Below, in pieces: positions 1 to 32,000 of a DNA stretch of 32,000 nt. A program made the translations under genes and the position numbers. Where the stretch lies: the NCBI RefSeq assembly GCF_001545095.1, contig NZ_CP013213.1, forward strand, positions 2,070,001 through 2,102,000. Direction: 5' to 3'. Every line of letters starts with the position of its first letter. Position 1 is the stretch's first letter. The stretch comes from Erysipelothrix larvae (lineage in GTDB: Bacteria; Bacillota_I; Bacilli_A; Erysipelotrichales; Erysipelotrichaceae). Below the pieces are notes generated by a model that searched no databases, was not told the DNA's origin, and saw nothing but the letters and a program-made list of their open reading frames with translations.

Positions 1-810
1 CGCTTCATTTTCATCAAATCCATAATCAACACATTCAAATTCATGATCATCAAATGAAACCAAACGATCACGAATCATCGTGCCTTCAATGATATTCGAC
101 TCCCCAATAAAATCAGCAACAAAGCGATTTTCAGGTTCATTATAAATATCCGATGGTGTTCCAATTTGCTGGATTTCACCTTCATTCATGACAACAATTT
201 TGTCTGACATTGTTAAGGCTTCTTCTTGATCATGGGTTACATAAACAAAGGTAATCCCAACGTTTTGTTGGATTTCCTTAAGTTCATGTTGCATTTCTTT
301 ACGCAACTTAAGGTCAAGCGCACCCAATGGTTCATCCAGAAGCAATACCATCGGTTCATTGATGAGCGCTCGCGCAATCGCAATACGTTGTTGTTGTCCC
401 CCTGACATCAATGTTACAGAACGTTCTCCATAACCTTCTAAGTTAACAAGCTTCAACATGCGATTCACTTTTTGATTAATAATTTCTTCCGATTCTTTTT
501 TAATACGCAAACCAAACGCAATGTTATCGTATACGTTCATATGCGGGAAGAGTGCATAACGTTGAAAGACTGTATTAATTTCACGTTTATAAGCAGGAAC
601 TTTACTAATCTCAATCCCCTCAAAGACCACCTCACCCGAGTCTTGTTCTAAGAATCCACCTAAGATACGCAATAAAGTTGTTTTTCCACATCCTGATGGT
701 CCAAGTAATGTTACAAACTCATTTTCAAAGATATCAAGATTGATACCTTTTAATACAATTTGATCGTCAAATTGTTTAACAATATTCTTAAATTGAATTA
801 AAGCATCCAT
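1..810 (-). CDS. potA: ABC transporter ATP-binding subunit, PotA-like (spermidine/putrescine importer type); C-terminal part runs off the window
   Basis: Absent from the ORF track because it is truncated by the window edge. Minus-strand translation from ATG 810-808 gives [50 protein letters not shown]..., with Walker A (GPSGCGKT), ABC signature (SGGQQQR) and Walker B (LLLDEP). A GGGAGG SD-like element lies upstream. The PotA-type assignment is from remembered family resemblance. Confidence 0.8.
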
Positions 811-829
811 GTTTTTGCTTTCCTCCCTA

Positions 830-1363
830 TTAAAAGACTGGTGGTGTACAAACCCATAGGACTTGTACCTGTTGAGGATAGTCATTCCTTAAGAGATGAC
901 CCTTGTTCCCTTTAATATAGAATGTTTGACCTTTTTTAATGACATAACTCTCATCCCCATATACTAGGGTGACTTTTCCCATTAAGACATAGCCAAACTC
1001 TTCGCCTTCATGTGGCGCAATTTCATTAGACTCAGCCCCTTGACCTAACTCTAATAAGATTGGTTCCATTTCATTTTTTTGTGCGTTTGGCACAATCCAA
1101 TGTATTTTTGAGTTCTCCCGCTCATCCACAAAGAAATCATCTTTTTTAAAGACTATTTGTTCTGAAGACTCTTCCTCAAAAAATCGAGATAAATCCATCC
1201 CTAACGCTTCAACAATATCACTAAGCGTTGCAATTGATGGTGATGTTAAGTCATTCTCGAGTTGAGAGAGAAACCCCTTCGACAATTCACAACGGCTTGC
1301 TAATTCCTCAAGTGTTAATCCATTCTGAATTCGGTAGCGTTTAATTTTCTTGCCGATCTCCAT
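830..1363 (-). CDS. XRE-family HTH + C-terminal cupin transcriptional regulator (PuuR-like architecture)
   Basis: N-terminal HTH ([31 protein letters not shown]) and a C-terminal cupin-like barrel ([20 protein letters not shown]). It lies 19 nt upstream of the potA-like gene in the same orientation. Confidence 0.8.
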
Positions 1364-1421
1364 TTTAGCCTCCTTGTTTACTTCTACTAAACTTAAATGT
1401 TAGTAAGACCAAACAAACATT

Positions 1422-1449
1422 ATTATACAGAGTTCACTTGAAAATGCAA
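1422..1449 (-). promoter_or_regulatory. Putative sigma-A promoter for the regulator/potA operon
   Basis: On the minus strand: TTGCAT (1449-1444), a 16-nt spacer, then a perfect TATAAT (1427-1422), about 60 nt upstream of the ATG at 1363. Confidence 0.45.
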
Positions 1450-1530
1450 GTAGATTTATCAAAATATTCCTTGATGTCATTAAATATTTTTTTATATGGG
1501 TATAATAATAACCCAGTCAGTATAAAAGGA

Positions 1531-1560
1531 TAAAAAAAATCGACATGTTAATGTCGATTT
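1531..1560 (-). terminator. Rho-independent terminator downstream of thioredoxin
   Basis: Perfect 8-bp stem ATCGACAT/ATGTCGAT (1539-1546 and 1551-1558) with a 4-nt loop, followed on the minus strand by a U-run (A-run 1532-1539). It starts 4 nt after the trx stop codon. Confidence 0.7.
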
Positions 1561-1563
1561 TTA

Positions 1564-1866
1564 CTATGAATTGATGAATTTTTCAACTTCTGGTTTTGGC
1601 ATAAAACCAGTGCGACGTCCAACAGGTTTCCCATCTTTAAAGAGAATCAATGTAGGAATTGACATAACGTCGAAACGTTGTGCAAGTTCTCCATCAGCGT
1701 CAACGTCAACTTTAACAACTTTAACGTTTTCTTTATTACTTTCCGCAACTTCTTTTAAGATTGGAGATATCATCTTACATGGCCCACACCAATCGGCGTA
1801 GAAGTCAACTAAGACAACACCTTCTTTTACTGCTTCATCAAATGTATGTGTTTTTACAATTTCCAT
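1564..1866 (-). CDS. trxA: Thioredoxin
   Basis: WCGPC active site in DFYADWCGPCKMISP, size about 100 aa. Start moved to MEIVKT (ATG 1866), which follows an AGGAGGTG SD. Confidence 0.9.
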   Translation of the reverse strand: MEIVKTHTFDEAVKEGVVLVDFYADWCGPCKMISPILKEVAESNKENVKVVKVDVDADGELAQRFDVMSIPTLILFKDGKPVGRRTGFMPKPEVEKFINS

Positions 1867-1912
1867 ATATGCACCTCCTGATAGCATTAATATTATAGCA
1901 CATTTTTAAATT

Positions 1913-2764
1913 TCACTCATCTATATGCCCAACAGCCTTCAACAGATAGTTCAAAACACCATTCTTCATATTTGAATCAGTAATTGCATCTGCTTTACTT
2001 TTTACACTATCTAACGCATTATCCATGGCTACAGCCGTTCCCACAACCTCAAACATTGAGACATCATTCTCTGCATCACCAAATGCGACAACTTCTTCTG
2101 GTAGAAGTCCTTCTTTGTCCATGAGTGTCTTCAAAGCTTGTCCTTTTGTAATTCCCTTAGGGGTGATATCAATATAGCGCGAGTTAACCCGCACCACTTC
2201 AATCGAATCCCCAAATACTGCATCCATTTCATTTTGAAGTTGAACAAGCGCTCGACGGCTGTATGAGGCAAAGCCAATTTTGAATATTGGTTCTTGAACC
2301 TCATTTAACGACTTAAAGTCATTATATTCTCGCAGAAATCCATGGGCGGTTTTTCGAAGTCGTATATAAAAATACAAACGTTTCACATGCCTTACTAACT
2401 TTGAACCGAAATTGTAGCTGGCTTTATGTGTGATCAATGTCAGATACCCCAAATGGGTTTTCGAGAAATTAAACACATCCTCAACAACCTCTTTTGGGAG
2501 TAAGCTTGAAGATTCATAGGTTTTGTTTTGCTTGTAATCCAACACTTGATAACCATTGTGACCAATAAGATAACCACCATATAAATCAAGTTCTAAGATT
2601 TCACCCAAATCCTCCATCATTGACAATGGACGTCCTGAGGCAAGAATTACCAACATTCCCTGTTTTTGACATTGCTTCAAGTATGCAATTGTCTTCTCAT
2701 CCACTACATTCATGGATGTCTTTACAAGCGTCCCATCAAGATCACTGACAATGCATCGAATCAT
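1913..2764 (-). CDS. Cof-type HAD-IIB family phosphatase
   Basis: N-terminal DxDGT motif (VSDLDGTL) and C-terminal GDxxND motif (FGDAENDVSMF). The 283-aa length is typical of Cof-like hydrolases. Confidence 0.8.
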   Translation of the reverse strand: MIRCIVSDLDGTLVKTSMNVVDEKTIAYLKQCQKQGMLVILASGRPLSMMEDLGEILELDLYGGYLIGHNGYQVLDYKQNKTYESSSLLPKEVVEDVFNFSKTHLGYLTLITHKASYNFGSKLVRHVKRLYFYIRLRKTAHGFLREYNDFKSLNEVQEPIFKIGFASYSRRALVQLQNEMDAVFGDSIEVVRVNSRYIDITPKGITKGQALKTLMDKEGLLPEEVVAFGDAENDVSMFEVVGTAVAMDNALDSVKSKADAITDSNMKNGVLNYLLKAVGHIDE

Positions 2765-3648
2765 GATGAGTATCCACGTGGTACACGCAAGCGTAATGCA
2801 TGTTTTTCAATTGAGAATTCAAGCTGTGTCGCTTCAAAGATTTCCCCATCAAGACCATAAAGTATGGGTGCCATACTTCTTATTGTCAAAGCCTGGGTTT
2901 GTTCAACATGAACTTTTTTATGAGATACATGAGTCCCCTTCATATACTTTGGAAGTAAATTGAATGCCTCAAGTATGGATATAGGATCAACGACACAAAC
3001 ATCAAAAAGACCGTCATCAATGCGTGCATCTGGGGTGCTTTTAAACCCATTCCCATAGTACCGTCCATTCATGATTGATGTTAAGATTGCATCCACATGT
3101 CGTGTCTTGCCATTCATTTCCAGTTCATACTTCACAGGTTTCATCTTGAAAATATTCTTTACTGCATAATAAAGATACAGCATTCTTCTTGGAACCACTG
3201 TATTGGTCGATAAGTTTACATCACGATTTATGCATGCATCAAGCCCAAAATTGGCACAATTAAGATACCGTTCTCCATTTGAAACACCGATATCGACCTT
3301 CGTTTCATGTCCGTTGAACACAAGCTCCGTTAATATTTCATCAATATTTCCCGAGAAATTAAGCATACGCCAAAAATCATTGCTTGTCCCGACTGGAATC
3401 ACGCCGAGTTGACTGTTTAATCCAATTCCATTCAACACTTCATGTAATGTCCCATCTCCCCCACATGAATATAGCACGACATTTGGGTCATCAAATGTCG
3501 ATGCAATTTCAGTAGCATGGCCAACATACTGTGTTTCAAATACTTCATAATCAAAACCTGTATCGTGTTGATGTTTTTCAATCCATTGCTGTACTTCTTT
3601 GTACTCCCCAATTCCAGAATTTGGGTTGATAATAAAAATATGTTTCAT
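2761..3648 (-). CDS. Diacylglycerol/lipid kinase family protein (DagK/YegS-like)
   Basis: DAGK catalytic-domain features: IFIINPNSG near the N-terminus and CGGDGTLHEV. Start set at MKHIFII (ATG 3648) rather than the upstream alternative start. It overlaps the HAD gene start by 4 nt. Confidence 0.8.
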   Translation of the reverse strand: MKHIFIINPNSGIGEYKEVQQWIEKHQHDTGFDYEVFETQYVGHATEIASTFDDPNVVLYSCGGDGTLHEVLNGIGLNSQLGVIPVGTSNDFWRMLNFSGNIDEILTELVFNGHETKVDIGVSNGERYLNCANFGLDACINRDVNLSTNTVVPRRMLYLYYAVKNIFKMKPVKYELEMNGKTRHVDAILTSIMNGRYYGNGFKSTPDARIDDGLFDVCVVDPISILEAFNLLPKYMKGTHVSHKKVHVEQTQALTIRSMAPILYGLDGEIFEATQLEFSIEKHALRLRVPRGYSS

Positions 3649-3699
3649 GTACTCACCTTTGTCCACTAGTAGTATTATATCATTCACGTCAAACAATCA

Positions 3700-3731
3700 A
3701 AAGAAAAAGCGCGATATAAATCACGCTTTTA
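3700..3731 (-). terminator. Probable rho-independent terminator
   Basis: Minus strand AGCGTGA-TTTATA-TCGCGCT (one mismatch) followed by TTTTCTTTT. It lies 9 nt after the stop (3740-3742) of the out-of-frame LCP tail, not after the annotated LCP stop. Confidence 0.55.
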
Positions 3732-3739
3732 GCTATAAA

Positions 3740-3904
3740 TTACTCTTGGTTCTCAGAAACTTCAACAACTGAAATCGAGATTGACGTTGGTTTTGTCTCA
3801 TATTCGCCCTTATCCACACTTTGATGAATGACTTGTCCATTTTCATAGACCTCGCGATAAGACGGACTGTCTTTGGTAATGACCGTAATATTTAGGGTTA
3901 CCCG
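3740..3904 (-). pseudogene. Out-of-frame 3' extension of the LCP gene (54 codons, no start codon): RVTLNITVITKDSPSYREVYENGQVIHQSVDKGEYETKPTSISISVVEVSENQE*
   Basis: The open frame begins inside the last codons of the LCP ORF and reads like protein. Adding one G to the GGG run (plus-strand CCC 3901-3903) fuses it in frame (...KEWANTNG-VTLNITV...). The terminator follows this tail. Confidence 0.45.
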
Positions 3905-5673
3905 TTAGTATTTGCCCATTCCTTAACCCTATCAATTCCGCCATAGTTTGTTAATTCTGGAACCGTGAAGGTCGACGTAGGTTCAGGGGATGTATCGGGT
4001 TGGGTAGGATTAGATGTTTCTGAATCTGAGTCACTTGAACCCGATGAATTTGATTCGTTTTGATCACGTGTACTGCTGTTATTTCCATATAGACTATACA
4101 TACTTCCTGAGTTCATATGCGCATAGCGTCTAAACACAAAGCCTGTATAGGGGTTATTTATGTCAATGGATAAGGTTGTCAATGGATCTTGTGAACCAAT
4201 TCCAAGTGTTTCATCAATTAAACTTCTCACTTCTAAAACAGAACCTTTTAAAGGGATTGTGTAGCTTGTCCCATTAATCATCCGCTCTTCCCCAACAATC
4301 TGTGTTTGATTAATTGTAAAGGTTGATTGCATGTCAACTGGTGAGCTTGAAAATGCATTCAATGCAAAACCTAGAAGAGGTGCAATATGATTTTCCATAG
4401 ACAAATTCATCACGATGTTGTCTTTTCCAGCATCAAGCACATCCACCAAAATGTTTGGATTGGTCTTCGCTTTATTTATAATTGAGAACAATAATTCCTT
4501 AATGATATACTGTTGATTAATTTGCCTTTGATAATCACCAATCAAGAAATGATGCCGCTCTCGTGCAAAAGTGAGCACCTCTTCACCATTCATTACATAG
4601 GTCCCTTCATGAATGGTTATATCTTTAAATCCACTTTCATCCTCTAACGGAAGGGTTCCTGTAAATGTAATTGGACTGGTCAATTCTAACCCACCCAATG
4701 CATCAACAATCTTAATGAGCGCATAGAAATCTGCTTCAAAATAAAAATCAATATCCGTATCCACATAGTCTTCAATCGTATCAATTAAGCATTGGCGACT
4801 GCGCGCATGGGCATGGTTCAGTTTATCCATACTGTTATTTGCATAACAAGCAATCGGAACCAATGAGTCTCTCGCAATACTTGAAAGGGTGATGGTCATC
4901 GTTTGCGGATTAATGGAAGCAAGGATAATAGAATCCGCTAGGTTCTCATTAATCCCCATAATAAGTAAGGTAAAGGGTTCTTCCAATACATTCACACCCG
5001 ACACTTGTGCCGTAAGTGATAGATTAAAATTACCCATTTCAATGGATTGGTTCAGGCGTTCTTGAAATAATGAATCCATATTTTCCGCAAGACGTGTATA
5101 CTGCGAAGGAACTACAACCATATCAAGGCTTGAAGGTTCCTGCAGGTAGTCCCTCAATAAATCTGCATAATTCTCATAGGTTGCGACGGTAGCGGAACCA
5201 CTAATTGATTCGAGTTTACTTTTGAGAAGTTGATTAAATTCTTGATTGCCTTCTACAAAGCCCACTGAATAATCACTGGTGATGACGCCCTTATTGAGGT
5301 TATCATTTAATGTAATCACCGAATAATTTACCGTTTCAGTTGCAGAGGTATCTGTCAATCCATCAAAGCCTGAGTTAATGCGATATACATAATAGGTTGC
5401 GACGCCTGATACTGCAATAAAAAGTGTTCCCACCAAGACAAAGGCTTTACGCATCCACAAGATGGGTTTCCCATATCCAAAGAGCAAAAATAGATTTAAT
5501 AGTAAAATTAACCCTACAGAAACAGCTACAAAAATTGTATAGTAATGGGGTTCAATTGCAGCATACCGTCGTGTAAATAATACCAACAAGATGCAAAGTG
5601 CATTCATGACTACTGCAGTAATAATCGCGAAAATCATAGAATTCACGATTCTATTATTGCGTTTCTTCTTCAT
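3898..5673 (-). CDS. LCP (LytR-CpsA-Psr) family cell-wall polymer transferase, membrane anchored
   Basis: N-terminal hydrophobic helices. LCP-core motifs: LSSIARDSLVPI and ARERHHFLIGDYQRQINQQ (the R-x-R...GD..R..RQQ pattern). Ser/Thr/Pro-rich linker near the C-terminus. Confidence 0.8.
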   Translation of the reverse strand: MKKKRNNRIVNSMIFAIITAVVMNALCILLVLFTRRYAAIEPHYYTIFVAVSVGLILLLNLFLLFGYGKPILWMRKAFVLVGTLFIAVSGVATYYVYRINSGFDGLTDTSATETVNYSVITLNDNLNKGVITSDYSVGFVEGNQEFNQLLKSKLESISGSATVATYENYADLLRDYLQEPSSLDMVVVPSQYTRLAENMDSLFQERLNQSIEMGNFNLSLTAQVSGVNVLEEPFTLLIMGINENLADSIILASINPQTMTITLSSIARDSLVPIACYANNSMDKLNHAHARSRQCLIDTIEDYVDTDIDFYFEADFYALIKIVDALGGLELTSPITFTGTLPLEDESGFKDITIHEGTYVMNGEEVLTFARERHHFLIGDYQRQINQQYIIKELLFSIINKAKTNPNILVDVLDAGKDNIVMNLSMENHIAPLLGFALNAFSSSPVDMQSTFTINQTQIVGEERMINGTSYTIPLKGSVLEVRSLIDETLGIGSQDPLTTLSIDINNPYTGFVFRRYAHMNSGSMYSLYGNNSSTRDQNESNSSGSSDSDSETSNPTQPDTSPEPTSTFTVPELTNYGGIDRVKEWANTNG

Positions 5674-6325
5674 GATTTACCCCCACTATATAATAGATTC
5701 CATTACCATCTTTCATCAATATAATCTGTGCCTCTGTATCATACTTTGTGCTGTCTATCTCAGTGGAAGGAAGATATGTCCACCTTACTACTACTTCAAT
5801 TGCATCTACGATAGATTCTTCACGTTCTCCATCATCATCTTCTTCACCCAATAAGGTAAAGTCAATCTTCTGAGCGGACACACCATTTACAGATGCGACT
5901 TCCAGAGTTTGATTTACAGTGTTGTTATTAAGATGTTCAAGCAGCACCGAATACAGTGTATCCTTTGCTTGTCGATATACACTAACTTTCAGTGTTGGAT
6001 CAATAAACTGCAGCCCTCCGATATCATTGACTTTTAATTTATTAGCGAACGTAAAATAATCCGCTACAAAATTCTGAGCCACAAGTCCTGCAACGGTCTC
6101 ATCAGACTTCGAATTTTTGATCGCATCAAGAAGCTGTTTATATAAATCTACTTGTAAATCTGTCGCATTTTTCCGAATTGAATAATAGTCATCAGTATTG
6201 ATAATTGGTGTTTCTGCCGATGTCTCTTTTCCTAATGTATCCCAAATTACGAGTCCCCCCACAATTAGAACAGCAAAGGACAACATCAATACAAAGATTG
6301 ATAGAAAGTTCTTTTTATGTTTCAT
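5654..6325 (-). CDS. Hypothetical membrane-anchored protein
   Basis: Single N-terminal hydrophobic helix (FLSIFVLMLSFAVLIVGGLVIW). Its 3' end overlaps the LCP start by 20 nt, which suggests one operon. No motif recognised. Confidence 0.6.
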   Translation of the reverse strand: MKHKKNFLSIFVLMLSFAVLIVGGLVIWDTLGKETSAETPIINTDDYYSIRKNATDLQVDLYKQLLDAIKNSKSDETVAGLVAQNFVADYFTFANKLKVNDIGGLQFIDPTLKVSVYRQAKDTLYSVLLEHLNNNTVNQTLEVASVNGVSAQKIDFTLLGEEDDDGEREESIVDAIEVVVRWTYLPSTEIDSTKYDTEAQIILMKDGNGIYYIVGVNHEEETQ

Positions 6326-6425
6326 AATTTGTTTTTCCTTTTATACTGTTATATTTTACTTCTTTCATATGCATTGTCAATAATTCAAAGTGAAACCCAC
6401 CAAATCACACAGAAATCTCACCTTA

Positions 6426-6453
6426 GTAAAAACAAGCATTTGTCATGCTTGTT
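6426..6453 (-). terminator. Rho-independent terminator after the alcohol dehydrogenase gene
   Basis: 9-bp stem AACAAGCAT/ATGCTTGTT (6431-6439 and 6445-6453) with a 5-nt loop, followed on the minus strand by TTTTT. Confidence 0.7.
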
Positions 6454-7622
6454 CACTTCGCGTATTTAAATATTTTATAAACGTCTTCAGCGTATAGTTT
6501 CTTAAAATTCCCAAACGATTCACTGCGCTTATAGTACATCCGTTCGATCATGATGTCAGAATCATCATTCAATATTCCTGCTTCATGAAGTCGTGTTGGT
6601 AAAAACATGGACTTCAAGAATCGTTCATAACGTGAAATGCCTTCTTCAATGATTTTATCCACTTCATGCGTGGCATAATCAACATCAAAGACACGTTGTG
6701 CAAACTGAACAAATCGATCTTTATTTTCAGGATAGACGTGTTTCATCCATGCTGGGAATACGATCGCGAGTCCTGCTCCATGTGGAATGTGGTACAGCGC
6801 CGTGAGTTCATGTTCAATGCGATGACTTGCCCAGTCTTCTTCTCGCCCAGATCCAAGCAGTCCATTATGAGCCAGTGTTCCTGCAAAACCAATTTCAGAC
6901 CATGCATCGATATCATCCAAATGATTGACTACATAGGGTCCATAATGAATAATGGTACGCATGGTTGCCTCAAGTAAGCGATCGGTATAATCAACATGTT
7001 CAGTATTTGTAAAGTATCGTTCAAGCAGGTGTGCGAAGATATCAGATATACCCGCCGCAGCTTGGTCACTTCGTAAAGATACAAAGTATGCTGGGTTGAT
7101 AATTGCGAATCGAGGAATGAGGCAGGTCCCTTTAATGGAACGTTTCAGTGTTGCATTGTTTACACTCACAACGCTTGAAGCACTGCTTTCACTCCCTGCT
7201 GCTGGTATTGTCAGAACACACCCTATTGGCAAGGCATCATCGATATTCAAATTATCAACATAAGCCTCTTCAATATTTCCAGCGTATAAGACACCTGCTG
7301 CGATTCCTTTCGCAGAATCAATCACACTGCCACCACCAACCGCAAGAATTCCTTCGATTGCATGCTCTTTACACATTTTAATCCCTTGTGCCACTAAATC
7401 AAATTCAGGATTTGCTTTCACACCCCCTAATTCATACACTTCAATATTAAGTGCATTCAACCGATTCATGACGTCTTCATAAATACCATGCTTTTTTATC
7501 GAGGCCATACCATAATGTAAAAGCACACGTTTACCAAGATGATGCATATTATCGCCTAACATATCCAGGCTATTTTTCCCAAATATGATACGCGCTGGAT
7601 TATAAAATGTGAAATCTTTCAT
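6453..7622 (-). CDS. Iron-containing (group III) alcohol dehydrogenase, butanol-dehydrogenase-like
   Basis: GGGSVIDSAKG nucleotide-binding motif and a metal-binding His cluster (HRIEHELTALYHIPHGAGLA). 389 aa. Confidence 0.85.
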   Translation of the reverse strand: MKDFTFYNPARIIFGKNSLDMLGDNMHHLGKRVLLHYGMASIKKHGIYEDVMNRLNALNIEVYELGGVKANPEFDLVAQGIKMCKEHAIEGILAVGGGSVIDSAKGIAAGVLYAGNIEEAYVDNLNIDDALPIGCVLTIPAAGSESSASSVVSVNNATLKRSIKGTCLIPRFAIINPAYFVSLRSDQAAAGISDIFAHLLERYFTNTEHVDYTDRLLEATMRTIIHYGPYVVNHLDDIDAWSEIGFAGTLAHNGLLGSGREEDWASHRIEHELTALYHIPHGAGLAIVFPAWMKHVYPENKDRFVQFAQRVFDVDYATHEVDKIIEEGISRYERFLKSMFLPTRLHEAGILNDDSDIMIERMYYKRSESFGNFKKLYAEDVYKIFKYAK

Positions 7623-7625
7623 GGT

Positions 7626-8528
7626 TTATTTCTCCCAAAGTTTTGCTGGATAAACCCCTTCTTCTTGGAACGTTTTGAATTGTTCTAAGACGCGTGGTTT
7701 GTCATCTTGATAGGTAACGCCAAACCAGCTATCTGGAGTTTCAAGCACTTCAACTTCAATCTTTCCTTCAGTAATAAGCTCACCAATATCACTGGGTAAC
7801 AAGGCTTCTGCTTTTAATGGATTCTCAGCTGTTTTAGTCTCTAAGAACGCGTTAAACTTCGTTTCAAGTAATTCAAATACTTTCGGTGTGAATCCCCAGA
7901 AGTTCATAGAAGCAACGCTATCTTCCGGAAGCAATGCTGCAGGTTCACCACCCACAACCCCTTCATCACTCATTTTAATGCCATCCATCTCAACAATTCG
8001 TGTTAACTTGCCATCAACACGTTCACAAACACCACGGGTTACGGTTCCATTATCGGTGAGTGTATTGCGAAGGCTGTACCCCATCATTGAGAAATGTGTA
8101 TCGGATACATCTTCTTGTAAGAAACGCGCCATCTCAACATACGCAGCTTTTCCATAATAATCATCTGCATTAATAACAGTGAATGGTGTCTTTACAAGAT
8201 CTTTGGTTGCTAAAACGGCATGTGTTGTTCCCCATGGTTTCACACGTTCTGGATCTCGTTTAAACCATTCAGGAACATCATCTAAACTTTGAAACGCATA
8301 TTCCACTTCAATGAAAGGACGCACCTTTGATACTAATACCTCTTCAAAAATGTCTTTATGTTCTTCGCGAATAATTAATACTAATTTATTGTAGCCCGCT
8401 TTAATCGCGTCAAAGATTGAGAAATCAATGATTGCTTCTCCATTGGCTCCAAATTTGTCTATTTGTTTTAAACCACCATAACGGCTACCCATTCCAGCCG
8501 CTAAGATTACTAATGTTAAATCCTTCAT
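7626..8528 (-). CDS. Sugar-phosphate nucleotidyltransferase family protein
   Basis: N-terminal LAAGMGSRYGGLKQ signature. Start moved to MKDLTLVILAAG (ATG 8528) behind an AGGAGG SD. The track's upstream extension has no SD. Confidence 0.75.
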   Translation of the reverse strand: MKDLTLVILAAGMGSRYGGLKQIDKFGANGEAIIDFSIFDAIKAGYNKLVLIIREEHKDIFEEVLVSKVRPFIEVEYAFQSLDDVPEWFKRDPERVKPWGTTHAVLATKDLVKTPFTVINADDYYGKAAYVEMARFLQEDVSDTHFSMMGYSLRNTLTDNGTVTRGVCERVDGKLTRIVEMDGIKMSDEGVVGGEPAALLPEDSVASMNFWGFTPKVFELLETKFNAFLETKTAENPLKAEALLPSDIGELITEGKIEVEVLETPDSWFGVTYQDDKPRVLEQFKTFQEEGVYPAKLWEK

Positions 8529-8899
8529 TTCAATCCTCCTAGTTGTGGTTATATTGTACCATATTAACAATGTTTTTTTTATTTGATTGAACGATAGCTC
8601 ATCATTTGTCAAAAAATAAACCAAACTTTATCAGTCTTCCCCCAAGCATTTCTTGCATTACCTCTAAAAAACACCAAGAGTGACATATTCTTCCTTTTAT
8701 GATGAATCTAAGGATCATACACCACCATCATGATTCGTATCGTGTGCGCTAAACCTAACGAATATAAACCATTCAAAGTGCTTCATACAAGTCATATCAA
8801 TACAAGCATCAACGAAAGAAAAACGCTAAACACACAGGATGAATATAAGATTTACGTGCCAATCTAAAATGGTTTGTATGGACAATCTAAAAGTAAGTA

Positions 8900-8928
8900 T
8901 TGATTTTACCTGATTTTTTTTGTATTAT
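8900..8928 (+). promoter_or_regulatory. Putative promoter of tRNA-Thr
   Basis: TTGATT (8900-8905), a 17-nt T-rich spacer, then TATTAT (8923-8928), about 10 nt before the mature tRNA 5' end. Confidence 0.45.
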
Positions 8929-8938
8929 TGTAATGCAT

Positions 8939-9012
8939 GCCGCCATAGTTCAATGGTAAAATAGAGCAATGGTAATGCTCAGTTCCGAGTTCGATTCTCG
9001 GTGGCGGCACCA
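8939..9012 (+). tRNA. tRNA-Thr(GGU): tRNA-Thr, anticodon GGU
   Basis: Hand-folded cloverleaf. Acceptor GCCGCCA/TGGCGGC. Anticodon stem GAGCA/TGCTC with loop ATGGTAA (U33, GGT, A37). T-arm CCGAG-TTCGATT-CTCGG. Discriminator A and an encoded CCA. Confidence 0.9.
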
Positions 9013-9021
9013 GACGACTTC

Positions 9022-9047
9022 AAGCCCACTAAAAAGTGGGTTTTTTA
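9022..9047 (+). terminator. Rho-independent terminator after tRNA-Thr
   Basis: Stem CCCACT/AGTGGG (9025-9030 and 9035-9040) with a 4-nt loop, followed by TTTTTT (9041-9046). Confidence 0.7.
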
Positions 9048-9062
9048 ATACCCTAAAGCACC

Positions 9063-9084
9063 GTGGGTATACAGTGGGTATACA
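9063..9084. repeat. Perfect tandem direct repeat GTGGGTATACA x2
   Basis: 9063-9073 and 9074-9084 are identical 11-mers. A third partial copy (AGTGGGT) lies in the tRNA terminator at 9035-9041. Confidence 0.9.
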
Positions 9085-9135
9085 AATTCATTTCTATAAT
9101 AAGTAACCGAGTTTAAAATAATCTTAAAATAACTC

Positions 9136-9164
9136 TTTACATTACTACCATATGGTAGTATACT
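9136..9164 (+). promoter_or_regulatory. Near-consensus sigma-A promoter with an embedded 18-bp palindromic operator
   Basis: TTTACA (9136-9141), a 17-nt spacer, then TATACT (9159-9164). The spacer is almost entirely the perfect palindrome TACTACCATATGGTAGTA (9143-9160). Confidence 0.6.
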
Positions 9165-9202
9165 ATATGTGTACAGAGGGAAACCCCCTTAAGGAGTCAC
9201 AC

Positions 9203-9451
9203 ATGAAAACAAATCAACAATTTCCACTTCACGAACTTGAATTAGCACCTTGGGTATGGGCTAAGAATCGCGCATTATGCGCAGTTGCAAATTGGAATGA
9301 CAACCTGTTCGAAATCGTGAACGAATCAGAAAAAGCAATTCAAATCAAAATCATCCAACCTTCAAAAGGTGAAGCACACGAAAAATTGCACGGTGAATGG
9401 TTGCAATGGTTACCTAAATCAGCAGTATTGAACATTGAGCGTTACAGTTAA
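9203..9451 (+). CDS. Hypothetical protein, 82 aa (first gene of the plus-strand moron)
   Basis: The ATG at 9203 follows AAGGAG (9191-9196) with a 6-nt spacing. The track's longer ORF begins inside the promoter. No TM segment and no recognised motif. Confidence 0.6.
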   Translation: MKTNQQFPLHELELAPWVWAKNRALCAVANWNDNLFEIVNESEKAIQIKIIQPSKGEAHEKLHGEWLQWLPKSAVLNIERYS

Positions 9452-9466
9452 TAGGAGGAAACAACA

Positions 9467-9910
9467 ATGACAAGCAAAGACTTAAGAGATGTAAAGAAAG
9501 AGTATGGATATGTATTACGTTGGATCAACGGTGGTGGTGATGAAGCCGGGAACACTTGGCCATATCGCTACTTCCTGGAATGCACATTTACAGGGAATAA
9601 AATTGAGTTAGATCATGATAAGTTCAAAGAGTTAGTGACGTTCCCTATTTCGGAGTTCAAAGGACCTTACGCTTATGAGCGATATGTTGAGCTATTTAAT
9701 CACTTTGGAATTGAGCCAATGACCACCAAATCAAGACAAGAGCGGTATATAAGAGCCGTCAGCGACTTAACGTTATCTTCGATAATGACACACTCGGACA
9801 GAGTCAATTTCTCAAAAGGTGTGCTTGGAAAAGCGCGTATTGAACAATATGCAAAAGAATTCCGCAGCAAGGTTAAAAAAGCAGAACAGCTACTTCAATC
9901 AAATGATTAG
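9467..9910 (+). CDS. Hypothetical protein, 147 aa (second gene of the plus-strand moron)
   Basis: Strong SD (TAGGAGGAAACAACAATG) 15 nt after the upstream stop. Soluble-looking, no recognised motif. Confidence 0.7.
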   Translation: MTSKDLRDVKKEYGYVLRWINGGGDEAGNTWPYRYFLECTFTGNKIELDHDKFKELVTFPISEFKGPYAYERYVELFNHFGIEPMTTKSRQERYIRAVSDLTLSSIMTHSDRVNFSKGVLGKARIEQYAKEFRSKVKKAEQLLQSND

Positions 9911-9916
9911 TATATA

Positions 9917-9955
9917 GAAAAAGAGCCACCCCAATTAAGAGGTGGCTTTGTTTTC
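9917..9955. terminator. Bidirectional rho-independent terminator
   Basis: Stem AGCCACC/GGTGGCT (9924-9930 and 9941-9947) flanked by an A-run on the left and TTGTTTT on the right. It serves the plus-strand moron and the convergent minus-strand lysis operon. Confidence 0.7.
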
Positions 9956-10264
9956 ATATTTTCTATCTAAAGGATCAGTGCGCATTTCTAATTGATCATA
10001 CATTTTTTCCACTTTGTGAATCAAGCCATTCCCACCCATATCATAATAGTTGCATATCAATGAATGCATGGTTTCATATTCGTAATCGGTCGTATAACCT
10101 CTATCACGAGCCTTTTCCCATATTCCGATGATGTCTTTACGCAAGATACTTAATATTGCATGTCCTTGCGCTTTGTCTTTCTTATGCAACTTTTGAACGG
10201 TACGACCTAGGTAAATAGTTATGGCCCATATGACTTTATCAATCCAAGGTGTTATATGTTCCAT
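9935..10264 (-). CDS. Hypothetical protein, 109 aa, last gene of the lysis operon
   Basis: Starts 6 nt after the endolysin stop. Function not recognised. Confidence 0.6.
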   Translation of the reverse strand: MEHITPWIDKVIWAITIYLGRTVQKLHKKDKAQGHAILSILRKDIIGIWEKARDRGYTTDYEYETMHSLICNYYDMGGNGLIHKVEKMYDQLEMRTDPLDRKYENKATS

Positions 10265-10270
10265 GTTGGA

Positions 10271-11116
10271 TTACTTCACCGTGCCGTATTTAGGATTCAC
10301 ACGCACTTTACCATAATCGCGTGTCACAATAACACGATCACCATTCCCAGTGATTGTTACAAGGTCATAAGTTAATCCACCAAATTTCTTAGGATTAATC
10401 GTTCCCACTTTTTTCCCATCTGCATAACTGTACACAGGCACAGCGCTTCCAAGTGATGCAGGAAGTGTTAATGTTTTAGGTGCGGAAGTCGGTGTTGATG
10501 TAACTCCTTTATTTACGATTGCTTGAATCGCATTTGCATCATAACCAGCAGCAGTCAATCGTTGTACACGGTCAGCTCCATTACCCCATTTACCATCCCA
10601 TACTTCTTTAGCAACTTCATCATTTGATTTTTTAGCAGATGCAGTTGAAGTCAAAACATAACCTACTGGATCAACCCATTTAGAATCGTTACGGTCTACT
10701 GAAGTAGTACGACCTTTATAAAGACCTGCATGAATGTGTGGGCCTGTTGACATACCAGTATTGCCTGAGTATGCGATTAGGTCACCTTTAGAAACCTTTT
10801 GGCCAACCTTAACGAGTTGTTGTGATAAATGTCCTGCAAAGAACGTTAATCCCAATGATGCGTTGTATACAAACACATCAAGACCATATGACGGTTGATT
10901 GCGTGTTGCTGTAATTTCACCATCAAATGGAGCATAGATTTTAGTACCGACAGACAGAGCCTTATCAATACCAGGATGCATCCCATCTGATGTACCAGCG
11001 GAAGCAATCGCTTTACGATATCCATAACCGCACGACAACACGTGTGGCCCATTTGTTTTTAAGCATAAGTCAAGCATCTCAATAGATGCTGAAAAGTTTT
11101 CTTTAGCGTATTCCAT
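10271..11116 (-). CDS. Endolysin: M23 (LytM-type) peptidase with C-terminal cell-wall-binding region
   Basis: M23 metal motifs HPGID and GPHIH (SGNTGMSTGPHIHAGLY). A CW_7-like repeat (WGNGADRVQRLTAAGYDANAIQAIVN) and an SH3b-like tail. It lies immediately downstream of the holin. Confidence 0.85.
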   Translation of the reverse strand: MEYAKENFSASIEMLDLCLKTNGPHVLSCGYGYRKAIASAGTSDGMHPGIDKALSVGTKIYAPFDGEITATRNQPSYGLDVFVYNASLGLTFFAGHLSQQLVKVGQKVSKGDLIAYSGNTGMSTGPHIHAGLYKGRTTSVDRNDSKWVDPVGYVLTSTASAKKSNDEVAKEVWDGKWGNGADRVQRLTAAGYDANAIQAIVNKGVTSTPTSAPKTLTLPASLGSAVPVYSYADGKKVGTINPKKFGGLTYDLVTITGNGDRVIVTRDYGKVRVNPKYGTVK

Positions 11117-11431
11117 TTATTTTCCTCCCAAGCCATTTACAAAGGCTTCAATCAATATATTTAATTCAATATCACTAATAGTTATCCCTTTTTCATTTGC
11201 CCAAATCAGAACCTTCTCTTTAGCAAGAGCAAGTTTTTCTTTTCCGTCAAGGTTCACTCCGATTTGCTCAACGTATAGAACCGTTGATTGAACGAATTTA
11301 TAGATTTTCTCTTGTTGGTCTATATCCAACTTTGAATCAACGTATGTTTTAACTTTTGTTGCCACATACCCCAATACGATTGTTGCTATACCCATTAATA
11401 ATGGTGTTAATTGTGTTAATAATTCTTGCAT
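11117..11431 (-). CDS. Holin (LL-H-family-like: one N-terminal TM helix plus a soluble tail)
   Basis: N-terminal TM LTPLLMGIATIVLGYVA. The tail pattern ...KEKLALAKEKVLIWANEKGITISDIELNILIEAFVNGL matches my memory of LL-H-type holins. Strong SD, and it abuts the endolysin start. Confidence 0.7.
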   Translation of the reverse strand: MQELLTQLTPLLMGIATIVLGYVATKVKTYVDSKLDIDQQEKIYKFVQSTVLYVEQIGVNLDGKEKLALAKEKVLIWANEKGITISDIELNILIEAFVNGLGGK

Positions 11432-11443
11432 ATATGCCTCCTT

Positions 11444-11869
11444 TTATGTCAATTGGAAAACACACGTCATGTCTAGGGTTTGTTCGTGTGTTTGCGTATA
11501 AACTTGTATCATACCATTTGTAAAGATCGTTGCATCTCTGTGCAATATTAAATTTGCACTAGTAACAGTAATCACTTTAACTGTTCGGTTTGCACTTGGC
11601 CTGTATCCTTCTGCCAATGTTCCGATTGTTTTTGTTGAATCACTGCTGTTATTTAATGTTCCTGCAATATTTATCAAAACGAAATCGCCCATTCTTATTG
11701 CGACTCTTGTTGCATAACTAGAAATTCCGCCTCCTGCAGTTGGAAATGAAAATAAAGGCGCACGAAAGTCTAAATCGTTACTATTATCAATAATTGCATC
11801 AAACAACTCATCACTGTGTTCATAGGTGTTGTTTGTGTCTTTAAATGTTGTTTTATTTATTTGTGCCAT
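11444..11869 (-). CDS. Small tail-fibre-tip / receptor-binding-head paralog, 141 aa
   Basis: The N-terminus MAQINKTTFKDTNNTYEHSDE resembles the N-termini of the two genes upstream. The C-terminus carries AEGYRP...TNG, shared with the 134-aa and 270-aa proteins. No SD in the 27-nt spacer. Confidence 0.55.
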   Translation of the reverse strand: MAQINKTTFKDTNNTYEHSDELFDAIIDNSNDLDFRAPLFSFPTAGGGISSYATRVAIRMGDFVLINIAGTLNNSSDSTKTIGTLAEGYRPSANRTVKVITVTSANLILHRDATIFTNGMIQVYTQTHEQTLDMTCVFQLT

Positions 11870-11896
11870 AAAATGACACTAACTGTCTTTGTGGGG

Positions 11897-12301
11897 TTAG
11901 ACTCTGTACTGAATGTTGATTTGAACGTTTTCACCTGCGGTTCTTGTTGCAATCGCAATATTTCCATCTGTTGACAACCTAATAGGTTGAACTTCGTCAC
12001 CTGATGCACGATAAGAACGAGCAATGACAGTTATGTTTTCTTTAGGTCTATATGCGTTTGGAACATTACACATTACGGTGTTCACGGTTGTTGTGCCTGC
12101 ATTTAACATACCTTGCAAGCTAACCATTCCTGTGTGGTCCTTTGTCGCGGTCACTGTTCCTGCCCAGCCATTGAATGTTGAACAAACTCCGGTATCTATC
12201 AAAGCTAGACTCTTTAGTTCTCTAGCAAGTTCTCTCATTGCTTCGTTGCTGTATTCAGCATCATCATTGGAATCAAATAGTTTTGTTTCATCTAAAGCCA
12301 T
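11897..12301 (-). CDS. Small tail-fibre-tip / receptor-binding-head paralog, 134 aa
   Basis: N-terminus MALDETKLFDSNDDAEYSNEAMREL is paralogous to MAVDTSKIYDSNGISELSDEAIKEL of the next gene. C-terminus carries VPNAYRP...STDG. No SD in the 29-nt spacer. Confidence 0.55.
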   Translation of the reverse strand: MALDETKLFDSNDDAEYSNEAMRELARELKSLALIDTGVCSTFNGWAGTVTATKDHTGMVSLQGMLNAGTTTVNTVMCNVPNAYRPKENITVIARSYRASGDEVQPIRLSTDGNIAIATRTAGENVQINIQYRV

Positions 12302-12330
12302 AATAATAGGCTAAGTCGTTTAATGGGGGG

Positions 12331-12774
12331 TTATTTCCAACGTCCTTTTACAAGTACATTAAAAGCAACAATTGCACCTGAAGTAGAAACTGGCCTCATC
12401 ACACGTAATGATGGGGTGGCGTTTGCCGATACAGAAGTAACACCTGCGATAACTTCGCAAGGATGCCCTTTTGCAATTGTCACAAATACTTTTGGAATAT
12501 CCGCTAGTATAATTGGATATGAAATAGCGCCTACTTCTGCATAAAACACAGAACCCCATGCAGTCGTTACATCCAATGTGTAATTCCCTGTAGTTGCTTC
12601 CATTTCACAGTAGCCACTATTCCATCTTCTTATTCTCCAATTTCCAACAATTGTATCTGATACAAGGAAATCTAGTTGAACTTTGTCAATAGACTCTATC
12701 AATTCTTTTATGGCCTCATCACTTAATTCTGATATGCCATTAGAATCATAAATTTTTGATGTATCGACTGCCAT
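12331..12774 (-). CDS. Small tail-fibre-tip paralog with a different C-terminal domain, 147 aa
   Basis: The ATG at 12774 gives MAVDTSKIYDSNG... The track start at 12780 is TTG. It shares the N-terminal module with the 134-aa protein but has an unrelated C-terminus. Only a weak SD (AAGGGG, 10 nt upstream). Confidence 0.6.
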   Translation of the reverse strand: MAVDTSKIYDSNGISELSDEAIKELIESIDKVQLDFLVSDTIVGNWRIRRWNSGYCEMEATTGNYTLDVTTAWGSVFYAEVGAISYPIILADIPKVFVTIAKGHPCEVIAGVTSVSANATPSLRVMRPVSTSGAIVAFNVLVKGRWK

Positions 12775-12802
12775 TAGCAAACAACCCCTTGCAAACGACC
12801 TT

Positions 12803-12937
<135 letters not shown>

Positions 12938-12961
12938 CTTTTTAGCGTTTCCTTTCGTTTT

Positions 12962-13774
12962 TTAAAGCAATGAATACACCAAGAACACATCAACTGCTTT
13001 GGTTCTTGTTGAGGTATATCCTGTTAATGTTCCATCAGTTGCAAGTGTTCCAAGTCTTGGTTGACCGGATGTCGGTGTGCATGCTATTACGCATGATTTT
13101 GCAGACTTAGGACGATATGCTTCTGGTACAATTGCTAATGTTTTGATTCCTGAAGCCGTTGTAATTGGCGCGCCACTTACTCGAAGTATCGCAATGTCCC
13201 CAATGACAATTAAACGGTTTTCATAAACTGTTTGGATCCCTGTTGGCTTTGGTAATTCAATCAAAATTGGAAGAGTGTTCATGTTTGATACATAAACTCT
13301 CTTGTCTGTGATGGATGCCGTAGTACCGTTTAGATTGATTTCAAACAGCACTTCTTGCCTTACAAGAGCACCCTCATTAAGGTTCCCTTGTTCGAGCGTA
13401 GGGCCTGTTGGATTTGCGCCAGTGCTAGTAGATCCTTTGAGAACTCTAAATTCTAAGACATCATCACTGTCATTACTTTTGCGATATTCTGCAATAATGT
13501 AATCTTTCCGATACATACCTAACGTTCCAGAATCGATGCTCAAATCAATAGTTGTCGATTCATCGACCTTTACAAGATGCCCTTGTAAAGAATAAATTCC
13601 GTCAGCCATTCTCACAGTGTTATCACTAATTTTTGATAATGCTAATTCATTACGATACCCCTTTATAACTCCACTTTTCGCACCCATAATTGAGTTGAAT
13701 ATTGAAGCCCAATCTTGAGCATCTGAGTGCCCAGGTGAGTTTGGAGTATTTACGATTATTGATGTTTGACTCAT
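12962..13774 (-). CDS. Tail fibre / receptor-binding protein, 270 aa
   Basis: Start overlaps the Tal stop by 4 nt. The C-terminal ~60 aa (VPEAYRPKSAKS...LATDGTL) are paralogous to the heads of the 134-aa and 141-aa proteins. Confidence 0.6.
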   Translation of the reverse strand: MSQTSIIVNTPNSPGHSDAQDWASIFNSIMGAKSGVIKGYRNELALSKISDNTVRMADGIYSLQGHLVKVDESTTIDLSIDSGTLGMYRKDYIIAEYRKSNDSDDVLEFRVLKGSTSTGANPTGPTLEQGNLNEGALVRQEVLFEINLNGTTASITDKRVYVSNMNTLPILIELPKPTGIQTVYENRLIVIGDIAILRVSGAPITTASGIKTLAIVPEAYRPKSAKSCVIACTPTSGQPRLGTLATDGTLTGYTSTRTKAVDVFLVYSLL

Positions 13775-14931
13775 ATTGTTATATCACCTACCTTGTAGTT
13801 AAATTGAGTTTTCCCTTTTTCGATGGTTAGTTCTTTTTGGATGATTCGTGCCTTTACTTTTGCATTTGTCACAACATCTTCACCTGCGACAATATCACCA
13901 AGATTGAATTCTAATGAAGTATTATTAATTTGAAAGTTGATTTCTGTTGATGGTAAATAGTCTGATTCAAACTTTTCCTTAGCAGCAGTTATTAACTCTT
14001 CTATCGACTCTACAGACGGATAATCATAAATAACTGCGTTATGGTTGAAATTCTGAGCTACGATATCTTTGATGTCGCTTTCCGTTCCAGTAAACACCTC
14101 GTATAGTTGTTTGGTTTCATAATTGGCTCTTAAGACTACAATCTGTCGTTCTTCTAATTCCCCTTTTCCAAGAGCAATTAAGTAATCACATTTCATTGAT
14201 TCATCAATTTTCGATGTAACAACTGACTGATAGTCTGTGCTTAGATACATATCATCGGAATAATCAATGATTGGATGTGCTGATATTTGAATCAATTTAT
14301 AACCGTCATTAATATATTGATGTCTGATATCAAGCCTCGCATTGCTTGATAGAAGAACTTTCTCAATTGCATTTGTGAACTCTTGAAACCGTAAAGAAAC
14401 GGATATATCAATGCCTGAACTAGCCTGATTAACGCTTATGTTCTTCAATTTTGATGCCTCTGTATCTGGCTGATATGTTCCTGTTGTTGATTGGATAATC
14501 AGAGGCAACTTAAATAGTATTTTATTAATTACAAAGTTGGCTTCTCCATTAAGCACAAAGTACGCATCAAAACCATCTATATCTACTGATCCAACAAGCT
14601 CTTTAACCCTTAATAAAGGAGCAATGATGATTTTGCTCAATTCTGATCTAAAATTTGGACCGCTAATCTTAATCGTTTCATCAGATGTTGATTGGATACA
14701 CTTAACTTTCCCTCCCCACTCTGACTCAGGAATGTATATCCAATCACCAATGCTGATAGTATTCTCATCCCAAGACTTTTTTGATAACACTAATTCAAAG
14801 TCATTTTCATCATATGAACCACCTTCAGAAATGATGCAATTGTACTTAACTAAATTATCGATGATTCCCTTCTCAACCAACTCTGGAACCCCATTCGGAG
14901 TTACAGACTCGACAGAATGAATTATTTCCAT
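13771..14931 (-). CDS. Tail-associated (Tal / gp27-like baseplate hub) protein
   Basis: Position directly after Dit, and a size (386 aa) matching a minimal Tal N-terminal hub. Call by synteny only. Confidence 0.6.
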   Translation of the reverse strand: MEIIHSVESVTPNGVPELVEKGIIDNLVKYNCIISEGGSYDENDFELVLSKKSWDENTISIGDWIYIPESEWGGKVKCIQSTSDETIKISGPNFRSELSKIIIAPLLRVKELVGSVDIDGFDAYFVLNGEANFVINKILFKLPLIIQSTTGTYQPDTEASKLKNISVNQASSGIDISVSLRFQEFTNAIEKVLLSSNARLDIRHQYINDGYKLIQISAHPIIDYSDDMYLSTDYQSVVTSKIDESMKCDYLIALGKGELEERQIVVLRANYETKQLYEVFTGTESDIKDIVAQNFNHNAVIYDYPSVESIEELITAAKEKFESDYLPSTEINFQINNTSLEFNLGDIVAGEDVVTNAKVKARIIQKELTIEKGKTQFNYKVGDITI

Positions 14932-15752
14932 ATTGGTTCAACCAACCTTTCATAAGTAATTATTTCGATAGGAAATGAGCGATTATATTCAACTAATCCT
15001 GATTCAAATATCAAGGCCGTAAACATCGATGGTGATTTTAATCTTGAATTGAACATGTTTATCGTTTCTCCTGATGCAGTAATTTTTACAACGCTTTTTG
15101 TTAATTGGTCAATCTCAATCCGTTCGCCCGTTAATAATTCCCCTGTTACTGAAAATTGTCTTCCGTCAATCCATATCGTTGGATTAACTGCAGGACCAAA
15201 GAAACTAATTTTGGCCAACAAATCAAAATACAGTGGTTCTTCGATGATGTAAGGTCTGACTTTGGAAGCAAAGTGTGTTGGTAATGAAATTGGAAAGCTA
15301 AATCCATCTTCATTTTGAGATGAAACTCCATTAAAAAACGAATAAGTTTTCTCTAGTATCCACAATGGAGTCGGAGCATATATCTTGAACTCAACAGTAA
15401 CCGCTTCATGGTAACGATTCCAATTGGTTTTAGTAGATGCCGTGATGTAACAATTAATATAAGTGTCGTTTACGTATAACTTACCTGGACTGTTGTGCCT
15501 AATATCATTCATAAAAATAACGCTTAATTCGTTCAAAACCGAAGTAACATCGCCCCAAATAACTACACTTATTTTGAATTCATTTTTTACATATTGAAAT
15601 TGAGAAATATACGTTCCAATTCCATCACTACTTATTTCACTGGATATACTTATCTCAGAATCAGCAAATGAATTGGTGACATACAATAATGGAGGTTTGG
15701 TAAAATCAACCTCGCCACCTCTACCCTTATATACAATTTTTGGATGGCTCAT
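14922..15752 (-). CDS. Distal tail protein (Dit, siphovirus tail family)
   Basis: 276 aa. Start overlaps the tape-measure stop by 4 nt. Canonical TMP-Dit-Tal order. Confidence 0.65.
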   Translation of the reverse strand: MSHPKIVYKGRGGEVDFTKPPLLYVTNSFADSEISISSEISSDGIGTYISQFQYVKNEFKISVVIWGDVTSVLNELSVIFMNDIRHNSPGKLYVNDTYINCYITASTKTNWNRYHEAVTVEFKIYAPTPLWILEKTYSFFNGVSSQNEDGFSFPISLPTHFASKVRPYIIEEPLYFDLLAKISFFGPAVNPTIWIDGRQFSVTGELLTGERIEIDQLTKSVVKITASGETINMFNSRLKSPSMFTALIFESGLVEYNRSFPIEIITYERLVEPIWK

Positions 15753-17500
15753 TGTTTAACCACCTTTAGCACAAATTTCCCAAGTATTCTGTCATCAAGG
15801 ACGATATTAAAGTTTTCGAATACAATTGAAAGGTATTGTCCAACTATATGTGCAAAACGACTCATATTTGCCTCCGATAAAGTGACTTCTTGTCCGTCGG
15901 TATTCATCCCTGTGCTATCCACAATCCCATCACCGATACTACTCAACGTTCTCTTGTTTAGTGGAAGTATTGCTTCATGGCCTTTCTCTCCACCTCCCAT
16001 AATTTTGTCTCCATCCAGTCCGAATGCAGTTGGTTTAGTCATGATTCCCCCTTTTGCGTACCACTCGACACTCAATTTAGGAGTACCGTCTTTCAACCAG
16101 TTTAACGGGTTGACTGATCCGGTAACTTTAAAGTGAGGCATTTTAAGCTTTGGAAACTCCCACTTAAAATTCATGAATCCTTTGATTTTATCGATTGTAT
16201 TTCCAACAAACGTTTTAGCAGTTTCAATTGGGTTCATGATGGCTTTTTTAATCTCGTTAAACTTAGTCTTAGCTCCAGAAACCATATTTGAAAATGTGGC
16301 ATTGACACTTGACCACATTCCAGTGAAAAAATCTTTGACTTTACGAACTCCACTTGAAACAAATTCGTTCATGGATTTAACACCGTTGCCAACAACAGAG
16401 GATAGTTTTGACCATGCACCCATCATCCACGCAGTAACTGAATCCCAATTCTTCCATAACGCAATCCCTACACCGATTAATACACCAATTGCGATTGCGA
16501 CCATTCCAAAAGGATTAGCATTCATTGCAGCATTTAACAACCATTGAGCAACGGTCATAGATTGTGAAACTGCTCGATATGCAGACATCGCAGTGCTAAC
16601 AGTGTTAATAATCATTTGAGCTAAAAAAGCTGCAGTAAGTGCTGCGACTACCGGAATAACGATGTTTAGGTTTTTACCTAGCCAGGAAACAGCATCGGTT
16701 AATCCTTCAATCAGTCCAGTAGCAATATTTAGTACAGGTTGGCCAATGTTTGCTAAGAAACGGTTCCACGTAGCAGATAAGTTGCCTGTCACGTTATCCC
16801 AGTTGGATGATTCGCGCGCAGCTTGGCCCATTGCACCATTTAACTCGTAAGTTTCCTCGATTTTTTGGAGGATTAAATCTTGCTTTTGAGCTTCGGTTAA
16901 TTCTTGCCATGATAATCCAAATTTTTCTTGTGCTTTACGTCCCATTTCGGTTGCGTTGGTAAATACCCCTATAGCATCTCCTGCACTGAAGTTTCCTTTC
17001 ATAAGAGAAGCCATTGATCCTGTGACATCATCAAGTGACTTATCATAAAAAGCAGCTCCATCTGCAGCTAATCTGACAGCGGTGTCCGTATTGTTAAGGG
17101 CCTGAGTAGCATCCATCCCTGCACCTTTAAATTGTGCTCCGAATTTACTTGCGCTCGTTTTTAATCGATCTACGTGGATGTTTAATTCTTTAGATTGCTC
17201 TTCCAAATCTTCCATCATCTTTGTTGCATCTGCTCCAAATACTTGGTCGAATTGAGCATCCATTGCGTTCAATTTAGCAGTTGTTTCGATAATTGTTTGG
17301 GTAAATTTGGTAATTACAGCGATGCTGAAAGCAGCAATAATCTTCTTACCAATGCCAGCCATCTTATCCTCAACTTTATTCAATGAATCTGCATTTTTTT
17401 TCGCTTCGGTATCCGCTTTTTTTAAAGTATCAAGTGCATTCTTATCTTCAATTACGATTGATCCCAAAACTTTAAATAATTCAAAAGCCACAGTAATCAC
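15749..17500 (-). CDS. Tail tape measure protein
   Basis: 583 aa. Alpha-helical, Ala/Gly-rich centre with hydrophobic segments. C-terminal WYAKGGIMTKPTAFGLDGDKIMGGGEKGHEAILPL-type motif. GTG start overlaps the chaperone stop (GTGA). Confidence 0.85.
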   Translation of the reverse strand: MITVAFELFKVLGSIVIEDKNALDTLKKADTEAKKNADSLNKVEDKMAGIGKKIIAAFSIAVITKFTQTIIETTAKLNAMDAQFDQVFGADATKMMEDLEEQSKELNIHVDRLKTSASKFGAQFKGAGMDATQALNNTDTAVRLAADGAAFYDKSLDDVTGSMASLMKGNFSAGDAIGVFTNATEMGRKAQEKFGLSWQELTEAQKQDLILQKIEETYELNGAMGQAARESSNWDNVTGNLSATWNRFLANIGQPVLNIATGLIEGLTDAVSWLGKNLNIVIPVVAALTAAFLAQMIINTVSTAMSAYRAVSQSMTVAQWLLNAAMNANPFGMVAIAIGVLIGVGIALWKNWDSVTAWMMGAWSKLSSVVGNGVKSMNEFVSSGVRKVKDFFTGMWSSVNATFSNMVSGAKTKFNEIKKAIMNPIETAKTFVGNTIDKIKGFMNFKWEFPKLKMPHFKVTGSVNPLNWLKDGTPKLSVEWYAKGGIMTKPTAFGLDGDKIMGGGEKGHEAILPLNKRTLSSIGDGIVDSTGMNTDGQEVTLSEANMSRFAHIVGQYLSIVFENFNIVLDDRILGKFVLKVVKQ

Positions 17501-17803
17501 CCTCTTCCATATATTTCTTTGATTATTTCATCTTTAGACTTTCTCGTGTAATAAGTAGTCTCCTTGTGATACGCTTCTTCCTTAAGAGTTTCTTTCCATT
17601 TATCAAATGAAAGAGTCTCTTTTAAATACGGTAAAGAAGTTAAATAAACTTCAAACAATTTATCGTTGTCACTTTTTTGGATTCCCTTTTCGAGAACTAA
17701 AATAGCTTGTTTGCATCTCATGTTATAGATGCGATTTGAATTTGGATATGTACGCAGTAGGAACTCTTCTAGTTCAATTGTGTCCCCACTGCAGATTGAA
17801 AAA
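17497..17803 (-). CDS. Tail assembly chaperone, -1 frameshift extension (gpT-like part of a G/GT pair)
   Basis: The frame of the 74-aa ORF is exactly -1 relative to 17769-18188. It is open upstream to 17817 and overlaps the end of the upstream gene. The run AAAUUUUUC (17807-17799) lies inside the overlap. Confidence 0.6.
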
Positions 17804-18188
17804 TTTCGGAAAGATTCTCACTCGCTAACGCTTCCTTAAACCCTGCTATAATTTCTCCAATACCAAGAAGTAATGCTTCATCCGGTGTCACACACATGAT
17901 CGAACCAATCAATTCTGCTACTGATCCTTTTGACTTTTGGATATTTTTGATTAATAGTCTGATTAAAGATGCAATAGTTTCAGACTGAGCTTGATCAACG
18001 AGAACATTTGCTTGTTGTTTAATCAGTTCTTCTCTTTCCTCTTCAGGCACAGAATCATCGATGTTTGGTTCAAAATTTTTAAGTACACTTCCTGCTTGGT
18101 CAAAAATAGCTTTTAAATCGTCTTGAAGCCCTAAATCCTCAATGACACGAGCAAGCAAAAACAAATCATTTAATTTAAATTTTTTCAT
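17769..18188 (-). CDS. Tail assembly chaperone (gpG-like)
   Basis: Acidic 139-aa protein between the major tail protein and the tape measure. Serves as the 0-frame product of the frameshift pair. Confidence 0.7.
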   Translation of the reverse strand: MKKFKLNDLFLLARVIEDLGLQDDLKAIFDQAGSVLKNFEPNIDDSVPEEEREELIKQQANVLVDQAQSETIASLIRLLIKNIQKSKGSVAELIGSIMCVTPDEALLLGIGEIIAGFKEALASENLSEIFQSAVGTQLN

Positions 18189-18201
18189 ATTACCTCCTAA
18201 A

Positions 18202-18229
18202 TTAAAAAGGATAAGCGTTGTGCTTACCC
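18202..18229 (-). terminator. Rho-independent terminator/attenuator straight after the major tail protein gene
   Basis: Minus strand GGGTAAGC-ACAAC-GCTTATCC (8 bp including one G-U) followed by TTTTTAATTT. The stem includes the stop codon. Confidence 0.6.
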
Positions 18230-18748
18230 TTCATCTGGTGTTGTTGATCCAAATGTAATTGAATAAGAAGATTCATCACGACTATCTTCTTTGTATGTTG
18301 CAGTAAATTCTAATGCTGGAACAACTTCATTTTTATCTTCAAAAGTAAAGTCGAGATTTGACAAGCTGATTGCTTGTGGCAATTCAATAACTACTTCGCT
18401 TCCATCATGTGTTTTTCCGCGCCAGACTACTTGATGATAATCATCTTCGCTAATCGAAGGTTTTGAAGACAATACATTTGTATCTTTCCCCATTGCTGCA
18501 TATACTGTTTTAATCGTGTCGATATCGAATATTTCCAATGCATTTACGACAAGCTTTGCAGTTTCGGAGTCAAACGCAATTCTCCCTTTAACAGGGCCTC
18601 TGTCCCCATCTGCTTCAATATTTCTAAATGTTCTTTCGACATTAAATGTTGAACCACCACGTGTCAATCCAACAGGTGATCCATCGATTTCCACGATACC
18701 ATACCCTAAAAGTATTTTATCAGGTGTTGTTGTTTTAGCTTTAGTCAT
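18224..18748 (-). CDS. Major tail protein
   Basis: 174 aa, beta-rich, placed before the chaperone pair. Call by synteny and general resemblance. Confidence 0.7.
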   Translation of the reverse strand: MTKAKTTTPDKILLGYGIVEIDGSPVGLTRGGSTFNVERTFRNIEADGDRGPVKGRIAFDSETAKLVVNALEIFDIDTIKTVYAAMGKDTNVLSSKPSISEDDYHQVVWRGKTHDGSEVVIELPQAISLSNLDFTFEDKNEVVPALEFTATYKEDSRDESSYSITFGSTTPDEG

Positions 18749-19127
18749 TATTTTCCTTTCCGTACACTCTTACGGTGTAGCTCTGTTCTAACAGTTGTAA
18801 TCCTGCCAATTCTTCATCGTCTGTGTATTGATCAGCATCGTATACCATATGAAAATAGCAATTATCAGTCTCGAATACTCTGTTTTTCAACACTTTTTCG
18901 ATTTTCTGGCCAATATCAAATAGTCTATCACTATAACTATTTACATCATCAAAGAGTTGGATGTAAATTTGATAGTCTTGAGTTATGGTTGCATCAATCT
19001 TTCCAGTGGTTTGAATAACAGCGTAAGGCTTTTCTGAATTTTTCTTTGCGCTATACCGATATATTTTTATATTTTCATACTCGTTATTAAGCAGTTCAAT
19101 AATCTTCATTTCAACTTCTTGACGCAT
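18741..19127 (-). CDS. Tail-completion / tail-terminator-position protein
   Basis: 128 aa, between the gp10-like protein and the major tail protein. Synteny only. Confidence 0.5.
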   Translation of the reverse strand: MRQEVEMKIIELLNNEYENIKIYRYSAKKNSEKPYAVIQTTGKIDATITQDYQIYIQLFDDVNSYSDRLFDIGQKIEKVLKNRVFETDNCYFHMVYDADQYTDDEELAGLQLLEQSYTVRVYGKENND

Positions 19128-19128
19128 G

Positions 19129-19500
19129 TTATTTTCCTTTCCTAATCTGATCTAATGCATACCCAATCATGCTTTGAATCGTACTTATGTTTTTCATTAC
19201 AACCGGCTTAATCGGATCAGTATCTCGTCTGATAATCCAAAGTGCATAAAACTGTTTCACTCCGATTTGAAGATCCTTCTCTTGTTTTCTCGCCCAGTAT
19301 CCTAAGGAACTTCTAAGTTTACCGCCGTTCTTTCCACGTCTTCTAGGAATATCCGGCCGTATCTCGCGAACAAGATTTTGTCCGATAACGCTTAATACTT
19401 TATGCGGAGCTTCTTCGATTTTAGATTGCATAACCGTCAAATTACTCTCAACAGTGAATTTTTTCCTTTTAGCCACTGTAATCACTACCTGTTGGCGCAA
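19129..19500 (-). CDS. HK97 gp10-family tail-completion protein
   Basis: Basic motif IRPDIPRRRGKNGGKLRSSLGYW is typical of the gp10 family as I remember it. Position fits. Confidence 0.6.
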   Translation of the reverse strand: MRQQVVITVAKRKKFTVESNLTVMQSKIEEAPHKVLSVIGQNLVREIRPDIPRRRGKNGGKLRSSLGYWARKQEKDLQIGVKQFYALWIIRRDTDPIKPVVMKNISTIQSMIGYALDQIRKGK

Positions 19501-19792
19501 TAAGAATTAGTTCTACCGTTTCATACTTTTGGTTGTCGTTAGTTGTTGATACATCATAAGTGTGGCCCCTGAATCGAACTTTGCTTTCGTCTGCATATTC
19601 AATTGATCTCACTTCGATTTTGTGAGATGGAGCACGTCCAATTGATGCACCCTGACTTTTCTCGTCTCGACTTAATTTCAGAACGTTGCAATAAACTTCT
19701 CTATAAATCGCTGTCGACTTATATATGCCATTGACTTCTATTTCAGTGACAGCTCCTAATTCCACAGTTTCATTCCAATACATATGCATCAA
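19469..19792 (-). CDS. Head closure / head-tail adaptor protein
   Basis: About 105 aa, following the connector protein. Pattern ...IEVRSIEYADESKVRFRGHTYDV resembles head-tail joining proteins. Confidence 0.6.
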   Translation of the reverse strand: MMHMYWNETVELGAVTEIEVNGIYKSTAIYREVYCNVLKLSRDEKSQGASIGRAPSHKIEVRSIEYADESKVRFRGHTYDVSTTNDNQKYETVELILIAPTGSDYSG

Positions 19793-20132
19793 CCTTTTCT
19801 ATCGGATCGGGATTTCGATAACGAGTCATAGCCAAATGTATACGCATTTTATCGTATATTTCAACATATTTTTCAGTATCTGGATTGCTCATTCCGAAGT
19901 GGGCTTTACAATATACTACTATCGCTCTAATAATTAATCGATCTTTAATTTCTTTGGATACATCAATATGTATAACTCCAGAAATATAAAGGTCTTCTAC
20001 ACAAGATAGGATTAAGTCTTCTATTTCTACATCAAAAGAAGTACTTGCCTGCGATATTCTCAGCGAAGTTTTAACTTTACTCATTAGTTGAAGATTTACT
20101 TCTTTCGTTTCGAATGTATCGTTATCACTCAT
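19770..20132 (-). CDS. gp6-like head-tail connector protein
   Basis: 120 aa, first gene after the capsid gene. Synteny plus general resemblance. Confidence 0.6.
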   Translation of the reverse strand: MSDNDTFETKEVNLQLMSKVKTSLRISQASTSFDVEIEDLILSCVEDLYISGVIHIDVSKEIKDRLIIRAIVVYCKAHFGMSNPDTEKYVEIYDKMRIHLAMTRYRNPDPIEKVDAYVLE

Positions 20133-20157
20133 AATATATCCTCCAATCTATATTTAG

Positions 20158-20177
20158 AGAGGGGATTTCTCCCCTCT
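20158..20177 (-). promoter_or_regulatory. Stable stem-loop after the capsid gene (no U-tract)
   Basis: AGAGGGGA-GAAA-TCCCCTCT on the minus strand, an 8-bp GC-rich stem, 5 nt after the capsid stop codon. Confidence 0.4.
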
Positions 20178-20182
20178 AAATG

Positions 20183-21337
20183 TTATTCTGATGCCTTAAT
20201 TAACTTCACAAATGCTTTTTCAAGCGCTGGTGTACCATCAAACATTGCTGCACCTAAGAATTCATAATTGTTAGATGTCAATGAGAAATCGGAAACAACA
20301 TTGATTTCTTCAGGCATATTTCCTTTATACCCCTCATATAAGTTTCCAAGGTATGCACATCCACGTGGCACATCGTCATCCATCAGTACTGGATAACCTT
20401 GAATATGGTACTCTCCATTGACGATTTGGACAAGGTCATTTTTAGCTTTATCTTGAAGAGGCAAGAAGTCATTGAGTAATGTTTTCTTAGATAGAATCCA
20501 TTTAGCACCTGCATCATATGCTCCAGGAAGTAATCCAACCAAAGATAATACATTATTAGCTGTTAGCGTTCCTGCAGATGCTACAGTAACTGAGTTATCT
20601 GCTGTCCAAACAATCTTGTCAATTCCTTTAGCTTCCCCAGTTCCACTTCCAAATAAAATTAGTTTTTTTAGTTTGCGTGAAATTGAGCGTACAAGATTTT
20701 TTACTAACCAGTCTTCAAACGCATCAACAGACATTCTGGTGATAGACTTAGATGCTTTTAATAATTTAGTTACTTCATAACCGAAGAGGTTAACAGCAAT
20801 AACCTTGTCTTCTGATGCAGTAATGGTAGCATTTTCTGCGTGTTTAGATGCTTCAGAGATTGGCTCTTCTACAGGAATAGTAATACCTCCAGCAACGCGC
20901 AATAGGTCGATTTCGCTCAATAATGGAGCTGATTGTTCTAGTAGCTCAATAATTTTGTTTTGTGTAACAGTTGGAACAACCGCTCTAGCACTCTCTTGTG
21001 CTGTTGAGAAAGCACGATGTTCAGCCTCGCTTAGAGCTACCCCACGAATGTTGTTTAAAAATGCAGAACGATATACAGTTTCTTCATTTTCTTGTGTAAG
21101 GTTATCGTGTGTATTGATTGGTTGCATTTGAGCAACCACTCCGCCTCTTACTACAACATCATTTAACAATTGTGTGCGACGTTCTGCAGCAGCCAAGATT
21201 TCATCTTCACGATCATTTAATGACCGAATTTCTGTTTCAAGAGCATCGTTTGCTTCAAGTGTTCCTGATTCCAGTTGTGATTTAATTTCCATTTTTCGAG
21301 CGCGTACTTGCTCCAAATTCATAATTTTGATGTCCAT
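20183..21337 (-). CDS. Major capsid protein, HK97 family
   Basis: 384 aa with an N-terminal coiled-coil delta-like region (LEQVRARKMEIKSQLESG...). Follows the prohead protease. SD GAGAGGA. Confidence 0.85.
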   Translation of the reverse strand: MDIKIMNLEQVRARKMEIKSQLESGTLEANDALETEIRSLNDREDEILAAAERRTQLLNDVVVRGGVVAQMQPINTHDNLTQENEETVYRSAFLNNIRGVALSEAEHRAFSTAQESARAVVPTVTQNKIIELLEQSAPLLSEIDLLRVAGGITIPVEEPISEASKHAENATITASEDKVIAVNLFGYEVTKLLKASKSITRMSVDAFEDWLVKNLVRSISRKLKKLILFGSGTGEAKGIDKIVWTADNSVTVASAGTLTANNVLSLVGLLPGAYDAGAKWILSKKTLLNDFLPLQDKAKNDLVQIVNGEYHIQGYPVLMDDDVPRGCAYLGNLYEGYKGNMPEEINVVSDFSLTSNNYEFLGAAMFDGTPALEKAFVKLIKASE

Positions 21338-21359
21338 ATTATTTCCTCTCTTTCGTTTT

Positions 21360-21992
21360 TTATAGTTCTAATAGCAACATCAGTTTGCGTTTTTTCATTT
21401 CTTGCTCAAGCAACTCCTGCTTTTCCTTTTCAATCACTCCGTCAATAAAGGAACGAGCACTTATTTCGGTGTCAGGATTCGCTGGAATACTCACAGCGGA
21501 CACATCGAAAACTTTTTTAATGGACTGAATCGTCCGTGTTCTTGTATCACGATTAAATTCTTGTTGTGATACGGTAAAAGCAAAACTCATTCTTGTAACG
21601 AGTCCACTTTCAATTTCTTCGTACATCTGACGTGATGTCTCCGTTTTTGATAAATCGGCACGAATATATAATCCGTGCGAGTCCACTTTCAACGAGAGTG
21701 TTTCATTCGATATCCTTGCATACACTTTGCCCTGATGATCGTATTGAAAAATAACATCACTCATGTCTGCACCATTGAATGCGTTACGGTCAACTACTTC
21801 ATAATACTTAACGCCATCATATTCGAAGAGTACATATGGTTTATCGAATGTTGTTGCATAGCCCTCGACAATGTAATCTCCTTTTGTTTCTACCTCGAAC
21901 GCGCCGCGAAACTCTCGACCGCGTGCGATTTTATCCATAAGCATCGATTCATAGGAATCTTTATTTCCATTGCTTACTGTTCCTACCGTCAT
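21360..21992 (-). CDS. Prohead (HK97-family) maturation protease
   Basis: 210 aa between portal and capsid. VEGYATTFDKPY and SFAF motifs resemble HK97-type proteases. Confidence 0.8.
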   Translation of the reverse strand: MTVGTVSNGNKDSYESMLMDKIARGREFRGAFEVETKGDYIVEGYATTFDKPYVLFEYDGVKYYEVVDRNAFNGADMSDVIFQYDHQGKVYARISNETLSLKVDSHGLYIRADLSKTETSRQMYEEIESGLVTRMSFAFTVSQQEFNRDTRTRTIQSIKKVFDVSAVSIPANPDTEISARSFIDGVIEKEKQELLEQEMKKRKLMLLLEL

Positions 21993-23182
21993 TTGGTTAC
22001 CTCGCTTTCTTTTCGGTCATATTTAATAGCACCATCTTCACCAATCTCAGCATATTCTTTCCGTATGTACTTCTTGTTATTACCAGTGATTGGTAATCCC
22101 CATGCTTCTGCAACATCGTCAACACCATAAATTCCACGATCAAACAATCCTGAAGTAACTTCATATTTTGTTTTATTGGATGCGTATTGAAGCCTATTTG
22201 ATTGGAAGTAAAGATTGCTTCCCTTTTTAATATCGGAAAGGGTAAAAATCATGTTATTGATTGCTAGACTACATTGAATTGCAAAAGTCTCTATCTCGCC
22301 TTCATAAAATGAATTCCAAACATTTTCATCAAAATCATTTTGCAGTATTTTTTGATTAACTCCAAAATATGAAAATATACTGTTTTTTATATACTCCATT
22401 TGGGCCGTCTCGATTACAAATTGTTTCGATTCAAGTTGCTTAACATCCTTGTATTTACCATCTATAATCATTACTCCAGTGTCGTTCTCAGCTGAAAGAT
22501 TCTTCATTGAGAAATTTTCACGTTCCTTTTTTAAATCATCCTCGTGCAATGGTTGTGAAAGTGCAGCAATAAAGCGTATCGCTGCAGAAGATTTGATTGA
22601 CTGATTAATCGCTTGATTTTGCATATCTATTAAGTTGAGTGTCGAATCGAGCGCTTGATTGGTATCACCAAACAGTTCGCTCGCATAATTCATTTTCATG
22701 ATCACTCCGACACGATCATATTCAATCGCTGCTTTTTGGCCATTTGCAAATGTATATCGAAGATAAAGCGCTCCTTCATATTCGACTATTTCGCTCATTG
22801 ATGCTTTTAGAGGGTACAAACCATTAATCACAGTTTGCTCAACATCACGATACAAAGGCAAAATAAAAACACATGTATCAGTTTCATACAACGTTCTCAA
22901 ACGGTATAGGAAATCGTATGTGCTTTGGAAGGGATTTGGTTTTGTTGACAGTATCAATCCTAATTCTTTATTGATATCCCCAATAATCAACGGTTTAAGC
23001 TTTGCAGTGTGCTTTGCTTTAGCATGTATTGCTGAACGAATCAAATCTGACTCGTAAACACTTGAGTGTTTCCGATTGAAAAAATAAGGTGATTCAAAAT
23101 TGAGCATTTTTAGTAATTGGCCCATTGATACTGCCTGTAAATCTTTCTCTTTCGGTTTGAATAAAAAATCAAAGAATCCCAC
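21989..23182 (-). CDS. Portal protein
   Basis: 397 aa immediately after TerL. GTG start behind an AGGAGG SD. Overlaps the protease start by 4 nt. Confidence 0.85.
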   Translation of the reverse strand: MGFFDFLFKPKEKDLQAVSMGQLLKMLNFESPYFFNRKHSSVYESDLIRSAIHAKAKHTAKLKPLIIGDINKELGLILSTKPNPFQSTYDFLYRLRTLYETDTCVFILPLYRDVEQTVINGLYPLKASMSEIVEYEGALYLRYTFANGQKAAIEYDRVGVIMKMNYASELFGDTNQALDSTLNLIDMQNQAINQSIKSSAAIRFIAALSQPLHEDDLKKERENFSMKNLSAENDTGVMIIDGKYKDVKQLESKQFVIETAQMEYIKNSIFSYFGVNQKILQNDFDENVWNSFYEGEIETFAIQCSLAINNMIFTLSDIKKGSNLYFQSNRLQYASNKTKYEVTSGLFDRGIYGVDDVAEAWGLPITGNNKKYIRKEYAEIGEDGAIKYDRKESEVTK

Positions 23183-23191
23183 ATTAACCTC

Positions 23192-24877
23192 CTATCTAAT
23201 AAATCCTATATATTCACTTCTGTTACGCTCCATTGAAACGTACGCATTTAATGCAGATGCAAACCCATCAATCCGTTGTTTCGATGTTTTGATTTTCATT
23301 GGCATAATATTTCCGTTTTTATCTGGAATAACCTTAACGTTCATGCTACACCATTCAAAAATAGGGTTTTGATTATATACCAGTTTGCTCGATTTCATGT
23401 CGGCCGTTAGTTGATACATCGGTGCAGACAGCGTGTAAACACCTTGAATAACTTGATCCATAACGATATCACCAAATTGATCTTTCATTTCTTGCACAAG
23501 ATAATTTGCTGAGTAACGGTCATAACCGATTCGATAATACATAAACCGATGTTTGCGTTGCATTTCAACAAACCATTCGAGTACATCCTTATGATTGACT
23601 CTGTTTCCCTGACACGTCCTTAAATAACCATCATTAATCCATTTTCGATAGGGCACAATTCCATCTGATTCTCTATCTTCCAATGAATCCTCCGGAATCC
23701 AATACATTTGATCCATGTACATTTTTTCATCACTATGTGACATAAATAAAATTGTGGCACATGTCATATCTATCGTCTCAGATAAGTCAAAACCACCAAA
23801 TACATATTTAGGTTTAACCGCGAGCGGATTGTTTGGTTCATCCGCATAATATACGAATCTTTCATCGTTTTGAATGTCTTCCAAACTGAACCAACTTTCA
23901 GCACTCGTATCCGGAACATTACAATCTTTTGCTAAGAAGTTTCGAACAAGCTCAGGCTTTCGCAAGGCTTTTTTATGCTTTTCTCGAATCGTTTTCTCTT
24001 TTTTGATTGTACCTAACCCAGGATTTGCTTTTCGAATATTTTCAAAGTCTTTCCATTCGTCGCGTTTATCAAGCTCGTAAATAATATTCAATGTGTTTTC
24101 ATCAATATCTTCGCCTTTTTCAAAAAAGTTTATTTGATTCTCAGCATCGGAATATAAACGGTCAAACACGACGCTTTTTTCCGTTCCTGCCGTTGTAGTT
24201 CCAAAAATCATCCAGTTCAAACGTGCTGACGTAGCATCAAGCATTACATCATACATGTTCATGTCTTTCCATGCTTCGATTTCGTCCAAAGTTGCTCCAT
24301 GCACATTCAAACCATCGAGAGATTTTGAATCACGTCCCAAAGGTACGTATTTGCCTTCATTGAAAGCTGTAATAATTTCGGAGTGTTTAACTTTCGCGAA
24401 TTTTTTCAAAGCAGAAGACTTGTTAATCATCTTCGTAGCTTCTTCCCAAATGATCTTGGCTTGTGCGTGTTTGGTTGCAACCGCATATACTTCAGGCCCA
24501 GGTTCCCCATCTGCGATGAGAAGGTATAAGCTGATTGCCGCTGCCAAGGTAGACTTTCCATTTTTACGTGCGACCATAAACATAACAAAACGATATTTAC
24601 GAATGTTTGTGCCTCTATGTACGATACCGAACATCGCAGCAACTAATGCTTTTTGCCAAAGTTCAAGAATAAACGGTTTTCCACCAACTTCACCTTTTGA
24701 GTGCTTACAGAACGTTTGAATAAAATCAAGTGCGTGATTTGCTAGATCTTCGTTATATTCAAATTTTTTGGAAGTCAGTACATTTGTGATAATAAACCAA
24801 TAGGTTATTCGCACCTTGCGCGGAACAATTTCTGTTCCGTCCAAAATCTTTTGATAATATTCATAAATTGGATTCAT
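23192..24877 (-). CDS. terL: Terminase large subunit
   Basis: 561 aa. N-terminal ATPase region (GKPFILELWQKALVAAMFG, VARKNGKS Walker-A-like) and a C-terminal nuclease region. The ATG overlaps the TerS stop (ATGA). Confidence 0.9.
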   Translation of the reverse strand: MNPIYEYYQKILDGTEIVPRKVRITYWFIITNVLTSKKFEYNEDLANHALDFIQTFCKHSKGEVGGKPFILELWQKALVAAMFGIVHRGTNIRKYRFVMFMVARKNGKSTLAAAISLYLLIADGEPGPEVYAVATKHAQAKIIWEEATKMINKSSALKKFAKVKHSEIITAFNEGKYVPLGRDSKSLDGLNVHGATLDEIEAWKDMNMYDVMLDATSARLNWMIFGTTTAGTEKSVVFDRLYSDAENQINFFEKGEDIDENTLNIIYELDKRDEWKDFENIRKANPGLGTIKKEKTIREKHKKALRKPELVRNFLAKDCNVPDTSAESWFSLEDIQNDERFVYYADEPNNPLAVKPKYVFGGFDLSETIDMTCATILFMSHSDEKMYMDQMYWIPEDSLEDRESDGIVPYRKWINDGYLRTCQGNRVNHKDVLEWFVEMQRKHRFMYYRIGYDRYSANYLVQEMKDQFGDIVMDQVIQGVYTLSAPMYQLTADMKSSKLVYNQNPIFEWCSMNVKVIPDKNGNIMPMKIKTSKQRIDGFASALNAYVSMERNRSEYIGFIR

Positions 24878-25260
24878 CGCGGTTTTCCTTTTTTCAAGAA
24901 TGCACGCAATTCGTCGTTGTCTGATATATCTTCATTTTCCGGAAGCAAGTCCGTCAATTGTTTAATGATTTCTTTGTATTGTTTTAAGAAAGCATTGTAT
25001 GTAGATATGTCTGGATTTTGTTTTGTGCCAAATTGATTTTTTCCATTTTGGTATTCAATGGTAGTTCCTTCATCATTAATTGCCTCCTGCAACTCATAAA
25101 GATGGACATAAAGAAAAGCTCCGTTTTCAATCAATCCTTCAGCAATTTTCTTTTTCTCAGGATTCATCGCTTTGTATGAGCTTTTGATTTTTCGTTTTGC
25201 TCGTGTAACTAGTTCATCCAATGTGAACGGCTCTCCGGTTTTTTTATTTATTTCACGCAT
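24874..25260 (-). CDS. terS: Terminase small subunit (P27-family-like)
   Basis: Start moved to MREINKK (ATG 25260) behind AAAGGAGG. The track's 24 extra N-terminal codons run through the GC-rich palindromic region. Position is between HNH and TerL. Confidence 0.75.
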   Translation of the reverse strand: MREINKKTGEPFTLDELVTRAKRKIKSSYKAMNPEKKKIAEGLIENGAFLYVHLYELQEAINDEGTTIEYQNGKNQFGTKQNPDISTYNAFLKQYKEIIKQLTDLLPENEDISDNDELRAFLKKGKPR

Positions 25261-25383
25261 TTTCGTTAATTCCTCCTTTCCGGACACCACACCCCCCTCG
25301 CGCGCGAGGTTGTGTGAATTTATACTCCCCACCGACGGTCCCCTTGGGAACGGAGTTTTTTTTAAATAGGGGGGTATCTTGCT
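25261..25383. other. Candidate cos (cohesive-end) region between HNH and TerS
   Basis: The only markedly GC-rich non-coding patch in the phage. It has a perfect 14-bp palindrome CCTCGCGCGCGAGG (25296-25309) flanked by CACAC/GTGTG arms, then CCCCACCGACGGTCCCCTTGGGAACGG, a T8 run and a G6 run (25356-25374). Confidence 0.4.
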
Positions 25384-25749
25384 TTAAATACTGCTCTTTT
25401 TCTTTGTTAATCGCCCATTTTCATCGAAGAACACATCGTTTGGGATTGCTTCTTTGCTCGAATTATGATGTTTATTATGACAATCTTGACATAATAATTC
25501 TAGATTGTTCCATCCTAATGATACGAATGGGTTTGATATATTACGCGGATTAAGTTCTTCAATGTGATGCACGATTCCGTAATATACTTCCTTACCTTCT
25601 TTACGAAGCTTAAGATACTGTGGATCATTACGTCTCCAACAAGCACGACCACAACGTTCGCATATTCCAAATTGTGACTCATAATATGCATCTCTGCATA
25701 CTCTCCACTGTTTTGATTTATAAAAAGACTTCGCAAAGTCTTTTGCCAT
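25384..25749 (-). CDS. HNH endonuclease (packaging-associated)
   Basis: Cys-rich N-terminus (CERCGR). HNH core GIVHHIEEL...NLELLCQDCHNKHH. SD GGAGGTG. Confidence 0.9.
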   Translation of the reverse strand: MAKDFAKSFYKSKQWRVCRDAYYESQFGICERCGRACWRRNDPQYLKLRKEGKEVYYGIVHHIEELNPRNISNPFVSLGWNNLELLCQDCHNKHHNSSKEAIPNDVFFDENGRLTKKKSSI

Positions 25750-25770
25750 TGAATCACCTCCAATGATTGG

Positions 25771-25797
25771 GTAAAAGAAAAGAGCCGTTCGGCTCTA
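25771..25797 (-). terminator. Rho-independent terminator closing the two-gene accessory cassette
   Basis: Stem AGAGCC/GGCTCT (25781-25786 and 25791-25796) with a 4-nt loop, followed on the minus strand by TTTTCTTTT. The stem includes the stop codon at 25795-25797. Confidence 0.65.
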
Positions 25798-26355
25798 TTT
25801 TATTGCTTCTATTGCTTTGAATAATTTATCAACGTTTGGGAATAGATAAATAAATAGCCATCCTAAAAACCCAAGAACAGTGATAAACGCTGTTGTTAAA
25901 ATCCAATTTCTTAACCTTATTTCAGTATTTTCTAATTTAGTTTCTAAACTTTCTTTTGTAATCAATTTATCATCAATTTTTTCTAACAGGATAACAATAC
26001 TATCAAGTCTTTTTTCAATATTCTCAAGTCTTTTTTCGTTAGAATCTTTGTATACATTAAAAGTCTCCTGACTTACATTGTTGCTCATATCATACCCTCC
26101 TACACTAGTGTCACTATTGTTTAATAGCGGATAATTTTCAGTAGTTTTCGGATCATTCAATTTTAATGATCCGGGATTCACATTTCCATGAATTAGCGAG
26201 GCAAATCCAATACCAATTGTAAGAAATAGAATTGAAGCATGAGACTTACCCTTTTGTAATGTTTTATTATCTGATAAATCTTGTATGATTTCTCTGTAGT
26301 GACTACCATTATTTTTATCAATGATTAGGGTTATTGAATTAGTCTCAATCTTCAT
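25795..26355 (-). CDS. Two-TM membrane protein with a central coiled coil, 186 aa
   Basis: Start set at MKIETNS (ATG 26355), overlapping the upstream stop by 11 nt. TM1 is ASILFLTIGIGFASLIHG. The coiled coil is NEKRLENIEKRLDSIVILLEKIDDKL...ETKLENTEIRLRNW. TM2 is ILTTAFITVLGFLGWLFIYLF. Confidence 0.65.
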   Translation of the reverse strand: MKIETNSITLIIDKNNGSHYREIIQDLSDNKTLQKGKSHASILFLTIGIGFASLIHGNVNPGSLKLNDPKTTENYPLLNNSDTSVGGYDMSNNVSQETFNVYKDSNEKRLENIEKRLDSIVILLEKIDDKLITKESLETKLENTEIRLRNWILTTAFITVLGFLGWLFIYLFPNVDKLFKAIEAIK

Positions 26356-26755
26356 ATTTATAGATTTTATCAGCTTCAATAGTAAATCGAAGTTTATATA
26401 CATCACCATCAATTGTTGCAATAATAGTGTGGATTCCCACTTTCATAAATGCAGTGTTTTTAACATCAAGATTTAAATTAAAGTTATCAAAATCTTGTCC
26501 AATAGGCGGGATTGTTTGAGGGGCTTGTCCGAATACACTATTACCTTCTGGATCTTCTATATTAAACCCAAATGATAACCCTTCTTTAAAAGTATACCCT
26601 GTCGTAACAAACATTACGTGAAATGATAAAGCCGAAGGTACAAACGGTAACCTAAAAGCTAAAACAGGTTGAACGAGTCTATTTGTTACTGCTCCATTTG
26701 GAGCTATTACTTGCTCATTTCCCTCTGCAATAATAATTTGACACATCTTTTCCAT
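26345..26755 (-). CDS. Hypothetical beta-rich soluble protein, 136 aa
   Basis: Start set at MEKMCQIII (ATG 26755), 10 nt after a GAGGAG SD. The track's ATG at 26782 abuts the predicted -10 box. No recognised motif. Confidence 0.6.
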   Translation of the reverse strand: MEKMCQIIIAEGNEQVIAPNGAVTNRLVQPVLAFRLPFVPSALSFHVMFVTTGYTFKEGLSFGFNIEDPEGNSVFGQAPQTIPPIGQDFDNFNLNLDVKNTAFMKVGIHTIIATIDGDVYKLRFTIEADKIYKYED

Positions 26756-26782
26756 TAATCTTTTTCTCCTCATGACACCCAT

Positions 26783-26812
26783 AATATATCACAAAAAGGA
26801 ATAAAAATGTCA
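26783..26812 (-). promoter_or_regulatory. Putative promoter with extended -10 (TGaTATATT)
   Basis: Minus strand TGACAT (26812-26807), an 18-nt spacer, then TG-A-TATATT (26791-26783). Confidence 0.5.
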
Positions 26813-26813
26813 C

Positions 26814-26854
26814 TTTTTGAGCGAGTTTTCCACATTTTTGATGAGTTTTCCACA
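26814..26854 (-). repeat. Tandem 21/20-bp direct repeat TTTTTGA(GC/T)GAGTTTTCCACA x2, just upstream of the -35
   Basis: The core GAGTTTTCCACA is identical at 26823-26834 and 26843-26854 (20-nt period). Confidence 0.9.
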
Positions 26855-27079
26855 CTTATTTAGGGTGCAAAATTGCATTTCAGCCTTTATTTAGTGTGTT
26901 TTGGTCTTTTTACACCTACACCCCCACCCCCTAACACAATAAAACCCACCGTTGGGCTACAGTGAGTTTTATTTAGCATAAGGAGAAAACCTATGAATTT
27001 TTAGAAAAGGGCGGTCCCTCTTGGCCAAAAGACCACATTACCATAATATCACGGAAAATAGCGGACTGAGTGTCATCTT

Positions 27080-27493
27080 TCAAAAATTTTCAAGCATTTT
27101 ATCTAGATCTCTCTTCAATTTACTAACGCTGCATAATGCCAGTGTTGCTACCTTTTCTATGTTCACATTGTTAACATACACCTCTGTCACAATCTTACGC
27201 TCTTCATAGGATAAACCGTCAAGGAACTGTGCAATATGATCCGTTCGGTGTTTGTACATTGCTAAACTATACTGATGCCGTTGCAGCTTCGTTAGCAAGT
27301 CCTGCTTACGTTCCTCAGGGCTTATAAAGCTTTTGCCTGGAGTTTTTGGAGCAGAAGGTGACCTAACACCTTCAAGCTCCGTTTCGATTTCCAATATCTT
27401 CCCTTCGAAGCCATGCACAACATTGAGCAGATACATGTAGTTTCTCAACTCATTCTTAGCATAGTTGATTTGTTGACGTTGTTCATCGGTCAT
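27080..27493 (-). CDS. RinA/ArpU-type phage late transcriptional activator (sigma region-4-like HTH)
   Basis: 137 aa. C-terminal LSYEERKIVTEVYVNNVNIEKVATLALCSVSKLKRDLDKMLENF resembles a sigma-70 region-4 HTH. Position just upstream of the packaging genes. Start set at MTDEQRQQ (ATG 27493) behind AGAGGTGA. Confidence 0.6.
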   Translation of the reverse strand: MTDEQRQQINYAKNELRNYMYLLNVVHGFEGKILEIETELEGVRSPSAPKTPGKSFISPEERKQDLLTKLQRHQYSLAMYKHRTDHIAQFLDGLSYEERKIVTEVYVNNVNIEKVATLALCSVSKLKRDLDKMLENF

Positions 27494-27593
27494 CGGAATC
27501 ACCTCTGGAGCCACCAATGATTATTGATAATACCAACATGCCAGTAAGCCCACCTAGAATGTACCCAAACAAGAATGGCCATAAATTACTCAT
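27483..27593 (-). CDS. Unannotated 36-codon hydrophobic peptide: MSNLWPFLFGYILGGLTGMLVLSIIIGGSRGDSDDR
   Basis: Hand translation. A GGAGG SD (27607-27603) lies 9 nt before ATG 27593. The ORF overlaps the stop of the upstream gene and the start of the late activator by 11 nt. Below the track size cutoff. Confidence 0.45.
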   Translation of the reverse strand: MSNLWPFLFGYILGGLTGMLVLSIIIGGSRGDSDDR

Positions 27594-27843
27594 GATCCTT
27601 TACCTCCAGTTCTATTTTCTTGTACTTAGTTTCTCTTTCCCCTCTTCTTTCACGAGCAGTCAAGGGTGATACAGGAAGGGAACGCATATATTCCCTTAGT
27701 CCTATGCCATACTTATTTTGATGAAGCTTATCCAACAATTCCATCCGTTCTGTTTGAGTATTAACTTGTAGTGCTTTCAAGCTTGGTAGATTATGTAACC
27801 AAGAGTTCTGACCATTACGTCTAACTTCAACAATTATCATCAT
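27586..27843 (-). CDS. Hypothetical protein, 85 aa
   Basis: ORF in the early/middle phage gene string. No motif recognised. Confidence 0.5.
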   Translation of the reverse strand: MMIIVEVRRNGQNSWLHNLPSLKALQVNTQTERMELLDKLHQNKYGIGLREYMRSLPVSPLTARERRGERETKYKKIELEVKDHE

Positions 27844-27868
27844 TCATCTTTTCCCTTCTTACTTCGTG

Positions 27869-28120
27869 TCAAACTTCGTCAGATGCAGATACTGTTAATG
27901 TAGCATCACAAGGAATCCACCCTGAAGCAGAAAATATAGTAATGCTTTTTGATATAGGCACTTCTGTACTTAGTGACATCAATTTTAACTCCCCACGATC
28001 ATCTTTGTGACAAAGATAGAATGCATCATCCTTCATGACAACTTGGCCAGCTTCAATTTCAGATAGATTGATTGTTTTTACTTCTTTGGTCTCTACGTTT
28101 AATTTAATTTTGTTCATCAT
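27869..28120 (-). CDS. Hypothetical protein, 83 aa
   Basis: ORF abutting the upstream gene (stop/start overlap at 28120). No motif recognised. Confidence 0.5.
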   Translation of the reverse strand: MMNKIKLNVETKEVKTINLSEIEAGQVVMKDDAFYLCHKDDRGELKLMSLSTEVPISKSITIFSASGWIPCDATLTVSASDEV

Positions 28121-28575
28121 TATTTTCCTTCTCCTTTTTTAGGTGTTACATTTGTTACTTCAATCTCTTCACACATATCTCTTAGCACTGGTGATATCTT
28201 CTCGATTTCAGATCGTGTGAATTTAGTTTGGAAATCGACACTCTCCAACGGACCTAAGAAAATGTATTCATCTTCGCTTTTACGATAATTTAAGCATCCG
28301 TTTCCAATCGCTTTTGCAACGGTTGTATCTTTGACTATCAACCAATACTTAGACGCTTCACGTTCCCATACAGTTATCCATTCTACAGGTTTTCCATGTT
28401 CGCTAGTTGGTCTTCGAATCTCCATAATGTCATAGGACTCATGAGTGGTGTGAGTTAAGTCTTTGTTGTAAAACTTTTTACGGTTTTGAGTTATATCTTC
28501 ACCGACACAAAGGTCATATTCTCTTCTTCTTTTGACTATATACCCCACTTGCAACAATTCTCTTAAATCATTCAT
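28120..28575 (-). CDS. Hypothetical protein, 151 aa
   Basis: ORF overlapping its neighbours by 1-4 nt. No motif recognised. Confidence 0.55.
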   Translation of the reverse strand: MNDLRELLQVGYIVKRRREYDLCVGEDITQNRKKFYNKDLTHTTHESYDIMEIRRPTSEHGKPVEWITVWEREASKYWLIVKDTTVAKAIGNGCLNYRKSEDEYIFLGPLESVDFQTKFTRSEIEKISPVLRDMCEEIEVTNVTPKKGEGK

Positions 28576-28784
28576 TCTTCATGCTCCTTTATCAGTTCCA
28601 AGTCGTCTTCGTAAAACCACCAATTGTTATTGTTGTCTTGTAGATACCCATCATGCCCATCTTTTATATCTTCCGAATGAACGAGATAAGGTGCAGTCTC
28701 TCTCTTAATCGCAACAATCGTACCGATACCCTTTTGCTCCCCATCGTCAAACCTAACCTTATCCCCAATTTTTAACAATTTCAT
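28572..28784 (-). CDS. Hypothetical small protein, 70 aa
   Basis: ORF with 4-nt overlaps on both sides. No motif recognised. Confidence 0.5.
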   Translation of the reverse strand: MKLLKIGDKVRFDDGEQKGIGTIVAIKRETAPYLVHSEDIKDGHDGYLQDNNNNWWFYEDDLELIKEHEE

Positions 28785-29152
28785 TCTTCTTGCTCCTTAA
28801 TGATTTCTTTTGATTCTGTGTATCTTTCGTCCGTTTCTAGTGACGATAAGAACTCTTTGATGCGTTCGTATTTCTGTTCTTTTTCCAATAACGATTCAAG
28901 GTAATCTTTCTTAATCACAGTTACGCTCATTGAATGAACAGTTTGACGCTGTTTGGGAATGTGCACAGGTTCATAAACATTGATTAAACGTAAGTTGTTT
29001 TCCAGTTCTTTTACAATCTCACATCTAAGCGAATGTATCGTTTGTTCATGTAAGGCTCTCATATTTAATACAGAATCTTTATAGACTTCGTCAGCAATAC
29101 CAACCGCTGCATATAGTGTTTCGTAGTCTTTTTTCTCAAATGTCATATTCAT
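28781..29152 (-). CDS. Hypothetical protein, 123 aa
   Basis: ORF behind an AGGAGG SD downstream of ssb. No motif recognised. Confidence 0.55.
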   Translation of the reverse strand: MNMTFEKKDYETLYAAVGIADEVYKDSVLNMRALHEQTIHSLRCEIVKELENNLRLINVYEPVHIPKQRQTVHSMSVTVIKKDYLESLLEKEQKYERIKEFLSSLETDERYTESKEIIKEQEE

Positions 29153-29158
29153 CCTCCT

Positions 29159-29584
29159 TTAAAATGGTAAATCATCTGATGTGATGTCGATAATTGGTCC
29201 TTCATGTTGTTCATAATTTGGATAATGTGTTTCAGGCTCTGGTTGTGATTGTGTATTTCTTCTGTTTTCCGCATAGTCCAACGCTTGGACTTCATCAGTG
29301 ACTACTTCAGTCACATATACCGTTCTACCACTTGCATCTTCATAGGTTCTGCTTTGAAGCTTCCCAACAATTCCGAGCAATCTACCTTTCCCAATGTAGT
29401 TTGCTAGAAAATCTGCTTGACTGTTCCAAGCTACACAGTTAATAAAGTCAGCCTGGTCTTTGTCATTTCCATATTTCTTCCTATTAACCGCAAGCGTGAA
29501 CGATACTACCGATTTCCCTGTTGGTGTCTTTTTAAGGGTTGGATCTTTGGTGATTCTCCCTACTAATATTGATTTGTTTATCAT
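29159..29584 (-). CDS. ssb: Single-stranded DNA-binding protein
   Basis: OB-fold N-terminus (NKSILVGRITKDPTLKKTPTGKSVVSFTLAVNR) and an acidic C-terminal tip ending DDLPF. Confidence 0.9.
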   Translation of the reverse strand: MINKSILVGRITKDPTLKKTPTGKSVVSFTLAVNRKKYGNDKDQADFINCVAWNSQADFLANYIGKGRLLGIVGKLQSRTYEDASGRTVYVTEVVTDEVQALDYAENRRNTQSQPEPETHYPNYEQHEGPIIDITSDDLPF

Positions 29585-29596
29585 TTTTAATTCCTC

Positions 29597-30940
29597 CTAG
29601 AAATGATATTCTATTTTATTTTTCTTGCTCCAATTAACCAAGAATTCTTGCACCTCTTTTGGGGCCGGACAATTGTTTTTCCCTCGTGCTTGGGTTATTC
29701 TTTTCCCCATTACTTCAACCGTTATATACGGTTCATTTGGTGTGTCCTTTTTTCGAACGAATAATATTTCAGCCGTTCCATCCGCAACTTTATCTACATA
29801 TGACTTGACGCAATGTTTGAGAAACTTAGATTCATTAATTAATTCAAAGGGTTCCTGAGCAGGTCGAATCAATAATCCATCACGTTCCAATATGTGTGCT
29901 TTATTCATTTCGAAATGAATTTTAAATCCCTCTGCATACTTTTCTAGTTCCACTTCATTTAAATTTTTATATGCATCATCATGAGCGCGGTGTAGATCAG
30001 GTGGGTATAAAACTCTATTTCTGTAAAGCTCATATCCCAACTTTTTTGCGAACCGTAAATAATCGTTGTAAATAGAGACTTCATAGTCATTTGCAACTAT
30101 GTATGACAACGTTTTTTTATTCAATACCGTAATGTGTTCACTTAAATATTTGTACTTGCCGTTATGAAATTCTTCAAATAATTTAGTTTCTTCGCAACTC
30201 AATTTCTTTTGTTTGATGAAATCAATGTTTTTTCTTAAAAATTGTAGTGATACCCCAGCTTCTAAGAAGCAAAAGTCTTGCCTTGAAATACCTAATATCT
30301 CTGGAAGAGTCGATTTGCTCCACCTCATAATTTTTGTTTCGTCTAATAAATGGTTCAAACCTTTTTTTACCAGGACTTCTAAGATTGGAATCTTGTCATA
30401 TTTGTGTAGGTAATAAAATAATGTATCGGGATAATGATCTGTTCTGTCATACACATATTCTGCAGCACTATATTTGTGACAACTTTGGTTAAGAATTGGC
30501 AAATAATCATTGAGAGTTTTCCACGTAATCTGTGTACCGATGTAATAACCACAACTTGCACCTGGTACATATTTATGAAGGTTCACTTTTTTCCACTTTA
30601 GACTCCCTGTGTCACTGTTGAAGCTGAATGCTGTATTCGGAAATGTTCCGCTCATTCCTGCGATGATTCCGCTTATTATTTTTTTATTTGAGCCTGCTAG
30701 ATATCTAGTTATTTCCCTTGCTTCACGATAAATTTGTTTATTGATGCATCCTTCTTCGAGATAGAAGAGACGGCAAATTAACCGCCCTCTCCAAATCTCA
30801 TAAACCTCAAAGATAGTTTTTTTATGAATGCGTTTCTTTCTGCTCGAGCCATACGTTTCTTCTTCCATCCAATATTTTCTAAATGAATTTGCTGTGTATT
30901 CCTTTAATTTGAGAGTCGCTAACTTATCTAATAGATCCAT
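29597..30940 (-). CDS. PcfJ-like protein
   Basis: 447 aa. The C-terminal block LKHCVKSYVDKVADGTAEILFVRKKDTPNEPYITVEV...ITQARGKNN matches my memory of the PcfJ-like domain. It sits next to a PcfK-like gene. Confidence 0.65.
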   Translation of the reverse strand: MDLLDKLATLKLKEYTANSFRKYWMEEETYGSSRKKRIHKKTIFEVYEIWRGRLICRLFYLEEGCINKQIYREAREITRYLAGSNKKIISGIIAGMSGTFPNTAFSFNSDTGSLKWKKVNLHKYVPGASCGYYIGTQITWKTLNDYLPILNQSCHKYSAAEYVYDRTDHYPDTLFYYLHKYDKIPILEVLVKKGLNHLLDETKIMRWSKSTLPEILGISRQDFCFLEAGVSLQFLRKNIDFIKQKKLSCEETKLFEEFHNGKYKYLSEHITVLNKKTLSYIVANDYEVSIYNDYLRFAKKLGYELYRNRVLYPPDLHRAHDDAYKNLNEVELEKYAEGFKIHFEMNKAHILERDGLLIRPAQEPFELINESKFLKHCVKSYVDKVADGTAEILFVRKKDTPNEPYITVEVMGKRITQARGKNNCPAPKEVQEFLVNWSKKNKIEYHF

Positions 30941-30942
30941 AA

Positions 30943-31287
30943 TTAGAAATCAAACACATCTTCATCTTCGTCCGGAAGCACCAACTCTTCTGTTTTTTGC
31001 ATTGATGTGTCTTTTCCTTTCTTAGGTTCGAAGTCTAGCAAATCCTCATCGTAATAATGTTGGGCCCACCCAAATACCGTTTCATCTTCAACCATTGCTG
31101 CTCCATTCTGTGAGACTTTCTTAGCCTCAGATGTAACGAATTTATACATACCCTCTAAGGATTTGTTTGGCTTGTCTAGAGATTCTGATACGCTAGAATC
31201 CTTCATTGCGTTATCAAGTAAATGTTGTGCAATCCGTACAATACTAGGATGTGTTTCTTTTTCTAAATCAAGTTGGATCTTAAGCAT
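30943..31287 (-). CDS. PcfK-like protein (family that includes Cas9 inhibitor AcrIIA9)
   Basis: 114 aa. KSLEGMYKFVTSEAKK...GAAMVEDETVFGWAQHYYDED matches the remembered PcfK-like signature. Confidence 0.6.
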   Translation of the reverse strand: MLKIQLDLEKETHPSIVRIAQHLLDNAMKDSSVSESLDKPNKSLEGMYKFVTSEAKKVSQNGAAMVEDETVFGWAQHYYDEDLLDFEPKKGKDTSMQKTEELVLPDEDEDVFDF

Positions 31288-32000
31288 TTTTAATCAACTC
31301 CTTCTCATCGTCACTGACTGGATATTCAAACACTTCCAAGTAGCTGTATAATTTCCCTAAGTCATTGTTTCTTTCGAGAAGTGAATATGCTCCTACAACT
31401 AGATAATTTGAACGGTTCTTAAGCATCCTTTCCTTCGCGCCCTCATTACTTAACTTGTGAGGGTTAGTTAATTCATTAAAAATATTTGAGTCATTTTTGT
31501 AATTTCCATCTATAAATGATTCGTTAATTACTCCAACTGCTGTTGCAACCTGATTTGGAGTGATTTTATTTTTGAACACTTCCGACACAAATTTTTTGCG
31601 CAATCCTCTAGCGATAACACGCATTTCAATTGTTTTTGTTTCTTCTTGTTCAATACTAGTGTCGTTTTGAGTTTCAACTTCTGCTTTTTCAACTTCAGTT
31701 GCTGATGCTTCTTGTTTTGTTTTTGCCTTTTCAACTTCCATCCTAAAATTATTTGTACCGATATGTTTTAATAGAGAGTTTCTAACATCGATATCTTCAA
31801 TCTCTTCTAGAGCGATATAATCATCAATTGTACCTTGCGATTGACGAACCAAATCTTGATCAAGTTCTAGCATCTTCAATCTGCGTTTAACCGTTTTCTT
31901 GCTGAAGCCAGTTTTCTTAGAAATATCAGCCTCAGACATTCCGAGATCAAGACATTGTTGGATGCCCTGCGCCTGTTCATAAGGTGTCAGGTCGCTCCTT
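31280..32000 (-). CDS. ParB-like (ParB/Spo0J N-terminal domain family) protein, 5' end outside the window
   Basis: The frame stays open to the window edge (...RSDLTPYEQAQGIQQCLDLGMSEADISKKTGFSKKTVKRRLKMLELD), which is a ParB-type HTH region. Acidic, Lys-rich middle section. Confidence 0.65.
   Translation of the reverse strand, partial: RSDLTPYEQAQGIQQCLDLGMSEADISKKTGFSKKTVKRRLKMLELDQDLVRQSQGTIDDYIALEEIEDIDVRNSLLKHIGTNNFRMEVEKAKTKQEASATEVEKAEVETQNDTSIEQEETKTIEMRVIARGLRKKFVSEVFKNKITPNQVATAVGVINESFIDGNYKNDSNIFNELTNPHKLSNEGAKERMLKNRSNYLVVGAYSLLERNNDLGKLYSYLEVFEYPVSDDEKELIKNA

Follow-up and report, generated by a model that had tools for sequence, protein, structure and literature searches.

RexA-RexB of phage lambda is a two-protein abortive infection system that is expressed from the prophage and combines a sensor in the cytoplasm with an effector in the membrane, RexB, which is polytopic and channel-like. 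XhlA of the Bacillus subtilis prophage PBSX has been reported to be essential for lysis (PMC6834076). PdpSau, a membrane-anchored protein of Staphylococcus aureus prophages, is described as conferring resistance to kayviruses in a paper whose title presents it as abortive infection (PMC10127798). In S. aureus phage ASZ22RN, genes 33-35, which lie between the integrase gene and immAR, were termed a 'moron' of unknown function by the authors, who also remarked on its structural similarity to pore-forming toxins; Gp33 contains coiled coils and a C-terminal transmembrane (TM) segment (residues 135-155), and its gene shares 8 nt with an unannotated gene that lies upstream (PMC12323379).

Here, we describe a cassette of two genes, A and B, in the window, that is, the whole 32-kb stretch of DNA that was analyzed. 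We tentatively propose, with somewhat less than even confidence, that the A-B pair is a conflict system of prophages and other mobile elements, which would act in abortive infection or in the exclusion of other phages as a horizontally mobile two-gene module.

Results

Organization of the cassette

The cassette is encoded on the minus strand and has the following features.

26854-26843 and 26834-26823, minus strand: two exact direct repeats of the 12-mer TGTGGAAAACTC, 20 bp apart
26813-26785, minus strand: putative sigma-A type promoter, with a -35 GTGACA (26813-26808), a 17-nt spacer, and a TG-extended -10 TGTGATATA (TG-T-GATATA, 26793-26785)
26770-26766, minus strand: Shine-Dalgarno sequence AGGAG of gene A, 10 nt 5' of the start codon
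26755-26345, minus strand: gene A, 136 aa, starting MEKMCQ (open reading frame call and homologue starts)
26355-26345, minus strand: 11-nt overlap of genes A and B, ATGAAGATTGA (read from the sequence)
26355-25795, minus strand: gene B, 186 aa (open reading frame call)
25796-25773, minus strand: intrinsic terminator, with the stem AGAGCC / GGCUCU, the loop GAAC, and the U tract UUUUCUUUU (terminator scan)

For gene A, 136 aa is the correct length and not that of the 145-aa mechanical open reading frame, because the homologues share the start position. The start codon of gene B falls within the final codons and the stop codon of gene A, which bears out the 11-nt overlap noted in a first-pass annotation of this DNA and suggests that the translation of B is coupled to that of A. 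Overlaps of 8-23 nt between the two genes were also seen in the loci L001, L014, and L017, in Aeribacillus phage AP45, and in S. aureus phage phiETA.

The elements of the promoter that the same annotation had proposed, with an extended -10 and upstream direct repeats, are present as read from the sequence. A generic sigma-70 scan did not call a promoter upstream of gene A, because the -10 hexamer matches at three of its six positions or, with TATATT as the -10, the spacer is 19 nt. The element at 26813-26785 would act as the promoter of the cassette, and a TG-extended -10-like element is also found 26-31 nt 5' of the gene A start in L001, L014, and L017. The two TGTGGAAAACTC repeats are centered at approximately -70 and -50 relative to the inferred transcription start, and the single further near-match in the window, with one mismatch, lies inside a gene. 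These repeats constitute a putative regulator binding site, and other loci carry different direct repeats at the equivalent relative position.

The terminator (-9.2 kcal/mol, z = -3.7) conforms to the earlier description of a hairpin just before the HNH gene with the stop codon in its stem, as the stop codon of B, TAG, provides the first two stem bases with its AG. An equivalent hairpin followed by a U tract is located 3' of B in L014, L017, and L001 (-9.6 to -10.4 kcal/mol). An Rfam search of 25200-27700 matched no RNA family. The layout, which recurs in L001, L014, and L017, supports the view that the cassette is a self-contained transcription unit that has both promoter-like elements and its own terminator.

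The Shine-Dalgarno sequence of the HNH gene, GGAGG, is located approximately 10 nt past the T tract, and approximately 25 nt separate the HNH gene from the terminator. Since the T tract nearly abuts this Shine-Dalgarno sequence, there is no space for a separate HNH/terS promoter between them, and therefore the cassette may also sit within the late transcript. In view of this lack of promoter space and of the repeats, whose place 5' of the -35 is of the activator type, transcription of the cassette in this phage may occur late and not in the lysogen.

Neighboring genes and accessory status

The gene upstream of the cassette (27080-27517) encodes a sigma-like regulator, which matched PHROG 36 'transcriptional regulator' (E = 1.2e-6) and, weakly, a sigma-70/ECF region in NCBIfam (E = 1.8e-3). 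The label 'rinA' that this gene had been given was positional only and was not upheld, as no RinA or ArpU model in NCBIfam matched at E <= 1; its presumed role as an activator likewise stems from its position. The HNH gene scored 25.5 bits in Pfam, over the cut-off, and terS and terL were both identified in the window. The lysis genes of the window, those of the endolysin (10271-11116) and the holin (11117-11431), are 14 kb from the cassette.

The cassette was absent from the nearest phages by terL, namely CBP1, B13, Athena, and PhiSepi-HH1. Its GC content is below that of the neighboring genes, with GC3 values of 19% for A and 22% for B compared to 27-43% for the flanking genes. Along with the terminator, these results agree with the earlier proposal of a transcription module that is not part of the conserved packaging string. 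That annotation had also pictured an insertion between the activator and the HNH gene; the accessory status stood, but the insertion is not a one-off, as L014, L017, and L025 carry the cassette at the same place. Between the window and L017, the identity is 55% for the activator, 47% for A, and 28% for B, and the much faster divergence of B than of A is a pattern typical of conflict genes.

The hallmarks of a moron, that is, its own transcription signals, an atypical composition, a variable presence in related phages, and an occurrence in unrelated elements, were all found for the cassette. Judged from sequence comparison, the cassette is a mobile accessory module ('moron') with neither a morphogenetic nor a core lysis function, because the A-B pair is constant at diverse sites, is lower in GC, and is absent from the closest phages.

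Pairing and genomic locations

In every locus examined (approximately 17 loci), gene A is followed by a B-like gene, and the pairing is obligate. The B-type partners in all of these loci are 123-212 aa long and have a coiled coil and a C-terminal TM segment. The pair is mobile and occupies accessory locations in many Firmicutes prophages and on one conjugative-type element. In AP45 and in S. aureus phiETA/71 (ORF3-ORF2 of phiETA), it lies in the lysogeny module, codirectional with the repressor and integrase genes. In phiMH1, Lactococcus 38502, StB12, L018, L023, and L028, the pair is located 3' of the holin/lysin genes, and in L024 and L026 it is convergent to the lysin-holin genes and is therefore outside the late operon. 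In the window, L014, L017, and L025, the pair follows the late regulator. In L001, it lies beside the genes for a relaxase, an SSB, and an IS256-type transposase, in a conjugative-type element. In L018, an Abi_2 gene directly adjoins the pair; a recognizable defence gene was adjacent in only one of the approximately 17 loci. Such surroundings speak against a role in core lysis, and would be compatible with exclusion or abortive infection.

The phiETA ORF3 protein was found on more than 500 S. aureus contigs. A search for DNA nearly identical to the region among 50,697 phage records gave no match, and neither did the tblastn searches of P0002, the L001 homologue of A, against plasmids and of B against phages.

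Other candidates were set aside. The small proteins with a coiled coil and a TM segment that are encoded 5' of the holin gene in L027 and L028 look XhlA-like, but have no Pfam XhlA match. The remark on a TcdC homologue in phiMH1 refers to another gene, one that lies between CI and the integrase gene, and the Listeria TerI system is unrelated.

The gene A protein

The AlphaFold model of A is an all-β sandwich with nine strands (mean pLDDT 90.3), as had been anticipated from the β-rich appearance of the 136-aa sequence. A has no signal peptide, and is predicted to be a soluble cytoplasmic protein.

A matched PHROG 5881 over residues 1-126 (E = 6.3e-14), and all 13 A-type sequences scanned matched this family. 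For Pfam DUF6941 (PF22091), A scored 19.5 bits (E = 1.3e-3), which is under the gathering cut-off of 27; its relatives from AP45 (64.3 bits) and StB12 (37.7 bits) scored above it, and a profile built from A and its relatives recovered 12 of the 15 PF22091-carrying proteins at E <= 1e-26. By transitive homology, A is assigned as a divergent member of the uncharacterized DUF6941 / PHROG 5881 family.

This family comprises approximately 570 clusters at 50% identity. Among the best 150 of the 570 representatives at E <= 1e-3, almost all relatives of A are 125-150 aa long and stand-alone. Essentially no domain fusions of A were seen in the profile search, in which the few long matches cover the N-rich region only, as repeats. 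Public records label the relatives solely as 'DUF6941 family protein' or 'hypothetical protein', and our literature search found no paper mentioning DUF6941 or PF22091, or describing a constant pairing of DUF6941 with a tail-anchored coiled-coil gene. The window-type A subfamily is rare in the scanned genome, viral, and metagenome collections, in which pattern scans with an alignment of window-type A gave one, zero, and one locus, respectively. A word-indexed homologue search gave one match for A, P0002 of L001, at 50% identity.

In a Foldseek search against the PDB, the model of A matched RhoGDI, UNC119, the Wzt carbohydrate-binding domain, and macroglobulin domains, with TM-scores of approximately 0.5. 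These proteins were rejected as homologues, as they are generic Ig-like sandwiches at approximately 10% identity to A, and the matches give a weak hint that A might bind a ligand or a hydrophobic tail. XepA and YomS were absent from the top 50 structural matches, and had no sequence match to A. No DNA-binding fold was recognized in A, and no HTH, RHH, or AbrB-type model matched.

The gene B protein

Three segments of B were delineated.

26241-26185, minus strand: N-proximal hydrophobic segment, aa 39-57, HASILFLTIGIGFASLIHG (Kyte-Doolittle 1.9 here, compared to 1.08 in L014)
26070-25906, minus strand: amphipathic heptad-like coiled coil, aa ~96-150 (AlphaFold helices 96-130 and 134-171, pLDDT 70-87; heptad count; coiled-coil Pfam/PHROG matches)
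25902-25840, minus strand: C-terminal TM anchor, aa 152-172, ILTTAFITVLGFLGWLFIYLF, with R-N-W just before it; the sole membrane segment conserved family-wide

B of the window was an orphan in the word-indexed search, without a close homologue. The conserved core of the B family consists of a GG-x-(N/D)-M motif, the coiled coil, (R/K)-W, and the C-terminal membrane anchor. Correspondingly, the window protein has a variable N-terminal region, an N/S-rich loop bearing GG-Y-D-M-S, the coiled coil, R-N-W, and the C-terminal TM segment. For the two-TM protein described in the first-pass annotation, the loop rich in N, S, and T (aa 58-95), the heptad region, and the C-terminal TM segment were retained, whereas TM1 is plausible in the window copy only and is not a family feature: aa 39-57 possibly form TM1 here, and the corresponding segment is weak or absent in the L014, AP45, and phiETA partners. 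Because the AP45 and phiETA partners have no hydrophobic segment besides the C-terminal one, the N-terminal part and the coiled coil of B would most likely be in the cytoplasm, alongside A.

The single-sequence AlphaFold model of B was of low confidence (pLDDT 58), and a Foldseek search with it gave nothing meaningful. In an hhalign comparison of the B-family alignment with phiETA ORF2, only the GG-x-x-M motif was aligned, and thus the B-type homology of the staphylococcal partners rests on architecture, motif, and synteny.

Discussion

The reading of the pair as a conflict system is based on the constant pairing, the locations, the self-contained unit, the foreign composition, the absence from the closest phages, the combination of a cytoplasmic A with a tail-anchored B, and the fast divergence of B. 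In this scheme, the A-B module would be a moron, carried by a prophage or another mobile element and equipped with a promoter-like region and a terminator of its own. B would be produced by translational coupling to A, and would be held in the membrane by its C-terminal anchor with the coiled coil in the cytoplasm. B would then be a membrane-acting effector and A the partner that either restrains it or switches it on, and the outcome would be abortive infection or the exclusion of other phages. Expression in the lysogen, the A-B interaction, the action on the membrane, and the anti-phage effect are what we infer, and other cargo functions, for example membrane stress tolerance or plasmid/prophage maintenance, would fit the same contexts.

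A broader version of this proposal, which we consider rather doubtful, is that the DUF6941 sandwich and its tail-anchored coiled-coil partner are an unrecognized two-component anti-phage system across Firmicutes prophages and conjugative elements, including the ORF3-ORF2 pair long known from phiETA, in which the sandwich would sense a phage cue and then release, or stop restraining, a membrane-disrupting effector. Neither A nor B matched any of the 5027 PADLOC models (PADLOC-DB v2.0.0) at E <= 1, and 26 members of the A and B families gave only scattered matches to the coiled-coil-rich models DndD, SspC, PbeC, LmuB, and JetC, which we regard as coiled-coil noise. The NCBIfam and PDB sequence-profile searches returned nothing informative, and the literature search found no work on the function of the pair.

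The first-pass annotation had likened B to XhlA, and a role as a lysis-associated accessory would follow from this likeness: B would work with the holin as PBSX XhlA does, and A would be its partner or regulator in lysis timing or an anti-holin function. The layout of B is XhlA-type, with a coiled coil followed by a C-terminal TM segment, approximately six loci have the pair right after the holin/lysin genes, and in PBSX the β-sandwich gene xepA is directly 5' of xhlA (PMC6834076). In addition, some relatives of B matched the XhlA-type 'hemolysin' PHROGs, namely 1193 in 4 of 13 cases (best E = 1.9e-5, spanning positions 11-64 of the 76 in the model) and 937 in two of the 13 (7.4e-7), as well as Pfam XhlA in 1 of 8 at 1.1e-3, which is below significance, although coiled-coil composition can inflate such scores. 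The resemblance thus found weak support among these relatives, subthreshold to modest, but not in the window protein itself, which had no match to Pfam XhlA (PF10779) at E <= 10, subject to the HMMER filters, and matched PHROG 1193 with E = 0.15. Moreover, the holin and endolysin genes of the window are 14 kb away, XepA and YomS are not among the top 50 structural matches of A, and no lysis helper would be needed in the lysogeny modules of AP45 and phiETA, at the sites convergent to the lysis genes (L024 and L026), or on the relaxase element (L001). We regard the lysis role as improbable. These last locations also argue against another alternative, in which the late operon would begin with A and B, a late promoter driven by the adjacent sigma-like regulator would be formed by the promoter-like region and the repeats, the terminator would be partial or read through, and both proteins would be late products with a role in virion production or the infection cycle. 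This alternative draws on the direct succession of the late regulator and the pair in four phages, the repeats at the activator-type positions -50 and -70, the lack of promoter space before the HNH gene of the window (~25 nt), terS in L017, and the HNH gene in L014, and a conserved promoter-like motif followed by hairpins just 3' of the regulator gene in the window and L017, which hints at read-through control. However, the pair is missing from the nearest phages, whose packaging and head genes are the same, and four loci have a conserved terminator with a U tract 3' of B (approximately -9 to -10 kcal/mol). The pair could be co-transcribed late and still have an accessory function, and we judge the late-operon reading as such to be distinctly unlikely.

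Toxin-antitoxin-like maintenance, which we consider fairly unlikely, would make B a membrane-damaging toxin that is neutralized by A, the protein produced ahead of B but in step with it; the pair would stabilize the prophage or plasmid, with phage defence as a secondary effect. Two small overlapping genes with the putative neutralizer first, in a single promoter-to-terminator unit with its own promoter-like region and repeats nearby, are as expected for such a system, as is the carriage of the pair by diverse mobile elements including the relaxase-bearing contig. The fold matches of A include the lipid-tail-binding proteins RhoGDI and UNC119, and would suit a function of A in shielding a hydrophobic segment of B; however, these matches are weak (TM-score ~0.5) and are to generic Ig-like sandwiches at ~10% identity. 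A has no recognizable DNA-binding fold for autoregulation, the repeats lie 5' of the -35 and not over the core promoter, and neither A nor B had a sequence match to a known toxin or antitoxin family.

If the conflict-system reading is correct and the pair acts in defence or exclusion, it would be a new and easily testable two-gene module for Gram-positive bacteria, and the species concerned are of importance in dairy (Lactococcus and Leuconostoc) and medicine (prophages of Staphylococcus aureus and S. hominis). DUF6941 / PHROG 5881 would likewise gain a function, as would two conserved 'unknown' genes in the phiETA-type lysogeny module. Whatever the function, the layout raises the question of how this phage group transcribes its late packaging genes, for which read-through of the terminator and antitermination are candidates.

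Comparison with known systems

A has the same length and stand-alone architecture as the proteins of the uncharacterized DUF6941 / PHROG 5881 family, and the membership gives no mechanism for A. In XhlA of PBSX as in B, a membrane segment at the C terminus comes after a coiled coil, and xepA precedes xhlA as A precedes B. However, B has approximately double the length of XhlA, a variable N-terminal region, and the GG-x-(N/D)-M motif, and A has no detectable relationship to XepA/YomS. XhlA is encoded within the lysis cassette xepA-xhlA-xhlB-xlyA, whereas the cassette of the window lies away from the holin and endolysin genes, and the pair also occurs in lysogeny modules and in a non-phage element.

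Genes 33-35 of ASZ22RN occupy the same slot as phiETA ORF3-ORF2, and Gp34 is 173 aa long. With type II toxin-antitoxin systems, the pair shares the small overlapping genes, but not a DNA-binding antitoxin or a known toxin family. PdpSau, likened to the pair by its published description, is cited here as a precedent for the kind of function and not as a relative. We know of no partner gene for PdpSau.

RexA-RexB has no sequence or fold relationship to A-B, and B is a single-anchor coiled-coil protein whereas RexB spans the membrane several times. Both systems consist of adjacent prophage genes for a soluble and a membrane protein at accessory or lysogeny positions, and RexA-RexB may serve as a working analogy for a cytoplasmic partner that controls a membrane effector.

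Gene organization of the cassette region

Every gene in the cassette region of the window lies on the minus strand, in the following order of transcription.

Features of the cassette region
27517-27080, minus strand: sigma-like regulator, 145 aa
324 nt between the regulator and gene A, minus strand: non-coding stretch
26755-26345, minus strand: gene A, 136 aa
26355-25795, minus strand: gene B, directly after A
25749-25384, minus strand: HNH endonuclease
start at about 25260, minus strand: terS
24877-23192, minus strand: terL

The overlap of A and B is ATGAAGATTGA. The mechanical ORF of gene A comprises 145 aa, but the 136-aa start, MEKMCQ, was chosen because AGGAG lies 10 nt upstream of the ATG at 26755, the homologues share this start, and the inferred transcription start lies 3' of the earlier ATG.

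The mechanical terS ORF (24874-25332) begins at a GTG at 25332, and an internal ATG at about 25260 (MREINKK...) has a strong Shine-Dalgarno sequence, GGAAAGGAGGAA; judged from the sequence, the actual protein is probably about 128 aa long. Between HNH and terS, the intergenic DNA (25261-25383) is GC-rich and includes a palindrome, CCTCGCGCGCGAGGGGGGTGTGGTG, that contains a G-run. HNH-dependent cos phages have their cos site in this same interval. The palindrome region is a candidate cos site, and the cassette would accordingly be close to the right end of the DNA in the virion.

Features of the lysis region
11117-11431: holin (Holin_LLH)
10271-11116: endolysin (Peptidase_M23 and CW_7)
9935-10264, minus strand: 109-aa ORF with a hydrophobic N-terminus, beyond the endolysin
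9152-9451 and 9467-9910, plus strand: two ORFs after the 109-aa ORF

The region 9152-10264 occupies the classical post-lysin position and is a candidate for a second accessory region. Just 5' of the holin, three tandem small genes (11444-12780, minus strand; 149, 134, and 141 aa) have similar N-termini, ...DSN(D/G)...SxEA(M/I)(R/K)EL..., and no Pfam match; they resemble paralogues with a tail-fibre-associated or accessory role.

The A-B pair recurs in unrelated contexts

An A-type gene is directly followed by a B-type gene in every locus examined, the two often overlapping by a few bases, and the pair occupies five kinds of site.

Sites of the A-B pair (L numbers denote other loci or elements examined)
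After a late regulator and before packaging genes: the window; L014/L015; L017; L025
After holin/lysin genes, same strand: Leuconostoc phiMH1 and its IMG/VR relative; Lactococcus 38502; S. hominis StB12; L018/L019; L023; L028
Convergent to lysin-holin genes, and thus outside the late operon: L024; L026
Inside a lysogeny module, in the repressor/integrase direction: Aeribacillus AP45; S. aureus phiETA; phage 71
On contigs with a relaxase, SSB, and an IS256-type transposase, with no phage genes in view: L001-L006

DSP07 is a sequence match only. The order is regulator, metallophosphatase, A, B, HNH, and terS in L014/L015, an Erysipelotrichaceae assembly, and regulator (55% identical to that of the window), A, B, terS, and terL in L017. 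AP45 has a regulator, a 205-aa gene, a thermonuclease, A, B, and a recombinase, and phiETA has the repressor ORF6, ORF5, ORF4, ORF3 (A-type), ORF2 (B-type), and the integrase. Cargo genes accompany the pair in two of these: a 406-aa metallophosphatase-like gene between regulator and cassette (L014, 3133-4353), and the 469-aa 'thermonuclease' gene just 5' of the pair in AP45 (L030, 2522-3931). In the post-holin locus L018, an Abi_2-family (abortive infection) gene (1688-2617) lies convergent to the pair and immediately after it, the sole recognisable defence-gene neighbour among the loci examined.

Within the searched collection, tblastn gave no match to A in CBP1, B13, Athena, or PhiSepi-HH1, the phages whose terL is most similar (47-51% identity), and the regulator-to-terS regions of these phages carry different, unrelated small genes. 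In addition, the GC contents of gene A (33.3%; GC3 19%) and gene B (28.9%; GC3 22%) are lower than those of their neighbours (35-41%; GC3 27-43%). Absence from the nearest phages, lower GC, signals of its own in unrelated elements, and locus-specific repeats together make it very likely that the cassette is an accessory module. The inserted, non-conserved module proposed in the first-pass annotation is thus supported: the cassette is not universal in the lineage, and no morphogenetic role has been demonstrated.

Transcription signals

Upstream of gene A, TGTGGAAAACTC occurs in two exact copies with a 20-bp offset, at 26854-26843 (about -70) and 26834-26823 (about -50), which are activator-type positions. 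GTGACA, 17 nt, and TG-T-GATATA follow 3' of both copies; since a generic promoter scan did not call this site, it is by itself at most a plausible promoter. The terminator scan called a hairpin, AGAGCC-GAAC-GGCUCU, followed by UUUUCUUUU, 3' of gene B (-9.2 kcal/mol; z = -3.7 versus shuffles), and the HNH ribosome-binding site lies at most about 10 nt after the T tract. L001, L014, and L017 likewise have a TG-extended -10-like element 26-31 nt 5' of the A start, and a hairpin with a U tract after B (-9.6 to -10.4 kcal/mol). Direct repeats precede A in all three, the other loci whose upstream region was read, and their sequences differ, which suggests element-specific regulators.

Between the terminator and the next gene, the window has about 25 nt (up to the HNH start), L014 has 46 nt, and L017 has 17 nt, leaving the packaging genes without a promoter of their own there, so that their transcription must come from upstream through the cassette terminator. 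A motif immediately 3' of the regulator gene, TTTTCCGTGATATTATGGTAATGTG, is shared between the window and L017 (760-900) at 22 of 25 nt. In the window (27083-26940 region, minus strand), the scan found a promoter-like element, TTGAAA-17-TATTTT, directly after the regulator stop codon, and two terminator-like hairpins follow TTTTCCGTGATATTATGGTAATGTG (27036-27011, -12.7 kcal/mol; 26958-26943, -11.4 kcal/mol); Rfam gave no match for this region. The element and hairpins could belong to a short leader or a small RNA, or form a late promoter under read-through control. We speculate that phages of this group depend on terminator read-through for late transcription, and that the cassette is then transcribed both alone and within the late message. 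This would be compatible with its accessory status, which the other contexts show. The non-coding stretch between regulator and cassette also contains a G-rich run, GGGGGTGGGGGTGTAGGTG (26915-26935, minus strand), and a 9-mer, TGTAGGTGT, recurs inverted in the equivalent region of L017.

Proteins A and B

Protein A matched PHROG 5881 (unknown function; E = 6e-14) and, at 19.5 bits, fell under the 27-bit cut-off of Pfam DUF6941 (PF22091), which the A proteins of AP45 and StB12 exceed. A profile of A and three relatives recovered 15 proteins, 12 with PF22091, and searching 1.84 billion representatives with a profile yielded 570 clusters with E <= 1e-3. Among the best 150 of the 570 representatives, nearly every one stands alone as a protein of 125-150 aa, and hence there are no informative domain fusions. 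phiETA ORF3 is probably a distant DUF6941 member (hhalign, probability 75%, E = 2.5e-5). The ORF3 sequence has been recorded on 566 contigs, compared with 123 for the Lactococcus A protein; public records label A relatives and their partners 'hypothetical' or 'DUF6941 family protein'.

AlphaFold, with a 13-sequence alignment, modelled protein A as a nine-strand beta-sandwich (mean pLDDT 90.3, pTM 0.82). The protein has neither a signal peptide nor a hydrophobic segment. In the PDB it resembles generic Ig-like sandwiches (TM-score about 0.5). Good structural similarity was limited to two uncharacterised phage proteins, of which the one from Anoxybacillus phage A403 scored highest (TM-score 0.79).

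Protein B had no homologue by word-indexed search or in the phage collection, and its single-sequence model is of low confidence (pLDDT 58 overall), within which two long helices (residues 96-130 and 134-171) reach pLDDT 70-87. B-type proteins were defined as the partners of A homologues gathered from other loci. Their conserved core comprises a GG-x-(N/D)-M-(S/N) motif, an amphipathic coiled coil of about 55 residues, an (R/K)-W pair, and a C-terminal segment of strong hydrophobicity (Kyte-Doolittle 2.1-2.6 in 12 of 13), preceded by a variable N-terminal extension of about 45 to 120 residues. phiETA ORF2 was assigned from motif, architecture, and synteny alone. The two-TM topology first proposed for B may at best describe the window copy, which has a hydrophobic N-proximal segment (1.9), but not the family: the segment is weak in L014 (1.08) and absent from the AP45 and phiETA partners, so that the B family is best called tail-anchored. 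With this inferred topology, the N-terminal part and the coiled coil most likely reside in the cytoplasm, alongside A. The GenBank phiMH1 partner gene (L007, 5408-5911) encodes 167 aa without a C-terminal TM, and the IMG/VR relative (L010, 8414-8995) pairs the identical A protein with a 193-aa partner that has the TM; the phiMH1 record probably contains a frameshift or truncation.

Possible functions of the cassette

We tentatively favour a mobile-element conflict module, for abortive infection or exclusion, in which B would be an effector acting at the membrane and A its cytoplasmic controller or sensor. The sites in lysogeny modules and post-lysin moron positions, the likely coupled expression of A and B, the inferred cytoplasmic location of A and most of B, and the fast divergence of B (window versus L017: B 28%, A 47%, regulator 55% identity) are consistent with this reading, whereas known defence models were unmatched, the literature search found nothing on the pair's function, and only one defence-gene neighbour was seen. 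A toxin-antitoxin-like maintenance module, which would fit the gene order, the overlap, and the variety of mobile elements carrying the pair, is unlikely, as A has no DNA-binding fold and no known toxin family was matched.

That A and B are the first genes of the late operon is slightly less likely still: HNH and terS have no preceding promoter, but elsewhere the pair is found outside late operons. Least likely is an XhlA-type lysis accessory. The architecture matches and some loci are in post-lysis positions, yet the pair also occurs in lysogeny-module, convergent, and relaxase contexts, and the window lysis genes are 14 kb away. The likeness of B to XhlA, the lysis protein of Bacillus subtilis prophage PBSX, raised in the first-pass annotation, stands for architecture, with homology unproven: window B had no Pfam XhlA match and reached only E = 0.15 against the XhlA-type PHROG 1193. 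Among B-type proteins, PHROG 1193 was matched by 4 of 13 (best 1.9e-5, over most of the model's 76 positions), PHROG 937 by 2 of 13, the uncharacterised PHROG 7090 by 6 of 13 (best 3e-9), and Pfam XhlA by one of eight (1.1e-3). Coiled-coil composition may account for some of this signal.

Prophage morons, including possible defence gene pairs, are a well-known general category. No characterised relatives of A or B were found, and no paper found in the literature search describes their constant pairing. The pair is readily testable and occurs in well-studied staphylococcal and lactococcal phages. In PBSX, a beta-sandwich gene, xepA, lies immediately 5' of xhlA (PMC6834076), an order that suggestively parallels A-B; neither XepA nor YomS ranks within the 50 best structural matches of A, and no sequence link to A was seen. 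The nearest published remark concerns S. aureus phage ASZ22RN, which carries a similarly placed 'moron' of no assigned function that includes a protein with a coiled coil and a C-terminal TM (PMC12323379).
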